Source: Bacteroidales bacterium
GTDB taxonomy: Bacteria > Bacteroidota > Bacteroidia > Bacteroidales > WCHB1-69
Reading direction: 5' to 3'
Length of the DNA stretch: 64,000 nt
Assembly: GCA_017962275.1 (NCBI GenBank)
Contig: JAGCVQ010000028.1
Location: 3,740 to 67,739, forward strand
Positions 1-64,000 of this stretch are shown piece by piece. Position numbers and translations under genes: made by a program. Below the pieces are notes generated by a model, which saw only the letters and a program-made list of their open reading frames with translations, was not told the origin of the DNA and ran no database searches. Positions within the stretch are counted from its first letter, which is position 1, and each line of letters starts with the position of its first letter.

Positions 1-14
1 ACGAGATATCAAGT

Positions 15-317
15 TTGATGCTGAAATATTGGTGGGTGGCACCGGTGGTGAGTGTGTTCGGAATGCTTTGCTTTTTGGCTAATAATCTGTTGTACTTAGA
101 AACAGGAAAAGAGTTTGTGGATGACATGTTTATAGGTCCTTTCTTGATAGCGCTGTTGGTTGTTGCCAAAATAGTGAGATTTGCCACATTCGTGTTCGCG
201 ATTGCACAGAAAAAGTGGATGATCGCGTTATTATTGGTATTGACAGTGGTAGTTTGCTTCATGATATTTGTGGCTTGGATGAATGTGTGTATGCAAATTA
301 ATCAGCATTACTACTGA
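15..317 (+). CDS. small hydrophobic membrane protein, function unknown (frame is open to window start, may be 5' partial)
   Basis: 100-aa ORF with three hydrophobic segments. No family recognised. Confidence 0.35.
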   Translation: MMLKYWWVAPVVSVFGMLCFLANNLLYLETGKEFVDDMFIGPFLIALLVVAKIVRFATFVFAIAQKKWMIALLLVLTVVVCFMIFVAWMNVCMQINQHYY

Positions 318-355
318 TGCAATGATGTTTTTAAGAAATAGGAATATGGGCTTTG

Positions 356-586
356 CGTGCCGGAGGCACGATATCTTAATAACCCCACATAAGCGCAACG
401 AAGTGGAGCGCAGTGTGGGGTGACGGTGGAGGCAGCACATCGATGGCGTGTTGAAAACACGCTACTATTAGTAAGTCGAGTAGTAGCGTGCCTCTGGCAC
501 GCAGGCTCCCGTCGCGCATCATAACCCCACACTGCGGCCTATCGGCCTTAGTATGGGGTTATTGGAATTGCGTGCTTCCAGCACGC
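356..586 (+). repeat. cluster of seven GC-rich hairpins, including two copies of the CCCCACA...TGTGGGG long hairpin element
   Basis: Stems read directly at 356-370 (CGTGCC/GGCACG), 382-420, 446-462, 462-486, 486-502, 523-560 and 570-586. No credible ORF. Confidence 0.7.
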
Positions 587-644
587 CCTGTAGTGCAATA
601 ATTATCAATTAACAATTATCAATTCTCAATTAGCGAATTTTTCG

Positions 645-652
645 TATCTTTG
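645..652 (+). promoter_or_regulatory. Bacteroidota -7 promoter box TAtcTTTG upstream of nrnA
   Basis: Matches TAnnTTTG about 20 nt before the CDS start. Confidence 0.55.
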
Positions 653-672
653 CCGATTCAAAATCTGATACG

Positions 673-1689
673 TTGGAAGAACAGGATATACGGAAAATTC
701 AGGCCGCGCTGAAAGAGACGAAGGCGATTGCGATCGTGTTTCATTTCAATCCCGACGGCGACGCTTTGGGCAGCGCACTGGCCCTTTACCACTATTTTAA
801 GGACGACGGTTACGAGGTTTCGGTGATTTCGCCCAACCCGTTCCCCAATTTCCTGCAGTGGATGCCCGGTGCCAATAATATCATCGTGGCGCAGGAGAAC
901 CTCGTGGAGGCTCGCAAGCGCATCAAGGAGGCCGACATGCTCTACGTGGTCGATATGAACGCACCGCACCGCGCCGGCCAAGATCTCCAGAATTCGATTA
1001 TCAAATCCGAGGCTTTCAAGGTGCTGATCGACCATCACGTGCAGCCCGACATCAAATGCGACGTGATGTATTCCACGCACCTCACCACCTCTGCCTCCGA
1101 GCTGGTCTATAACTTCCTCTACAGATATCTCACTCCCGACAGGAAGCCTTCGAAGTCGATTGCGGAATGCCTCTATGTGGGCATCATCACCGACACGGGT
1201 TCCATGTCCTACACCTGCGATTTTCCCGAGTCCTACACGGTGTTGCGCAAGCTGATCGAGGCCGGCGTCAACGGGGAGGATATTCACCGCAAGGTTTATG
1301 ACAACTACACGGAGAGTCGCATGAAGCTGCTGGGCCTGGCCCTCTCGCAGCGGATGGTGGTCATGAGAGAGTATGGTGCCTCCTATATGTATCTGACCAA
1401 GAAGGATTTGACGGACAATGGTTTCCAGATTGGCGATACCGAGGGATTCGTGAATTACGGACTGTCGATGGGAGCGGTGCATTACACGGCCTTCTTTACC
1501 GAGCGCGACAACCGCATCCGCGTCTCGTTCCGCTCCAAAGGCATCGTGGATGTGAACCTTTTCGCCCGCAAGTATTTCGAGGGTGGCGGTCATGCCAACG
1601 CGGCGGGAGCTTTCTACCATGGAACCATGGAGGAGGCCATCGCCCATTTTGAGAAAGCTGTTCGCGAGACGGATGAAAACCCTCTTTGA
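673..1689 (+). CDS. nrnA: DHH/DHHA1 phosphoesterase, NrnA-like oligoribonuclease/pAp phosphatase
   Basis: Has the NPDGDALGS, DHH and GGGHANAAG motifs. Start is TTG in the ORF track. Confidence 0.85.
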   Translation: MEEQDIRKIQAALKETKAIAIVFHFNPDGDALGSALALYHYFKDDGYEVSVISPNPFPNFLQWMPGANNIIVAQENLVEARKRIKEADMLYVVDMNAPHRAGQDLQNSIIKSEAFKVLIDHHVQPDIKCDVMYSTHLTTSASELVYNFLYRYLTPDRKPSKSIAECLYVGIITDTGSMSYTCDFPESYTVLRKLIEAGVNGEDIHRKVYDNYTESRMKLLGLALSQRMVVMREYGASYMYLTKKDLTDNGFQIGDTEGFVNYGLSMGAVHYTAFFTERDNRIRVSFRSKGIVDVNLFARKYFEGGGHANAAGAFYHGTMEEAIAHFEKAVRETDENPL

Positions 1690-1692
1690 TAT

Positions 1693-2277
1693 ATGCGCAA
1701 GCTGTTGTTTTTCATTGTGTTGACTGTGCTTGTCAGCGGTTTCTCGGCCTGTCGTGACCGGAAGCCCACGGGCAGCGTCGTTTCTTCGTCGGAAGAGCCG
1801 AAGGAGGACAAGGACGCACCCTACGTGGAAGGCAACAAGAACATCATGCGCCGCGAGAACGAGGAGATGCAGATGTTCATCAACCGTTACGGATGGCAGA
1901 TGCAGCGCACCCCCACAGGACTTTACATCCAGATTTTGGAGCCTGGCACCGGCGATCTTTTTAAGGAAAACGACCCCGTGACACTGAAGTATCGCACGTT
2001 CCTTCTCTCTGGAGAGCAGGTCTATAGCTCCGACAGCAACGGCGTGAAGTCGTTCGTGGTGAACCGCTCAGAGGAGATCGACGCTCTGCACGAGGCGGCA
2101 CAGATGTTGCGGCCCGGAGCAAAGGCGCGGCTTGTCATTTCATCGCATTTGGGCTATGGCGTGGCCGGCGACGGCGACCGCATCCGAGGTCTTCAACCCT
2201 TCATGATGGAAATCAGCGTGCTGAAAGACAACGAGAAAGTTCCCGAAACGATATTACCCAACCCTTATAAAGATTAA
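1693..2277 (+). CDS. FKBP-type peptidyl-prolyl isomerase lipoprotein
   Basis: Signal peptide with Cys (SGFSAC) and a C-terminal FKBP-like domain. Confidence 0.75.
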   Translation: MRKLLFFIVLTVLVSGFSACRDRKPTGSVVSSSEEPKEDKDAPYVEGNKNIMRRENEEMQMFINRYGWQMQRTPTGLYIQILEPGTGDLFKENDPVTLKYRTFLLSGEQVYSSDSNGVKSFVVNRSEEIDALHEAAQMLRPGAKARLVISSHLGYGVAGDGDRIRGLQPFMMEISVLKDNEKVPETILPNPYKD

Positions 2278-2282
2278 CGAGG

Positions 2283-3140
2283 ATGACAAGAGGTCGATTG
2301 ATATGTTTTTCCATGGCTCTGCTGTTGTGCGTGTCTGCTACTTCCTGCCGGAAATACAGCGGGTTCAAGCACGGCAAGGGTTTCTATTACCAATATCATG
2401 TCCAGAATGAGAGCAACCCGAAGCCCCAGACCGGCGACCTCGTGGAGGTGAACATGGCTTTGCGTGCCGGTGACGAGGTGATTTCGCCGATGACGCGCAA
2501 CAACATGCTGATGGACGAACTTTACAAAGGCGACATCTATAGCGCTCTGCGGACGATGCATCTTGGCGACAGCGCGACATTTATCTTCGACGGGCCGAAA
2601 TTCTACGAGGAGTTCCTCGGCATGGGCGACTATCCCTATGGCAAAAACCCCATCCACGCTGATATAAAGCTGCTGAAGATTCTTTCGAAACAGAGCATGG
2701 ACAAGGCGGAGGAGATGTATGTTGAACAACGCAAACAGTTGCGGCAGCAGGAGGATTCGATTGTGAAGGCATACGCCAACGAGCACCATTTCGACAACGT
2801 CCACAAGGGCATCTACTATACGGTCTCGCGGAAAGGCAACGGGGCGAAACCCAGGAAGAACCAGACTGCCTCGATTCTGTACAAGGGGCGCCGGCTGAAC
2901 GGCGAGGTGTTTGATAAGTATGACAATCCGGCACACCCTCGCAAATTTGAGATCGGCAAGGAGCAGGTTGCCCGCGGGGTCGATATCATCGTGCAGGAAA
3001 TGAACGAAGGCGATCTGATCACCGCCATACTGCCCTCCTCTCTGGCCTTCGGCGACAAAGGTTACGAGGCTTACAACATCCCGCCGTTCACCCCCGTGAT
3101 CTATGAAATTGAGTTGCTGAGAGTGGAGAAGAAGAGATGA
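2283..3140 (+). CDS. FKBP-type peptidyl-prolyl isomerase lipoprotein (two-domain)
   Basis: Lipobox VSATSC. C-terminal FKBP domain (YKGRRLNGEVFD...IPPFTPVIYEIELL). Paralogous to the next gene. Confidence 0.85.
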   Translation: MTRGRLICFSMALLLCVSATSCRKYSGFKHGKGFYYQYHVQNESNPKPQTGDLVEVNMALRAGDEVISPMTRNNMLMDELYKGDIYSALRTMHLGDSATFIFDGPKFYEEFLGMGDYPYGKNPIHADIKLLKILSKQSMDKAEEMYVEQRKQLRQQEDSIVKAYANEHHFDNVHKGIYYTVSRKGNGAKPRKNQTASILYKGRRLNGEVFDKYDNPAHPRKFEIGKEQVARGVDIIVQEMNEGDLITAILPSSLAFGDKGYEAYNIPPFTPVIYEIELLRVEKKR

Positions 3141-3210
3141 GGAAGCGAGGCAAAAGGCAATAGGCAAAAGGCAATAGAATAAATAAATACAAATCAAAAC
3201 AAGAGAAACA

Positions 3211-4074
3211 ATGAAGAAAAATGTAAAGACAATCATGCTGATCGGGTTGGCGCTTGCCACCGTTTTCACTTTGGGTGCATGCAGTAAGTACAAAGGTTTT
3301 AAGAAGGACAAATCCGGGTTCTATTACCAGTTCCACGGCGATATTCACGATACAGCAGACCAGCCTGCGACTGGCGACCTCGTGGGAATTATGATGTCAT
3401 TGCGCGCCGGAGATTCGATCCTCATCCCGATGATGCCCAATCAGATGCTGATGGATTCTTTGTATGAGGGCGACATGTTTGCGGCTCTCCGCATGATGCA
3501 TGTGGGCGACAGCGCAACCTTCATTCTTGACGGTCCGAAATTCTTTGAGAATATGATGAATCCCGGTCAGGAGTATGAGTTCGGCGAAGATCCGCTCTAC
3601 CTCGATGTGAAATTGCTCGGACTGATGAAGAAGGCTGATTTTGAGAAGGCTCAGGCTGAGTACGAAGCGCAACTTAGCGAACGGAAAGAGTTGGAAGCCT
3701 CTGACATTGAGGAATATCTGCAAAAGCATTCCGATATGAAGCAACAGACTACGGGTGTCTATCTGAAAACCGTCAAGAAAGGCACTGGCGACAAAGTGGA
3801 ACCCTTGCAGACCGTAAAGGTTCACTATACCGGTCGTTTTCTTGATGGCCAAGTTTTTGACAGCTCTGTGGAACGTGGCGAGCCGTTTGCCTTCACCGTG
3901 GGTGCCGGACAGGTGATCCCCGGTTGGGATGCCACCGTCTCCAACATGAAAGTTGGCGACAAAGTGACTGTTCTCATTCCCTCTGATCTTGCATACGGCG
4001 AAGGCACCCGCGGCATTCCTCCCTATACACCGCTGGTGTTCGACATCGAGCTGCTCGAAGTTGTGAAGGAGTAA
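3211..4074 (+). CDS. FKBP-type peptidyl-prolyl isomerase lipoprotein (two-domain)
   Basis: Lipobox TLGAC. Canonical FKBP motifs VHYTGRFLDGQVFDSS and GQVIPGWD. Confidence 0.9.
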   Translation: MKKNVKTIMLIGLALATVFTLGACSKYKGFKKDKSGFYYQFHGDIHDTADQPATGDLVGIMMSLRAGDSILIPMMPNQMLMDSLYEGDMFAALRMMHVGDSATFILDGPKFFENMMNPGQEYEFGEDPLYLDVKLLGLMKKADFEKAQAEYEAQLSERKELEASDIEEYLQKHSDMKQQTTGVYLKTVKKGTGDKVEPLQTVKVHYTGRFLDGQVFDSSVERGEPFAFTVGAGQVIPGWDATVSNMKVGDKVTVLIPSDLAYGEGTRGIPPYTPLVFDIELLEVVKE

Positions 4075-4092
4075 GACGTATGATTTATGACG

Positions 4093-4154
4093 TAAGACGT
4101 GAGACTTTAGAATTAGGGAAATACGAACAACCTAAGTCTTAAGTCTCACGTCTC
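4093..4154 (+). terminator. long hairpin between the FKBP gene and tex
   Basis: 13-bp stem AAGACGTGAGACT/AGTCTCACGTCTT with a loop of about 35 nt. No clear T tract. Confidence 0.35.
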
Positions 4155-4216
4155 GCGTCTTAGAACGAAAAAAAAGTTTTTTTCAAATCGGCAATAAGTA
4201 TCGAAAAACGATAGCA

Positions 4217-6343
4217 ATGTATGCAAAAAGAATTGCGCAGGCGCTGAATCTCAGCGAAGAGCAGGTGCGGAATACGCTGGACCTTTTGGAAACCGGCGCG
4301 ACGATTCCGTTTATCTCCCGTTACCGCAAGGAGGTGACGGGCTCTCTGGATGAGGTGCAGATTGGCAATATAAAGGACTTGTATGCCAAATGGTTGGAAC
4401 TGGACAAGCGGCGTGCCGCCATTCTGGACTCTATTTCCGAGCAGGGCAAGCTGACGCCTGAACTGCGCGAGAAGATTGAGCAAGCGGAGACGATGAGTGA
4501 GCTGGAGGACCTGTATCTGCCGTACCGTCCGAAACGCAAGACCCGTGCGTCGGTGGCGGTGGAGAAAGGGTTGCAGCCCTTGGCCAAGCTGTTGCTCGCG
4601 CAGCGTCAGCTTGATTTGGAACGCGAGGCTGCTAAGTATGTCAATGAGGCTAAAGACGTAGCTTCCGTGGAGGAGGCTTTGGCCGGTGCCCGCGACATCA
4701 TCGCCGAGCTCATCAGCGAGAATGCCGGCATCCGCAACCGCCTGCGCAATACGTTCCTGCGTTACAGTCGCATCTCCACGCGTCTCATCCCCGACAAAAT
4801 CGACGAAGACGAAAAATACCGCATGTACTACAAGTCGGAGGAATTGCTCGCCAAGGCCCCGTCACACCGCATCTTGGCCATGCTGCGCGGCGAGGAAGAG
4901 GGCATCCTGCGCGTGCATATCGCTCCCGACGAAGAGCGCACGCTTGCCGACTTGAAACGCCGTATCGTCAAGAACAACAGCAACGGTGCCCAGCAGGTCT
5001 GGATGGCCGCTGTCGATTCCTACAAACGTTTGCTGCAGCCGCAAATGGAGACGGAAATGCGCAAGTTCTACAAAGAGAAGGCCGACAAAGAGGCTATCTC
5101 CGTCTTCACGAAGAATGCGCGTCAGCTGCTGTTGGCGGCGCCGTTGGGACAGGTTACCACGTTGGCCATTGACCCCGGTTTCCGGACCGGCTGCAAGGTG
5201 GTGATACTCAATCCGCAAGGCAAGTTGCTCTACAACGAGACGATTTACCCGCATCCTCCTGTGCAGCAATACAAGTTAGCCTCCGACAAATTGAAACGTT
5301 TGGTGCTTCAGTACCAAGTGGATGCGATTGCCATCGGCAACGGCACGGCTGGCCGCGAGACCGAGAATTTCGTCCGTCATATCCCGTTTGAACGCGACGT
5401 GAAGGCCTTTATGGTGAATGAGAGCGGAGCGTCAATCTATTCGGCATCCCCCGTGGCCCGCGAGGAATTTCCCGACTATGACGTGACGGTGCGCGGCGCA
5501 GTTTCCATCGGCCGCCGCCTTATGGATCCGTTGGCCGAGTTGGTGAAAATCGACCCGAAGTCCATCGGGGTGGGGCAATACCAGCACGATGTGAACCAAA
5601 AGATGCTGCAGGAGAGTCTGCAGACCACTGTGGAGAGCTGCGTCAACTACGTGGGCGTGGAGCTGAACACGGCAAGCAAGCAGCTGCTTTCGTATGTGTC
5701 GGGCGTGGGACCCGCGCTGGCGCAAAATATCGTCGATTACCGTAATGAGAACGGCGCCTTTGCTTCCCGCGAAGAGTTGAAGAAAGTGCCGCGTTTCGGG
5801 GCGAAGGCTTTCCAGCAGGCGGCCGGATTCCTGCGCATCCGCGAGGCGGAAAATCCGCTCGACAGCAGCGCGGTACACCCTGAAAGCTACAAAGTGGTGA
5901 GTAAGATGGCCGATGACCTCCATTGTTCCGTTTCCGATCTGATGAAGAGCAAAGAACTGAGGCAACAGATTGTGCTTCAGAACTATATAACCGATACCGT
6001 CGGAATGCCCACCTTGGAGGACATCATGATGGAACTGGCAAAGCCCGGACGTGACCCGCGCACCCAGTTCGAAATGTTCGAGTTCGACAAGAACGTGCAC
6101 ACTATCAACGACTTGACCCCCGGTATGGTTTTGCCCGGCATCATCACCAATATGACCAACTTCGGCTGTTTCGTCGATATCGGTGTGCATCAGGACGGCC
6201 TTATCCACATCAGCCGCTTGAGCGACCACCGCATCTCCGACCCGTCGGAGGTGGTGCACCTCAACCAAAAGGTGATGGTGAAGGTTGAAGGCGTTGAGGT
6301 GGACCGGAAACGCATCAGTCTGGCCTTGGTGCAGGATGCGTAG
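4217..6343 (+). CDS. tex: Tex-like transcription accessory protein with C-terminal S1 domain
   Basis: 708 aa. N-terminus has the ATIPFISRYRKE motif, followed by YqgF/HhH regions and a C-terminal S1 domain. Confidence 0.92.
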   Translation: MYAKRIAQALNLSEEQVRNTLDLLETGATIPFISRYRKEVTGSLDEVQIGNIKDLYAKWLELDKRRAAILDSISEQGKLTPELREKIEQAETMSELEDLYLPYRPKRKTRASVAVEKGLQPLAKLLLAQRQLDLEREAAKYVNEAKDVASVEEALAGARDIIAELISENAGIRNRLRNTFLRYSRISTRLIPDKIDEDEKYRMYYKSEELLAKAPSHRILAMLRGEEEGILRVHIAPDEERTLADLKRRIVKNNSNGAQQVWMAAVDSYKRLLQPQMETEMRKFYKEKADKEAISVFTKNARQLLLAAPLGQVTTLAIDPGFRTGCKVVILNPQGKLLYNETIYPHPPVQQYKLASDKLKRLVLQYQVDAIAIGNGTAGRETENFVRHIPFERDVKAFMVNESGASIYSASPVAREEFPDYDVTVRGAVSIGRRLMDPLAELVKIDPKSIGVGQYQHDVNQKMLQESLQTTVESCVNYVGVELNTASKQLLSYVSGVGPALAQNIVDYRNENGAFASREELKKVPRFGAKAFQQAAGFLRIREAENPLDSSAVHPESYKVVSKMADDLHCSVSDLMKSKELRQQIVLQNYITDTVGMPTLEDIMMELAKPGRDPRTQFEMFEFDKNVHTINDLTPGMVLPGIITNMTNFGCFVDIGVHQDGLIHISRLSDHRISDPSEVVHLNQKVMVKVEGVEVDRKRISLALVQDA

Positions 6344-6463
6344 TTCGTTTTTTTTCAACCACGTACCATGGTATCTGTTTTTTTATTACTTTTGCTACGC
6401 TTTAAGTTAGCGTGAATATTTTTATAACTTGCTGAAAATTAGTAATATAAAATAAATCCAAGT

Positions 6464-7408
6464 ATGAAAAAATTGACAGACAACACCTCTTTGGGCAAGC
6501 TTATCCTGCTTTGCAACGTGGTGGTTTTGGTGCTTTTCATCATTTCCATGCTCTTTTTGATGAAGTTCGACAAGACGAATTCGGCCGTCATCCAAGAGCG
6601 GAACCATTACAACAAACTGTATGAGGAATACGCCATGGCGCAGCACCCGATGAAACAAGATAGCGCGGAAGTGGCTTATTATCAGTACAAACTGGATACT
6701 CTGCAGCAGAAAACCGGCGCGACGAAAGACGAAAGACAGGCTCTTGCTGAAAGTATCGAAGTCACAAAGCAGACCTTGGCCGACAAGAAAAAACAGCAAG
6801 CTGACAATCTGGCCAAACTTGCCGAACTCGAAAAAGAGTACGGTCCTGTGCAGCAGAATTGGGAGCAGCTCAACGCCGACAACGATGCCGCCAAGAAGAA
6901 ATTCTGGGTGATGGCATGGATCACGATCATCGCTTTCCTGATTAAGACGGTTGTCTTCGCTATGTGGGGTGCGAGAAACAACAAGAACCTCCACGAAATC
7001 GCTCCTTGGATGGCCAGCGGCATGAAACCTTGGATGTCTTATGTGGCTTGGTTCGCTCCCATCTACAACCTTATCAAACCCCTCTCTTTCTTCAAAGAAG
7101 TGTGGAATGAAACCGATTACGTGCTCGAAAATGCCGGCGTGACGCCCAGAGACGAGAATAAGGTGGACAATTCGAATATTTACATGAGCATTTGGTGGGG
7201 GTTCCTCCTTATCAGCGTTTGGTTGATGAATTTTGTCCTCTATAACACCTTCTTCCGCGAAGGTGCCTTCTACGTCAAAGCCAACCACGGCACTATGGTG
7301 GTGATTGCCATCGTCTTCATGGTGATTACCATGTGTTTGGAGACCTTCCTCGTGCAGCAATACAACAAGAAGAACAAGATGCTCCTGGATAACGAGAGCA
7401 AGTTCTAA
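6464..7408 (+). CDS. membrane protein, DUF4328-like C-terminal domain with N-terminal coiled coil
   Basis: N-terminal TM segment, a Lys/Gln-rich coiled region, then several TM helices. Family assignment is from memory. Confidence 0.55.
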   Translation: MKKLTDNTSLGKLILLCNVVVLVLFIISMLFLMKFDKTNSAVIQERNHYNKLYEEYAMAQHPMKQDSAEVAYYQYKLDTLQQKTGATKDERQALAESIEVTKQTLADKKKQQADNLAKLAELEKEYGPVQQNWEQLNADNDAAKKKFWVMAWITIIAFLIKTVVFAMWGARNNKNLHEIAPWMASGMKPWMSYVAWFAPIYNLIKPLSFFKEVWNETDYVLENAGVTPRDENKVDNSNIYMSIWWGFLLISVWLMNFVLYNTFFREGAFYVKANHGTMVVIAIVFMVITMCLETFLVQQYNKKNKMLLDNESKF

Positions 7409-7442
7409 GTCCTATATCTACAATATCACATTGTAGCAAGAA

Positions 7443-7469
7443 AGCGGGGCAAAATGCTCCGCTTTTTTT
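7443..7469 (+). terminator. rho-independent-type terminator between convergent genes
   Basis: AGCGGGGC/GCTCCGCT stem followed by a T7 run. Confidence 0.65.
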
Positions 7470-7513
7470 GTTGTTTGAGAGATGATTATAGGATAAGCCC
7501 TATTGCATTGGCA

Positions 7514-8638
7514 TTAGGGCAGGACTTTCTCAATGGTCTGCCAAAGCAGGTCGGACGAACGATCCCAAGTAAACAGATCCTTTCGGGCAATGCCCTTGTC
7601 TATCAGCTGATCGCAAAGCTCAGGATTGTCGTACAGCTGGAACATGGCCTCCGCGATTTCTTCAGGATGGTAGGGGTTGACAAGCAGGGCGGCGTCTCCG
7701 GCGATTTCGGGCATGGATGAAATGTCGGAAGTGATGACAGGCGTGTGGGCGTTGAAAGCATCCACGATGGGTTGTCCGAAGCCTTCGAACAGGGAGGCAT
7801 AGACCAGTGCGGTGGCGGAGGCGGTGAGGGCGCTCAGCGTGTCGATTTGCTGTCGTCCGAGCATCACCACATCTTCGCGGTGGCGCATGGCCATATAGGT
7901 GTCCTCAATCTCGCCGGCCCACCATTTCTTGTCGCCCACCACCGTCAGCTTCATCGAACTGTTGGTGCGGTCTTTGAATAGGTCGAAGGCCTTGAAGATG
8001 TTGTCCAGATTCTTGCGCTTGTGAATCAGTCCCACGAACAGGAAATAGTCGCAACCATCCGTATATTGCTGTTTGATGAGGCTTTTCTGTTCTTCGGTGT
8101 AGGGCTTATACGCGGAGTTTGCCCCGTTATAGACCACATCGATTCGGTCGGCGGGCACTTGGTAGCTTTCCTGAATGTCGTCGCAGCTGAATTGCGAGAC
8201 AGTGGCCAGTCGTGTGGCATTGCGGGCGAATTTCGGGAAAAACCGGTCATAGTAACGGCGCACCACGGGCGGCACGAACTCGGGATGATGCAGGAAGTTG
8301 AGGTCGTGGATGACATTGACCGTGGGAATGCTGAGACGAGTTGGAATCCAACCGTCGGTGGAAACGAAAATATCGGGTTTGATATGCTTGATTTTCAACG
8401 GAATGCCATACTCGAAAAAGAGATACCACAGATACGGATGCCGTGCCTGCGGGTGCGCGACGAGTGGGGTGACGTTGCCGCTGAACACAAACGATTCATC
8501 GTATGTGCGGTCGAAAAGGAAGTAAAACTGGTGTTCGGGATGCGCTTTCGTGATGCGGGACAATGTTTCGCGCGAGAATATTCCGATGCCCTCCAATCTG
8601 TCTTTCAGCAGCAGACGTGTGTTTACGGCAATCTTCAT
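7514..8638 (-). CDS. glycosyltransferase family 4 (GT-B, GT1/4 type)
   Basis: C-terminal EGFGQP...ITSDISSMPEIAGDAALLVNP motif. Confidence 0.85.
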   Translation of the reverse strand: MKIAVNTRLLLKDRLEGIGIFSRETLSRITKAHPEHQFYFLFDRTYDESFVFSGNVTPLVAHPQARHPYLWYLFFEYGIPLKIKHIKPDIFVSTDGWIPTRLSIPTVNVIHDLNFLHHPEFVPPVVRRYYDRFFPKFARNATRLATVSQFSCDDIQESYQVPADRIDVVYNGANSAYKPYTEEQKSLIKQQYTDGCDYFLFVGLIHKRKNLDNIFKAFDLFKDRTNSSMKLTVVGDKKWWAGEIEDTYMAMRHREDVVMLGRQQIDTLSALTASATALVYASLFEGFGQPIVDAFNAHTPVITSDISSMPEIAGDAALLVNPYHPEEIAEAMFQLYDNPELCDQLIDKGIARKDLFTWDRSSDLLWQTIEKVLP

Positions 8639-8664
8639 AGAAAAAAGGGTGGTTTTTGGCTAAG

Positions 8665-10524
8665 TTAAGCGGAATGGGAGTCTTTCTTGCCGCTCCCGGT
8701 GCGGTAGGTGTAATCGTCCATAGAGTCGTTTGCGCGGCCTTCATGGTCGTTCGTAGGATTTGCAGGTTCTATGTCCTTGATATTCAGCTGCGTGTTCACC
8801 ACATTGTTCCAGCGGTTCTCCTCCACATGATAGAGGACGTTGAAAGGCTTGGAGTTACTGATGACGGGCAGAAGCGATTTCTGGTTGAAGGCGATACCGT
8901 CGAAGGAACCGCTGCGTTCGTACGGACTTAACACTCTGCATTTCAAGTGCTTGTCACCCACAATACGGGCGTTGCCTTCGTCCACCACACCGTCGGTCTC
9001 GAACACGGGTTCCATATTGCCAGGGCCGAACGGGGCGAACTTCTTCAGATTCTTCAGGAAGTGCGGGGTGATTTCCGACAGCTTCAGCCGCATATCGACG
9101 GTGATTTCCGGCTCGTAGGAGGATTCGTCGAGGTTCTCCTTGACATATTCTTCGAAACGTTGGGAAAACTCTTCAAGGTTCTCCTGCTTCATCGTCAGGC
9201 CGGCGGCGTATTTGTGTCCGCCGAAGTGTTCGAGCAAGTCCGCACAGGAATCGATGCCGTCGTAAATATTGAACTCCTTGACAGAGCGGGCAGAGCCGGT
9301 AATGAGGCCGTCATCGGAGCTCATGAGCACGATGGTGGGCTTGTAGAATTCTTCCACCAATCGGGAGGCCACGATGCCGATGATGCCTTTCTCCCAAGAG
9401 GGATTGTAGATGACGATGCTCTTGCGGTTTTCGAACTCGTGCGAGTTGCGAATCATGTCCATCGCCTCTTCCGTGGCGTTCTTGTCTTTCTGTTTGCGCT
9501 CGTTGTTCTGCTTGTTGATGCGGGTGCTGATCTCCATCGACTTGTCCTCGTCCTCCACAATGAAGAGGCGGACGGATTCCTTAGCGCTTTTGATGCGGCC
9601 GGCGGCGTTGATGCGCGGGCCGACGTAAAAGACTAAGTCAGAGATGGATATAACGCGGGTGAAGAAAGTGTCTTCGCTGAACGGCGGATAGGTTCTCATC
9701 TTGATGCCAGCCTGGTCGAGGATGGCGCGGATGCCCATGCGCGGGATTTTGTTGATCATCTCCAACCCGAAGTGGGCGAGAATACGGTTCTCGCCGGTGA
9801 TGGCCACGATGTCGCAGGCGATGCTGACGGCCACGAGGTCCATTCGCTTGAGCCAAAGCTCGTCGGGGAGCTCGTTGCGGAAGCAGTAACCCTGCACCAA
9901 TTTGAACCCGACGCCGCATCCGGAGAGCTCCTTGTAGGGGTAGGTGCAGTCCTTGCGCTTGGGGTCGAGGATGGCAAGTGCGTTGGGGAGAGTGTCGCCT
10001 TCGAGGTGGTGGTCGGTGATGATGACGTCGATGCCGTATTGGTTGGCTAAATCGACCATGTCGTTGGCCTTGATGCCGCAGTCAAGGGAGATGAGCAGGT
10101 TGATACCGTTGTCCCTGCAGTATTGGATGCCCTTTTCGGTGATGCCGTAACCCTCGGTATATCGGTCGGGAATGTAGTATTTGATGTATTCGTGGGCGTC
10201 GGAACCGCGGATTTCGCACAGGAAGGAATAGACAAGAGCGACGGCGGAGGTGCCGTCCACGTCATAGTCCCCATAGACCATGATTTTCTCGTCGTGGATG
10301 ATGGCCTTGGAGAGGCGTTCCACGGCGGTCGTCATGTCTTTCATCAAAAATGGGTCGTGAAGTTTCTCGATATTGGGCTCGAAGAAGTCACGGGCCTGCT
10401 GCACGGTGGTGATCCCGCGCTGCGCCAAGAGCGTGGCCAATGGACGCTCAAGATGCAGATGCTCACACAGTTGCGCGACCACTGCATCGTCCGGAATCTC
10501 TTTTATGACCCAATGTTTCTTCAT
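8665..10524 (-). CDS. recJ: single-stranded-DNA-specific exonuclease RecJ
   Basis: DHH/DHHA1 motifs (VYGDYDVDGTS, DHH, GGHKYAAG). 619 aa with a short C-terminal tail. Confidence 0.92.
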   Translation of the reverse strand: MKKHWVIKEIPDDAVVAQLCEHLHLERPLATLLAQRGITTVQQARDFFEPNIEKLHDPFLMKDMTTAVERLSKAIIHDEKIMVYGDYDVDGTSAVALVYSFLCEIRGSDAHEYIKYYIPDRYTEGYGITEKGIQYCRDNGINLLISLDCGIKANDMVDLANQYGIDVIITDHHLEGDTLPNALAILDPKRKDCTYPYKELSGCGVGFKLVQGYCFRNELPDELWLKRMDLVAVSIACDIVAITGENRILAHFGLEMINKIPRMGIRAILDQAGIKMRTYPPFSEDTFFTRVISISDLVFYVGPRINAAGRIKSAKESVRLFIVEDEDKSMEISTRINKQNNERKQKDKNATEEAMDMIRNSHEFENRKSIVIYNPSWEKGIIGIVASRLVEEFYKPTIVLMSSDDGLITGSARSVKEFNIYDGIDSCADLLEHFGGHKYAAGLTMKQENLEEFSQRFEEYVKENLDESSYEPEITVDMRLKLSEITPHFLKNLKKFAPFGPGNMEPVFETDGVVDEGNARIVGDKHLKCRVLSPYERSGSFDGIAFNQKSLLPVISNSKPFNVLYHVEENRWNNVVNTQLNIKDIEPANPTNDHEGRANDSMDDYTYRTGSGKKDSHSA

Positions 10525-10582
10525 TTTACACTCTCAAAAATATGCGCTGCAAATATAAACAAATTATTTGATAAGTTCAACT

Positions 10583-12040
10583 TTAAATATTTCCGATTTT
10601 CATTTTTTTGTCGATGTCGGAAATGTACTGCTTCATCTTCTTGTCAGTTTCGCTGAGGTTCCGGATGGTCCGGCAGGCGTGCAGGACGGTTGCGTGGTCC
10701 TTGTTTCCGCAATACGCGCCGATAACGGATAGGGGCAAATGCGTGTATTTCTTGGCGAAAAACATGCTGATCTGGCGCACCTGCACGATTTCACGCTTGC
10801 GCGTCTTGGCGTTGATGGCCTCGACGGAAACCCCGAAGTAGTCGCACACGATTTTCTGGATGTATTCGATGGAAATCTCCTTGGCGGTGGATTTCACGTA
10901 CTTATCAACCATCTCGCGGGCGAGGTCGAGGGTGATGTCGCGGTGGTTGAGGGAAGCCTGTGCCAGAATGGCGATCATGGCGCCCTCCAGTTCGCGGGTG
11001 TTGGCGGTGATACGCAGCGCGAGGTAGTCAATAACCTCCTTGGAGAACTCTATCCCGTTGTTTTCCAGCTTTTTGGTGATGATGGCGGTACGGGTTTCCA
11101 AGTCGGGAATCTGCAGGTCGGTGGCCAATCCCCACTTGAACCGGTTCAGCAGACGCGGCTCGAAACCGGTGATATCGACCGGCGATTTGTCGGAGGTCAT
11201 GATGATCTGCTTTTTGAGCTGGTGCAAATGGTTGAAAATCTGGAAGAAAGCCTCTTGCGTCTTAGTCTTGTTGCCGGAAATGAACTGGATGTCGTCGATG
11301 ATAAGCATATCGACGGCTTGGTAGAACCAGTAGAAATCGTTAAGGTTGTCGCTCTTCACGGCCTCCATGTACTGTTGGTAGAAAGTGTCGGCGCTGACGT
11401 AGATGACGATTTTGTCGGGGTAGTTGATTTTGGTCTGGATACCGATGGCGTTGACCAGGTGGGTCTTGCCGAGTCCCACTTCGGAATAGATGAACAGCGG
11501 GTTGAAGGGGGTTTGGCCGGGGGCTTTGGCGATGGACATGCCGGCGGCGACGGCCAGACGGTTGCAGTCACCCACCACATAGTTGTCGAAAGTGAGGGTC
11601 TCGGAGAGGTTGGAGGGGATACGCTGTTTCTTGATGCCGGGCACCACGAAGGGGCCGGGAATGTCCTTGCGTTCCATGGCGTTGACATCGAGAGGGGGCA
11701 TCATCAGCGGGTTCTTGACGGCCTTGCGGGGGGAGGAGGTGATGGTGATGGAGGCGTTTTGGGCGGGAGTCGTTCCGCGCTCCACCAGCACCTTGTAACG
11801 CAGACGGGCGTCGTTGCCCAACAGCTTGCGGATGGAGGTGCGCAGCAAATCGACGTAGTGCTCCTCCAACACTTCCTTGTACCACAGGCTGGGCAATTCC
11901 AACGTGAGCTGCCTGTTCTCCAAGGAGACCGCGTTGATGGGCTCGAAGATGGTCGAATAGACCTCCGGGGAAACCGTGTCCCGAATGATCTCCAAACATT
12001 GACCCCATATATTGGTATGCGTGGGTATCTCTTTTTCCAT
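10583..12040 (-). CDS. dnaA: chromosomal replication initiator DnaA
   Basis: Walker A GLGKTHL, AAA+ core and a C-terminal DnaA-box-binding helix region. Confidence 0.95.
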   Translation of the reverse strand: MEKEIPTHTNIWGQCLEIIRDTVSPEVYSTIFEPINAVSLENRQLTLELPSLWYKEVLEEHYVDLLRTSIRKLLGNDARLRYKVLVERGTTPAQNASITITSSPRKAVKNPLMMPPLDVNAMERKDIPGPFVVPGIKKQRIPSNLSETLTFDNYVVGDCNRLAVAAGMSIAKAPGQTPFNPLFIYSEVGLGKTHLVNAIGIQTKINYPDKIVIYVSADTFYQQYMEAVKSDNLNDFYWFYQAVDMLIIDDIQFISGNKTKTQEAFFQIFNHLHQLKKQIIMTSDKSPVDITGFEPRLLNRFKWGLATDLQIPDLETRTAIITKKLENNGIEFSKEVIDYLALRITANTRELEGAMIAILAQASLNHRDITLDLAREMVDKYVKSTAKEISIEYIQKIVCDYFGVSVEAINAKTRKREIVQVRQISMFFAKKYTHLPLSVIGAYCGNKDHATVLHACRTIRNLSETDKKMKQYISDIDKKMKIGNI

Positions 12041-12211
12041 TTGCAGTTTTTAGTTTTGTTAATTGGTTGCTATAACGCTTAATTCAAGCGTGTTATGCAA
12101 ATCCGATTCGTCAAAATTTCACCTCGCAAAACTAACAAAAAAAATGTTCAAAAAAATATTTTTTACCCCTTGATTTTTTGAAAAAAAAGTGTATAAGATT
12201 GCTAAAATCGG

Positions 12212-12925
12212 TTATGACAGCAAGTTACGGAACTGGTCGTATTTCCCGACATCGCACCATTCGTCTCCGTCGTGGACATGTGCGAGAATGCGGTGGTTTT
12301 CAGACATCGAAAGGTAGAAGCCTGTGACGGATGACTTTTCGACAGTGGGGATGGAATGCGCCAGTTCGGTGTTCATCACATGTATCCCGCTGAAAGCCAG
12401 CTCTTCGGCATCATCGGAAGTACCCGTCAGAATCTCCTCGCCGCTCTTCACGTTCCGCCATCCGCAAAGTTTCCCGCTTTCGCGGTCAAAGAGGAAGTAA
12501 CGTTGGGTTTGTCGGTGTCTTACTGCCAGCGTGGCGTCCGCCTTGTTTTGTATATGACTGGAAATAAGATTGTTGAGATCAATGTTGGAGACGATGTCCA
12601 CATTGTAGAGCAGAAGCAGGTCGCTTTTTTGCCACAGGTGTTCCGCGAATTTGAGCCCGCCGGCCGTGTCTCGAAGGTAAGCCCGCTCGTCCGAAACAAG
12701 GATGCGGTCCGCGAAGGGATGTTGCCGCAGCGCCTCGACCATCATGTCCGGGAAATGGTGCACATTGACGATGACATTTGAGACACCGCATCCGAACAAT
12801 TTGTCTAAAGCGTTGTCCAATAATGTCTTTCCATTGAAGCGAACCAATGCTTTGGGCTTCGTGGCGGTTAACGGGTAGAGGCGTGTGCCCAACCCCGCTG
12901 CGTATAGGAATCCGGTGATGTTCAT
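12212..12925 (-). CDS. sugar-phosphate nucleotidyltransferase family protein (MurU/GlmU-N-like)
   Basis: N-terminal LYAAGLGTRLYPLT..KPKALV signature. Confidence 0.75.
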   Translation of the reverse strand: MNITGFLYAAGLGTRLYPLTATKPKALVRFNGKTLLDNALDKLFGCGVSNVIVNVHHFPDMMVEALRQHPFADRILVSDERAYLRDTAGGLKFAEHLWQKSDLLLLYNVDIVSNIDLNNLISSHIQNKADATLAVRHRQTQRYFLFDRESGKLCGWRNVKSGEEILTGTSDDAEELAFSGIHVMNTELAHSIPTVEKSSVTGFYLSMSENHRILAHVHDGDEWCDVGKYDQFRNLLS

Positions 12926-13008
12926 CTTCGATTTTTTTGCGCCGCAAAAGTAACAAAAAGATGTTGATTACATCTTTCCGGCATGAAGTTTTTTTAATGG
13001 ATTTGTGT

Positions 13009-13016
13009 TATTTTTG
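13009..13016 (+). promoter_or_regulatory. -7 promoter box TAttTTTG
   Basis: TAnnTTTG about 29 nt upstream of the ATG at 13045. Confidence 0.5.
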
Positions 13017-13044
13017 CGGATTAAAATATGAAAATTGTCTGAAC

Positions 13045-13446
13045 ATGAAAAAAATAGTTTTTGTCGCCATCGCGGTTGCCGCTCTCTGCCTGGGGGGCTG
13101 CAAGGATAAGAAAATCACCACGCAATATACCATCGGATGCCTCGGATACCAATTCGGTTCTCCGGACGAGTCCAACTGGGAAGCGGTGGACCTGTATTTC
13201 CAGTCACATGTGGATTACAACAAGATTGTCGAGTTCGAAGGCATCTCGCTCGCGGAAAACGACGCTCAGGCAAGGGCGTATTATGACGAACAGATGGTCA
13301 AAGTGGACACGGCGTATGTCTGCTCGATGCTCACCGGTTCCGATTATTTCATCTACGGTATAGCCACGCTGAACGCCAGCGGCGACTATCGCTATATCAA
13401 AGCCATGAAGTTTCAGGAGGGCGGGGCTGTGGAGGTGACGCAATAA
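13045..13446 (+). CDS. lipoprotein, function unknown
   Basis: Signal peptide and lipobox LGGC. Start moved to the internal ATG downstream of the promoter box. Confidence 0.6.
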   Translation: MKKIVFVAIAVAALCLGGCKDKKITTQYTIGCLGYQFGSPDESNWEAVDLYFQSHVDYNKIVEFEGISLAENDAQARAYYDEQMVKVDTAYVCSMLTGSDYFIYGIATLNASGDYRYIKAMKFQEGGAVEVTQ

Positions 13447-13451
13447 TCCCC

Positions 13452-14099
13452 CTATTTTCTCACCCGTTCCTTCAACATCGGGACGAACAGACAGTCGCCG
13501 AAGTCGTTCTCTTCGTATTCGGTGTCGCTTGTTTTTACGATTTTTTTCATGATTTGGGATTCCACCCCCACGGGTATCACCATGATTCCCCCCACGGCAA
13601 GCTGTTCAAGCAACGCCTGCGGGATTTCCGGTGCGCCGCAAGTGACGATGATGCGGTCGTAGGGGGCGAACTGCGGCCATCCTTTGAACCCGTCTCCGTA
13701 GTAGGTGACCACGCTTGGAGCCAATTCGTCCAAAAGCGGCTTGGTCTGCTTGAAAAGGGCGATCTGCCGTTCGATGGTATAGACTTTCGCGCCCATGGCG
13801 TACAAGATAGCGGCCTGAAAACCGGAACCGGTGCCGATTTCGAGCACCTTGTGCCCGCGCTTCACCTCCAACAGCTGCGACTGGAATGCCACCGTGGAGG
13901 GCTTGGAGATGGTCTGGTCGGTGGTGAGTTTGATGGCGGTGTCCTCGTAGGCACGCGGCCATAACAACGACTCCATGAAGAGGTGCCGCTCCATCTTGTC
14001 GAAGGCGTTGAGCACGTTCTCGTCCGTGATTCCCTTTTGCCGGAGCCCCTCGATCATCCGTTTCTTCTGACCGAGGAGGAGGTAGTTCGATGTTGCCAT
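13452..14099 (-). CDS. pcm: protein-L-isoaspartate O-methyltransferase
   Basis: SAM motif VLEIGTGSGFQAA and typical Pcm length. Confidence 0.9.
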   Translation of the reverse strand: MATSNYLLLGQKKRMIEGLRQKGITDENVLNAFDKMERHLFMESLLWPRAYEDTAIKLTTDQTISKPSTVAFQSQLLEVKRGHKVLEIGTGSGFQAAILYAMGAKVYTIERQIALFKQTKPLLDELAPSVVTYYGDGFKGWPQFAPYDRIIVTCGAPEIPQALLEQLAVGGIMVIPVGVESQIMKKIVKTSDTEYEENDFGDCLFVPMLKERVRK

Positions 14100-14100
14100 T

Positions 14101-15516
14101 TTATCTGTGACCGAAGGAAGAACCGTCGAAGCAGTGGGTGCAGATGCGCTCTTTCGGCAGTCCGATAGCCTTCGTGATGGTGTCTATTGTGTTGAATTTC
14201 AGGGTGTCCACGCCGAGATGCTTGCGGATGACCTCCACCATGTTGGCGTATTCTTTCGAACTGCTGTCCATGTATCGTTCGAGGTTTTTGCTGTCGTCAC
14301 CCTCCAGTTCCTTGATGACGCGGCGGGTGATGAGTTCCATCTGTGTCTTGGAGGCGGAGAAGTTGAGGAATTCGCAGCCGTAGAGCAGGGGCGGGCAGCT
14401 GATGCGGATGTGGACCTCCTTGGCACCGTATTCGTACATCATCTTGACGTTGTCGCGCAACTGGGTGCCGCGCACGATGGAGTCATCGCAGAAGACGATG
14501 CGTTTGCCCTTGAGCAGGTCGCCGTTGGGCAGCAGCTTCATCTTGGCCACATGTTCGCGCATCTCCTGGCTGACGGGCATGAAACTTCTCGACCATGTCG
14601 GGGTGTATTTGACGATGGCGCGCTGGTAGGGGATTTGCTTGCCGTTGGAATAGCCGATGGCCATGCCGATGCCGGAGTCAGGAATGGGCGCCACGAAATC
14701 GACCTCGGTGTCGTCGGTTTTGCCCATGGCGTATCCGAGACCGTAGCGGGCATTCTCCACGTTGATGTTTTCGTAGTCCACCGAGGGGTAGCCGTAGTAG
14801 ATCCAAAGGAACGAGCAGACCTGCATCTTCGAGTTCGGGGCGAGCAATTGCTGGATACCGTCTGCGGTGATTTTCACGATTTCGCCGGGTCCCACGAAAT
14901 ACTCAGTCTGGTAGTCGAGGTTGGCGAAGCTGTGGTTTTCGGAGGCGACCACAAGGCCGTCGTCCCTTTTGCCGATGACGATAGGGGTGCGGCCGTAGAA
15001 GTCGCGCGCGGCGATGATGCCGTCCTCGGTCAGGATGAGCATGGAGCAAGAACCCTTTACTTTGTTATACACGTATTGTATGCCCTCCACGAAGTCATGT
15101 TTGCGGGTTATCATGAGCGCGACGAGCTCTGTGGGGTTGGTGGCACCGGCACTCAGCTCGGTGAATTGCTGGTTGCAGTCGAGGCACTCTTGTTCCAACT
15201 CCTTGACGTTGTTGATTTTGCCTACCGTGGAGATGGCAAAACGGCCGAGGTGGGAATTCACCACGATGGGCTGCGCGTCGGTGTCGCTGATGACCCCGAT
15301 GCCTGAATTGCCTTGGAACTTGCCCAGATCGTCGGCGAACTTCGTCCGGAAGTAGGAGTTCTCAATGTTATGAATAGAACGGCGGAAAAGCTTGGTATCC
15401 TCTTGATACGTCACTATTCCGCCGCGCTTTGTTCCGAGATGGGAGTGATAGTCCACCCCGTAAAACAGGTCCGCAATGCAAGGTTTGGTCGAGACGACCC
15501 CGAAAAATCCACCCAT
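14101..15516 (-). CDS. amidophosphoribosyltransferase-like protein (class II GATase fold plus PRTase domain) lacking the N-terminal Cys
   Basis: PRPP motif VFCDDSIVRGTQL. N-terminus is MGGFFG rather than MCG. Confidence 0.8.
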   Translation of the reverse strand: MGGFFGVVSTKPCIADLFYGVDYHSHLGTKRGGIVTYQEDTKLFRRSIHNIENSYFRTKFADDLGKFQGNSGIGVISDTDAQPIVVNSHLGRFAISTVGKINNVKELEQECLDCNQQFTELSAGATNPTELVALMITRKHDFVEGIQYVYNKVKGSCSMLILTEDGIIAARDFYGRTPIVIGKRDDGLVVASENHSFANLDYQTEYFVGPGEIVKITADGIQQLLAPNSKMQVCSFLWIYYGYPSVDYENINVENARYGLGYAMGKTDDTEVDFVAPIPDSGIGMAIGYSNGKQIPYQRAIVKYTPTWSRSFMPVSQEMREHVAKMKLLPNGDLLKGKRIVFCDDSIVRGTQLRDNVKMMYEYGAKEVHIRISCPPLLYGCEFLNFSASKTQMELITRRVIKELEGDDSKNLERYMDSSSKEYANMVEVIRKHLGVDTLKFNTIDTITKAIGLPKERICTHCFDGSSFGHR

Positions 15517-15675
15517 AGGTTTATGCTTTTTATCTGGTTATTAAAAAGTTAAAAGTGGGAAAAGAATGATTTCCACGGGTGGCAATTATACATTTTTTAA
15601 GACCTCGAACGATGCCGGAAAACACTTTTTTTATGAACAAAATTTGTTAATAAAACGCCGGGAGGGGAAAGGATG

Positions 15676-16782
15676 TCAGGCGAGTTTGGCGATTTCGGCA
15701 TAGATGAGGTCGATGGCGTCGGGCAGGGCGAGGCGTTTGATGTTGGTGCCGAGCGTTTGCATGCGGTCGGGATCCGACACTAATTGCAACAGCGTGGGCA
15801 TCAGCTTCTCCGGAGCCTCCTTGTCGGTGACGAGCAGGGCGGCGTCCTTGGTGGAGAGGGCTTTGGCGTTGAAGGTCTGGTGGTCTTCGGCGGCGTAGGG
15901 GAACGGCACGAGGATGGTGGGGGCACCCACAAGGGTCAGCTCCGACAACGCCAGCGCACCCGCCCGCGACACGATGACATCGGCCATGCTGTAGGCATCG
16001 TTCATGTTTTTGATGAACGGCACGATGCGGATGTGCTCGTCCTGCTGTTTCAGCAGTTCGGGGTCGATGTTTTTGTAGAAAAGCTCGCCGGTCTGCCACA
16101 GAAGCTGCAAATCGGCCTTGCGGAATTCGTCAAGATGGGCGGCCATGGTCTGGTTGAGGGTGCGGGCGCCGAGACTGCCGCCGACCACCAACACGGTCCG
16201 TCTTTCCGGGGTGAAGTTGAAATACTGGTAAGCGGATGCCGACTTGCGCTCCAGCTGCAGGATTTCCTTGCGGACGGGGTTGCCGGTCTTGATGATTTTC
16301 TCGGCCGGGAAGAACCGTTCGAGACCGTCGTAGGCCACGCAGATGGCTTTGGCCTTCTTGGCCAACATCTTGTTGGTGACGCCGGGGTAGGAGTTCTGCT
16401 CTTGCAGCAAAGTGGGGACGCCCAACTGGGAGGCGGCTTTCAGCGCTGGACCGCTGGCAAAACCGCCCACGCCGATGGCTAAATCGGGTTTGAATTCGCG
16501 GATGATCTTCCTGGCCTTGCGCATGGCCTGCATCATCACCACGGGCAGACGCAGATTGCACATCACGCCGCTGAGGGATTTGTCGCGGCTAATGCCGTAA
16601 ATCTCCAGTCCTTCAATGGGATAGCCGGCTTCGGGCACGCGCCGCATCTCCATCTTGTTGCTGGCCCCGATGAAGAGGATTTTCGCGTCGGGGTTCTCCG
16701 CTTTGATCTTGTTGGCGATGGCCAAGGCCGGGAAAATGTGGCCGCCAGTGCCGCCGCCGCTGATGAGGTATCGTTTTTCCAT
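15676..16782 (-). CDS. murG: UDP-N-acetylglucosamine--N-acetylmuramyl-(pentapeptide) pyrophosphoryl-undecaprenol GlcNAc transferase MurG
   Basis: GGGTGGHIFPALAIA N-terminus and GT28 architecture. Confidence 0.88.
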   Translation of the reverse strand: MEKRYLISGGGTGGHIFPALAIANKIKAENPDAKILFIGASNKMEMRRVPEAGYPIEGLEIYGISRDKSLSGVMCNLRLPVVMMQAMRKARKIIREFKPDLAIGVGGFASGPALKAASQLGVPTLLQEQNSYPGVTNKMLAKKAKAICVAYDGLERFFPAEKIIKTGNPVRKEILQLERKSASAYQYFNFTPERRTVLVVGGSLGARTLNQTMAAHLDEFRKADLQLLWQTGELFYKNIDPELLKQQDEHIRIVPFIKNMNDAYSMADVIVSRAGALALSELTLVGAPTILVPFPYAAEDHQTFNAKALSTKDAALLVTDKEAPEKLMPTLLQLVSDPDRMQTLGTNIKRLALPDAIDLIYAEIAKLA

Positions 16783-16927
16783 AGGGTTAAGGGTTAATGG
16801 TTAGAGGGTTAATGGGTTAAAGGGTTAGAGGGTTAAAGTTTATAGTTTATAGTTTAAGGTTCAAAGTTCAAAGTTCAAGGTTCAAAGTTTCAAGAGGAAA
16901 GCCAATAGCTAATAGCCAACAGCCAAT
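16783..16927. repeat. intercistronic low-complexity array of short tandem units (GGGTTAA-type, AGTTTAT/GTTCAAA-type, AGCCAAT-type)
   Basis: Read directly. It fills the whole murG-SDR gap. Confidence 0.85.
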
Positions 16928-17704
16928 TCAAAGTTCCCGTTTCACGATGCGGGAGAGCAGGGGGATGCGGAGGCGTTCGGGGATGAGTTTGATGAGGAGG
17001 TAGCTGAGCGGGTTGAGGATGACTTGGCGTTTGCCGCGGAGCATTCCGTCCACGTATCGGCGGGCGATGTCGGGGGTGGATTTTAGCGTGGCGCGACCGA
17101 AAAATCCTTGTTTCTCAATACGTTGCATAATTTCGGGACTGGTAGCCATGGCTCCGGGCGCGGCGAGCGTTACCGATACTCCTGTGCCTTTCAGCTCCTC
17201 GCGCAGCCCTTTCGTGAAGGCGTGCACAAATGATTTCGAGGCTGGATAGACGGTCTTCCAGGCTGTGGGGGTGAATCCTGCCATACTACCGATGTTAAGG
17301 ATATGGGCAGGTGTGTTTCGCCTCAAATTATCGATTAAGGATTTTGTCAAGATGGTGGTACACAGTATGTTGAGGTGGATAATCCGAAGCAGATAGTCCA
17401 TGTCGGCGGTTTCGAAAGCGCGGCTGCCGCCCGTGCCCACGTTGTTGACGAGAATGTTGACAGGATACTCGCCGGCAATCTTCTCCGCCCAACTACGGGT
17501 CTTGTCTTCATCGGCCAAGTTCACGACAAACGATTGGCAGTCAACAGGATAATGGCTTACGATCTCTTTCCGCACCGCATGTACGGCTTCCGTGGAACTG
17601 ACCAACAGGGTAGGATGCCCCCGCCGCGCAAGTTCCAAAGCAAGCTCCCGGCCCAGCCCCCTGCTCGCCCCCGTAATCACCGCATATCCAAATACCTTAT
17701 CCAT
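16928..17704 (-). CDS. SDR family oxidoreductase
   Basis: TGASRGLG cofactor motif and YxxxK region. Confidence 0.88.
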   Translation of the reverse strand: MDKVFGYAVITGASRGLGRELALELARRGHPTLLVSSTEAVHAVRKEIVSHYPVDCQSFVVNLADEDKTRSWAEKIAGEYPVNILVNNVGTGGSRAFETADMDYLLRIIHLNILCTTILTKSLIDNLRRNTPAHILNIGSMAGFTPTAWKTVYPASKSFVHAFTKGLREELKGTGVSVTLAAPGAMATSPEIMQRIEKQGFFGRATLKSTPDIARRYVDGMLRGKRQVILNPLSYLLIKLIPERLRIPLLSRIVKREL

Positions 17705-17757
17705 AACCGTCTAACCATCTAACCATCTAACCATGTAACCATCTAACCCTATAACCC
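17705..17757. repeat. tandem CTAACCAT-type repeats, complementary to part of the 16783-16838 array
   Basis: CTAACCAT occurs three times here, against ATGGTTAG at 16802-16809. The 3' end overlaps the last codons of the upstream CDS. Confidence 0.8.
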
Positions 17758-18855
17758 TCTCCTATAGCACCGTCTTCTGGCAATGACCTCGGAGTCATAT
17801 TTTTCCCAGATGCGGGCGGCGATGTTGTCCTCTAACTGTTGCGAGGTGTAGGCGTACTCGAAACCGTGGCGCAGGAAAGCTTCATGGAGCTGTTTGTGGT
17901 AGATGGCGTGGATGCCCGTGTGTGCATATTCGGGCAGCACGCCTGTGAGCAGCAAATCGACGCTGGTGTTCTTGTGGAGGTCGTGGAGGATGTGGAACGC
18001 CCCGAAAGGCCACATCTTGCCGTTCGCCTTTTGGAACGCCCGGTTCAAGGAGGGGATGCTCATGGCGATGCCGACCAGACGCCCGTTGTCGTCTTCCAGA
18101 AATGACACTAAGTCGAGGATCCCGACGGAAAGGTTCTTGTCGATAATCCAGGTCATCTCCTCATGCGTGAGCGGGATGAAGTTGAAGATGTTGTGGTAAC
18201 TTTCGTTCAGCACCTCCAAGAAGGTGTAGCCGTCTTTCTTCAGTTGCTCCTTGTCTTTGATTTCGCGCAAATGGACATGGTATTTCTTCCCCAAAAGATC
18301 CGCCAGACGGGAGATGCGCTCCGAAACGGGAGTGACTTTCACTTTGTACTGGATATAGTCCACCTCCTTCTCAAATCCCAATTGATTCATGAATTCGGGA
18401 TAATAGGGGTAGTTGTAGTCGGCCCCGATGGAGGCGATGTGGTCGAAACCGTCCACCAGCATGGCCTGCTTCTCCATGTTGGAATAGCGTGAAGGACCGC
18501 AGATTTCCGTGAGCCCTTGCGATTTCCCCCAATCTTCCACCGTTTGGAACAGATTTCGGGCCACTTCTGCATCTTCGATGACGTCAAACCAGGCGAAGCG
18601 GATGCGCTGTTGTCCCTTGATTTCGTTGTATCGGCGGTTGATGATGCCTGCAATGCGCCCGACCATCTTTTCGTCGCGCCAGGCCGTCCACATCCGCAGG
18701 TCGCAAAACGCCAAGGCGGGATGTTCGGTCAGCAGTTGTTCCTCACTTTTGTCCAAGGCAGGCACGTAGTAAGGGCAATCTTTGTATAACTTATGGGGAA
18801 ATTGGATAAACCTCCTCAAGTCTTCTTTGCTATTAACTTCTTTTATGTCAATCAT
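17749..18855 (-). CDS. GNAT-like acyltransferase family protein (function uncertain)
   Basis: About 368 aa, a conserved Bacteroidota family recalled as N-acetyltransferase. Start set at ATG 18855 because the TTG at 18888 lies inside the -7 box. Confidence 0.5.
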   Translation of the reverse strand: MIDIKEVNSKEDLRRFIQFPHKLYKDCPYYVPALDKSEEQLLTEHPALAFCDLRMWTAWRDEKMVGRIAGIINRRYNEIKGQQRIRFAWFDVIEDAEVARNLFQTVEDWGKSQGLTEICGPSRYSNMEKQAMLVDGFDHIASIGADYNYPYYPEFMNQLGFEKEVDYIQYKVKVTPVSERISRLADLLGKKYHVHLREIKDKEQLKKDGYTFLEVLNESYHNIFNFIPLTHEEMTWIIDKNLSVGILDLVSFLEDDNGRLVGIAMSIPSLNRAFQKANGKMWPFGAFHILHDLHKNTSVDLLLTGVLPEYAHTGIHAIYHKQLHEAFLRHGFEYAYTSQQLEDNIAARIWEKYDSEVIARRRCYRRGL

Positions 18856-18885
18856 TTGCTTAATCTTTCGGGGTGAAATCCGCAG

Positions 18886-18893
18886 CAAAGATA
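18886..18893 (-). promoter_or_regulatory. -7 promoter box TAtcTTTG (minus strand)
   Basis: Reverse complement of CAAAGATA, about 30 nt upstream of ATG 18855. Confidence 0.5.
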
Positions 18894-18921
18894 CTAATTT
18901 TTGGAAATAGTAGAAAAAGAT

Positions 18922-18929
18922 TATTTTTG
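18922..18929 (+). promoter_or_regulatory. -7 promoter box TAttTTTG for mtgA
   Basis: TAnnTTTG 29 nt upstream of ATG 18958. Confidence 0.5.
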
Positions 18930-18957
18930 CGCCCCGAAAAAAAAAGAGATTATTGAT

Positions 18958-19746
18958 ATGTCGAAGAAATCAAATTCGTCAAAAGGTCGGACGTTTTGGA
19001 GACGGTTGGGCAAGATAGTGCTTATCTTGTTCGCCATCAGTGTTTTGTTGCCGATACTGTATCGTTGGGTGAATCCCCCGGTGACGACCTTCCAGTGCGT
19101 GCAGGCGGTGAAGAACGGCACGGGTATCCATAAGAAGTGGGTGCCGATAGAGAAGATTTCGCCCTACATGTATCGCGCCGCCATCGCGTCGGAAGACAAC
19201 TACTTCCTCGGGCACAACGGCTTCGATGTCATCGCCCTCAACACGGTGATGGAGGAACGCAAGAGCGGCAGGCGGAAGCGCGGCGGCAGCACCATTTCGC
19301 AGCAGACGGCCAAGAACGTTTTCTGCTGGCCGAAGAGCTCGTGGGTGCGCAAGGGCGTGGAGACCTATTTCACTTTCCTGATTGAGACGTTCTGGTCGAA
19401 AGAGCGCATCATGGAAGTTTATCTGAACGTGATTGAGATGGGACCGGGCATTTATGGGGCGGAGAAGGCGGCGCAGACCTACTTTAACTGCCACGCCTCG
19501 CAGCTCACGGCGCATCAGGCGGCCCTGATCACGGCGTGTTATCCGAACCCGCAAAAGCGGAATCCCGCTCACCCTACACCGTATTTGCGGGGCCGTGCCG
19601 CCAATATCGAGGGCAAGATGGCCCGATACGGCACCCCGAAGTTCACGAAGGAGTACATTTCCCACGTGCGCGAACGTTATCTGAAATCCGTCGAGAAAAT
19701 GGAGCAGCGGAAGAAAAAACAGCAGGGAAAGAAGAAAAAGAGATAA
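18958..19746 (+). CDS. mtgA: monofunctional peptidoglycan glycosyltransferase
   Basis: GT51 motifs EDNYFLGHNGFD and GGSTISQQTAKN, with an N-terminal TM anchor. Confidence 0.88.
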   Translation: MSKKSNSSKGRTFWRRLGKIVLILFAISVLLPILYRWVNPPVTTFQCVQAVKNGTGIHKKWVPIEKISPYMYRAAIASEDNYFLGHNGFDVIALNTVMEERKSGRRKRGGSTISQQTAKNVFCWPKSSWVRKGVETYFTFLIETFWSKERIMEVYLNVIEMGPGIYGAEKAAQTYFNCHASQLTAHQAALITACYPNPQKRNPAHPTPYLRGRAANIEGKMARYGTPKFTKEYISHVRERYLKSVEKMEQRKKKQQGKKKKR

Positions 19747-19756
19747 AACAGGACAT

Positions 19757-19796
19757 AAAAAAACGCACTCGCAGTAACATGCAAGTGCGTTTTTTT
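19757..19796. terminator. bidirectional terminator hairpin between convergent genes
   Basis: ACGCACT/AGTGCGT stem flanked by an A7 run and a T7 run. Confidence 0.6.
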
Positions 19797-19810
19797 GTTA
19801 TCGGGCGAGG

Positions 19811-20062
19811 TTATTTCCGTTTGAACAGAGAAACCACGAAAAGCAACACGCATGCGCCGATGACGGAGGTGATGATCTCCCATACGAGACCGCCCTTCTC
19901 GATGCCGACTAAGCTCATGAGCCAGCCGCCAAGGAAACCGCCGATAATACCGATGATAATGTTGACAATCAGGCCGGAGCCGCCGCCTTTCATCAGTTTG
20001 CTGGCTAACCAGCCGGCCACTGCGCCGATAAGCAGGAAAATGATAATGCTTGCAATGTCCAT
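19811..20062 (-). CDS. GlsB/YeaQ/YmgE family stress-response membrane protein
   Basis: Gly-rich TM pattern GAVAGWLA...GIIGGFLGGW. Start is at the internal ATG downstream of the promoter box. Confidence 0.8.
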   Translation of the reverse strand: MDIASIIIFLLIGAVAGWLASKLMKGGGSGLIVNIIIGIIGGFLGGWLMSLVGIEKGGLVWEIITSVIGACVLLFVVSLFKRK

Positions 20063-20097
20063 AGTGTTTGATTTTGGTGAAACAATAATTGATGGGG

Positions 20098-20105
20098 CAA
20101 AAATA
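20098..20105 (-). promoter_or_regulatory. -7 promoter box TAttTTTG (minus strand)
   Basis: Reverse complement of CAAAAATA, 36 nt upstream of the start at 20062. Confidence 0.5.
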
Positions 20106-20133
20106 AGAAATTTGTTGGTTTGTTGTACTTCGG

Positions 20134-20221
20134 CCAATGACTATATAGTCAAGTGCCTGTGACTATATAGTCATGAGCCAATGCCTATATAGTCATGAGC
20201 TGATGCCTATATACGTTTACG
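20134..20221. repeat. four tandem 22-bp units carrying the palindrome GACTATATAGTC
   Basis: Units start at 20134, 20156, 20178 and 20200. Two have a perfect 12-bp palindrome and two are degenerate. Confidence 0.85.
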
Positions 20222-21070
20222 TACGAGAACCGAATTCGAAACGCCGCGCTCCCCTTCGTGGTCAAACCTGCCGTTGTCGGAGGGACAGTTGATAACGCCT
20301 TGGAAATTCCCGATGTCCAGGTACATCGTGGTGGAGCCGCCGCCGTCGAGGTTGAGGGCATCGCGGCAGCCAAGCCAGCGGAGAATTTTCTGTAACTCCG
20401 TGAGCGACAGTCCTTCCGCTTGCTTGAACCGGCCGTCGGCCACGAACAGCAAGACGGTGCCGTCTTCGCGGATGCCCAAAGCGGTGCGGTTGTGTCGGTT
20501 GGTGACGAAGGTACGGTCGTCGCGCATGTACTGCAGCGTGTCGTGCCAGATGAGTAATGGTCCGGCGGTCATGATGTCGGGGTAGGGGAGCGCGTCCTCC
20601 CAATGTCGGGAAGAGTCGGTTTTGAGGATAACGACGCTGTCACCGCCCAGACAGAGGGTGCCGTATTGGTAGTATTTGCGGTTCACGGTGTCCTTGCCGG
20701 GGGTGTTCTCACCGAGGTTCACGCTGTCGATGCGAAGGTAGCAGATGGGATAGTGTTTTTCCATGTCGAAAAAGGAGCCGTTGACCGCCGCTACTGCGTC
20801 GTGTTTCTTTGCCATCTCGGAGGTTTTCGTGCGACGCGGCTCGTGCGCGAACGCCAACGTATAGTGCGCAGTATCAGGAATTTCCAACACAATAATCTGC
20901 TGATTCGAGGCGAAGAGCTGTTTTTCGTTGAACAGACATTGATGCAACACCATTCCGTCCAAGGTGTCGGTTTTCCAGTTGCCATTCACGAAAGCAAGAG
21001 AATCTCGCTGAGCCTGCAAGCAGAACGCAAAAGCGAGAAAAAGTACAATAATATATATATGTCGCTTCAT
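20207..21070 (-). CDS. phosphodiester glycosidase family protein (NAGPA/DUF2233-like), secreted
   Basis: Signal peptide and the C-terminal ALNLDGGGSTTMY motif. Confidence 0.75.
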   Translation of the reverse strand: MKRHIYIIVLFLAFAFCLQAQRDSLAFVNGNWKTDTLDGMVLHQCLFNEKQLFASNQQIIVLEIPDTAHYTLAFAHEPRRTKTSEMAKKHDAVAAVNGSFFDMEKHYPICYLRIDSVNLGENTPGKDTVNRKYYQYGTLCLGGDSVVILKTDSSRHWEDALPYPDIMTAGPLLIWHDTLQYMRDDRTFVTNRHNRTALGIREDGTVLLFVADGRFKQAEGLSLTELQKILRWLGCRDALNLDGGGSTTMYLDIGNFQGVINCPSDNGRFDHEGERGVSNSVLVRKRI

Positions 21071-21085
21071 AGTCCAATCGTCTCA

Positions 21086-22099
21086 TCATCCCTTCAACGC
21101 CTCCATCACACGCTCAATATCCTCATCCGTCGTGTCCCACGAAGTGACGAGCCGGATTTCGTCGTCGGCCTCGTTCCAGTAGTAGAAAAAGGTGGTTTTG
21201 GCGAGACGGTCGGCGACGGGGCGCGGGAGTCTGAGCAGCAGGATGTTACAATCGGTTGACTGGGTGAAGATATCGCCGCGCAGTTCCGTGATGCGTTGAC
21301 GGAGCTTTTGTGCCTGCGCGTTGGCGTGGGCAGCGTTCTTACGCCAAAGGTCGTTCTCGAAGTAGGCGATGAACTGGGCGCTGAGGTAGCGCATCTTCGA
21401 GCTGAGCTGGGCGCACTGCTTGCGGTGGTACTTGAGCTCGGACACCAGCGCGGGGTTCAGCACCACGACCGATTCACCCATCAGCATCCCGTTCTTGGTG
21501 CCTCCGAAGCTGACGATATCGACACCACAGTCGGTGGTCATTTCCTTAAAGCTCTTGCCGAGTTTCACCGCCGCGTTGGCGATGCGGGCGCCGTCGAGAT
21601 GCAGGTACATGCCGAACGGATGGATGAAGTCGGCGATGGCGCGGATCTCCTCGCAGGTATAGACCGTGCCGAGTTCCGAGCACTGCGAGATATAGACGGA
21701 TTTGGGTTGCGAGTGGTGCTCGAAGCCCCAGTTGGTGAGGTGTGGCTCAATGAGTTGCGGGGTCAGTTTGCCGTCGGGCGTGGGAATGGACACCAGCGAG
21801 GCACCTGTCATGAAGGCGGGCGCACCGCACTCATCGACGGCGATGTGGGCGGTCTCGGCGCAGAGAATGCTGTTGAACGACCGCACGCAGGCGCGTTGCG
21901 CGACCACGTTGGCGCCCGTGCCGTTGAAGACGGGGAACACCTCGGCCGTTTCGCCGAACTGCGCTTTGAAAAGCTCACGCAAACGAGCAGTGTAGGTGTC
22001 GTCGCCGTACGCGATCTCATGGTCGGCATTGCACGCGGCAATCGCCTCTAATATAGCGGGATGAACCCCCGAATGGTTGTCACTTCCGAATGATCTCAT
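21086..22099 (-). CDS. ltaE: low-specificity L-threonine aldolase
   Basis: MRSFGSDNHSG N-terminus and a PLP-fold aldolase. The upstream 75 codons of the ORF were rejected because they run through the promoter and repeat region. Confidence 0.85.
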   Translation of the reverse strand: MRSFGSDNHSGVHPAILEAIAACNADHEIAYGDDTYTARLRELFKAQFGETAEVFPVFNGTGANVVAQRACVRSFNSILCAETAHIAVDECGAPAFMTGASLVSIPTPDGKLTPQLIEPHLTNWGFEHHSQPKSVYISQCSELGTVYTCEEIRAIADFIHPFGMYLHLDGARIANAAVKLGKSFKEMTTDCGVDIVSFGGTKNGMLMGESVVVLNPALVSELKYHRKQCAQLSSKMRYLSAQFIAYFENDLWRKNAAHANAQAQKLRQRITELRGDIFTQSTDCNILLLRLPRPVADRLAKTTFFYYWNEADDEIRLVTSWDTTDEDIERVMEALKG

Positions 22100-22118
22100 C
22101 GTTTTTGGGTTTAGGGTG

Positions 22119-22126
22119 CAAAGGTA
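22119..22126 (-). promoter_or_regulatory. -7 promoter box TAccTTTG (minus strand) for ltaE
   Basis: Reverse complement of CAAAGGTA, 20 nt upstream of the start at 22099. Confidence 0.5.
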
Positions 22127-22202
22127 GGAATTTTTTTGAACGTATGAAAAATCTCGAAAATCATTGATGAAGGGATGTTTTGTTTTCCGTATACTGATAA
22201 TA

Positions 22203-22288
22203 CGAACACAGATGCATACAGATTTACACAGATGGTGGGATGCGTATCTGTGTAAAATATCTGTGTGCATCTGTGAAATCTGTGTTCG
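22203..22288. repeat. dyad of phased CACAGAT repeats (3 forward, 4 inverted)
   Basis: The outer 11 bp, CGAACACAGAT/ATCTGTGTTCG, pair perfectly. Inner units have a period of about 10 bp. Confidence 0.8.
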
Positions 22289-22445
22289 ATTTTTTTGAGA
22301 AAAAGTATTTTTTGAATGTAACATTTTCGAAAAAAATATACTTAGGGATAGAACATGTACAGTCGGAGAGACTATCCGACGCGATGATGGTTATCCTGTC
22401 GCTGTAAAAAACATAACACAATATTGTTATATATCAAAAAAGTTA

Positions 22446-22453
22446 TATTTTTG
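22446..22453 (+). promoter_or_regulatory. -7 promoter box TAttTTTG for hicA
   Basis: TAnnTTTG 31 nt upstream of ATG 22484. Confidence 0.5.
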
Positions 22454-22483
22454 CAGCGGCCAAAAAAACAAAATAACAATGAT

Positions 22484-22666
22484 ATGAAATGGAATGAATT
22501 ACGAAGAATTGCAGAGAGTCATGGGTGGTATCTTTTGCGGACAGGAGGCAATCACGACATATATGCTCATCCGCAGAAGGAGGACATTCTGAAAATAGAG
22601 AGGCATGGTTCGAAAGAGGTGAAAACTGGTCTCTATTACAAATTGAAACGCCAGATAGGGTTCTGA
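22484..22666 (+). CDS. hicA: type II toxin HicA (mRNA interferase)
   Basis: 60 aa with the GWYLLRTGGNHDIYAHP motif. Confidence 0.85.
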   Translation: MKWNELRRIAESHGWYLLRTGGNHDIYAHPQKEDILKIERHGSKEVKTGLYYKLKRQIGF

Positions 22667-22684
22667 TAATTAAATAAAAGGAGT

Positions 22685-23089
22685 ATGAAAAGAAGAACAG
22701 CATTGATTGAAATGGGCAAAGATGGTACGTTCACTATCTTCACCCCAGACACCAAATCCACCGTTTTCGGAGACGGCAACACAGTGGCCGAAGCCAAAGC
22801 TGATTTTGAAAACTCGGTGAAAGAATTTATTGAAGTGTTCGAAGATATGGGAAGAGAAGACCCTGATGACCTGAAAAACACCACGTTCGTGTACAAATAT
22901 GACATGCCCTCTTTCCTGAACTACTACGATTACCTCAACATGACCAAACTGGCCAACATGTCGGGCATCAACCCTTCGCTGATGCGCCAGTATAAAAGAG
23001 GACAGTATATCTCGGAAAAGCAGGTGTCGAAGATACAGACTGCCATTCACAAAATCGGGAAAGAGTTGCTGGCGGTGCGGCTGGTGTAA
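22685..23089 (+). CDS. hicB: HicB-family antitoxin with C-terminal HTH
   Basis: Lies immediately after hicA. N-terminal HicB-like fold and a C-terminal HTH-like segment. Confidence 0.7.
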   Translation: MKRRTALIEMGKDGTFTIFTPDTKSTVFGDGNTVAEAKADFENSVKEFIEVFEDMGREDPDDLKNTTFVYKYDMPSFLNYYDYLNMTKLANMSGINPSLMRQYKRGQYISEKQVSKIQTAIHKIGKELLAVRLV

Positions 23090-23149
23090 TAGTTGTTGTG
23101 TCGATGGTTCTATCGGTAGTCTGCCAGCCATTTCTGAACCTTCTCGCTT

Positions 23150-23809
23150 TCATTCCGACATCTTCTTCCACTTTTCTGGAATAACGAATGATTTGTCTCC
23201 ATTTGCGACCACATCTTCCATAATTGACCTCATAAATCGTGGCAAGTTGTTTTTCATTAGGACAGGCTTGCTGCGATGGTGCAACAAGTTGTCTTTGATG
23301 TCATTGCTGTAGTTTGTCGGCGGGAAATACACCTTGATATTCTTTTGTGGGAACAACCGTTGAATATACTCTAACGGAGGGATAAGGTCACTGTCGGCAC
23401 TAACCAACGCTACCGTGTCCGTCTTATCTTCCATACAATCAGCAAGCATCCTTACAGAAATATTCACATCGGTTTTCTTCTCCTCAGGTTTTGAAATGGA
23501 TGCATTGCAGTACGGACAAATGATACTTTTGTCCATATATTTTCCTCTGACTATTTCAAATTTGTCTCCATTGATCAGTTTGTTAGCGTTGAGAAAAGAA
23601 CCTTGGCGACTGTTTTTTGAAGGATTCATAGGGCTTGCGGTAAAGTAAACAACCTTTTCAAGCGTTTGACCATCTCCAAGAAAACTCTCGCATAGTTTCA
23701 CGACATCAATCCAATAGCATTTACCCCAGTTTTTATCAATGTTGCGGGCGCGCTTGATACCGAAATAGAAATTGAATCCGTCAATGTAGAATGTAACCCT
23801 TTTTGTCAT
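23150..23809 (-). CDS. NYN (LabA/DUF88-like) domain protein with CxxC insert
   Basis: FYIDGFNFY N-terminus and the SADSDLIP acidic motif typical of NYN/PIN-like RNases. Confidence 0.75.
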   Translation of the reverse strand: MTKRVTFYIDGFNFYFGIKRARNIDKNWGKCYWIDVVKLCESFLGDGQTLEKVVYFTASPMNPSKNSRQGSFLNANKLINGDKFEIVRGKYMDKSIICPYCNASISKPEEKKTDVNISVRMLADCMEDKTDTVALVSADSDLIPPLEYIQRLFPQKNIKVYFPPTNYSNDIKDNLLHHRSKPVLMKNNLPRFMRSIMEDVVANGDKSFVIPEKWKKMSE

Positions 23810-24040
23810 AATTCACAGTTTTTTATAAAAAAGAGCCACTGAAAAGTGGCCCGTGTCCTTACAAGAAAGTAAGGCGTTGCTTTCATGCTGCAAAAATACA
23901 AAAATTTCGATTCAATTTTTATTAGAAGAAAAAAATAATTGTGAAAGTCTTTTCAAAATCGTTTTGGTAGTTTCTCTCCATTTGCGAGGACACAGATACC
24001 TCCATATTAGGCCTCTTCCAATGCTCGGAGGTATCGACTC

Positions 24041-25900
24041 CTAGAACTGAAAATAGATGAACGGCTGCAAATCCGCAGTGACGAATTGGTAGAGGACAAA
24101 GACGACTGCGACGACGATGAGTCCCATCAGCCAGAGCGGGAGCATGGCGAAGTTGATGCGGTACCAGCGTTTCCAACGGTCTGGGAGCCAGTGGATAATC
24201 ATGCCTAATACGAACATGATGAAGACGGAGCTGTAGTTGGCGATGATGTCGGGGATGGCCGCCACGTTCCACTGCCCGCCGATGCTGTTGACCATCGCTT
24301 TTGCGGTCTCCCACGCCGTTTCGTTGGCCGTGGCGGGATCGAGGTTGGAACCGGAACGGAAGAACAAGCGCGTGAAGCTGATGAAGACGAAAGTCTGGAA
24401 GATGCCCCACGTCTTGTCGAGCCACTCCACTGTTTTTTCGGGTTTGATGAGCGTGAAGATGGTCTTGATGAGCGTGCCCACAAACCATACGCCAGTCCAC
24501 ACCACACCGATCATCAATGCGGGATGAGGCCACAGGTGATTGGTAATCAAGAAGGTGACGAAGAATACCGTGGCGATGGTACTGCGTACCAACATATTGC
24601 AGTGCCGCCAAATCTTGTACGCCAAGATACCGATGCCATTCAGACCGCCCCAAATCATGAAGTTCCACGAAGCACCGTGCCAAAGACCTCCTAACAGCAT
24701 GGTATTCATCATGTTGAGGTTGGTGCTGATCTTCAGCCGCGCCTTCTTGCTTACGATTGAGGCAACAAGCAAAGCAAGCGCGATACCACCGATGATGCAA
24801 GTCACCACAACGCTCTTAGTCAGCAGGATAATGACAGCGGCAATGAGCAAAATGCAGAAATAGGTGCCGAAAGTGGCGTTCCGATTACCGCCGAGCGGAA
24901 TATAGAGGTAGTCTTTCAGCCAGTTGGAGAGCGAAATGTGCCAACGTTTCCAGAAGTTGCCCGGGTTGGTGGCCTTATACGGCGAATTGAAGTTCTTCGG
25001 CAGGTAGAAGCCCATCAGCATGGCCACGCCGATGGCGATGTCGGTGTAGCCCGAGAAGTCGGCATAGACCTGCAGCGAATAGACGAACAGGGCCGACAGG
25101 TTCTCGAACGAGGTGAACAGCGACGGGTTGTTGAAGACTCTATCCACGAAGTTGACCGCCAAGTAGTCGCTCATAATCAGCTTCTTGGCCAAGCCGTTGA
25201 GAATCCAGAAAACCGCGATACCGAACTGCTTTCGGGTCAGGAAGAACTTCTTGTAGAGCTGCGGCACGAATTGGTCGGCGCGGACGATAGGACCTGCCAC
25301 CAACTGCGGGAAGAACGAGACGTAGAACCCGAAGTCGAGGATGTTGCTGACGTGCGCGATCTTCCGCTTATAGACATCCACCAAGTAGCTGATATTCTGG
25401 AAAGTATAGAACGAGATACCAACGGGTAGCAGAATCTTGGAGGCATCGAAATAGTCGGTTCCCGACCAATCGTTGGCCCACTGCGCGAGCCAGTTAATCA
25501 CCTCGTGCTCGCTGCCTACGATGGTGTTGTAGGCATCGGAGCAGAAGTAGGCGTATTTGAAGTAGAAGAGTACCAGCAAGTTAATGACCACACCGGAAAT
25601 CATGAACGTCTTGCGCAGTCCGTTTCGCTGCGATTTGTCCATGAAAACGCCAAGGAAGTAGTCTAAGAAGGTGTCAAACAGCAGGATAAGAACGAAGAGA
25701 CCGGAAGTTTTGTAGTAGAAAAGCAGACTGACGAAGAAGAGGAACGTATTGCGTAACAGCCGTTTGCTTTGGAAGAGGGCGAAAAACGCATACACGATGG
25801 CAAAGAAAGCCCAAAAGTTGAACTGGGTGAACAGCAACGGATGTGTCTCGTCAAATGAGAAAAGGTTGATTAGAAATTGCGAAATATTCTCCCAGGTCAT
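24041..25900 (-). CDS. MBOAT family O-acyltransferase (AlgI/PatA/DltB-like)
   Basis: Polytopic membrane protein with WHISLSNWLKDYLYIPLGGNR and the conserved His region. Confidence 0.9.
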   Translation of the reverse strand: MTWENISQFLINLFSFDETHPLLFTQFNFWAFFAIVYAFFALFQSKRLLRNTFLFFVSLLFYYKTSGLFVLILLFDTFLDYFLGVFMDKSQRNGLRKTFMISGVVINLLVLFYFKYAYFCSDAYNTIVGSEHEVINWLAQWANDWSGTDYFDASKILLPVGISFYTFQNISYLVDVYKRKIAHVSNILDFGFYVSFFPQLVAGPIVRADQFVPQLYKKFFLTRKQFGIAVFWILNGLAKKLIMSDYLAVNFVDRVFNNPSLFTSFENLSALFVYSLQVYADFSGYTDIAIGVAMLMGFYLPKNFNSPYKATNPGNFWKRWHISLSNWLKDYLYIPLGGNRNATFGTYFCILLIAAVIILLTKSVVVTCIIGGIALALLVASIVSKKARLKISTNLNMMNTMLLGGLWHGASWNFMIWGGLNGIGILAYKIWRHCNMLVRSTIATVFFVTFLITNHLWPHPALMIGVVWTGVWFVGTLIKTIFTLIKPEKTVEWLDKTWGIFQTFVFISFTRLFFRSGSNLDPATANETAWETAKAMVNSIGGQWNVAAIPDIIANYSSVFIMFVLGMIIHWLPDRWKRWYRINFAMLPLWLMGLIVVAVVFVLYQFVTADLQPFIYFQF

Positions 25901-27207
25901 TGTTGTAGCGTTTTAAGTGGTTGAACAAAAGCGTGATAGAACAAATCCCCGATGAGGTTGTAGCCGTTCACGGTGAAGTGGACGCGGTCTTTCTGCGCCA
26001 GACCCTTGGCCTGCCATTTGGCCATTGAGCCGAGTCCGCCCATCACCTCGAACTGGTCCCAACAGGCACCGCCGGTGAGGTCGGCCAACCGGTGCATCAC
26101 ATCGCTTACCTCAGGACCGGTTTGGTTGACGTAATAACGACCCTTCCTGCCTTTTTTCCACGTGTCGTTGTTCGAAAGGAAGATGAAGGCGCAGTCGGGA
26201 TTGGCCTCGCGGATACGTCTAATGAGCTGTAAGTAGTTGTTTTTGAACGCAGTAGAATCGAAGTCGTTGCCGAAAGCGTCGTTCACGCCGATGCCGAGAA
26301 TCACCAAGTCAGGTGGGAAAGCCTTCATGTCGCGGGTGAAGTTCTTACACCGCAGATAGGAGGGCACTGCGGCGCCGTTAACGCCTATGGACGTGAATGT
26401 TACGCCCGGATTCCCGTTCTTCAGCCACAGTCCGTTCACGAAGAAGGTGTCGGGCGCACCGCAGGGGAAGTAGAAGGTGAATTCCTGCAAAGGTCGGTCG
26501 AGGTAGTAGTAAAAACGGTCGTTCACGGTGTCGGTTTCGTCCGCGAAACGCCATATCGTGTCGTATTTCAGAACCGGGTCGATGTAGTGGCCGTTGGAGC
26601 GACCAAGGAGGATGAGCGTGTCGGTGGCGAAATCGTAGTCCGGCTCGTTCATCGTGAATTTGATGGAATGCACGGATTGGGTGCAATAGACCGAGATGCC
26701 CGACATGCCCAGCGGAGACGGGTACTCTTTATAGACGTTGCGGATCAGCGAGAAGACATCCGAGCGGGCAATCTTGTAGTCGCGGGGATTGTTGCAGGCA
26801 TTGGCCGCCGAATAGGGGAAGATGAACCCACGGTCTGCCGGATCGCCGCCATATTCCGCCAGAACATGCTTGCGGATGCGGTGCGACATCGTGCCCGCCT
26901 GCACGTGCGAACCGCCGATGTGCATAATGTGAACGTTGCCCCGCTTGTTTTGGATGACATCGTTCCACTTTTGGTAAAAACGCACCAAATTCATGCTGTC
27001 CTTGCCCCAGTAGAGCGTGTCGTCGTTGAAACAGATGAAGGCGTAAGTTGAGTCGTAGGCCGAGAACAATTCCGGCAACACCCACACGGCAGAAGTGTCG
27101 GCTTCCATCACCAAGGCAACGCTGTCGGCGGTTTCATCCACCTGCGCAAAAGCAGTCAAGCTGCTCACCATCAGTGCGATAAAGACTAATTTTGCGCGGC
27201 GTCCCAT
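25897..27207 (-). CDS. SGNH/GDSL-like hydrolase family protein, secreted
   Basis: Signal peptide. GGSH (block I variant) and GVNDAF (block III). Overlaps the MBOAT start by 4 nt. Confidence 0.7.
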   Translation of the reverse strand: MGRRAKLVFIALMVSSLTAFAQVDETADSVALVMEADTSAVWVLPELFSAYDSTYAFICFNDDTLYWGKDSMNLVRFYQKWNDVIQNKRGNVHIMHIGGSHVQAGTMSHRIRKHVLAEYGGDPADRGFIFPYSAANACNNPRDYKIARSDVFSLIRNVYKEYPSPLGMSGISVYCTQSVHSIKFTMNEPDYDFATDTLILLGRSNGHYIDPVLKYDTIWRFADETDTVNDRFYYYLDRPLQEFTFYFPCGAPDTFFVNGLWLKNGNPGVTFTSIGVNGAAVPSYLRCKNFTRDMKAFPPDLVILGIGVNDAFGNDFDSTAFKNNYLQLIRRIREANPDCAFIFLSNNDTWKKGRKGRYYVNQTGPEVSDVMHRLADLTGGACWDQFEVMGGLGSMAKWQAKGLAQKDRVHFTVNGYNLIGDLFYHAFVQPLKTLQQ

Positions 27208-28697
27208 AGGTTGTCAAATTGTTCGGCACCCATCTTGCGACGGGTAGTGTAAAGTTCGTACATCGTGGCGAAATTCTCAGCCAGGGTCTTGCCCACGTAG
27301 TTCGCGCCAGCTGGAGTGAAGTGCACGTAGTCGGGGCCGGCCCAGCCTTTCCTCACCCAAGCTACCATCGAATTGCGACCGCCCATCACCTCGTACAAGT
27401 CCCAGTAAGCCACGTGGTTGCGCAGACACATGTTGCGCAGACTGTCCACCATCGCGGGCAGATACGTGTAGGTCTGCAGCGAACCGCCGTAGGAATGGCT
27501 CATGTCGGATGGACCGATGAACAGCAATGTGGCGTTGGGGCAGACGCTCTTGATGCGCCGGATTTGGCTCTGCATGAGGGTGCAGTATTTGTTGATGGCG
27601 GCGGTGCTGTAGGTGGATGGCATCTGGTTGCCGCCGAACTGCAAGATGATCAGCCCGACATCAGAAAGTTGGTAGCATTTGCGTAAAATGCTATCCGTGA
27701 CGAGGGTGAACTGGTTGCCGGAGGAACTGCGCAACGGAATGTTGTCAACGCTTACGCCGGGACCGTTGTCGATCATGATGCCGTAGATATCGGCTGTGCC
27801 TTGCATGTTGATGCGCAGGGACGCGGTGGAAGAATCGGTTTGCCAGCGCATGGCGTGGATGCCCGCGCCCTCGCTCGTGCAGGTGGAGTCGTAGCCGTGT
27901 TTGCGGTCGCTGAGAGTGGCGCGGAACTTGCCGTCGTGGTCGTTGTAAAGCAGCGTGACGCGGGAGAACCGTTTCACGCGGTTGTCGGTGCGTTTGTTGG
28001 AGGTGGCGTTGGCGGTGAAGGTGCCGCTGCCGGTGAGGCGGTAGCATTTGAGCATGAGGCCGTAGTTGCCGCGTGCCCGCGCCCCGTCGCCGTAGGTGGA
28101 GTAGAGGGTGAAGGCACCGGATGCGGACTGGCTTACCGCGTATGACGCAACGGTCTGGATGGCAGGCAACAAGCCCGGACCGCCGCCGCCGAACTTCGAC
28201 TGCATCCAAGTGCGGAGGTTGCCCGAGATACGGTCCATCTCGATTTGCGAGTCGCCATAGTGCAGCACACGCAGCACCTCTTCTTTCGATCTGGCGGCGG
28301 CCGCTTTCGCAAAGAATTTGTCGAAATAGGTGACGTCGCCGTCGGGCAGGTAGAAGTGGCCTTCCGAGGCGAGCGTGGTCTTGAAATGTTCGAGGGTATC
28401 GAGCTGTTGCTCAACCTGTTTCTGCTTTATAGAATCTTCACGGGCAATTTCCGCGATGATGGCCTCGCGTTTCTTGCGGTTGAACAGCGTGGGTTTCGGG
28501 ATGCGTTTGTCGCGTGAAAGACTGTCGCCGGGCAGGTCGGGGAGGTCGGCATCTGGATCAGCGAGCACTTTTTCGATGGATGGGAAGTTGACCGTGTGTT
28601 TGGCCAGCGTGATGCCGTCTTGGGGAAAGAAGAAGCTGATAACCCCTAAACAAGTGATTATCAAAATGATAAATAGCGCTATTTGCCACGGTTTCAT
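27186..28697 (-). CDS. SGNH/GDSL hydrolase family protein with N-terminal TM anchor
   Basis: HYGDSQ block I and GGNQ block. First gene of the three-gene operon. Confidence 0.7.
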   Translation of the reverse strand: MKPWQIALFIILIITCLGVISFFFPQDGITLAKHTVNFPSIEKVLADPDADLPDLPGDSLSRDKRIPKPTLFNRKKREAIIAEIAREDSIKQKQVEQQLDTLEHFKTTLASEGHFYLPDGDVTYFDKFFAKAAAARSKEEVLRVLHYGDSQIEMDRISGNLRTWMQSKFGGGGPGLLPAIQTVASYAVSQSASGAFTLYSTYGDGARARGNYGLMLKCYRLTGSGTFTANATSNKRTDNRVKRFSRVTLLYNDHDGKFRATLSDRKHGYDSTCTSEGAGIHAMRWQTDSSTASLRINMQGTADIYGIMIDNGPGVSVDNIPLRSSSGNQFTLVTDSILRKCYQLSDVGLIILQFGGNQMPSTYSTAAINKYCTLMQSQIRRIKSVCPNATLLFIGPSDMSHSYGGSLQTYTYLPAMVDSLRNMCLRNHVAYWDLYEVMGGRNSMVAWVRKGWAGPDYVHFTPAGANYVGKTLAENFATMYELYTTRRKMGAEQFDNLWDAAQN

Positions 28698-28726
28698 TCT
28701 CTTTCTACCCTAATTTTTTGAGGGCG

Positions 28727-28734
28727 CAAAGGTA
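28727..28734 (-). promoter_or_regulatory. -7 promoter box TAccTTTG (minus strand) for the O-acetylation operon
   Basis: Reverse complement of CAAAGGTA, 30 nt upstream of the start at 28697. Confidence 0.5.
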
Positions 28735-28896
28735 CAAAAAAACAATATGCGCAGAAGACGCTGTTTTAAATCACATAGGCTCGCGCATCAACTTTTTATT
28801 TGGGCACCCCAGCGCGGCGGGACGCCCGAATAAAAAAAAATGATGCGGAAGCCCTGGAGAGCAAGTCGAGAAGGTTAGTAAAAGTACAAAATTTTG

Positions 28897-28904
28897 TATT
28901 TTTG
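28897..28904 (+). promoter_or_regulatory. -7 promoter box TAttTTTG upstream of the dgkA remnant
   Basis: Homologous in position to the box at 37602. Confidence 0.45.
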
Positions 28905-28924
28905 CCCCCTCAAATAATTGCGGG

Positions 28925-29179
28925 ATGAAAAAACAGGAGAAATTTTCGATTAAGAAGCGGCTGAAAAGCTTCACTTACGCATTCAACGGGTTGAAAGTGC
29001 TCTTCCAAGAGGAACACAACAGCCGGATACATCTTTTTGCGACCATTTGTGTCATCGTGGCGGGTGTGCTGCTCAAGCTGTCGTTGCTGGAGTGGGCGGC
29101 CGTCTTGGTGAACGCCATCTCTGCCGCCGCCATCGGGTTGCTGGTCTTTATCCCGAGAATCATACATCTTTTCCCATAA
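28925..29179 (+). pseudogene. diacylglycerol kinase paralog with an in-frame 42-codon internal deletion
   Basis: Both 84-aa ends align to DgkA at 37641..38021. The block containing EIFNSSIEDLAD is missing. Confidence 0.75.
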
Positions 29180-29200
29180 TATTACGAACATTGGCATTTT

Positions 29201-29228
29201 GTAGAGACGCAAAATTTTGCGTCTCTAC
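29201..29228. terminator. 28-nt perfect palindrome GTAGAGACGCAAAATTTTGCGTCTCTAC
   Basis: Perfect 14-bp arms, and an identical copy lies at 38036-38063. Confidence 0.6.
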
Positions 29229-29315
29229 ACGCCCGAAAATCTATACAGCAATTTCAAGAAAACCCTCACCCCTGTTCCATATTGCCTGTTCCCAGTTGCC
29301 TATTGCCTCAAACCC

Positions 29316-30296
29316 ATGTTTCTCGGTGAACTAATCTCCCTTTTCGTCGCCCTTTCGTGGACCGCCACCGCCCTTTTCGCGGAGGTGGGTTCGAAGCGCA
29401 TGGGTTCGTTGCCGTTCAACACGATACGGATGACGATGTCGCTGCTTTTCCTCGTCCTCACGCTTTGGTTGGTGATGGGCGTTCCCTACCCGCGATTCGC
29501 CGACGGCGGCACGTGGGGTTGGTTGCTGCTCTCGGGGGTGGTCGGCTACGTCATCGGCGACTATTGTTTGATGCAGGGTTACATCCACATCGGGTCTCGT
29601 TTCGGACAGCTCTTCATGACCCTTTCCGCGCCCACGGCGGCCATCACCGGACGGATTCTTCTTGGCGAGCAGATGCGCCCGATTGCCATCCTCGGCATGG
29701 TCGTCACGTTGAGCGGTATCGCCCTCTCCATTCTTTCCAAAAGTGATGATTCCGAGCATCGCGGCATTCGTTTCAAACTCCCGGCTAAGGGTGTTTTTTA
29801 CGCCGCGATGGCCGGTATTTGCCAAGGTTTCGGATTGGTACTCAGCAAGGTGGGACTCCAACACTACGACGCGGCACTCGCAGTGCTCAACATTTCCCAA
29901 GACGCGGTCTTCGAAGGTGCCATACTGCCGTTGCCCGTCAGCATCTGCGTGCCCTTCGCCGCCACCACCATTCGCGGCTACATCGGGTTGGCGGGCTTTT
30001 TCGTGTCGTTGATGCTGTTCAGCAAAGACGGATTAGCGAAGCTACGTAGTGCTCTTCGCGACCGCAAGGCGATGTGGTGCGTGTTCGCCTCCACCATCTT
30101 TGGACCCTTCATCGGGGTCAGCGCATCGCTGCTGGCCACCCAATACACTACTGCGGGCATCGCCCAGACGCTCTTCGCCCTCACCCCAATCCTCATCATC
30201 GCCCCGTCGGCCTTCCTGTTCCATCAGAAAGTGACACTGCGAGAGGTGATTGGCGCGGTAATCAGCGTGGTAGGAGTATGTCTGTTTTTCATATAG
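29316..30296 (+). CDS. DMT superfamily (EamA-type) transporter
   Basis: About ten TM segments and duplicated EamA-like halves. Start is at the internal ATG after the repeat region. Confidence 0.75.
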   Translation: MFLGELISLFVALSWTATALFAEVGSKRMGSLPFNTIRMTMSLLFLVLTLWLVMGVPYPRFADGGTWGWLLLSGVVGYVIGDYCLMQGYIHIGSRFGQLFMTLSAPTAAITGRILLGEQMRPIAILGMVVTLSGIALSILSKSDDSEHRGIRFKLPAKGVFYAAMAGICQGFGLVLSKVGLQHYDAALAVLNISQDAVFEGAILPLPVSICVPFAATTIRGYIGLAGFFVSLMLFSKDGLAKLRSALRDRKAMWCVFASTIFGPFIGVSASLLATQYTTAGIAQTLFALTPILIIAPSAFLFHQKVTLREVIGAVISVVGVCLFFI

Positions 30297-30403
30297 TTCG
30301 GTGTGATTCCTCAAAATAAGTTTATTGGCTGATGGCATTGTATATCGGTTGTGAGTCGTATATAATGAAGGTTAGAAAGGGACAAGTATTCCCACATTTT
30401 TCG

Positions 30404-30411
30404 TATTTTTG
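30404..30411 (+). promoter_or_regulatory. -7 promoter box TAttTTTG
   Basis: 24 nt upstream of ATG 30435. Confidence 0.5.
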
Positions 30412-30434
30412 CCGCCATATTAATCCGTTGATCT

Positions 30435-31172
30435 ATGGAATTTCACACCTACGGAAACCAGACAAACCCGACGCTGTTGCTGCTGCCGGGATTGGGCGTG
30501 TCGCACGAGATTTTCCTCCCGCTGGTGGAGTTGCTGAAAGATCGTTTTTATATGGTAGCTGCCGAAATTGACGGTTTTCTGATCGGGAAGCCCTCGCGTT
30601 TCACCTCCGTGGATGACCAGGCGGCGCAGGTCAACCGTTACGTGCAGGAGCACTTTGACGGGAAACTGGAAGTAGCTTACGGACTGTCGTTGGGCGGAAA
30701 GATTCTCTCGCGGATGATGGAACGCAGCGAAATCGCTATCAGTCATGCCATTATGGACGCCGCACCGCTGTTGGCACTGCCGAGATGGAGTGTGGGGCCG
30801 TTGCGCTACTATCAGGCCTTCAACGTGTGGAGTTGCTATCACTGTACCGGTTTCTGGCGGTGGCTGTTCCATTCGCACTATTTCGATGTGCTGCTCGATG
30901 AGGTGAAGAAGGTGTTCCCGTCGGACAGAACCCGCGCCGTGCGGGAAGGCTACAAGTCCGTCTATACCAATACGTTGGAATCCATCAGCGGTCCCGACAT
31001 CCACTTTTGGTACGGCACGAAGGAGGCATTCGTCGCCAAACCGCAGGTCAAGCACCTGCTATCGCTTTGTCCCGATGTCCATGTGGAGATTTTTGACAAG
31101 ATGAACCACGGGCAGCTGCTGGTGGATCATCCTGAGGTGGTGGCGGAACGGATAGAAAAACTTCTTCCTTGA
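30435..31172 (+). CDS. alpha/beta hydrolase fold protein
   Basis: LLLLPGLG oxyanion region and a GLSLGG nucleophile elbow. Confidence 0.75.
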   Translation: MEFHTYGNQTNPTLLLLPGLGVSHEIFLPLVELLKDRFYMVAAEIDGFLIGKPSRFTSVDDQAAQVNRYVQEHFDGKLEVAYGLSLGGKILSRMMERSEIAISHAIMDAAPLLALPRWSVGPLRYYQAFNVWSCYHCTGFWRWLFHSHYFDVLLDEVKKVFPSDRTRAVREGYKSVYTNTLESISGPDIHFWYGTKEAFVAKPQVKHLLSLCPDVHVEIFDKMNHGQLLVDHPEVVAERIEKLLP

Positions 31173-31245
31173 GCAGTCCCGAAGGGACAAGAGCTCGATA
31201 GAGATCAATAACCCCACATAAGCGACGAAGGAGCGCAGTGTGGGG
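31167..31245 (+). repeat. double-hairpin intergenic element, copy A
   Basis: TCCC-GAA-GGGA hairpin, AAGAGCTCGATAGAG linker, then the CCCCACATAAGCG...CGCAGTGTGGGG hairpin. Confidence 0.8.
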
Positions 31246-31275
31246 CTGAAAAGTACAAACAAAAACCGTAATAAT

Positions 31276-32121
31276 ATGAAAAACGTGAAATTACTGCTGG
31301 TCCTCGCGACCGTGACGCTGACCGCCGTCTCCTGCGGTTCGAAGAAAGAAGCCCCGAAAGAGGAAGCCCCGAAGATGCTGGTGCTCTACTACTCCCAAAC
31401 CGGCAACACCAAAGCGGTGGCGGAAGAGATTGCCACGAAGTTGGGTGCCGACATCGAGGAGATTACCATGGTGAATCCTTACGACACGGGGTTCCAGGCG
31501 ACCATCGACCGTTGCTTGCAAGACCGTGAGCGGGGAATCATCCCTGACATTCAGCCGGTTAAGGCAAATATTGCCGACTATGACATCATCTTCCTCGGCT
31601 TCCCCGTCTGGTTCGGAACCTACGCGCCGCCCGTGCAGAAATTTCTCCTCGGTGCCGATTTGAGCGGCAAGAAGATCGTGCCGTTCTGCACCTTCGGCAG
31701 CGGCGGTCTGGAGTCCAGCGTGAAGGATTTGGAGCAGGCCGAGCCCAATGCGGAGGTGATGCCCGGCTACGGTGTCCGCGCTGCTCGCATGGCTGCGATG
31801 CCCAAGGAGGTGGATCAGTTCCTGAAAGCCAACGGCTATCTCGAAGGCGAATTTGTGCAGCTGGAGGAATTCCCTGCCCAACACGACGTTAGTGAGGAAG
31901 AAGCGGCCATTTTCGATGCCGCCGTCGATGGATACCCGATGTTGCACGCGAAAGCCAAAACGGTCGCCACCCGCACCCTTCCTGACGGCATGGAATATCT
32001 GTTCACCGCTGAAGATCTTCCCCGGGAGAACAGTCCGAAGATGCCGCCTGCCGGCGAGTTGCAGGTCTATGTGACGGTTGTCAACGGCCAAGCTCCTGTG
32101 TTCACGAAAGTTATCCGATAA
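31276..32121 (+). CDS. flavodoxin-like domain lipoprotein with extra C-terminal domain
   Basis: Signal peptide plus Cys (LTAVSCGS), followed by LVLYYSQTGNTK, the flavodoxin FMN-loop motif. Confidence 0.7.
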   Translation: MKNVKLLLVLATVTLTAVSCGSKKEAPKEEAPKMLVLYYSQTGNTKAVAEEIATKLGADIEEITMVNPYDTGFQATIDRCLQDRERGIIPDIQPVKANIADYDIIFLGFPVWFGTYAPPVQKFLLGADLSGKKIVPFCTFGSGGLESSVKDLEQAEPNAEVMPGYGVRAARMAAMPKEVDQFLKANGYLEGEFVQLEEFPAQHDVSEEEAAIFDAAVDGYPMLHAKAKTVATRTLPDGMEYLFTAEDLPRENSPKMPPAGELQVYVTVVNGQAPVFTKVIR

Positions 32122-32122
32122 G

Positions 32123-32620
32123 ATGAATAAGCTGAAAGAAACTTTCGGATATGCCCTCGGTTTCGTGCTGTTTGTGGTGTTGATTCCCGTGATCATGTGG
32201 CTCTGCTCCGGTCGGCCCGCCACGGATGTCAACACCGCACAACTCCTCATCACGTTCATCCTTGCGGTAGCAGGCTTGGCATTAAGCATTTGGGCCATCG
32301 TCTATATGCGCCGTGTGGGCGACGGCAACCCGATGGACGCCTTCGGACACGAGGTTGCCCCGCGCACCAAACACCTGATGACCGACGGGCCCTACCGCCT
32401 CAGTCGCAACCCGATGTTGACGGGCATATTCGTCTATCTGATAGGCTGTTGCATCTGGCTGTGGACCTGGCAATCAGCGGTCGTCTTCGTAGTTTTCGTC
32501 GCCATCATGCTCGTCCAAGTCCGCACCGAAGAGGAGCGCCTCCGCCGCGACTTCGGCGAAGAGTATGAGGAGTATTGCAAGAAAACGGGTCGGTTTTTGC
32601 CATTTAGTTGGAAGTCATGA
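32123..32620 (+). CDS. isoprenylcysteine carboxyl methyltransferase (ICMT/PEMT) family membrane protein
   Basis: GPYRLSRNPMLTG motif, 4-5 TM helices and a C-terminal EE..L...FGEEY. Confidence 0.75.
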   Translation: MNKLKETFGYALGFVLFVVLIPVIMWLCSGRPATDVNTAQLLITFILAVAGLALSIWAIVYMRRVGDGNPMDAFGHEVAPRTKHLMTDGPYRLSRNPMLTGIFVYLIGCCIWLWTWQSAVVFVVFVAIMLVQVRTEEERLRRDFGEEYEEYCKKTGRFLPFSWKS

Positions 32621-32644
32621 AAAGGGTGAATCCTGGTTGGAGAA

Positions 32645-33508
32645 ATGCTTTACCTCATTCTGGCCATAGTCTTTTCGTCAGGGGTGTTTGTCACCATGCG
32701 CTTTTTCAAGCGCTTTGAGTTGGACAATCACCAGGCGTTGATGTGGAACTATGTCTTCGCCACGGTCACCGGTTTCCTGATATGCCGTCACTACGACACG
32801 ATTCCCCAGTTGGTCCACGAATCGTGGTTCGGCTTGTCGTTGCTGACGGGCTTCTGGTTCATCTTCACCTATTTGCTCATGACCGCCTCCACCCAGTCGT
32901 CGGGCATCACCATCACCTCTCTTTCCAGCAAACTGTCGGTGGTGCTGCCCACGTTGGCAGGTGTACTCATCTTTCATGAACGGCTGAATCTGAAAGTCGC
33001 GGCCGGAATCGCCTTGGCCCTGGTAGCTTTGGTTCTGGTGTTGGGCGGAGACGGCAAAACGTCCGACAATGATCGGAAAATCAATTGGTTGCTCCCCGTT
33101 CTGATATTCTTCGGGACGGGCACGGGCGACATCTTGATGAAGCTCAACGAACAACACAACACGGGTCACAACATGGGCTTCATGATTGCCTTTATCTATC
33201 TGATTGCCACGTTGTTCGGCATCATGTTAGTAGCATACGACCTGATTCGGGGCAAATCCAAATGGCAGAGCAAAAATCTCCTTGGGGGCATCGTGCTGGG
33301 CGTCATCAACTTCTTCTCCACTTTCTGTGTGTTTCACGCCATGCGCTATTTCGACAACGTGGTGCTCTTCCCTATCTACAACATCGGGGTGGTGTGCCTC
33401 ACCGCCCTGATCGGCTGGCTGCTGTTCAAGGAGAAGCTGTCGTGGAAGAATTATCTCGGCCTCGCCATCGCCATCGTGGCCGTTGTGCTGATAACGGTGA
33501 GGGTGTGA
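32645..33508 (+). CDS. DMT-like polytopic membrane protein
   Basis: About ten TM helices with EamA-like organisation. Confidence 0.6.
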   Translation: MLYLILAIVFSSGVFVTMRFFKRFELDNHQALMWNYVFATVTGFLICRHYDTIPQLVHESWFGLSLLTGFWFIFTYLLMTASTQSSGITITSLSSKLSVVLPTLAGVLIFHERLNLKVAAGIALALVALVLVLGGDGKTSDNDRKINWLLPVLIFFGTGTGDILMKLNEQHNTGHNMGFMIAFIYLIATLFGIMLVAYDLIRGKSKWQSKNLLGGIVLGVINFFSTFCVFHAMRYFDNVVLFPIYNIGVVCLTALIGWLLFKEKLSWKNYLGLAIAIVAVVLITVRV

Positions 33509-33527
33509 ATTTTCTGGCTGTTGGCCA

Positions 33528-36500
33528 TTAGTTATCAGCTTTTAGCATTTTTTTCGATATTGCTCCTTTATCGGTTTGTATCCGCACCAAATAGGCACCC
33601 TTGGCGAGGCCGGAGACATCGATGCGGATTGTCTGTAGGGGAGAATAATTATTCGCCCCTACAACGATGCGAACCAATTTGCCGTAAACATCATACACTT
33701 CAATGCCGAGGATGCGCAGGTCGGGGTCCGTCACGCGAATATCCATGTAGTCACGAGCGGGGTTCGGGTAGAGAAGAACGACTTTTTTCAAACGCAAATA
33801 CTCTGCCACACCAACCGAGTCAACATCCGTCAAAAAATGGACTGTCTCTGACGGCATATCAGGATTACAGACCGCCACAACATAACAATCGTAAGAAGTT
33901 TCAGACTCCAGATTCTGCAAAGTGTAAGTCAGGCTACCGGGACACACGGTATCGACCTGCCATATAGAGTCGGAGGAAGGCTTGTAACAGACCAGGTAGG
34001 TTGTGGAGTCCGTCTGAGAATCCTGCCATACAACCACAGCGGAAGTGCTTGTGACATCCTGGACTGTCAGTTGCGACGGAATCGCACATGGAAGATTGTT
34101 GTTATACGCTATTGTCAGACTGTCTATGTATATATCGTAGTAAGATGACATAAAATTGTACGAATAAGGATTTGGATCCCGAAATGCGATATAAGTCCCG
34201 TTGCCCTCATATTCGAAAAACGGTACGGTGACAAAGACAAATGCTTTCTGGATACTGTCCAAAGTCCGAACAAATGTAAAGGTGGATGGATCTGTCGGAT
34301 CCGTCATCACGCCCACCTCCAATCTTGAACCGGCATATTGATCACCCCGAGCATTATATAGGTAAAACGAAATCTGTAGTTCGTGAATGTCCAAATATTC
34401 GGAATTCACATACGGCATCACTGCTATGCTCCCTTCGCTGTTATAGAACACCAGAGATTGACTGCCGGAATAGGGATGCCACTGCTCCACACGGGGATAG
34501 CTTGGGTTGTATGCGTAATTTCCCACTATGCGTGACCAACAGGGCTGCATCTCGTTAAGTGTGGCATCCTCGAAGTCCCAAGTCTGCGGAACGGAGATGA
34601 TATCGTGCGGACATCCTGTAGAGAAGAAGGCTGTGAATGATGGAACTTCAGGACTACATAAAGCCACAATGTAATATTCGTAAGAGGTAAATGGAGTCAG
34701 ATTATCAAACATGAACGATGTCGTGTTTGTCGTGTCAGATTGCCAAGCAACCGTGCCAACTTGTCTGTGAAAGACAATATATTGGGTGGAATCGGCATCG
34801 TGAGTCCAAGAAATAACAGCCGAACGTCCGGTTTCATTCAATAAAACAGGATTTGTGGGACGCGGGCAGTCAGGTGTCTTCATTAACGTCAAATTGTCCA
34901 TGAAATATCGGCTGTAACTGGCATCTCGGAAGGCGATGTATTTTCCTGTTCCCGAATAAGATGACAAATCGACATCAAAAAGCTGGTATTCGTAAGATAT
35001 ATCATTCAAACTTTTTATTAAAGAGAATGTTGACGCATCTGTCGGATCTGTCATTACTCCAATATCCAAAGTCGCATTTGAAGCATATCCATCGTATGCT
35101 TTCAAATAGAAAGAAAGTGACAACTCATTAGTTTGTAACGTATCCGATAATACTGGCAGAACAACAATACAACCATGTACGAGAGAAAAATATAACGATT
35201 TGCTGCCACTGAATGCCCAATTTTCATTATCATAGACATACGGAGTGTAGTTGTTTGAATAGCCGGAATAAGTTTTTAAAAATTCCCAACAATCAGGCAA
35301 GGGACTATCCGCAGTGCCGCCGCTGTTGTTATTCTCGAATCCCCAGAACATGGGAACGGAATCGATTATTCCGCATACCGTGGAAAAGATAAATGGCTCG
35401 GAGAATGCCTCCGGATAGCATCCTGCAGCTACGCGCACTTCGTATGTTGTGTTTTGGAGTAAACCAGAGAGGGTCACCGTAGGTGTGCTAATGACAGCGG
35501 TCGTGTCATAAAGGACGGTGTTTCCACCAATAGGCTTATACTCAACTATATACCATGTCGAATCGGCGTCATGCGACCAGCTCAAATCCGCAGAAGTCAA
35601 TCCGACATCAGTCAGTGAAATATCTATCGGACGCGAACAACCCGGCATCATCTGTATTTTCAAATCATCAACAAAAATATAGTGTCCTGGCGATCCGCAC
35701 AATTTCATGGCGATGTGCGTTCCTGTGCCATTATAAGCACTCATCGGTACATCATAAAAATGATAAATGTACGGAACAATTCCTTCCACTGTGTCCACCG
35801 CCACAAAGGTACTCACATCCCATGGATCAGACATCATACCAAAAATCAGCTTTTGATTTGATGATGCCAAGTATGCCATCGCCTTGAAGCTGATCATCAA
35901 ATCATGAATCGGCAAAACGGAAGTGTCAACTGCGGGCAACACCATAGCGTAGTTAGAGTTAGACCCATGGGACATGACGAGAAAATGGTTACCTGCTTCA
36001 CTGTTTACATATCCAGATCCATACGCGGATTGCTGCGAAGTGCAAATCCAACATTCCGGCAGGGGCATGTTCACTGTACCTGCTGTGTTATTGGTTTCAA
36101 AATCCCAAAAATAGGGCACCGTGCTGATTGCATCGCAGAGCGTAGATACGGCTATAGTGTTCGAAACCAACGATGTGTCGCATAATGGAGCTACAAAAAC
36201 CTCGTATGTGGTGGATGCCGACAGATTTTCTAACTCCAATGAGTTTTCCACAGGTTGTACTATAACCGTTTGCCAAACAGTATAGCCCTCTTCTCGGTAA
36301 GAAACCGACACTTGAGAACCATCAGCGGGGAAGCCTATTCCATGCAATAATACAGTATTTGCGGTAGGATGAGAATAGGAGATGGCGGACGGGCGTTGAC
36401 AATCCGGAATGGTATCCAACACCATATCGTCTATATATATCGTAGTTGCCGTAGCACCTGGGTTCTGTATGGCGATATAGGAACCGTCACCTTCATAATC

Positions 36501-36980
36501 TGTAAAAGGGATGTCGTATGTCTGATACTGATCCGTAAACTGTGTGATGGTGTATATTGGCGTGAATGATTCCGCACTATCAGGGCTGGTCATCACGCCA
36601 ACAACAAGCTGCACAGTTTTAGTCTCTCCATAGTTTGGATCTTTTATCGCCTTAGCAGCAAAGGATACTTGCAGATGACTCAAGGACAGAACATTCGTGT
36701 CAATTCTCGGAAGCACCACGGTGCCGAGGTCGAAGTTGCTCAACAACAAGCTATGGGTGCCAGATGGAGGATTCTGTCCTTCCGTAACATAAATGAAATA
36801 GCTACTGTAGGGAACAGGAAGATTCCAACAGGCTGGTTGTATATGGTTGTTGGCCACCACCGTGTTGCCCGTCTCAAAGTCCCAAAGCTGTGGCAAAGAA
36901 GTGATGACACAGCTGTCTGTCTGCGCCACGCCCGCCACCGCTGCACAGACAACAAACCATAATATCCAAAACTTTTTCAT
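33528..36980 (-). CDS. 1150-aa modular T9SS cargo with four (choice-of-anchor-J-like plus FN3) modules and a C-terminal sorting domain
   Basis: Signal peptide. Each module opens with a W(D/G)FE motif (LWDFE, FWDFE, FWGFE, TWDFE); the first three are followed by C-x-RP and an FN3-like segment, and the fourth by a looser L-P-C-A-I-P linker plus an FN3-like segment. CTD is LYPNPARDYM...YLVRIQTDKG. Confidence 0.85.
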   Translation of the reverse strand: MKKFWILWFVVCAAVAGVAQTDSCVITSLPQLWDFETGNTVVANNHIQPACWNLPVPYSSYFIYVTEGQNPPSGTHSLLLSNFDLGTVVLPRIDTNVLSLSHLQVSFAAKAIKDPNYGETKTVQLVVGVMTSPDSAESFTPIYTITQFTDQYQTYDIPFTDYEGDGSYIAIQNPGATATTIYIDDMVLDTIPDCQRPSAISYSHPTANTVLLHGIGFPADGSQVSVSYREEGYTVWQTVIVQPVENSLELENLSASTTYEVFVAPLCDTSLVSNTIAVSTLCDAISTVPYFWDFETNNTAGTVNMPLPECWICTSQQSAYGSGYVNSEAGNHFLVMSHGSNSNYAMVLPAVDTSVLPIHDLMISFKAMAYLASSNQKLIFGMMSDPWDVSTFVAVDTVEGIVPYIYHFYDVPMSAYNGTGTHIAMKLCGSPGHYIFVDDLKIQMMPGCSRPIDISLTDVGLTSADLSWSHDADSTWYIVEYKPIGGNTVLYDTTAVISTPTVTLSGLLQNTTYEVRVAAGCYPEAFSEPFIFSTVCGIIDSVPMFWGFENNNSGGTADSPLPDCWEFLKTYSGYSNNYTPYVYDNENWAFSGSKSLYFSLVHGCIVVLPVLSDTLQTNELSLSFYLKAYDGYASNATLDIGVMTDPTDASTFSLIKSLNDISYEYQLFDVDLSSYSGTGKYIAFRDASYSRYFMDNLTLMKTPDCPRPTNPVLLNETGRSAVISWTHDADSTQYIVFHRQVGTVAWQSDTTNTTSFMFDNLTPFTSYEYYIVALCSPEVPSFTAFFSTGCPHDIISVPQTWDFEDATLNEMQPCWSRIVGNYAYNPSYPRVEQWHPYSGSQSLVFYNSEGSIAVMPYVNSEYLDIHELQISFYLYNARGDQYAGSRLEVGVMTDPTDPSTFTFVRTLDSIQKAFVFVTVPFFEYEGNGTYIAFRDPNPYSYNFMSSYYDIYIDSLTIAYNNNLPCAIPSQLTVQDVTSTSAVVVWQDSQTDSTTYLVCYKPSSDSIWQVDTVCPGSLTYTLQNLESETSYDCYVVAVCNPDMPSETVHFLTDVDSVGVAEYLRLKKVVLLYPNPARDYMDIRVTDPDLRILGIEVYDVYGKLVRIVVGANNYSPLQTIRIDVSGLAKGAYLVRIQTDKGAISKKMLKADN

Positions 36981-37002
36981 AATTGAAGTCGTTGATTAAT
37001 CA

Positions 37003-37557
37003 CTATTCGTTCACAAACCCCGCGAACCTTTCCGCCTGCGCTTTCAGCATGGCGACCTGCTCCTCAGTAAGGTTGAACTTTCCTTCGGTCCAGGCTTCCA
37101 CACCGAGGGCGATGCCCGTCTGCGGTTCCTTCATCACCTGCATCTTCATGAACTCCAACAGGTCGTTCAGTTTGGCGCGGCAGGAGGCGGTCTGGTTGTT
37201 GCCGCCGGCACCGCTCGCGGTCACCTTCTTGCCGACTACGGCCGTGGGGTTGGTGAAATTGCTGATGTCCATCGGACGGGAAAGCCAATCGAGCAGGTTC
37301 TTGAGCAGACCGGGGTAGCTGTAGTTGTACTCGGGGGTGAAGATCCAGATTCCGTCGGCGGCGAGCACTTCCTTACGTACACGCGCCACGGGAGCGGGCA
37401 CTTCCGCTTCCAAGTCCTGATTCATCAACGGAACATCTTCAAACTCAAGATATTGGATATTGAACTGACCTTCTAACATTTTCTCGGCCAAAGCGGCTAA
37501 CTGACGGTTGAACGACTGTTTGCGCAGGGAACCCACGATAAAGAGGATATTTTTCAT
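37003..37557 (-). CDS. NAD(P)H-dependent FMN reductase family oxidoreductase
   Basis: ILFIVGSLRKQSFNRQLA N-terminus and TPEYNYSYPG motif. Confidence 0.85.
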   Translation of the reverse strand: MKNILFIVGSLRKQSFNRQLAALAEKMLEGQFNIQYLEFEDVPLMNQDLEAEVPAPVARVRKEVLAADGIWIFTPEYNYSYPGLLKNLLDWLSRPMDISNFTNPTAVVGKKVTASGAGGNNQTASCRAKLNDLLEFMKMQVMKEPQTGIALGVEAWTEGKFNLTEEQVAMLKAQAERFAGFVNE

Positions 37558-37584
37558 AATGATGATTTTTAATTATTGAATCTG

Positions 37585-37592
37585 CAAAAATA
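37585..37592 (-). promoter_or_regulatory. -7 promoter box TAttTTTG (minus strand) for the FMN reductase/cargo unit
   Basis: Reverse complement of CAAAAATA. Lies back to back with the box at 37602. Confidence 0.45.
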
Positions 37593-37601
37593 CAATTTTT
37601 G

Positions 37602-37609
37602 TACTTTTG
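37602..37609 (+). promoter_or_regulatory. -7 promoter box TActTTTG for dgkA
   Basis: 32 nt upstream of ATG 37641. Confidence 0.5.
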
Positions 37610-37640
37610 CCCCCTGAAAAACTTGCGGATTCAAAAAACA

Positions 37641-38021
37641 ATGAAGGGACAGGAGAAATTCTCGATTGCGAAGCGGCTGAAAAGCTTCACCTACGCGTTC
37701 AACGGGCTGCGGATCCTCTTCAGGGAGGAGCATAACAGCAGGATACATCTGTTCGTGACTGTCTGCGTCATCGTCGCGGGCGTGCTGCTCAAACTGTCGA
37801 TTCTGGAATGGGTGGCCATTGCGTTTGCCGTCGGGCTGGTCTTCAGTGGCGAAATTTTCAACTCTTCCATTGAAGACCTTGCCGATGTGGTCTGCCCCGA
37901 ACGCGACGATCGCATCAAGAAGGTCAAGGATATGGCGGCCGCGGCCGTGCTGGTGAACGCCATCGCCGCCGCAACCATCGGATTGCTGGTCTTCCTCCCG
38001 AAAATTATACGTTTATTTTAA
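37641..38021 (+). CDS. dgkA: diacylglycerol kinase (prokaryotic DgkA family)
   Basis: 126 aa, 3 TM helices and an EIFNSSIEDLAD signature. Confidence 0.88.
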   Translation: MKGQEKFSIAKRLKSFTYAFNGLRILFREEHNSRIHLFVTVCVIVAGVLLKLSILEWVAIAFAVGLVFSGEIFNSSIEDLADVVCPERDDRIKKVKDMAAAAVLVNAIAAATIGLLVFLPKIIRLF

Positions 38022-38035
38022 TAATTTGGTTTTTC

Positions 38036-38063
38036 GTAGAGACGCAAAATTTTGCGTCTCTAC
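38036..38063. terminator. 28-nt perfect palindrome, second copy
   Basis: Identical to 29201-29228. Confidence 0.6.
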
Positions 38064-38126
38064 ACCCACGGAAATTTATCCAGAAATTTCAAAAAAAACC
38101 CTCAACCTTTTGCCTCTTGCCTAAAA

Positions 38127-38825
38127 TCAACACCGCAGCATCTTTTCCCGTAGCTGCGTGTAGCCGGCTTCGTTGAAACGGTATTGGATAGGGGAGTGCG
38201 GCGACTTTTTCTCCTCGTCGCTCTGTGCCACGGGGGTCAAGATGCCCGACGACAGGAACTTCTTTTGGAAGTTGCGGCGGTCGAACTCCTTGCAGAAGAC
38301 GTGCGTGTAGAGCCGCTGCATCTCCGGCAGGGTGAAGATGTCGTCTAAAAGGAGGAAGGCGACAGGGGAGTTGATGAAGGCGAGGCGCAGCTTCCAGAGG
38401 GCCATGCGGCAGATTTTCTCGTGATCGAAGGCCAGCCGGGGCATCTCGTGGATGTCGAACCAGCGGGCCTCTTTGGCATCGTCGCCGGCGACCGCCCGTA
38501 TCTGGTTCGGGCGCACGACCGACGCAAACGCAACGGTGATGGTGCGGCCTCGCGGGTCACGGTCCAAATCGCTGAACGAACCCACCTCGTTGAAGAATTT
38601 CGGGGTGAGTCCGGTCTCCTCTTTCAGTTCGCGGCGTGCGGCCTCCTCCAGGGTCTCGTTCTCGTCCAAGAATCCTCCTGGGAACGCCCAGCAGTCCTTG
38701 TACGGCTCATGTCCACGCTTGATTAACAGCACGTTGAGCCGTGTGCCGTCAAAACTGAACACCACAACGTCCGCCGTCACTGCCGGCCGCCAATAATCAT
38801 ATTGATATGTACCTTTTTCGCCCAT
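38127..38825 (-). CDS. NUDIX hydrolase with C-terminal winged-helix-like domain (NrtR-like architecture)
   Basis: Nudix box GGFLDENETLEEAARRELKEETGL. Start is at the internal ATG (MGEKG). Confidence 0.75.
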   Translation of the reverse strand: MGEKGTYQYDYWRPAVTADVVVFSFDGTRLNVLLIKRGHEPYKDCWAFPGGFLDENETLEEAARRELKEETGLTPKFFNEVGSFSDLDRDPRGRTITVAFASVVRPNQIRAVAGDDAKEARWFDIHEMPRLAFDHEKICRMALWKLRLAFINSPVAFLLLDDIFTLPEMQRLYTHVFCKEFDRRNFQKKFLSSGILTPVAQSDEEKKSPHSPIQYRFNEAGYTQLREKMLRC

Positions 38826-38905
38826 AGTTCGATGTGAATTTCCACGCGGCAAAAGTACAATTTTTTTTATTGTGTAAATCTTACACAAGATAAAGAATTT
38901 TTTTC

Positions 38906-38913
38906 TATTTTTG
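38906..38913 (+). promoter_or_regulatory. -7 promoter box TAttTTTG for the efflux operon
   Basis: Overlaps the TTG of the long ORF, so the real start is downstream. Confidence 0.5.
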
Positions 38914-38970
38914 CAGCCTCATAATTTGCATGAAAAATTGTCATTCAAGTTTTTGATTTATAAGGATTTA

Positions 38971-40314
38971 ATGAAGAATATGAATATGCGGACAATGAAT
39001 AAAATAACGCTCTCTCTCCTTTTGACAGGGCTGTTGGCTTGCGGAATGATGACGGTACAGGCACAGGATTCTGTCCATGTCAATCTGGACAAGGCGATTG
39101 AGATTGCCCTTTCCGAAGCGCCAACCATGCGCATCGCCGACCGTGATGTCCAAATCAAGCAGGAGTACAAGAAGGAGCAGATCGTGTCGCTTTTCCCTGA
39201 CATTTCTTTAGCGGGCAATTACAACCGCACGCTGCTGAAACAGACGATGTCGATGGACATGGGCGGCCAGACGATGAACATCAAGGTGGGTCGTGACAAC
39301 AGCTACTCCATTGGCGCGAATCTGAGTCTGCCGATTATCTCCCCCGCTCTCTGGTCGAGCCTGAAACTCAGCTCCATGGACATTGACTTGGCGATGGAAG
39401 CGGCCCGGTCGTCGAAGATCGACCTGATCAACCAGGTGAAACAGGCCTACTATACATACCTTTTGGCCAAGCAATCCTACGCGGTGCTGCTGGAAAGCTA
39501 CGCCAACTTGGAGGCCAGCAACCAGTTGGTGACCAATTCCTATAACCAAGGGTTGGTTTCCGAATTCGAGAAACTTCGTTCGGATGTGGCGTTGCAAAAC
39601 CAGCGTCCCACGCTCACCACTGCCGCCACCGGCGTGCGTTTGGCTGCCATGCGACTGAAGGTGGTGTTGGGGATGGATATCAGCGAGCCCGTTATTTTTG
39701 ACGGTCAACTTTCTGATTACGAGCAATCTGTGTTGAGTGCTGGACTGCCTTCCACGGAAGAGATGACGTTGGCGTACAACTCCGCTTTGCGTCAGTTGGA
39801 CCTCGGTATCAATGAGTTGGAACAGTCGAAGCAGATTGTGCGCGGTTCTGCCATGCCGATGTTGGCGTTGGCCGGCGCGTTCCAATATTCCGGCATGGGC
39901 GACGACGGGCAGAAGTTCACCAACTATCCATACTCCTACGTGGCTCTCTCCCTGCAAGTGCCGATCATCTCATGGGTGTCAACCTCCCACAAGCTCAAGC
40001 AATCGGATTTGAATATTCAGAACATGCGCGATCAACGGTTGGATGTCGAGCGCAACCTTCGTTTGGGCGTGCAGAGCTATTTGGACAATATGCAGCAGGC
40101 CCTTGACGAGCTGGAAGCCGACCAGCAGACGCTGGCACAGGCGCAGAAAGCCTACGAGATCGCCCAAAAGCAGTACGAGGTGGGCATGAACACCTGGCTC
40201 GACCTTATGGCCGCCGAACTCGCCCTCACCAACACGCAACTTTCTGTCTGTCAGTCCATCTTCAACTACCTGACGGCGAAAGCGAATTTGGATGCGACGT
40301 TGGGAGCGGAATAG
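38971..40314 (+). CDS. TolC family outer membrane efflux protein
   Basis: Signal peptide and duplicated OEP repeats. The start is ambiguous among ATG 38971, 38980, 38986 and 38995. Confidence 0.85.
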   Translation: MKNMNMRTMNKITLSLLLTGLLACGMMTVQAQDSVHVNLDKAIEIALSEAPTMRIADRDVQIKQEYKKEQIVSLFPDISLAGNYNRTLLKQTMSMDMGGQTMNIKVGRDNSYSIGANLSLPIISPALWSSLKLSSMDIDLAMEAARSSKIDLINQVKQAYYTYLLAKQSYAVLLESYANLEASNQLVTNSYNQGLVSEFEKLRSDVALQNQRPTLTTAATGVRLAAMRLKVVLGMDISEPVIFDGQLSDYEQSVLSAGLPSTEEMTLAYNSALRQLDLGINELEQSKQIVRGSAMPMLALAGAFQYSGMGDDGQKFTNYPYSYVALSLQVPIISWVSTSHKLKQSDLNIQNMRDQRLDVERNLRLGVQSYLDNMQQALDELEADQQTLAQAQKAYEIAQKQYEVGMNTWLDLMAAELALTNTQLSVCQSIFNYLTAKANLDATLGAE

Positions 40315-40373
40315 TTAGCAGTTAGTAGTTAGTAGTTAAACCGAAACCTAATAATATAATATAAAAAGATAAT

Positions 40374-40448
40374 CCTTAAGCAGCCCCGCGGGGGCAAGAG
40401 CTCGGTAGAGCAATTAACCCCACACAAGGCGATAGCCGCAGTGTGGGG
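40374..40448 (+). repeat. double-hairpin intergenic element, copy B
   Basis: GCCCC-GCG-GGGGC hairpin, AAGAGCTCGGTAGAGCAATTAA linker, then the CCCCACACAAGGCG...GCAGTGTGGGG hairpin. Confidence 0.8.
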
Positions 40449-40475
40449 GGCTGGAATGAAAAAAAACACCAAAAT

Positions 40476-41480
40476 ATGAAAAGAATAACCATTTTATTGG
40501 CAATCACCATGTTAGTGATGGTGGGTTGCAAGAAGAAAGAGGCTGTCACCGCAGGCGACCAGAAGATGACCATCCGCACGCAGGAGGTGCATGTGGAGGA
40601 GGTGGAGCAGACCTACGAATATACCGCCATCGTGGAGGCCAACGCAGTGAACAACATCGCTCCGCTGACGGGAGGCCGCATCGACAAAATCTACGTTGAG
40701 GTAGGCGACCGTGTGGGCAAGGGCAAGGTTCTTGTTCAGATGAACGAGAACAGCCTCAAGCAGTCCAAGTCGCAGCTTGACAACCTCAAGGCCAGTTTCA
40801 AGCGCATCGACGAGCTCTACAAGGTCGGCGGATGCTCAAAATCCGATTGGGACGCGATGAAGACCCAGCTCGATGTGGCGCAGACTACTTACGACAACCT
40901 GCTGGAAAACACGCAGTTGGTGAGCCCGATTTCCGGTGTCATCACGCAGCGCAACTACGACAGCGGCGACCTCTACGGCGGTCTGCCGGTGGTGCAGGTG
41001 CAGCAAATCACCCCCGTGAAGATGAACATCAACCTCTCCGAGAGTCTTTTCAAGCAAGTGAAGGTGGGTACGCCGGTAAGCGTCAAGGTGGATGCTTACG
41101 GCGACGAGGAGTTCAAGGGCAAGATCAGCCTGATCTATCCGACGATGGACGGTGCTACGCACACCTTCCCCGTGGAGGTGCAGTTAGCCAATACCGACAG
41201 CCGCGTGCGCCCGGGCATGTACGCCCGCGTGACCATCAACTTCGGCACGCAGAAGCACGTGGTCGTTCCCGACGAGGCCATATTCCGTCAGCAGGGCTCC
41301 GGCAACCGCTACGTCTATGTCTATAAGGACGGCAAAGTCTCCTTCAACCAGGTGGAGATCGGCCGTCACTTGGACAAAGCTTACGAACTGCTTTCCGGCA
41401 ACGTGCAGGACGGCGACATGGTGGCCACCACGGGTCTTGCCCGTCTGAAAGACGGGTTGGAAGTGAATGTCGAGAAGTAA
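40476..41480 (+). CDS. efflux RND periplasmic adaptor subunit (MFP), lipoprotein
   Basis: Lipobox MVGC with biotinyl-lipoyl-like and beta-barrel regions. Confidence 0.9.
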   Translation: MKRITILLAITMLVMVGCKKKEAVTAGDQKMTIRTQEVHVEEVEQTYEYTAIVEANAVNNIAPLTGGRIDKIYVEVGDRVGKGKVLVQMNENSLKQSKSQLDNLKASFKRIDELYKVGGCSKSDWDAMKTQLDVAQTTYDNLLENTQLVSPISGVITQRNYDSGDLYGGLPVVQVQQITPVKMNINLSESLFKQVKVGTPVSVKVDAYGDEEFKGKISLIYPTMDGATHTFPVEVQLANTDSRVRPGMYARVTINFGTQKHVVVPDEAIFRQQGSGNRYVYVYKDGKVSFNQVEIGRHLDKAYELLSGNVQDGDMVATTGLARLKDGLEVNVEK

Positions 41481-41523
41481 ATAGGCAAAAGGCAAAAGGC
41501 AATAGGCAATAAGAAAATAATTC

Positions 41524-41596
41524 ATTGAGCGGCCCTATATGGGCAAGAGCTCGGTAGCCAGGGGTAAGGCGTGAGGAACGAGCGCCGCCACCCCTG
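41524..41596 (+). repeat. double-hairpin intergenic element, copy C (divergent second hairpin)
   Basis: GCCC-TATAT-GGGC hairpin, AAGAGCTCGGTAGCC linker, then a CAGGGGT...ACCCCTG hairpin. Confidence 0.7.
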
Positions 41597-41621
41597 AAAA
41601 TGGAACAGACAAGCAAGAAAT

Positions 41622-44600
41622 ATGAGTTTATACCAGAAATCGGTCGCAAGACCCATCATGACAGGGTTGATTTACATTGCCGTCATCATCATCGGCATCT
41701 TCTCCCTGACCAGGCTGCCGGTGGACCTCTTCCCCCACATGGACAGCAACACCATCATGGTGCTCACCGTCTATGGCGGCGCGAGCGCGGAGGACATCGA
41801 GGACAACGTGTCCAAGCCGATTGAGAACGTGCTCAACACCTTGAGTGACCTCAAGCACATCACCTCCAACTCCAAGGAGAACTACTCCATTGTCTATCTG
41901 GAGTTTGAGTATGGTGTGGATATCGAACAGAAGACCAACGACGTGCGAGACAAGTTGGATATGGTGAAATCGGCACTGCCCGACGGTGCCAACCAGCCCT
42001 ACCTGTTCAAGTTCAGTGCCGACGACATGCCGATCATGATGCTGTCGGTGCAGTCGGGACAGAGTACGCAGGCGTTGTATAAGATACTGGACGACAAGGT
42101 CTCCTCCCCGCTGTCGCGTATCAGCGGCGTGGGTGCGGTCTCCATTTCCGGTGCCCCGCAGCGTGAGATCCAGGTCTATTGCGACCCTTACAAATTGGAG
42201 AGTTACAACCTCACCATCGAGACCATCGCTTCCGTGCTCGGCGCGGAAAACCGCAACGTCTCCCTCGGTATCATGGACGTGGGTTCCAAAACCTACTCCA
42301 TGCGTGTGGATGGCGAGTTCAACAGCGCGGACGAGATGGAGGATGTGGTGGTTGGCAGCTATAACAACAAGAACGTCTATTTGAAAGATGTCGCGGTCGT
42401 GAGAGACACGCTGCAGGAGCGTATGCAGGAATCCTACACCGACGGTCAGCGCGGTGCTATGGTCATCATTCAAAAGCAGACCGGCGCCAACACGGTGCAG
42501 ATCTGTAAGAAGGTGCTGAAGGAACTTCCTGACATTCAGCGCTCTCTTCCTGCCGACGTGAACCTGAGTGTGTTGGTGGATAACTCCGATAACATTGTCA
42601 ACACCATTGACAGCTTGGAGGAAACCATCCTGATTATCTTGCTGTTAGTGGTCGTGGTCGTGCTCTTCTTCTTGGGAAGATGGCGCGCCACCATCATCAT
42701 CGCCATCGTGGTGCCCGTCTCCTTGATCGCGGCCTTTATCTACTTGTTGGCTACGGGTAATACGCTGAATATCATTTCATTGTCATCTATCTCCATCGCC
42801 ATCGGTTTGGTGGTCGATGACTCTATTGTGGTGTTGGAGAACATCACCACGCATATCGAGCGGGGATCGAAGCCCAAGGCGGCAGCTGTCTTCGCCACCA
42901 GTGAGGTGTCGCTCTCCATTATCGCTTCCACCTTGGTGATCATCGCCGTGTTCTTGCCGTTGACTTTTCTCACCGGTATGGCCGGCGTGCTCTTCAAATC
43001 GTTAGGATGGATTGTCACCATCGTGATTGCCGTTTCCTTGATCGCCTCCATGACGTTGACCCCGATGCTCTGTTCGCTCTTGCTGAAGAAAAATCCCAAG
43101 AAGAGCAAATGGTTCGCCGCGGTTTACGGTCCTATCGAGCATTTCCTCATCCGTTTGGACGAAGGCTACGCCAAGTTGCTCCGTTGGTGCGTCAACCATC
43201 GGAAAACGGTCGTCGGTTTCGCCTCGGTCATCTTCCTCGCCAGCCTTGTGCTGCTGAAGGTGATTCCCACCGAGTTCTTCCCCACGCAGGATAATGCCCG
43301 TCTGAGCGTCACCGTGAAGCTGCCGCAGGGCACCCGTGTGGAGACCACCAAGGCGTTGGGCGACCAGATTGTGAATGAGATCCGGGAAAAATATCCGGAC
43401 GAAATCAAATCCATCAACTATTCCGTGGGTATGCCCGATGAGGACAACACCTGGAGCTTAATGCGCGAGAACGGTACGAACCTGCTCTCCTTCAACATCC
43501 GTTTAGTGAAGAAGACGGAACGTGACAAGTTCATCACGGAGATTTCCGACGGTATCCGCGCCCTTTTGCGGCAACATATCGAGATTGTCTCCTCCACGGT
43601 CTCCACCGGCCAGGGCAACATGGGCGGACAATCGACGGTGGATATTGAGCTCTACTGCTACGACTTCAACACCACCGACCAGTTCGCCGCCGACCTCGCT
43701 GCTCGTATGCGGCAGGTAGAGGGTTGTTCCGAGGTGGTGATTAGCCGTGACGAATACACGCCCGAGTTGGAAGTCGTTTTCGACCGTCAGAAATTGGCGG
43801 AGAACGGACTTAACTCCACAACGGCCGCTGGCTACGTGCGCAACCGCTTCAACGGCTATACCGCGTCGCAGTTCCGTGAGGACGGTGACGAGTACAACAT
43901 CCGTGTCCGTTACGCGCCTGAGTTCCGTAACGACATCCACGCCGTCGAGAACATCCTGATGTACAACAACATGGGCAAGGGCATCCGCGTGGGCGATGTG
44001 GCCACGGTGGAGGAGACCTTCACCCCGCCGACCATCGTCCGTAAGGACCGTGAGCGTATGGTCAAAGTCTCCTGCGTGGTGGCCAAAGGCGCCGCTTTGA
44101 GCGAATTGGTGGAATCTGCACAGAAGGAACTCGACCAGATGGACATCCCCGCCACGTTGGACTATAAGATCGGCGGAACATGGGAGCAGCAGCAGGAAGC
44201 TTTCGGCGACATGTATGTGTTGATTGCCCTGATTATCATGTTGGTCTATGTGGTGATGGCCGCCCAATTCGAATCGTTCACCTATCCGTTCGTCATCATG
44301 CTCTCCATCTTCTTCGCCCTCACCGGTGTGTTGATAGGTTTGGCCATCACGCGCACTGCCTTGGGCATCATGGCGTTGATTGGTTTGATGATGCTGATCG
44401 GTATCGTGGTGAAGAACGGTATCGTGCTGATTGACTACACCAGCTTGTGTATCGAACGCGGTCAGGGCATCAAAGACGCAGTGGTGGCCGGTGGCCGTTC
44501 CCGTCTGCGCCCGATCTTGATGACCACGCTGACCACGGTGCTCGGCATGATCCCGTTGGCCGTCGATAAAGGCGAGGGCGCCGAGATGTGGAATTCCATG

Positions 44601-44759
44601 GGTATGGTTGTGGCCTGGGGTCTCACCTTCTCCACCATGGTGACCTTGATCCTCATCCCGGTCATGTTCAGCAAGTTAGCCGAGTGGAACGCGAAGGGTG
44701 CCGCCCGCCGCCGTGCCCGCCGCGAGCGCAACAAAGCGTTAGGTGTCAACGAAGTTTAG
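41622..44759 (+). CDS. RND efflux permease (AcrB/HAE1-like)
   Basis: 1045 aa with 12-TM AcrB architecture. Confidence 0.93.
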   Translation: MSLYQKSVARPIMTGLIYIAVIIIGIFSLTRLPVDLFPHMDSNTIMVLTVYGGASAEDIEDNVSKPIENVLNTLSDLKHITSNSKENYSIVYLEFEYGVDIEQKTNDVRDKLDMVKSALPDGANQPYLFKFSADDMPIMMLSVQSGQSTQALYKILDDKVSSPLSRISGVGAVSISGAPQREIQVYCDPYKLESYNLTIETIASVLGAENRNVSLGIMDVGSKTYSMRVDGEFNSADEMEDVVVGSYNNKNVYLKDVAVVRDTLQERMQESYTDGQRGAMVIIQKQTGANTVQICKKVLKELPDIQRSLPADVNLSVLVDNSDNIVNTIDSLEETILIILLLVVVVVLFFLGRWRATIIIAIVVPVSLIAAFIYLLATGNTLNIISLSSISIAIGLVVDDSIVVLENITTHIERGSKPKAAAVFATSEVSLSIIASTLVIIAVFLPLTFLTGMAGVLFKSLGWIVTIVIAVSLIASMTLTPMLCSLLLKKNPKKSKWFAAVYGPIEHFLIRLDEGYAKLLRWCVNHRKTVVGFASVIFLASLVLLKVIPTEFFPTQDNARLSVTVKLPQGTRVETTKALGDQIVNEIREKYPDEIKSINYSVGMPDEDNTWSLMRENGTNLLSFNIRLVKKTERDKFITEISDGIRALLRQHIEIVSSTVSTGQGNMGGQSTVDIELYCYDFNTTDQFAADLAARMRQVEGCSEVVISRDEYTPELEVVFDRQKLAENGLNSTTAAGYVRNRFNGYTASQFREDGDEYNIRVRYAPEFRNDIHAVENILMYNNMGKGIRVGDVATVEETFTPPTIVRKDRERMVKVSCVVAKGAALSELVESAQKELDQMDIPATLDYKIGGTWEQQQEAFGDMYVLIALIIMLVYVVMAAQFESFTYPFVIMLSIFFALTGVLIGLAITRTALGIMALIGLMMLIGIVVKNGIVLIDYTSLCIERGQGIKDAVVAGGRSRLRPILMTTLTTVLGMIPLAVDKGEGAEMWNSMGMVVAWGLTFSTMVTLILIPVMFSKLAEWNAKGAARRRARRERNKALGVNEV

Positions 44760-44840
44760 TTAGCAGTTACGAGCGACCCCAATTCCCCTTCTGTTATAGA
44801 AGGGGTGCCCGAAGGGCGGGGTAGTAATATAAAACAGCTT

Positions 44841-44918
44841 CCTTGAGCAACCCCGAAGGGGCAAGACGCGCGAAGCGCAATTAATCCCACATAAGCGACG
44901 AAGGAGCGCAATGTGGGG
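44841..44918 (+). repeat. double-hairpin intergenic element, copy D
   Basis: CCCC-GAA-GGGG hairpin, linker, then the TCCCACATAAGCGACGAAGGAGCGCAATGTGGGG hairpin. Confidence 0.8.
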
Positions 44919-44953
44919 CAAACAGGAACAAACAATCAAATAAAAACGAAAAA

Positions 44954-45259
44954 ATGAAAGCCGTCTTCATATCATTATACCAAGCCTTCTACGATGAGGT
45001 AATGGAAATTTTGGACAAGAACGAAATCCGCGGGTTCACCTTCTGGAACGAGGTGCAAGGTCGCGGCAGCGACGACGGGGAGCCGCACTACGGCACCCAC
45101 GCCTGGCCGACACTCAATTCGGCGATAATGGCCTTCGTCGATGACGAAAAAGTGAAACCGTTGCTCCACGACATCCACGAGCTGGACGTCTCCGCCCCGC
45201 AGCAGGGCCTCCGCGCCTTCGTGCTGAATGCCGAGGAGGTCACCGACAAGGATTGCTAA
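44954..45259 (+). CDS. small P-II-fold-like transporter-associated protein (PG0541-like; assignment from memory)
   Basis: 101 aa with a beta-alpha-beta pattern and the RGFTFWNEVQGRGS motif. It follows the RND pump. Confidence 0.5.
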   Translation: MKAVFISLYQAFYDEVMEILDKNEIRGFTFWNEVQGRGSDDGEPHYGTHAWPTLNSAIMAFVDDEKVKPLLHDIHELDVSAPQQGLRAFVLNAEEVTDKDC

Positions 45260-45267
45260 GATTTCAT

Positions 45268-45286
45268 ATCCGCGTATCGCGCGGAT
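45268..45286 (+). terminator. short GC hairpin after the P-II-like gene
   Basis: ATCCGCG/CGCGGAT stem with no T tract. Confidence 0.3.
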
Positions 45287-45340
45287 CTGCACCTATATTA
45301 TCCTCGTGATACGTGGGATACGCGGCAAAATAGTACAAGT

Positions 45341-45403
45341 ATGATAAATATCGAAGCATTCCGTGAGTTTTGCCTGTCGTTGGGCGAGGCGGAGGAGAAG
45401 ATG
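45341..45403 (+). pseudogene. 5' remnant of an MmcQ/YjbR-family gene
   Basis: MINIEAFREFCLSLGEAEEKM resembles the conserved YjbR N-terminus. The frame then decays and stops at 45463. Confidence 0.4.
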
Positions 45404-45430
45404 ACCTGTTCCCCGTTGCCTAAAAAATCG

Positions 45431-45438
45431 TATCTTTG
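45431..45438 (+). promoter_or_regulatory. -7 promoter box TAtcTTTG
   Basis: 19 nt upstream of ATG 45457. Confidence 0.5.
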
Positions 45439-45456
45439 CCTCAAAAATATAATCCT

Positions 45457-46566
45457 ATGAAAAAAGCACTGACAATCAGCATTTTGTTAATAATATGTTG
45501 GATGGGATCCCTCTCCGCGCAAATCCAGCATTTTCCTTGGCAGGGCGTGGAACGCGAATACCTCATCCGCACTCCTGCCAATCACGACGGCTCATTGCCC
45601 GTGCTCTTCTTCCTGCACGGGTTGGGCGACAACATCACCAATTGCGACCAGGAGTTCCACTTCGGCCAGATAGCCGAGGAGTTCGGGTGGGCGATTGTGG
45701 TGCCGCAGGCTCGCAACCAAGGCATCGGCACCATGTGGAACGCCGGACTGATGAGCAGCACTATCGATGATGCCGGGTTCCTGATGGCCCTCCTCGACTC
45801 GCTAACGGTCCAGTATCAGCTCGACCCCGACAGCGTCTTCTTTACAGGATTTTCGATGGGAGGATTCATGTCGCATCGCATGGCCATCGAGCATGGCGAC
45901 CGCATCACCGCCTGTGCGCCCGTGAGTGGACTGATTACCAACGTGGATGCCGCGCAGACGCCCGTCGCGCCTGTGCGGATGCTCCACATCCACGGCACCA
46001 GCGACAATGTGGTGGGCTATAACGGATACTCTTCTGTTTTCGGTATGAACCTTGGTCTCGGGGTAGATGCCATCCTTGATTATTGGCAGAATGCCAACGG
46101 CTGCACTGGCGAACCCGCCATCGACACCCTTCCTAACCTTAAGAACGACGGGCTGCGTTTCATACGCTATACATACAACTGCGGCACCGACCTGCAACAT
46201 TTGAAAGTCGTGGGTGGCACCCATAACTGGTATGATGTAAACCACAATGATATCGGATACAAAGAGGTTATTTACGAATTTTTCACTGGACACAGTCTCC
46301 CGTCAAGCGTTCCAGACCGTAAGACAGGCTATCTGCAGGTCTGGCCTAACCCCACAAACGGCATCCTCAACATCCAGAATGCGGATCCCGATGCTTCGGG
46401 AATCCAGGTGTTCGACATGAATGGTAATATGGTGGATGTTATTGTAGGGGTGAATAATGATTCGCCCCTACAGACCGTACAAATCAACCTCTCCCGCTAC
46501 CCTGACGGCGTCTATTTCGTGCAGACAGGGGACGGAACGGTGGCAAAGGTGGTGGTGAAACGGTAA
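45457..46566 (+). CDS. secreted esterase of the PHB-depolymerase/CE1 (LpqC-like) family with T9SS C-terminal domain
   Basis: Signal peptide, VLFFLHGLG, the GFSMGG nucleophile elbow, and a CTD (VWPNPTNGILNI...VYFVQTGDG). Confidence 0.8.
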   Translation: MKKALTISILLIICWMGSLSAQIQHFPWQGVEREYLIRTPANHDGSLPVLFFLHGLGDNITNCDQEFHFGQIAEEFGWAIVVPQARNQGIGTMWNAGLMSSTIDDAGFLMALLDSLTVQYQLDPDSVFFTGFSMGGFMSHRMAIEHGDRITACAPVSGLITNVDAAQTPVAPVRMLHIHGTSDNVVGYNGYSSVFGMNLGLGVDAILDYWQNANGCTGEPAIDTLPNLKNDGLRFIRYTYNCGTDLQHLKVVGGTHNWYDVNHNDIGYKEVIYEFFTGHSLPSSVPDRKTGYLQVWPNPTNGILNIQNADPDASGIQVFDMNGNMVDVIVGVNNDSPLQTVQINLSRYPDGVYFVQTGDGTVAKVVVKR

Positions 46567-46650
46567 ATGTTTTTCTTGTCCGATTCTCGTCACACCCTCG
46601 CCACACTCCCCCTCTTCTCTCGTTTTTGTTTCGCTCGTTCTTCGCCCGCG

Positions 46651-46705
46651 AGCGACAGAAGAGCGACAGAAGAGCGACAGAAGAGCGACAGAAGAGCGAC
46701 GCAAT
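46651..46705. repeat. 11-bp tandem repeat AGCGACAGAAG, four perfect units plus one partial
   Basis: Read directly. It lies between convergent genes. Confidence 0.9.
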
Positions 46706-46721
46706 AGCGTGTCAGATACGG

Positions 46722-47615
46722 TTAACAGCCGACGGTCAACAGCCGTTGGATTTCTTCCTGCAGTTTTTCTGACACGGGCACGAGCGGCAACCGCAACACG
46801 TTGTCTGTCAGCCCTTGTGCGGACATGATGGCTTTCACGCCGGCGGGACTGCCTTCCTTGAAGCAATCGACGGTGAGCGGGACGAGCTGCTGGTGGATGG
46901 TACGCGCTTCGTCGAGGCGGTTCGCCAGGATGTGATGCACCATGTCGGCCACTTTCTTCGGGAAGGCGTTGGCCATCACGGAGATGAGTCCGTCAGCACC
47001 GGCGGCCATGAGCGGCAGCGTGAGAAGGTCGTCGCCGGAAATCACTATGAAGCCCTCGGGCCGTTTGGCAAGCAATTGCAGGATCTGCTTCATCATGCCG
47101 GATGCCTCCTTGATGCCGACCACGTTGGGACACTCCTCCGCGATGCGCAGCGTGGTGGCCGCCTCCAGGTTGCAGGAGGTGCGGCTGGGCACGTTGTAGA
47201 GGAACACCGGCATGTCGGTGGCGGCGGCAAAGGTCTTATAGTGAGCGATTAAGCCCGCCTGCGACGGTTTGTTGTAGTAGGGGGTCACCGTGAGGATGGC
47301 ATCCACGTCGAAGGCGGCGAGATGTTCCAATTTGCGGATCATGAACTGCGTGTTGGGACCGCCCAGACCGACCATCACTGGCAGACGTTTGGCGTTGGTT
47401 TCCAAGATACAGCGCAAGATGTCGTCCTTCTCCGGCGGGGCGAGGGTGGGGTATTCGCTGGTGGTACCCAAGGCAAGCAGGTAATCCACCCCGTTGTCAA
47501 TCACGCGGTTAACCAGCTCCGATAGACGGTTGAAATCGATTTTGCCGTCTTCGCTGAAAGGGGTGATCAGGGCCACGCCTAATCCTTTGAAAGCTTTTTG
47601 CATGTCTGTTCTCAT
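46722..47615 (-). CDS. dapA: 4-hydroxy-tetrahydrodipicolinate synthase
   Basis: GVALITPF N-terminus, GTTSE and YNVPSRT motifs. Confidence 0.93.
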   Translation of the reverse strand: MRTDMQKAFKGLGVALITPFSEDGKIDFNRLSELVNRVIDNGVDYLLALGTTSEYPTLAPPEKDDILRCILETNAKRLPVMVGLGGPNTQFMIRKLEHLAAFDVDAILTVTPYYNKPSQAGLIAHYKTFAAATDMPVFLYNVPSRTSCNLEAATTLRIAEECPNVVGIKEASGMMKQILQLLAKRPEGFIVISGDDLLTLPLMAAGADGLISVMANAFPKKVADMVHHILANRLDEARTIHQQLVPLTVDCFKEGSPAGVKAIMSAQGLTDNVLRLPLVPVSEKLQEEIQRLLTVGC

Positions 47616-48142
47616 TTTCCGGAGAGTTTTTGGGTGTAGTTGAATGTGGAGGCAAGGAACTGGCTGTAGTTGCCGCTTTCGGTCTGGATGAAGAGGTCGT
47701 AAAGCTGCTGGTAATCGGTGCAGCTTCCGATGATGAATTTCGAGTGCGCGGTGGCGAGGATGGCTTCCACGGGCGCGTGATAGCGGTAGTTGAAGTCTAA
47801 CAGAATGTCAAAATCACGCTGTATGAAGTCGCTGACTTGCACGACGTTGGGTTCGCCGCACCAAGTGAGCTGCTTTTGGCAGAAGTAGTCGGCGGAGAGT
47901 TGTTGCAGGCAGTAGAAGGGCACGTACTTCTCGTCGATGTAGCCGATGAGGTGCACCACCTTTCCCGAGTTCTGCAACTGCGTGAAAATCCGGAAGATGG
48001 CCTTGTAGGAATCCTCGTCGGTGATTTCGCACAGCATCCCGACGGTGGCCGCGCGTTCCAAGGCGCAGACCTCCCGCATCTTGTCTGGTTTCTTGTCCAG
48101 AATGTGCTTGCGAAGGAAGTGTTTTTTGATCCGGTCAAACAT
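47612..48142 (-). CDS. conserved hypothetical protein upstream of dapA
   Basis: 176 aa starting at MFDRIKKHF. The rest of the 499-aa ORF is antisense to bamD and was rejected. Confidence 0.55.
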   Translation of the reverse strand: MFDRIKKHFLRKHILDKKPDKMREVCALERAATVGMLCEITDEDSYKAIFRIFTQLQNSGKVVHLIGYIDEKYVPFYCLQQLSADYFCQKQLTWCGEPNVVQVSDFIQRDFDILLDFNYRYHAPVEAILATAHSKFIIGSCTDYQQLYDLFIQTESGNYSQFLASTFNYTQKLSGK

Positions 48143-48188
48143 AGGAAAACGTCTTTTCAAAAGAATTGGCAAAAATACAAAAAAATAG

Positions 48189-48196
48189 TATATTTG
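48189..48196 (+). promoter_or_regulatory. -7 promoter box TAtaTTTG for bamD
   Basis: 16 nt upstream of ATG 48212. Confidence 0.5.
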
Positions 48197-48211
48197 CGCG
48201 GTTTTTTTATT

Positions 48212-49150
48212 ATGGCAAAGAAGACTTGTAACATCTTGATAGTTATAATGTTGGCCTTTGCAGTGGATGTTTATGCGACGGACTTTCGCTGCATGGGTGA
48301 CACTGTTGTCCCGAAAACGGAGGTCAGCGGCGACACCATACAGCCTGCCAATGGCAAAGCGGCGAAAGGCAAGAAGGCGAAGGCAAACAAGGGCGGCAAC
48401 AAGCGGGTCACGTTCGAAACGTTCGACCAGAACTATGCCCGTGCCATGAAATACTACAACAACCGCCAGTGGCTCTCCGCTGCCGGTCTCTTCCAGGAAC
48501 TCTATCCCCTCTCGTTGGGTACCCCCCGCGCCGACACGATTCTCTATCTCTTTGCCGACTCCTACTATCAGAACGGCGACTACAACATGGCTGCCCTCCA
48601 CTTCCGCGACTACGTGCGCCGCTACCCCAATTCCGACCGCACCGAGGATGCCTTCTTCCGCTGCATCCAGGCTGTCTATAAGACCAGTCCCGATTACGAT
48701 CTCGACCAATCCAATACCGAGTACGCCATCGAGCAGATCAAGGCGTTCGTGCAGGCCTATCCCGACAACAAGCACGTGGAGGAATGCAACCTCATGCTCG
48801 ACGATCTGCGTCTCAAGCTGGCCCGAAAGGACTTGGAAATCATGAAACTCTATTACAATACCGACCACTACGAGGCGTGCCAAATCGCGGCGAAGAACTT
48901 CTTCAACGACTACTCCTACTCCCCGCTGATGCCCGAGGCGGTCTATTATCTGGTGCTCAACAATTACGAGTATGCCCGTCGCAGCACCGAGCGCAAGAAA
49001 CCCGAACGCCTCAAAGCCACCCTCGACGCCTGCCAGAAGATGAGCCTCAACTACCCCGACAGCAAATATGTCAAGGAAACCGACAAAATCGCGCTGGATG
49101 TGGTCAAACAATTGGAAAAATACAAGAACAAATCAAATAAATCTTCATAA
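48212..49150 (+). CDS. bamD: outer membrane protein assembly factor BamD (TPR lipoprotein)
   Basis: TPR repeats, with conserved bamD-rpoZ-coaBC synteny. Confidence 0.85.
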   Translation: MAKKTCNILIVIMLAFAVDVYATDFRCMGDTVVPKTEVSGDTIQPANGKAAKGKKAKANKGGNKRVTFETFDQNYARAMKYYNNRQWLSAAGLFQELYPLSLGTPRADTILYLFADSYYQNGDYNMAALHFRDYVRRYPNSDRTEDAFFRCIQAVYKTSPDYDLDQSNTEYAIEQIKAFVQAYPDNKHVEECNLMLDDLRLKLARKDLEIMKLYYNTDHYEACQIAAKNFFNDYSYSPLMPEAVYYLVLNNYEYARRSTERKKPERLKATLDACQKMSLNYPDSKYVKETDKIALDVVKQLEKYKNKSNKSS

Positions 49151-49479
49151 TGAAAGCGTTAGAATACAAAAAATTGAAAATCGACCTGTTCGCCAAGACG
49201 AAAGACATTCGCAAGTACGACAAGGACACGGGTAACTTCTACAAGAGCATCGTCATCATGTCGAAGCGCGCCGACCAGATTGCCGCCGAGCTGAAGCAGG
49301 AGTTCCAGGAGAATTCCCATCTGCAGGCTCCGCAGGACCGTTCCGGCGAGGAAGTTTACGAGAACCGCGAGCAGATTGAGCTCTCCAAGCTTTACGAACA
49401 GCTCCCCAAGCCCACCCAGTTGGCGCTTCACGAGTTTGAGAACGGACAGATATACTTCAACGACGTAACGGATAAATAA
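49150..49479 (+). CDS. rpoZ: RNA polymerase omega (Rpb6-like) subunit
   Basis: NFYKSIVIMSKRADQI motif. The start overlaps the bamD stop. Confidence 0.75.
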   Translation: MKALEYKKLKIDLFAKTKDIRKYDKDTGNFYKSIVIMSKRADQIAAELKQEFQENSHLQAPQDRSGEEVYENREQIELSKLYEQLPKPTQLALHEFENGQIYFNDVTDK

Positions 49480-49489
49480 TCAGTCGATT

Positions 49490-50686
49490 ATGGGTAAACA
49501 TGTGGTCATCGGCATCTCGGGCGGCATCGCGGCCTACAAGACGATGCACCTTATCCGGCTGTTCAAGAAGAACGGCTGGGAGGTGCGTGTGACCGCCACC
49601 CGAAACGCCCTTGAGTTTGTGACCCCGCTGACCATCGAGACGCTGTCGCAGAGCAAGTTATACACCGACATGTTCGATGTGAACCGCGCTATGGAGGTGG
49701 AGCACATCGCGTTGGCGGAATGGGCCGACGCCCTCGTGGTGGCACCGGCCACGGCCAACATCATCGGAAAGTTCGCGCACGGCATTGCCGACGACGCGCT
49801 TTCGACCCTCTTCTTGGCTGTGAAGAAGCCCGTGTTCATCGCGCCCGCCATGAATAGCAACATGTTCGAAAACACTGTGGTTCAGCAGAATATCGGATTG
49901 CTACGCGAACGCGGTTGTCACATCCTCCTGCCGAACGAAGGTTTCCTGGCCTGCGGTACCACCGGAAGTGGCCGTATGCAGGAACCCGAGGAGATTTTCG
50001 AGCAGGTGGACGAAAAGCTTGCCAACGATCACTCCTTGGAGGGAAAGCACGTGCTGATTACCGCCGGTCCGACCTACGAACCCATTGATCCCGTGCGTTT
50101 TATCGGTAATCACTCCTCTGGCTTGATGGGCTTCTGTCTGGCTGAGGCCGCTGCCCGTAAAGGCGCGTCCGTCACGCTGGTGACCGGTCCGTCAAGTTGT
50201 ACCGCCCGTCATCCGAACATCCGTCGTGTGGATGTGAAAACGGCGGAGGAAATGTACCAGCAATGTATGCAATACGTTGACGAGCAGGATATTATCATAA
50301 TGTCTGCAGCCGTAGCCGACTATACACCCGCGCACGTTGCCCCTGAGAAAATCAAGAAGGACTTCGCGCAGTTGTCGGTCGAGTTGGTCAAGACCAAAGA
50401 CATTTTGGCCTCCGTCGGGAAAATCAAGCGCGCGGGGCAGCTGCTCATCGGTTTCGCGTTGGAGACCGAGAACGAAGTGGAGAACGCCAAGAAGAAGCTG
50501 CACAATAAAAACGCAGACCTCATCGTTCTCAACTCCCTGCGCACGGAGGGCGCCGGTTTCCGTACCGCCACCAATCAGGTGACCATTTTCGCCCGCGACG
50601 GTCACGAGTTCGCCAGCGAGCTGAAAAGCAAGCAGGAAATCGCCGAAGAGATCCTCCAAACCGCCCAGATTTATATCCAAAAATAA
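49490..50686 (+). CDS. coaBC: bifunctional phosphopantothenoylcysteine decarboxylase/phosphopantothenate-cysteine ligase
   Basis: Flavoprotein N-domain (GISGGIAAYK) plus a DFP C-domain. Confidence 0.93.
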   Translation: MGKHVVIGISGGIAAYKTMHLIRLFKKNGWEVRVTATRNALEFVTPLTIETLSQSKLYTDMFDVNRAMEVEHIALAEWADALVVAPATANIIGKFAHGIADDALSTLFLAVKKPVFIAPAMNSNMFENTVVQQNIGLLRERGCHILLPNEGFLACGTTGSGRMQEPEEIFEQVDEKLANDHSLEGKHVLITAGPTYEPIDPVRFIGNHSSGLMGFCLAEAAARKGASVTLVTGPSSCTARHPNIRRVDVKTAEEMYQQCMQYVDEQDIIIMSAAVADYTPAHVAPEKIKKDFAQLSVELVKTKDILASVGKIKRAGQLLIGFALETENEVENAKKKLHNKNADLIVLNSLRTEGAGFRTATNQVTIFARDGHEFASELKSKQEIAEEILQTAQIYIQK

Positions 50687-50697
50687 AAACCATAACT

Positions 50698-51600
50698 ATG
50701 AAACGTATTATCGGAATGCTCATCGTCCTGTTGATGACCCTCACCACCCTGAACGCTCAGGATTTCCAGTGTTCGGTGTCCATCAACTCCACGCAGGTCT
50801 CCAGCTCGGGTAACCAACAGCGTTACAATGAGTTGAGACAGAAACTATACACGTTTGTGCACGACCGCAAATGGTGTCAGTACAACCTGAAACAGAACGA
50901 ACGCATTGAGTGTTCCATCACCATCAACCTGACCAAGGAGTCGGGCGACGAGTACGAAGGAACGGCTACGTTGGTATTGCAACGTCCTGTCTATAAGGCC
51001 AGTTACAAGACCACGCTGATGAGTTTCCAAGACAAGAAAGTGAAGTTCCGTTATTCGGATGGCGATCCGTTGGAATACGACGAGAACTCCACCCTGTCGG
51101 ACCTCACCTCCCTCATCGCCTACTATCTGAACCTGTTCATCGCCGTGGAGCTGGATTCCTTCTCCCAGAACGGCGGCTCGGCTTACTTCTCCAAATGCCA
51201 GAACACCGTCAACCTGAACATGAAGGAGGTGGGCTGGAGCGTGGCGGAAAGCGGACAGAACAACCGCTACTGGATCACCGAGAACTTCACCAACAGCACC
51301 TACAGCAAAATCCACGACTTCTACTACCAGTACCACCGTCTCGGTTTGGACGTGATGTACGAGACCCCCGATGCGGGCCGTGCCGTCATCCTCGAAAGCC
51401 TCAAGCTGTTGCAGCAGGTCAACGCGCAGAAGTCCAACCTGGCGGTCGTCCGCATCATCCTGAACACCAAGAAAGACGAAATCATCAACATTTTCAAGGA
51501 AGGGATGCCGTCGGAGAAGACCCAGGTCATCAACATCATGAAGCAGATTGACCCGACCAACTCTTCGGCGTACGATGCCATTAACAGCGGATCCAAATAA
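50698..51600 (+). CDS. DUF4835 family protein (annotated in some databases as T9SS-associated PorD)
   Basis: Signal peptide. Conserved position between coaBC and recN in Bacteroidota. Confidence 0.65.
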   Translation: MKRIIGMLIVLLMTLTTLNAQDFQCSVSINSTQVSSSGNQQRYNELRQKLYTFVHDRKWCQYNLKQNERIECSITINLTKESGDEYEGTATLVLQRPVYKASYKTTLMSFQDKKVKFRYSDGDPLEYDENSTLSDLTSLIAYYLNLFIAVELDSFSQNGGSAYFSKCQNTVNLNMKEVGWSVAESGQNNRYWITENFTNSTYSKIHDFYYQYHRLGLDVMYETPDAGRAVILESLKLLQQVNAQKSNLAVVRIILNTKKDEIINIFKEGMPSEKTQVINIMKQIDPTNSSAYDAINSGSK

Positions 51601-51605
51601 TCGCG

Positions 51606-53276
51606 ATGTTAACCTCTTTGCAGATAGAGAATTATGCGATTATCCGGTCTTTGGAAATCCCGTTTCGGAAAGGTTTGACGGCGATTACCGGTGAGACCGG
51701 CGCGGGTAAGTCCATCCTGATGGGCGCCCTGTCGCTGATTCTCGGCAACCGTGCCGACACGGATGTGCTGTTCGACAAGACGCGCAAGTGCATTGTGGAG
51801 GCCGCATTCGATGTGCGGGACCTCGGTCTGCAACCCCTATTTCAGCAATATGATCTTGATTATCAGGAGGATACTATCATCCGGCGCGAAATCAACGAGC
51901 ACGGGAAGTCCCGGGCGTTCATCAACGACACGCCGGTGAACCTGAATACGCTCAAAGCTGTCGCTTCCCTGTTGGTGGACATCCATTCGCAACACCAGAC
52001 CTTGATGCTCCAGAATGCCGGTTTTCGGTTGCGGCTGATTGACCAATTCGCGCAGAATCAGGAACTTGTGTCGCAGTACCAGCGGGCTCTTCACGAATGG
52101 CAGACGCAGAAATCTGCGTTGGAGGAGTTGCGGCAGCGTTGTGCGGAGGCGGCCATGCGTTACGACTATAATCTCTACACCATCGAAGAGTTGGAAAAAG
52201 CCGCGCTGCAGCCGGACGAGCAAGCCGATATTGAGCAGAAAATCAAGGAGTTGTCGCACGCTGAGACCATCAAATCGCACCTCTATAACGCCACCCGCAT
52301 CCTGTCGGAACAGGAGGGTGACAACATATTGTCCCTGTTGAAGTCGCTTCAGCAGGAGTGCCGTGCGTTGGAGAGTATGGGAACGGAGTATGCCGCTTTC
52401 AACCAGCGCATTGACGACCTGACCGTGGAGGCGCAGGATTTGTCCTACGAGATGGCGCGGAAGAATGATGCCGTGGAGGTGAATCCCGCCCTGACCGAAC
52501 AGCTGAACGAGCGTCTGGACCTGATCTTCTCGCTGCAGAACAAGTATCACGCGGAGAACAACGAGGCTTTGCTTTCGCTTATGGAAAAGCTCCAGCAAGA
52601 GGTGGCTTCCTATACCGATGACAAAGAGCAATTGGCTGATAATGAGAAGAAAGTGAAGGAGTTGGAAACGGAGGCGCAGCGTCTGGCAGACTTGCTGTCG
52701 GCTTCCCGAAGAGAGGCGTTGCCTGCTTTGGTGAGTTCCATGGAGGAGCGCCTGCGGCAGTTGGGAATGTCGGAAAGCCGCTTCGCCGTGAATATCGAGT
52801 CGGGTGAAGAACTTCGGGAAAATGGTCGGGATACGGCCACGTTCCTCTTCAGCGCGAACCCCGGCGTCGAACCGGCTGATATTTCCCGTATCGCATCAGG
52901 CGGCGAGATGTCGCGTATCATGCTCTGTCTCAAGTCGATCATTACCGATTCCATGTACCTGCCTACCATCATTTTCGATGAGATTGACACGGGGATTTCC
53001 GGCGAGACCGCCTCGAAAGTCGGGCAGGTGATGCGTCAGCTGGCGGGCAAGCATCAGGTGATCGCCATCACGCACCTGCCGCAGATTGCCGCTTGCGGTG
53101 ACCAGCACTATCTGGTGTACAAGCAGTCCGACGACAACCGTACTTACACGAATATCAAGCCGTTGGATAAGGAAGAACGGGAGCAGATGATTGCCACGAT
53201 GATGAGCGGCGAGAGCCGTACAGAATCGGCCATTGCCGCTGCCCGCGAAATGTTAAAATCAATACAAGTGAATTAA
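51606..53276 (+). CDS. recN: DNA repair protein RecN
   Basis: Walker A GETGAGKS, a long coiled coil and a C-terminal SGGE signature. Confidence 0.93.
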   Translation: MLTSLQIENYAIIRSLEIPFRKGLTAITGETGAGKSILMGALSLILGNRADTDVLFDKTRKCIVEAAFDVRDLGLQPLFQQYDLDYQEDTIIRREINEHGKSRAFINDTPVNLNTLKAVASLLVDIHSQHQTLMLQNAGFRLRLIDQFAQNQELVSQYQRALHEWQTQKSALEELRQRCAEAAMRYDYNLYTIEELEKAALQPDEQADIEQKIKELSHAETIKSHLYNATRILSEQEGDNILSLLKSLQQECRALESMGTEYAAFNQRIDDLTVEAQDLSYEMARKNDAVEVNPALTEQLNERLDLIFSLQNKYHAENNEALLSLMEKLQQEVASYTDDKEQLADNEKKVKELETEAQRLADLLSASRREALPALVSSMEERLRQLGMSESRFAVNIESGEELRENGRDTATFLFSANPGVEPADISRIASGGEMSRIMLCLKSIITDSMYLPTIIFDEIDTGISGETASKVGQVMRQLAGKHQVIAITHLPQIAACGDQHYLVYKQSDDNRTYTNIKPLDKEEREQMIATMMSGESRTESAIAAAREMLKSIQVN

Positions 53277-53293
53277 AATCAACAAGATACATT

Positions 53294-53911
53294 ATGAAAA
53301 GAATACTCATCCTCCTTATAGCCGCGCTATTCTGCGTCAGCAGTTATGCGCAACGCCGTGAGAGTCCCGACGCCAAGTTCATCTATATGACTTCCGTGGG
53401 GTACGCTACCGGTTTGGGACAGATTGAGCTGGAAACCAAGACCGTGCAGAACCGGAATTTTGACATCTCACTGGATCAACAGCTTGGTTATCAGTTTAAT
53501 CCCTATTTCCAGATGAGTCTCGGCGCGGGTTTCGACTTTTGGCGTCACACGGCGTTCATCCCGATCTACCTGAACCTCACCGTCAATTTCACCGACACCA
53601 AAATCGAGCCGTTGTTCTACCTGAATGCGGGTTACGCCTTCAAGTGGTATGTCTCGTCGGTGCCGGAAAAGCTGGACCGAGTGGTGCACGGTACGAGAAT
53701 GGGACCGATGGGGGAGACGGGCATCGGCATGCGCATCAATCTCACCGACAAACTGTCGCTCGTGCTGGCCGCCTGCTACAAAGTCCAATACACCGACATC
53801 CGCTACACTGTCCTGCAGCCTGGCGAACAGGACTTCTCGGCTTACTCCACCAACGCCCGGAAAGATGTGCTGTACCATTACGCGGGGGTTCGGCTGGGAT
53901 TGCAGTATTAA
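53294..53911 (+). CDS. outer-membrane beta-barrel-like protein, function unknown
   Basis: Signal peptide, alternating beta-strand pattern and a C-terminal aromatic residue. Confidence 0.55.
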   Translation: MKRILILLIAALFCVSSYAQRRESPDAKFIYMTSVGYATGLGQIELETKTVQNRNFDISLDQQLGYQFNPYFQMSLGAGFDFWRHTAFIPIYLNLTVNFTDTKIEPLFYLNAGYAFKWYVSSVPEKLDRVVHGTRMGPMGETGIGMRINLTDKLSLVLAACYKVQYTDIRYTVLQPGEQDFSAYSTNARKDVLYHYAGVRLGLQY

Positions 53912-53955
53912 TTAGTAATGAGTAATGAGTAATGAGCAGTTTGTCGTTATAGATT

Positions 53956-54150
53956 ATGGAAAAAGAACTGACATATACCGCCGCTTTTGAGGAGCTGAAA
54001 GAAATCGTGGATCAGCTGGAGAACGACAGCATCAGCGTGGATGAGCTGACCGAGAAGATGAAACGTGCGACCGTGCTGATGAAAATCTGTCGCGACAAGC
54101 TGACGAAAACCGAAGAGGAGGTCAACAAAACCATCGAAGAGCTGTCGTAA
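53956..54150 (+). CDS. xseB: exodeoxyribonuclease VII small subunit
   Basis: 64 aa with the FEELKEIVDQLE...ISVDEL motif. Confidence 0.85.
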   Translation: MEKELTYTAAFEELKEIVDQLENDSISVDELTEKMKRATVLMKICRDKLTKTEEEVNKTIEELS

Positions 54151-54801
54151 ATGTCCACGTTTGACCTCATAGAACCCGAAATCGAGGCTTATTGCGAGGC
54201 GCACACGACCGAAGAGTCCGATCTGCTTCGCCGGCTTTATCGTGAGACGCATCTGCAGACCATCAACCCGCGCATGGCGTCGGGACAGCTGCAAGGACAG
54301 TTTTTGTTGCTGGTTTCCAAGATGATACGTCCGCGACGCATTCTGGAAATCGGCACGTTTACGGGTTATTCTGCCATCTGTCTGGCTGAGGGGCTTACCG
54401 ACGACGGCATTCTGCACACGGTTGAGGTGAATGAGGAGTACGAGGAGCGCATCCGGCGGTATTTTTCGGAGAGTGCTGATGGTGGGAAGATGATGTTGCA
54501 CATTGGCGATGCGAAGGAGATTGTGCCGACGCTCAGCGAGGAGTGGGATTTGGTGTTCATCGATGCGGAGAAGACCGACTATCAAGACTATTACGAAATG
54601 GTTTTCCCGCAGGTACGGAAGAATGGTTTTATACTGATTGACAATACGTTATGGAATAGCAAGGTGGTACATGAGGTGCGGCACAACGACCATGACACGC
54701 AGGCGGTGATGGCGTTCAACGACAGAGTGCAACGCGACCCGCGGGTACGCAACCTGCTGCTGCCTTTCCGTGACGGTTTGATGATGATCGAGAAATTATG
54801 A
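54151..54801 (+). CDS. class I SAM-dependent O-methyltransferase (caffeoyl-CoA OMT/YrrM-like)
   Basis: [14 protein letters not shown] motif and FIDAEK. Confidence 0.85.
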
Positions 54802-55481
54802 TGAGAATAGACATACTGACCCTTTTCCCCGAGATGTTTCCGGGCGTGTTCGGCAGTTCCATCCTGAAACGCGCCGTCGAGAAGCAGTACTTGGAGTTGC
54901 ACGTGCATGACATCCGCGACTACACCTACGACAAGCACCACCGCGCCGACGACTACCCGTTCGGGGGCGGTGCGGGCATGGTGATGATGGTGGAGCCTAT
55001 AGCCCGCTGCATCGAGCAGCTGCAGAGCGAGCGCGACTATGACGGCATCTTCCTGATGGCTCCCGACGGGGTGACCTTCAACCAGCAGAAAGCCAATGAG
55101 TTGTCGATGCTGCACAACATCATCCTGCTCTGCGGTCACTACAAGGGCGTTGACGAGCGCGTGCGGGAACTGTATGTCACGGGGGACCTCAGTATCGGTG
55201 ATTACGTGTTGTCGGGTGGCGAATTGGCGGCGATGGTCATCACCGACGCCATCGCGCGGGTGATTCCCGGCGTGATCAGCGACGGGGCTTCCGCTCTTTC
55301 CGACTCCTTCCAGGATAACCTCCTTTCCGCTCCCGTCTATACCCGTCCGGCGGATTTCCGGGGCCACCGTGTGCCCGATGTGTTGCTCTCCGGCAATCCG
55401 AAACTGATTGACGAGTGGCGTATGAACCAGCAACTTACACGAACCCAAGAACGTCGTCCCGACCTGTTGAGCCATGAATAG
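54798..55481 (+). CDS. trmD: tRNA (guanine37-N1)-methyltransferase
   Basis: [13 protein letters not shown] and [10 protein letters not shown] motifs. Confidence 0.93.
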
Positions 55482-56787
55482 TCTCCGCACATACGTCCAA
55501 TCCCTCCGCACCCCGGACCGGCTTTTCAACGCCAGCTTCCTGCTGCTGATGCTGGCGGTGGCGTTGCTGCCGTTCACCGTCTATTGGATGTGGCCCATCG
55601 GCATTCTGCTGGTCATTTTGTGGGCGGCGCAGGGCGATTGGCGCGGGAAATGGGAGAACTTCAAGGCCAACGACGGAATTCCCTACGGGCTGTTCCTGTT
55701 CGCCGTGTGCCTTATTCCGCTGACTGGTCTGATCAATTCAGAACACCAGAACTACGCCTGGCGGACGGTGGAGTGTTATCTATGGTTCTTCATCGCGCCG
55801 CTTATTCTGCTGACGAATTCTCGTAAATTACTGACGAAGAATCATATACGACTGCTTCTTGCCGTTTTCTGCGCCAGCGTGTTCGTGAACATTGTGGTGC
55901 TGGATGTACACGGCATTTACAAAACCCTCACGACCGGGGACAACACCTACCTCTACTATTCGACCTTCTCGTATCTGCGGCACCCTACTTACGTCTCGTT
56001 GTACACCACGTTCGCCTATCTGGTGATTTTGGTTTACCTTATTGATAACCATGATGTTATAAAGCTTCCAAGAAAGATTCTCCTTTACCTCGTCGAGGCC
56101 ATCATGCTCATCGGGGTCTTCTGTCTGTACTCGCGTGCCGGCATCATCACGTTGGTGGCTGTCCATCTGCCGATTGCCGTTTACGCGGTGCGTAAGCGCA
56201 AGACCGAATGGAAGTGGATGTTGCTGGTTTTCATCGCGATAGCCGTGTTATTCACGTTGCTGATGACCACGGATTTCATGCCGATCAACCGTTTCACGGA
56301 GCCGAAATACACCTTGGAAGAGGGAACCGAGCCTACCAAGACCAGCGATGTGCGGCTCATCCTCTGGCAGGCGGGTTGGGAGGCGGCGGTCGAGAACCTG
56401 CCCTTCGGGACGGGCACCGGAGACTGTTTCGACGCGATGCGTGAGAAGTACCACAGTCACGGCTACTGGATCGATTTCGACCACAACTACAATGCCCACA
56501 ATCAGTATCTGCAGGCGTTGCTCACGAACGGCATTCCCGGCATCATCCTCTTGCTGCTCTATTTCTTCGCCCCGCTTGGGGAATCGATCCGTTATCGGGA
56601 CATCCTGCTCTTGTCCCTCTTCATCCTGCTGGCGTTGAACAGCTGCTTCGAGTGCCTGTTCGACCGCCGCTTCGGGGTGGACTTCTTCGCCATCATGGTG
56701 CCGCTGCTGATGCTGCGAGCGCAAAGGATGTGCGCTAACGAGAACGAGATTCCGTCACCTTCTGACTTCGGTGACGGAATGGTGTGA
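55474..56787 (+). CDS. O-antigen ligase (Wzy_C) family membrane protein
   Basis: Polytopic membrane protein with the [16 protein letters not shown] motif. Confidence 0.8.
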
Positions 56788-56802
56788 CATTAATAGATCA
56801 TT

Positions 56803-57735
56803 ATGAAAAGGATAACCGTACTACTTTTGATCGTAAGCCTCTTCGCAAGTCTGTTTGCGCAGGAGAAAGAAACCTACCTTTATGCGGTGAAGGATACCAG
56901 CAAGCTATACTTGGACGTGTATGTGCCGACGGTGCAGAACGAGCGGCAGGCGTGTCTGTTTTTCGTTTTCGGCGGCGGGTTTATCGGCGGGAAGCGCGAC
57001 GACAAACAGGTGCAGAAGCTCAAAACCTACTACACCGACAAGGGGTACGTGGTCATCGCGATCGATTACCGGTTGGGGATGCGCGGGCAGAAGAACTTCT
57101 CGGCGCTGGCTTCGGTCAAGCAGTTCGACTGGGCCATCCAGATGGCTTCCGAGGATCTGATTTCCGCTCTCGACTACACGCTGAAAAACCTCTTGGAGAC
57201 GAAAAAGTACAAGATCAACCCGAAAAATATCATTTTGATGGGCAGCAGTGCCGGGGCGATCACGGTGCTGCAGACCGATTACGCGCTTTGCAACGGCTAT
57301 TTCAACAGCGGCATTCTGCCCGCCGACTTCCGTCCCGCCGGGGTCATCTCCTACGCGGGGGCCATCTTCTCCCATCACGGCCGGCCCAAATACCGGAACC
57401 ATGCGCCCGCGCCGACCCTTTTCTGTCACGGCACGGACGACAAGCTGGTGATTTACAAGCAGACCAACATCGCCAATCTCGGGCTTTTCGGCACGAACTC
57501 CATCGTGAAAGAGTTCAAGAAGAAGGGATACGGGCACCATGTCCGTCGTTATCCCAACCTCGGGCATCAGGTAGCCATTTTCTACAACGATGAGTTCCCC
57601 GTCATCGACAAATTCTTGGAGGAGATTGTCTTCGCCAACCCGAAAATCCAAATCGACGAGACCTATTACAACCCCGACACCAAGCCGATGTGGAACAACT
57701 TCCGCGTGCGGGATTTGAAGAGAGTGGAGCAGTAA
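56803..57735 (+). CDS. secreted alpha/beta hydrolase (carboxylesterase-like)
   Basis: Signal peptide, VFGGGFIGG oxyanion motif and GSSAGA nucleophile motif. Confidence 0.8.
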   Translation: MKRITVLLLIVSLFASLFAQEKETYLYAVKDTSKLYLDVYVPTVQNERQACLFFVFGGGFIGGKRDDKQVQKLKTYYTDKGYVVIAIDYRLGMRGQKNFSALASVKQFDWAIQMASEDLISALDYTLKNLLETKKYKINPKNIILMGSSAGAITVLQTDYALCNGYFNSGILPADFRPAGVISYAGAIFSHHGRPKYRNHAPAPTLFCHGTDDKLVIYKQTNIANLGLFGTNSIVKEFKKKGYGHHVRRYPNLGHQVAIFYNDEFPVIDKFLEEIVFANPKIQIDETYYNPDTKPMWNNFRVRDLKRVEQ

Positions 57736-58124
57736 CCAAAAAGGAATGCTGTTCGACTGCGTTCGCATCCTCTTCGGCTCGCCAAGGGAGGTCGTTTTCT
57801 TATATGCACTACGGCCAATATGTCAAAGAACGTCTGAAATCGGCACATAGTCCGACTTCCGTTTTGGAGTGCGGCAGATCTGTCGGATTTCAGGGGCAGA
57901 CATACCGTGCACGCCAAAAACTTTGCAAATATACAAAAAAAAAGAGGCTTTGTCAAGGGGTAAATGCATTTTTAAGCATTTTTAACGGTGCACACGTCAT
58001 TCCGCCGACATCAGGATGCGGAAGCCCCTCCCCGCAAGGGCACGGGGAATCCGAAATGCGCTTTGCAGACGAAAGTTGCCGATTTGCTGCGGAGAGTTGC
58101 CAAATCCTCCGAAAACCTCACTGC

Positions 58125-58161
58125 AAAATTTAACAATTCAATTTTTGAATTGTTAAATTTT
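58125..58161. promoter_or_regulatory. 17-bp-arm perfect AT-rich palindrome
   Basis: AAAATTTAACAATTCAA-TTT-TTGAATTGTTAAATTTT, about 70 nt upstream of the -7 box at 58232. Confidence 0.5.
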
Positions 58162-58231
58162 CATGCATCTCGTTGACTGTCAATACCGAAAAAAAATTCA
58201 CAAAACCCTTGACAAACGCCTTTCAGTGTTG

Positions 58232-58239
58232 TATATTTG
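58232..58239 (+). promoter_or_regulatory. -7 promoter box TAtaTTTG
   Basis: 26 nt upstream of ATG 58265. Confidence 0.5.
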
Positions 58240-58264
58240 CCATGTTAATCAATACAGAACAGTT

Positions 58265-59455
58265 ATGAATTTTGAATCACTCGTAGGACGCATCAACCTC
58301 ATCCAAGATGCACTTCAGGCACAAGCCGCTCACGCGGTCAATCTCTCGCTGACAGCCCGCAACTGGCTGGTGGGTTATTATATCGTGGAGTATGAGCAAC
58401 ACGGTGAAGATCGCGCCAAATACGGCGAAAAACTCATCAACAAGTTGTCTCAACGGATCAGCCGAAAAGGCTTTGAACCACGACGTCTGCGCGAATACAG
58501 ACAATTATATATTGTGTATCCAATTTTGGGTGTTGAGATTGAAAAATACATCAAAGTTAACCAGCCTTTGCTGCTTAAATTGGAACCATCAATTTGGCGG
58601 TCGCTGCCCGCCGAATTACAATTGTTTGATAATCAAGAAAATGCAATTTGGCGGTCGCTGCCCGCCAAATCTGAAGAATGGGCCACTCCGGCTGATAGAC
58701 TTTTCTACCGAATAAACTACACCTGTTTATCATATTTGACTAGCATAGATGATCCTTTGAAACGGGCCTTCTATGAGCAAGAAACCATTCGTGGATGTTG
58801 GACTAGCAGAGAACTCGACCGCCCAGTGTCCTCTTTATACTACGAACGGTTGGGACTGTCCAAAAACAAGAAAGCACTTCAACGCTATATTGCCCAAAAC
58901 GTTCAACAGCTGACCCCTCAAGACATTCTTCACGACCCCGTCACGCTTGAGTTCCTTGATATGGAATCTCAAGATATTTACAAAGAAACCAAATTAGAGG
59001 CAGCTATCCTGAACAACCTTCAGAGATTTCTTTTAGAGATGGGCCACGGATTCTGTTTTGAACACCGGCAGAAACGCATTCTCGTCGATCAGGACTACCA
59101 CAAGGCCGACCTGATTTTCTACCACCGTATCTTGAAATGTCACGTCATCATAGACCTGAAGATTGATCGTTTCCGACACGAGTACGCCTCTCAGCTCAAT
59201 TTCTATATGAATTATTACAAGCACGAGGTAATGCAGGAGAATGATAACCCGCCCATCGGACTGCTGCTTTGCACCGACTATAGTGAGACTACCGTCCAAT
59301 ATGCTATCGAAGGGCTTTCACAGAATTTGTTTGTCAGCAAGTACGGAATGCAACTGCCTTCCGAAGATGACCTCCGCAAAAACATGTTGAAGGGCATCAC
59401 GGAAGAGGATTTCGAAAGAATGAAAGAAACACAACCCAACTCACAACAACCGTAA
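58265..59455 (+). CDS. PDDEXK nuclease family protein (YhcG/DUF1016-like)
   Basis: N-terminal DUF1016-like helical region and a C-terminal D...IDLK PD-(D/E)xK core (ADLIFYHRILKCHVIIDLK). Confidence 0.8.
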   Translation: MNFESLVGRINLIQDALQAQAAHAVNLSLTARNWLVGYYIVEYEQHGEDRAKYGEKLINKLSQRISRKGFEPRRLREYRQLYIVYPILGVEIEKYIKVNQPLLLKLEPSIWRSLPAELQLFDNQENAIWRSLPAKSEEWATPADRLFYRINYTCLSYLTSIDDPLKRAFYEQETIRGCWTSRELDRPVSSLYYERLGLSKNKKALQRYIAQNVQQLTPQDILHDPVTLEFLDMESQDIYKETKLEAAILNNLQRFLLEMGHGFCFEHRQKRILVDQDYHKADLIFYHRILKCHVIIDLKIDRFRHEYASQLNFYMNYYKHEVMQENDNPPIGLLLCTDYSETTVQYAIEGLSQNLFVSKYGMQLPSEDDLRKNMLKGITEEDFERMKETQPNSQQP

Positions 59456-59503
59456 CGCAATCCTCGCACACCGCCCGCAGACATCCTTTCAAACTGTTGC
59501 TTG

Positions 59504-59935
59504 TCACATCAGTACCACGCACGCGATCTGCCATCGCGACGGGGTGAAGTCGAAATGATAGACGGCGGCGCCCCATCGGTCTTTGATGCGGAGGGTGTTC
59601 CCGTCAAGGTAGTAAAGCGCTGCGCCCCAACGGTCTTTCTGGCGGACGGTGTTGCCGTCGAAGTAGAGCAAGACATCCCCCCAGCGGTCCCGCATCCTTA
59701 CTGTGTTCCCATCGAAATAATAGAGCTTCTCGCCCCAGCGGTCTTTCTGGCGGACGGTGCTGCAGGCGGTGTCATACCAGAGGATCTGTTCGCCCCAACG
59801 GTCATGTATGCGCACCGCATTTTCTTGAAAATAAAGAAGTTTGGCTCCCCACTTGTCTTTCTGATAGACAGTCTGGGAGATACCCGCGGCGGAGAAGGCG
59901 AGAAAGAACAAGGCGGCAATGAGGACTTTACGCAT
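59504..59935 (-). CDS. small secreted protein made of six 18-aa DRWG repeats
   Basis: Signal peptide, then repeats of VRxKDRWGxxLYYFDGNT. Confidence 0.7.
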   Translation of the reverse strand: MRKVLIAALFFLAFSAAGISQTVYQKDKWGAKLLYFQENAVRIHDRWGEQILWYDTACSTVRQKDRWGEKLYYFDGNTVRMRDRWGDVLLYFDGNTVRQKDRWGAALYYLDGNTLRIKDRWGAAVYHFDFTPSRWQIACVVLM

Positions 59936-59955
59936 AAGGCAAATCGTTTGGGTGG

Positions 59956-59963
59956 CAAAGATA
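59956..59963 (-). promoter_or_regulatory. -7 promoter box TAtcTTTG (minus strand) for the DRWG-repeat gene
   Basis: Reverse complement of CAAAGATA, 21 nt upstream of the start at 59935. Confidence 0.45.
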
Positions 59964-59984
59964 GTAAATAATTCTGACTACACA

Positions 59985-60114
59985 CCCATATCGTACCCAT
60001 AGGTTTCCCATAGTGTACCCATACTGATGCCATACTCTTGCCATACTCTTAAGTATGGCTACACTATGGCTACAGTATGGCAACAGTATGGCATCTCCTT
60101 GCGAAGGGTATGGC
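59985..60114. repeat. dyad-symmetric array of 11-bp phased repeats (six CCATA units, then five inverted TATGG units)
   Basis: Motif starts at 59985, 59996, 60007, 60018, 60029 and 60040, and inverted at 60054, 60065, 60076, 60087 and 60109. Confidence 0.85.
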
Positions 60115-60186
60115 AAAGACGATGGAACATCGACACAAGATATTTTTTAACCGTCAGCTGAAAAAGGCGTGTTCCGACAAAAAATG

Positions 60187-60194
60187 TATATTTG
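60187..60194 (+). promoter_or_regulatory. -7 promoter box TAtaTTTG
   Basis: 68 nt upstream of ATG 60262. Confidence 0.4.
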
Positions 60195-60261
60195 CCGTTT
60201 GGGATGTTGTCCCGAACTGTTTTTTAATTGTCTATAAGTCAAATAATTAAATATCAAAAAG

Positions 60262-63200
60262 ATGAAGAAAAATTCTATTCTTTGCAGCGTCATCACAATG
60301 TGCATGATGCTGTTCGCTTTTGTCGGATTCGCCCAGATCAACACCAATGGGGGATTCGAAAGCTGGACCGGCACATCCCCTGACGGATGGTATGGCAGCA
60401 AAAGTAACATTGGGACTGCCAATGTGGTGAAAGTGGATTCCGGTGCGCATTCGGGTAATAATGCCTGTATGCTTGTCAACACAGAAAGCGGTCACAAGCG
60501 TTTCACCACCCAGGCGGTGCATGTGGACAACGGCACTCAGTACGTGATTTCTTTCTGGGTGAAGGGCACAGGTGACATCCGAGTCGCTATGTACGATGGA
60601 CGTGCGACAGGCTCCGGCTATTCGTCTTACAGTGCTTGGAGTTCCATCGACGGCAGCACATATCAGCAGTTTATTGATACTTTGGAGGCTGCTAATACCA
60701 CGAATGCCGCTGAGTTCATTCTCTCTGTCCGCAACACGGACGATGACGATGACAATCTGATTGTAGATGATGTGGTCATTACGGCTGTCTCCAACCCCAA
60801 TTTCGTGGCGGAACCCACTGTGACCCTGAGCGGTAACATGCATTCGGCGAACACCTACTTCTCCTCCGCCACGGTCACGATGTCCGCCGACAATGGCGCG
60901 TCGGTCTATTACACCCTGGACGGTACGGATCCGACGACCGCCTCCACGCTTTACACCGCGCCGTTCACATTGACGCAGACCACCACGTTGAAGGCCATTG
61001 CCGAGCTGAACGGCAACAGCAGCTCCGTGGTGACCCGCAACATCACGATTCTCGACCTCAATCCGCTCTTCTTCGAGAACTTCGAGACGAGCGGCCTCAA
61101 TCAGATGACGGTTGCGAATGTTTCAGGCACATACGCTTGGGTGACAGCCTCTTACGGCGGAAACACCTACGCTTACGCCAACGCCTACAACCAAGGCGCC
61201 ACCGAGACTTGGCTCACCACGCCCGCCATCACGCCGTTGAATGCGGGTGGGGTGGTGCTGACCTTCTCTTCCGCCAAGAACTATACGGGTCCCGGCATCC
61301 AGGTCAAATATTCCACCGATTACACTGGAACGGGTTCTCCGGCAGCTGCCACCTGGACGGACATTACCTCGGAATGTGACTTGAGTACTGGCTCATGGAA
61401 TTGGACCGAATCCGGCGATGTGGAAGTCGCCGGTGTCGCTCCGATCTATTTCGCGTGGGTTTATACCAGCGAGGCTTCTGCTGCCGCTGGATGGGAAATT
61501 GACAATATCATGGTGTTGCCGGGCGATGCTCCGGTACTTACCCCAGCGCTCACCATCACTGCGCCGGCTAACGGCAGCCAGTTCAGCAGTTTGGACACGC
61601 TGCCCGTCGGCATTGAGATTCAGAACTTCACCCTCGGCACGGACGGTTACCTCAAGGTTGAGTCGCCGCTGCTGACCGCCATCGGGCTTACCAACCCCGC
61701 ATATTTGGATCAGATGGGTCTGGCCCTTTTGCAGCAGGCTGTGATTACGCCGCTGCCGGCCGGTACGCACACGGTTACCTGCTCGTTGGTGGATATGAAC
61801 CAGGCTCCGCTCACCCCCGCCGTCTCTGCGACCACCACCTTCACCGTCACCATGCCGGTGCTTGATGCTCCCGTGATCACTGCCGCGGGCGACGAGGCTA
61901 CGGGTGACAATACCTTCTACTTCAACGCCACCGTCACCATGGCGGCCGGCAACGATGCCGCCATTTACTACACCACCGACGGTACTGTTCCTACGGATGC
62001 CTCCACGCTCTACACCGCCCCCTTCCAGGTGACCGCGACTTCCACCGTCAAGGCCATCGCCGTGAAAGCCAACTGGCAGACGAGCGATGTGGCTACTTTG
62101 GACGTGACCATCACCGCCCCGACGGTTGTCACGCCCGTGTTCACGCCGGGTACGGGTACTTACGCCGACAGCGTGACTTTCACGATCGCCACCACGACGG
62201 AGGGCGCTGCTATCCGCTACACTACTGACGGTAGCGAACCGACGGCCACTTCTACTCTCTACAGCGCACCCATCACGCTGACTACCACGACCACCGTCAA
62301 GGCCAAGGCGTTCAAGGACACTTGGTTGGATAGCGAAACCGCCACGGCGGTCTATACCGTGGTGTATGACCCTGTCCTGTCAGTGGATGTCACGGCTCTG
62401 AATTTCACCAGCACGCAGTTGTCTCAGACGTTCACCGTCAGCGGTGCTCACCTGACCGATCCTATCACGCTGACCTGCAACAACACGCACTTCACCGTCA
62501 GCCCTGCTACCATTTCCAACCCGAACAGCAACACTGTGGTGACCGTCACTTTCGACGGCACTGAGCCGGCTACGGGCACGATTACGGTCGTTTCTGACAC
62601 GATGAGCGAGACCATCGCCCTGACCGCCACCGCGCAGCTGCCTGCCGTTGTGCTTGATCCCGCCACGGAGACCAGCGACAGCCTCATTACGGTGACGATG
62701 AGCTGCACTGTGACCGATGCCGCTATCCATTACACGACCGACGGTAGCGAGCCCACTGCCGCTTCTGACGTTTACAGCACGCCTGTCGTGTTCAGCACGC
62801 CGGGCACCTATACCGTGAAAGCCGTCGCGGTGAAGACCGGTTGGGAGAGCAGCGTTGTGACCACGGGTACCTACACCATCAATGAGCCCCCGGCACCCGA
62901 CACGGTCCTTGTGCCGGTGATCACCCCCTCCACCGACCTCTATTACGAGCCGCAGACGGTGACCATCATCTGCGCCACGCCGGATGCGGTGATTCGTTAT
63001 ACCACCGACGGTACTGTGCCGACGGAAAGCTCCACGCTCTATAGCGCTCCGTTCACGGTGAGTGCCACCACGACCATTACCGCCAAGGCTTGGAAAGTCA
63101 ACATGATTCCGAGTGAGGCCGCTTCCGTCACCATCAGCTTCCCCGAGCAGGTGGCCAACATTGCCGCCTTCAAGGCTGCCGCCGCCACCAACCAGGAACG

Positions 63201-64000
63201 CCAGATCATGAGCGATGTGACGTTTGTGTTCCGCAGCGGTCGTTTCATTTTCGTGGAGGACAACACCGCCGCCATGTTGGTTTACGACTACAACACGCCG
63301 GTGATCACCACCCAATACAACGAGGGTGATGTGATTTCGGGCGGCGTTTTCGGCAAATACACGCTTTATCAAGGTATGGTGGAGATGCTGCCGACACATA
63401 ATTCCGCCGCCGCCACGAGCACGGTCACGGTGACACCCGCTACCACCACCATCACCGATATCAAGAACCAGTACACCAATGTTTACGAATCCAAGTTGGT
63501 TCAATTGAACGATGTGGAATTCATCAACGCCACCACGTTTGTGCAGAACGGCGATACGATGGCCATCTTCAACCGCTTCAACACTGTCACCACGGATATC
63601 GCTGCTGGTGATGTGGCCGATGTGACCGGTTTTGTGAGCTATTCCACCAACTTCGGTTACCAGATTTATCCGCGCGGCAACAACGACATCAACATCCACC
63701 CGGTGGTGGTGATGGATACGGTGGCCACGCCCGTCTTCGATGTTTATCGTTCCGGCGAGTTCTATTTCATGAATCTCACTTGTGCCACCGACGGCGCGAG
63801 CATCTACTACACGTACGACGGCGCTGATCCCGACGAGAATGCCACCAGCTTCCAGTCCGATGTCCCGTTCCCGCTCAACGTCCATTACACCCTGAAGGCC
63901 ATCGCCATGAAAGAGGGTATGGTCAACAGCGAGATTGCGGTTTATGATTACGATCCCTCCGGCATTCTGGACTACTCCTTGCGTGACAACCTCACGGTGT
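60262..64000 (+). CDS. very large cell-surface protein, 3' partial (more than 1246 codons)
   Basis: I checked codon by codon that this frame has no stop from ATG 60262 to the window end. It has a signal peptide, a choice-of-anchor-J-like segment (ETWLTTPAI...GWEIDNI) and six repeats of the chitobiase/FN3-associated motif (IYYTTDGxxPT..STLYxAPF...VKA). It is absent from the ORF track, presumably because it has no stop in the window. Confidence 0.85.
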   Translation, partial: MKKNSILCSVITMCMMLFAFVGFAQINTNGGFESWTGTSPDGWYGSKSNIGTANVVKVDSGAHSGNNACMLVNTESGHKRFTTQAVHVDNGTQYVISFWVKGTGDIRVAMYDGRATGSGYSSYSAWSSIDGSTYQQFIDTLEAANTTNAAEFILSVRNTDDDDDNLIVDDVVITAVSNPNFVAEPTVTLSGNMHSANTYFSSATVTMSADNGASVYYTLDGTDPTTASTLYTAPFTLTQTTTLKAIAELNGNSSSVVTRNITILDLNPLFFENFETSGLNQMTVANVSGTYAWVTASYGGNTYAYANAYNQGATETWLTTPAITPLNAGGVVLTFSSAKNYTGPGIQVKYSTDYTGTGSPAAATWTDITSECDLSTGSWNWTESGDVEVAGVAPIYFAWVYTSEASAAAGWEIDNIMVLPGDAPVLTPALTITAPANGSQFSSLDTLPVGIEIQNFTLGTDGYLKVESPLLTAIGLTNPAYLDQMGLALLQQAVITPLPAGTHTVTCSLVDMNQAPLTPAVSATTTFTVTMPVLDAPVITAAGDEATGDNTFYFNATVTMAAGNDAAIYYTTDGTVPTDASTLYTAPFQVTATSTVKAIAVKANWQTSDVATLDVTITAPTVVTPVFTPGTGTYADSVTFTIATTTEGAAIRYTTDGSEPTATSTLYSAPITLTTTTTVKAKAFKDTWLDSETATAVYTVVYDPVLSVDVTALNFTSTQLSQTFTVSGAHLTDPITLTCNNTHFTVSPATISNPNSNTVVTVTFDGTEPATGTITVVSDTMSETIALTATAQLPAVVLDPATETSDSLITVTMSCTVTDAAIHYTTDGSEPTAASDVYSTPVVFSTPGTYTVKAVAVKTGWESSVVTTGTYTINEPPAPDTVLVPVITPSTDLYYEPQTVTIICATPDAVIRYTTDGTVPTESSTLYSAPFTVSATTTITAKAWKVNMIPSEAASVTISFPEQVANIAAFKAAAATNQERQIMSDVTFVFRSGRFIFVEDNTAAMLVYDYNTPVITTQYNEGDVISGGVFGKYTLYQGMVEMLPTHNSAAATSTVTVTPATTTITDIKNQYTNVYESKLVQLNDVEFINATTFVQNGDTMAIFNRFNTVTTDIAAGDVADVTGFVSYSTNFGYQIYPRGNNDINIHPVVVMDTVATPVFDVYRSGEFYFMNLTCATDGASIYYTYDGADPDENATSFQSDVPFPLNVHYTLKAIAMKEGMVNSEIAVYDYDPSGILDYSLRDNLTV

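Follow-up and report, generated by a model that had tools for sequence, protein, structure and literature searches.

Introduction

Double-foot REPs, a known class of small bacterial repeat, run from a 5' GT[AG]G foot to a 3' C[TC]AC foot, with three consecutive G-C pairs at the stem base (PMC6006769). They have been tied to TnpA_REP (RAYT) subclass 2.4 in Cyanobacteria, Bacteroidetes and scattered phyla, and non-disruptive in-frame insertions of these REPs in genes, mainly in tnpA_REP genes, have been described (Quentin et al. 2018, PMC6006769). Intragenic copies are also described for the GTAG-tagged REPs, which bear one unpaired GTAG tag: these can lie wholly inside ORFs, adding about 10 residues or more, and related species sometimes carry different REPs near one site, as in recB of Xanthomonas. 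The survey of such REPs, whose hosts are mainly replication and repair genes, found them in 8 phyla and in no Bacteroidetes (Di Nocera, De Gregorio and Rocco 2013, PMC3733652).

Here we analyse a 64,000-nucleotide stretch of Bacteroidales DNA (hereafter the window), in which two 28-nt repeats are read in frame within the C-terminal sorting domains (CTDs) of two T9SS cargo genes. With the subclass 2.4 REPs they share the GTAG/CTAC feet, the hairpin, the in-frame, non-disruptive position in genes and, in the type that we call GGGGC, the three stem-base G-C pairs; their occurrence in Bacteroidetes and other phyla also agrees. Unlike the insertions known from that subclass, they occupy a secretion-tag domain common to many cargo genes, where variants alternate. 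Two further differences are that no RAYT was found in the DNA of this organism that was examined, and that a second type of repeat in the window, GAGAC, lacks the three stem-base G-C pairs. The alternation of variants resembles the recB case, whereas the survey of GTAG-tagged REPs reports no domain-wide site. Our literature search, whose coverage is incomplete, returned no description of REPs in T9SS CTDs. While REPs within genes are already known, a conserved REP site in these domains thus appears to be undescribed so far.

The CTD REPs also recall other small palindromes. Rickettsia palindromic elements (RPEs) are reportedly selfish and in frame, and tolerated as surface segments of functional proteins; in the genes described below, the frame is likewise kept and the modelled position is a loop outside the fold core. 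RPE-1 is said to span about 100-150 nt, against 28 nt here, and RPEs are said to be scattered over unrelated genes and sites, whereas here one loop is occupied repeatedly. The small dispersed repeats (SDRs) of Nostoc, by report mobile hairpins of 21-27 nt found within otherwise conserved sequence, are similar in these respects, but they have other sequences, belong to another phylum, and are not known to be linked to a protein domain or to carry GTAG/CTAC feet.

Results

The two palindromes in the CTD genes are TGTAGGGGAGAATAATTATTCGCCCCTACA at 33634-33663, with 14 of 15 positions paired, and TGTAGGGGTGAATAATGATTCGCCCCTACA at 46443-46472, with 13 of 15 paired and one mismatch that would be a U.G wobble in the mRNA. 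On the plus strand, 28 of their 30 nucleotides are identical. A sequence-only reading of the window had reported both, and its coordinates, its pairing of the first palindrome and its identity count all hold. A degenerate form of the palindrome pattern gave no match in 100 shuffles of the window, which rules out a chance origin of both. The features of the window are collected in Table 1.

Table 1. Position and description of the repeats, host genes, sorting domains and exchanged tract in the window.
Feature	Position	Strand	Description
Intergenic double-foot REP, GAGAC type	29201..29228	.	Perfect GTAGAGACGCAAAATTTTGCGTCTCTAC; 20 nt past stop of internally deleted dgkA copy
FN3-rich cargo gene, 1150 aa	33528-36980	-	Contains first palindrome
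T9SS type A CTD of 1150-aa FN3 cargo	33546..33773	-	PF18962, residues 1070-1145, 52.3 bits
Double-foot REP, GGGGC type	33635..33662	-	Sense GTAGGGGCGAATAATTATTCTCCCCTAC; VGANNYSPL; 13/14 pairs; in frame in FN3-rich cargo CTD
Intergenic double-foot REP, GAGAC type	38036..38063	.	Same 28-mer GTAGAGACGCAAAATTTTGCGTCTCTAC; 13 nt past stop of full-length dgkA copy
Alpha/beta-hydrolase (PHB-depolymerase-like esterase) gene	45436/45457-46566	+	Contains second palindrome
T9SS type A CTD of alpha/beta-hydrolase	46339..46554	+	PF18962, residues 295-366 of 369-aa reading, 49.7 bits
Tract swapped in close strains (bovine gut metagenomes)	46396..46677	+	Contigs of X26, X9, X12; loose ends 46415, 46470
Double-foot REP, GGGGC type	46444..46471	+	GTAGGGGTGAATAATGATTCGCCCCTAC; VGVNNDSPL; in frame in esterase CTD

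A double-foot REP was taken to have a GT[AG]G 5' foot, a hairpin of 20-40 nt that pairs perfectly or nearly so, a C[TC]AC 3' end and three G-C pairs at the stem base, and to exist as many dispersed, mostly intergenic copies, often directly past gene ends. All four window copies start with GTAG, pair at 12-14 of 14 positions and end in CTAC; in the esterase copy, 12 of the 14 are Watson-Crick pairs and one more is a U.G wobble. GGG/CCC lies next to the feet in both CTD REPs. The architecture had earlier been likened to that of the 28-nt palindrome after both dgkA copies; this likeness extends to the feet and the length but not to the three G-C pairs, which are missing from the GAGAC type. Both dgkA-associated REPs fall within one segmental duplication: the REP is identical at 28 of 28 positions, and the duplicated segments have a mean column identity of 77%, including a 129-nt gap.

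Dispersed copies are seen in relatives, in other phyla and in metagenome depth. The consensus GTAGGGGCGAAT-NNNN-ATTCGCCCCTAC is nearly unchanged across many phyla and mostly intergenic. Among the matches listed, the pattern GTAGGGGNGAATNNNNATTCNCCCCTAC occurs at more than 120 loci in many phyla, its two free stem positions being nearly always C and G. At 14 Bacteroidales loci most REP copies lie outside any long ORF, and in Dehalococcoidia they lie directly after gene ends. In contigs from bovine gut metagenomes that contain the organism, depth increases 6- to 80-fold at both window REPs, with many different flanks. These characters identify both CTD palindromes as 28-nt double-foot REPs (5' GTAG ... 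CTAC 3'). The possibility that the two sites are the only copies is set aside by the recurrence of the REP in other CTDs, between genes and in other phyla.

The RAYT-like gene that accompanies subclass 2.4 REPs has a match at a Dehalococcoidia locus (L113), where a RAYT-like ORF is flanked, and interrupted in frame, by such 28-mers. This ORF matched NCBIfam NF047646 with E 3.6e-21 and 75.6 bits, slightly below the cut-off of 80, and only without its 9-residue REP insert; searches of Pfam and of PDB sequences with the ORF gave no match. A search for the HUH...Y motif across the window and about 95 Bacteroidales loci revealed no RAYT gene. None lies between the paired REPs of L003, L028, L034, L038 and L100 either, where the pairs flank ordinary genes. 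Because no RAYT was seen in the window or in the Bacteroidales loci examined, the connection of these REPs with a transposase is drawn from the literature and from another phylum, and any part that a RAYT may play in this genome is an inference.

Both host proteins match PF18962 (Por_Secre_tail) at the extreme C-terminus, above the curated cut-off of 27 bits, and their CTDs cover profile positions 1-73/74 of 75. These matches confirm the earlier placement of the palindromes inside the CTDs of a minus-strand 1150-aa cargo and a plus-strand esterase. When the two CTDs are aligned as DNA, 33 of 36 bases are identical over the palindrome and its immediate flanks, while the remainder is much less conserved, as the sequence-only reading had noted. 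A recent whole-CTD duplication between the two genes is excluded, since the CTDs share only 41% protein identity.

In the esterase, the REP codes for residues 330-338. An AlphaFold2 model based on 26 orthologues (mean pLDDT 78, moderate confidence) places them between strands 325-329 and 339-344, with a pLDDT of about 56 against 81-83 on both sides, and the REP-coded segment is accordingly modelled as a low-confidence surface loop. REP-bearing orthologues keep the frame, and their loop is 4-5 residues longer than that of REP-less orthologues.

This one loop is occupied in many genes. Aligning CTDs with and without the segment, as had been suggested at the outset, placed a REP-derived segment at the same columns in 75 of 120 esterase orthologues and none in the other 45. 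Relatives of the FN3 cargo show the same pattern, many of them carrying a REP-derived segment here. In the best 150 CTDs among 1.84 billion representatives, about half have such a segment in this loop and about half do not. All 10 REP-bearing carriers scanned against PF18962 gave a full match. A word-indexed protein search with the 82-aa CTD returned three candidates, including a carrier (P0001) and a REP-less relative (P0002); the multi-domain matches of the CTD search (P0213, P0233, P0294 and P0321) contained no REP-like peptide. What had been read as a matter of two genes is instead a feature of a whole CTD subfamily.

The contents of the site vary with the palindrome that resides there. 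Relatives have the peptides VGANNYSPLQ, VETGRAPSLQ, VETMCTSSLQ, VETRHGTSLQ and VETFQETSLH. At the same codons, L124 has the perfect 30-mer TGTAGAGACGGGGCGCGCCCCGTCTCTACA; L126, L128 and L203 have the perfect GTAGGGGCGAATAATTATTCGCCCCTAC; L201 has GTAGAGACGCGCCATGGCACGTCTCTAC; and L202 has two ATGT(A/G)CACAT variants. The same variants also lie in intergenic DNA of these contigs or of related ones. In REP-less sister CTDs the site reads VNVIDNPT, and no target duplication is visible.

The reading frame itself follows from the element. Across the 30-nt palindromes the peptides are VGANNYSPLQ in the FN3 cargo and VGVNNDSPLQ in the esterase. On both strands of the element, frame 2 opens with TAG and frame 3 hits TAA or TGA in the loop, so that GTA-GGG-... 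is the sole open frame per strand. The shared frame of the two genes, although correctly observed before, is therefore forced and does not count as independent evidence. That the segment recurs in frame at one position of many CTDs, and that V-G-x-N-x-x-S-P-L-Q returns, could still be taken as signs of a protein motif of the CTD, with the palindrome a by-product of codon choice. However, the site peptides have nothing in common beyond what the feet dictate, and the codons are always those of a REP. The same 28-mers are also found in intergenic DNA and in phyla that lack T9SS, and the AlphaFold2 model gives a low-confidence loop here; we therefore give a protein motif almost no credence. No peptide is being preserved through synonymous variants. 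Of the earlier proposal that a REP-like element was exapted into coding sequence, the presence in coding DNA of a REP of the double-foot, RAYT subclass 2.4 kind stands; exaptation is unsupported, and the peptide is not conserved.

Intact and decayed palindromes occur side by side at the site. Among 23 esterase lineages, pairing ranges from 14/14 down to 6/14, with at least 12 pairs in nine lineages and at most 9 in eleven; REP-less CTDs score 3-6. Many proteins have a fixed, truncated form that lacks the 3' foot. In lineages sharing one variant, 141 of 150 bases are identical at the site as against 772 of 954 in the flanking CTD codons (Fisher p = 2e-5), a comparison biased by the choice of pairs for sharing a variant. 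This difference and the 28/28 identity of the dgkA REPs suggest that something keeps intact REPs intact, which either selection or homogenisation could do. That both CTD genes of the window bear REPs, and that several coding palindromes are perfect, is not predicted by pure neutral decay unless renewal is frequent.

The two window REPs are predicted to fold into hairpins of -17.6 and -21.5 kcal/mol (z -4.2 and -5.0), and none of 200 shuffles was as good. Such stable folds would suit an RNA hairpin selected in CTD-coding mRNAs for ribosome pausing, message stability or transcription attenuation, its stem kept by compensatory change. The sense-strand U.G wobble in the esterase copy, the variants that differ on both arms (covariation at the level of the family) and the higher conservation of intact sites than of their flanks point the same way. 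The stem, however, has been lost in the eleven lineages with at most 9/14 pairs while the ORF and loop length were kept, and about half of the best 150 CTDs have no REP at all. The two-arm differences are whole-variant swaps common to intergenic copies rather than stepwise compensation. The stem mismatches comprise 6 sense G.U, 8 antisense G.U and 2 others, which shows no bias towards the transcribed strand, and intergenic REPs are equally conserved, as in the dgkA pair. On the sense strand the stems are followed by CAGACAATCCGC and CAGACCGTACAA, with no T-run directly after either, which also excludes an intrinsic (Rho-independent) terminator. One metatranscriptome run yielded three short, divergent contigs, none spanning the REP, and so has no bearing on transcripts. 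An mRNA hairpin selected at this position, the other proposal of the sequence-only reading, is thus unsupported and, in our judgement, quite improbable.

Site contents turn over between close relatives. In orthologue pairs at 88-93% protein identity, 40% have unrelated site contents. Loci L147 and L148 are 100% identical over 192 nt upstream and 170 nt downstream but differ throughout the roughly 40 nt around the site, a clean replacement that is their sole difference within about 400 nt. Because this tract includes upstream CTD codons (CTA GTG GAT GTA ATC versus TTG GTG GAT GCG), the donor was another CTD and not a bare REP. In close strains, the exchanged tract of Table 1 is replaced by a divergent CTD allele with the decayed REP variant VEMGRATSPQ (as in P0003), both flanks being identical to the window. 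L201 and L203, at 809 versus 1814 aa and with different architecture, have 99.5% identity over about 230 nt from the REP 3' foot, but only about 87% just upstream, and are unrelated further up. Between the window and L121, identity jumps from 83% upstream to 99-100% in the site and downstream. Hybrid sites with one arm of each type occur in P0020 (VETNNYSPLQ) and L148. In an ungapped comparison of flanks over all pairs, indels confounded the result, and we do not treat it as statistics.

All of these individual cases favour a stronger claim, namely that the site acts as a hot spot of recombination, where the hairpin or nicking by a RAYT leads to breaks or template switches; CTD-coding segments would then pass between alleles and between different cargo genes, shuffling CTD 3' halves together with downstream DNA. 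But the genes are mosaic in general (L147 and L148 are patchy, at 93% identity overall), some breakpoints lie off the site (about 40 nt downstream in L136/L140), the cases are a handful, and the Bacteroidales loci examined contained no RAYT. We regard a hot spot as possible, though unlikely. As to the origin of the site, it is compatible with the explanation that we prefer, to which it adds a causal, possibly adaptive role.

Discussion

Based on these findings, we propose, with a probability of roughly two-thirds, that a REP is tolerated here, in a permissive loop of a secretion tag that is cleaved off, and is renewed by short-tract recombination; its hairpin has no demonstrated function in mRNA or protein. 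In the ancestor of one T9SS type A CTD subtype (..(Y/F)DVYGK(L/V)V..), a REP would have landed in frame in the DNA for a turn that joins two beta-strands and is followed by ..T.(R/Q)I(N/D)(V/L)S.., which forms a strand, and by the motif GxYFV. It may have been tolerated for three reasons: its stop-free frame was the frame in use, the loop gained only about 4-5 residues, and the T9SS CTD is removed after export. The site is passed on with the CTD and now stands in a wide range of cargo genes. On this account, each CTD lineage probably received one old insertion, and the element is probably neutral.

Since then, the content of the site has been replaced by other REP variants through short-tract recombination or gene conversion, an exchange that preserves the register of both feet and of the CAG-ACN codons that follow. 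Between renewals, the palindrome decays by uncompensated point mutations and by small deletions or duplications. Its persistence would then reflect tolerance together with the general processes that keep REP families homogeneous. A more active part can be imagined, in which the REP is a working component of a shuffling device and breaks or RAYT nicks at its feet drive a cassette-like exchange of the site and distal CTD between cargo genes and strains; we consider this distinctly unlikely.

For annotation, the tolerated REP that we favour means that VGANNYSPLQ and VETxxxxSLQ peptides in Bacteroidales proteins are translations of REPs and not motifs, and the same applies to many small "hypothetical proteins" whose reading frames run across such hairpins. 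The host range of double-foot REPs is extended to ruminant gut Bacteroidales. For the engineering of T9SS, sequence comparison indicates that, in this CTD subtype, the loop ahead of the last strands takes almost any 9-10 residues, which would be useful for tagging cargo. If the recombination reading is true, these genes would offer a natural system for palindrome-provoked gene conversion in coding DNA. If the REP does work as a shuffling device, a mobile element would be shaping how T9SS secretion tags evolve in gut Bacteroidales. A 28-nt repeat is now a heritable, exchangeable part of a domain in many secreted proteins.

Double-foot REPs within two sorting domains

Both palindromes described in the sequence-only reading are present where it had placed them, pairing at 14 of 15 positions in copy 1, within the FN3 cargo gene, and at 13 of 15 in copy 2, within the esterase gene (see table). 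A pattern scan with the degenerate 28-mer GTAGGGGNGAATAATNATTCGCCCCTAC found only these two places in the window, and 100 dinucleotide-preserving shuffles of the window gave no match. The two carriers are also the only window ORFs with a match to the profile of the T9SS C-terminal sorting domain (CTD). Their CTDs share 41% protein identity and, as had been noted, the surrounding codons have diverged: The palindrome with its immediate flanks is identical at 33 of 36 bases, with far lower conservation over the rest of the CTD alignment. The shared reading frame, which had been pointed out, is not independent evidence. On either strand the second frame begins with TAG and the third reaches TAA or TGA in the loop; the GTA-GGG-... 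reading is thus forced in any coding copy, and the common frame is no coincidence. The window holds 4 GTAG...CTAC palindromes, every one exactly 28 nt long. The palindrome noted behind the dgkA genes, GTAGAGACGCAAAATTTTGCGTCTCTAC, occurs as two identical intergenic copies, one per dgkA paralogue. These paralogues belong to a segmental duplication, and the first has an in-frame internal deletion of 129 nt (84 versus 126 codons).

Features in the window and in fetched loci (L numbers)
Feature	Position	Strand	Description
Copy 1	33635-33662	minus	palindrome in FN3 cargo gene
Host ORF of copy 1	33528-36980	minus	1150 aa; FN3 domains and C-terminal PF18962 Por_Secre_tail
Copy 2	46444-46471	plus	palindrome in esterase gene
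Host of copy 2	45457-46566	plus	alpha/beta-hydrolase; C-terminal domain of the same kind (PF18962 Por_Secre_tail)
Segmental duplication	28880-29330 and 37570-38160		spans promoter region, dgkA and REP
Tandem repeat	46650-46700		perfect, GAGCGACAGAA x 4.6, just 3' of esterase gene
Inverted repeat	59986-60113		62-nt arms, 71% complementary, 4 nt apart
Repeat cluster	20130-20213		separate; overlapping TATATAGTCATGAGC-type repeats
Compact REPtron	L113:4890-5526		Dehalococcoidia chromosome
Tandem FN3 cargo genes	L202:1-6177		ATGT(A/G)CACAT REP variant in both CTD sites
Goat-abomasum Bacteroidales ORF	L005:5027-6442		PF18962-like domain, perfect REP in the same loop
Esterase site	L124		perfect 30-mer TGTAGAGACGGGGCGCGCCCCGTCTCTACA
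Esterase site	L126, L128		perfect GTAGGGGCGAATAATTATTCGCCCCTAC
Esterase site	L123, L127, L130, L135, L147, L148		other variants

These are far from the only copies. The pattern GTAGGGGNGAATNNNNATTCNCCCCTAC, scanned over one genome per species, gave at least 120 loci, and the matches listed came from Dehalococcoidia, other Chloroflexota, cyanobacteria, Desulfacinum, Planctomycetota, Omnitrophota, ruminant-gut Bacteroidales, Tannerella and others. Among the matches listed, the two stem positions left free in the scan were C and G in nearly all copies, and the consensus was GTAGGGGCGAAT-(A/G)A(T/C)(T/C)-ATTCGCCCCTAC. Some genomes are rich in copies, one Dehalococcoidia chromosome giving at least 10 of the listed loci. 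Copies usually lie a few bases past gene ends or between convergent genes; in the 14 Bacteroidales loci listed, ten copies fall within no ORF of any length. Where bovine gut metagenomes contain the window's organism, each REP has a contig depth 6- to 80-fold that of neighbouring single-copy DNA, and the contigs share no flank consensus beyond about 33631 and 33665, as expected of a dispersed repeat. GTAG-tagged REPs, some inside ORFs, were described by Di Nocera et al. (PMC3733652). In the "double foot" REPs of Quentin et al. (PMC6006769), a stem with three G-C pairs at its base stands between a 5' GT[AG]G and a 3' C[TC]AC; the authors linked this kind, in Cyanobacteria, Bacteroidetes and scattered phyla, with TnpA_REP subclass 2.4 and also noted in-frame insertions. 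The feet and stem of copies 1 and 2 agree with this description. The proposal of a REP-like element within coding sequence is supported, with a double-foot REP that has intergenic copies in relatives and in other phyla.

Every Bacteroidales REP that we observed is exactly 28 nt long: The 9 nt at either end are constant, and the central 10 nt vary between copies yet are themselves palindromic (L124-L126, L129, L134, L138, L140, L143, L144, L147, L148, L179, L185, L201-L203, and window 29201 and 38036). The form GTAGGGGCGAAT-NNNN-ATTCGCCCCTAC is nearly letter-identical in Dehalococcoidia, cyanobacteria (Dapis, Okeania, Waterburya), Desulfacinum, Planctomycetota, Omnitrophota, Bacteroidales and others; this sameness may reflect horizontal spread of the REP and its REP-associated tyrosine transposase (RAYT), or constraint imposed by the transposase. 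By eye, this REP also stands in frame in putative genes of other phyla (L036, L075, L097, L026, L119): a cyanobacterial polyketide synthase linker, an IleRS-like gene, a permease, a family 9 glycosyltransferase and the C-terminal part of a Bacteroidales methyltransferase-like ORF.

On the Dehalococcoidia chromosome L113, two 28-nt double-foot REPs flank an ORF that has NHVH, WQ and YIVHNP motifs, and a third interrupts it in frame. The ORF matches the NCBIfam model "REP-associated tyrosine transposase" with E 3.6e-21 and 75.6 bits, just below the cut-off of 80; a GGGGCGAAT variant copy lies 3 kb away. At this RAYT-like locus the association is seen directly. A search for the HUH...Y motif found no RAYT in the window or in about 95 Bacteroidales loci; a RAYT may play a part in these Bacteroidales.

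A site shared by orthologous sorting domains

The esterase orthologues form a dense series from ruminant gut Bacteroidales (n = 120, 95% down to 56% identity). In 75, a 9-11-residue segment fills the same alignment columns, between ..YGKLVDV and QT.QIDLS...; the other 45, none of them above 69% identity, make a normal short turn there (e.g., HELQPG) and are 4-5 residues shorter. Of the 75 segments, 30 are of the VG(A/V)N..SPLQ kind, 40 of the V-E-T-x-x-x-x-S-L-Q kind (VETGRAPSLQ, VETCHGASLQ, VETRRAASLQ, VETMCTSSLQ, VETFYGASLQ and IETFQETSLH, for example) and 5 more decayed. Constraint on the protein alone does not account for this: In the DNA of 80 orthologues, taken from metagenome contigs, the unrelated site peptides are each a translated palindrome at the same codons. 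Intergenic 28-mers GTAGAGACG-N10-CGTCTCTAC occur on the same contigs, with centres (GGGCGCGCCC, CGCCATGGCG, TTTCATGAAA, GTGTGCACAC and others) that correspond to site peptides, and L124 has an identical REP twice, within the site and 50 nt past the stop codon.

The site behaves in the same way in the FN3 cargo family: At DNA level, three REP variants are intact in five of its genes, and intergenic REPs once more lie a short way downstream. When the cargo CTD was compared by full HMMER search with 1.84 billion representative proteins, about half of the 150 CTDs nearest to it had a REP-derived loop, borne by proteins of 81 to 5320 aa; those lacking the REP read ..LINTVNVIDNPT.. at this position. 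All 10 carriers scanned gave a full-length PF18962 match, accompanied by FN3, Cleaved_Adhesin or no other domain. The L202 tandem pair is consistent with gene duplication or with conversion between neighbours. In L005, the PF18962-like domain precedes a Fib_succ_major domain in one open frame, with a second ..NNDSPLQ.. remnant further on; read-through may have joined two genes here, or the CTD may be internal.

Loop structure and the mRNA hairpin

In an AlphaFold2 model of the esterase (from 26 orthologues; mean pLDDT 78), residues 330-338, which the REP encodes, form a predicted loop between strands 325-329 and 339-344, with pLDDT about 56 in the loop versus 81-83 on each side; REP-less orthologues have a tight turn there. 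The alternative that a hairpin is selected in the mRNA draws on the stable folding of copies 1 and 2 as RNA (-17.6 and -21.5 kcal/mol, z about -4 to -5), the equivalent REP-less region not being stable (z 0.1). Neither of these two stems is followed by a T-run. A selected hairpin should favour sense-strand G.U pairs among stem mismatches, and the 16 sites that keep 10 pairs or more gave, in small numbers, 6 sense G.U, 8 antisense G.U and 2 others. This pattern, taken with how often the site decays and how many CTDs lack the REP, argues against selected mRNA structure.

Decay and replacement of the site

Site-bearing esterase genes were compared in 23 distinct lineages: nine pair at 12-14 of 14 positions, three at 10-11 and eleven at 6-9; REP-less CTDs score 3-6. 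Loss of the 3' foot (..VGANNDSPTQINV.., ..VGANNYSPIRINV..) has become fixed in many proteins, and partial tandem duplication within the site is also found (e.g., VGANNVGANRVGANNYSPLQ). In the orthologues P0024, P0026 and P0028, the left REP arm is partly tandem-duplicated and the site enlarged (IVGANNVGANNYSPLQ, IVGANNVGANRVGANNYSPLQ), a pattern that resembles slippage inside the palindrome.

The esterase loci L147 and L148 are 100% identical over 192 nt upstream and 170 nt downstream of the site. Their difference is confined to a tract of ~40 nt, GTAGAGACGATGTGTACGTCATCTCTAC in one and GTAGAGGCGAATAATCATTCGCCCCTAC in the other, with a 3-nt length difference and two synonymous changes in a Leu codon 10 nt upstream. 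The donor was therefore CTD-coding DNA rather than a bare REP, an indication of short-tract gene conversion. Three further observations likewise point toward replacement by exchange: L201 and L203, FN3 cargo genes of unequal length, are 99.5% identical for 230 nt from the 3' foot onwards and differ in the site and upstream; strain contigs, identical to the window on both sides, hold between about 46400 and about 46677 a divergent CTD allele with a decayed REP variant of the VEMGRATSPQ form, as in the protein relative P0003; and site contents are unrelated in 14 of 35 orthologue pairs at 88-93% protein identity. The register of the 3' junction, CTAC-AG-ACN, is constant in all variants, and GAGAC-type site variants are always in the V-E-T frame, the third frame also being open in the one intergenic GAGAC copy translated by hand. 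This constancy fits replacement in place, not fresh insertions. The REP itself may provoke the exchanges, several breakpoints being at or adjoining the site. On its right, the tract that related strains have exchanged ends at the tandem repeat 3' of the esterase gene; metagenome contig depth is several-fold higher over it, so the unit is repeated elsewhere.

In lineage pairs sharing one variant, a choice that biases the test, identity within the 30-nt site is 141 of 150 positions versus 772 of 954 in the rest of the CTD (Fisher p = 2e-5). The dgkA-linked intergenic REPs are identical at 28 of 28 positions, the duplicated copies having a mean column identity of 77% with the 129-nt gap included. 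Therefore, something keeps intact REPs intact, coding and non-coding alike.

REPs inside genes and double-foot REPs are already known; our literature search found no conserved, turning-over REP site in a secretion-signal domain. The findings are best explained by a double-foot REP that occupies, without breaking the frame, a permissive loop in one subtype of T9SS CTD. On this account the REP passes down with the CTD, short-tract recombination swaps REP variants at the site, and the site decays between exchanges. A single old origin of the site and neutrality of the element we infer.
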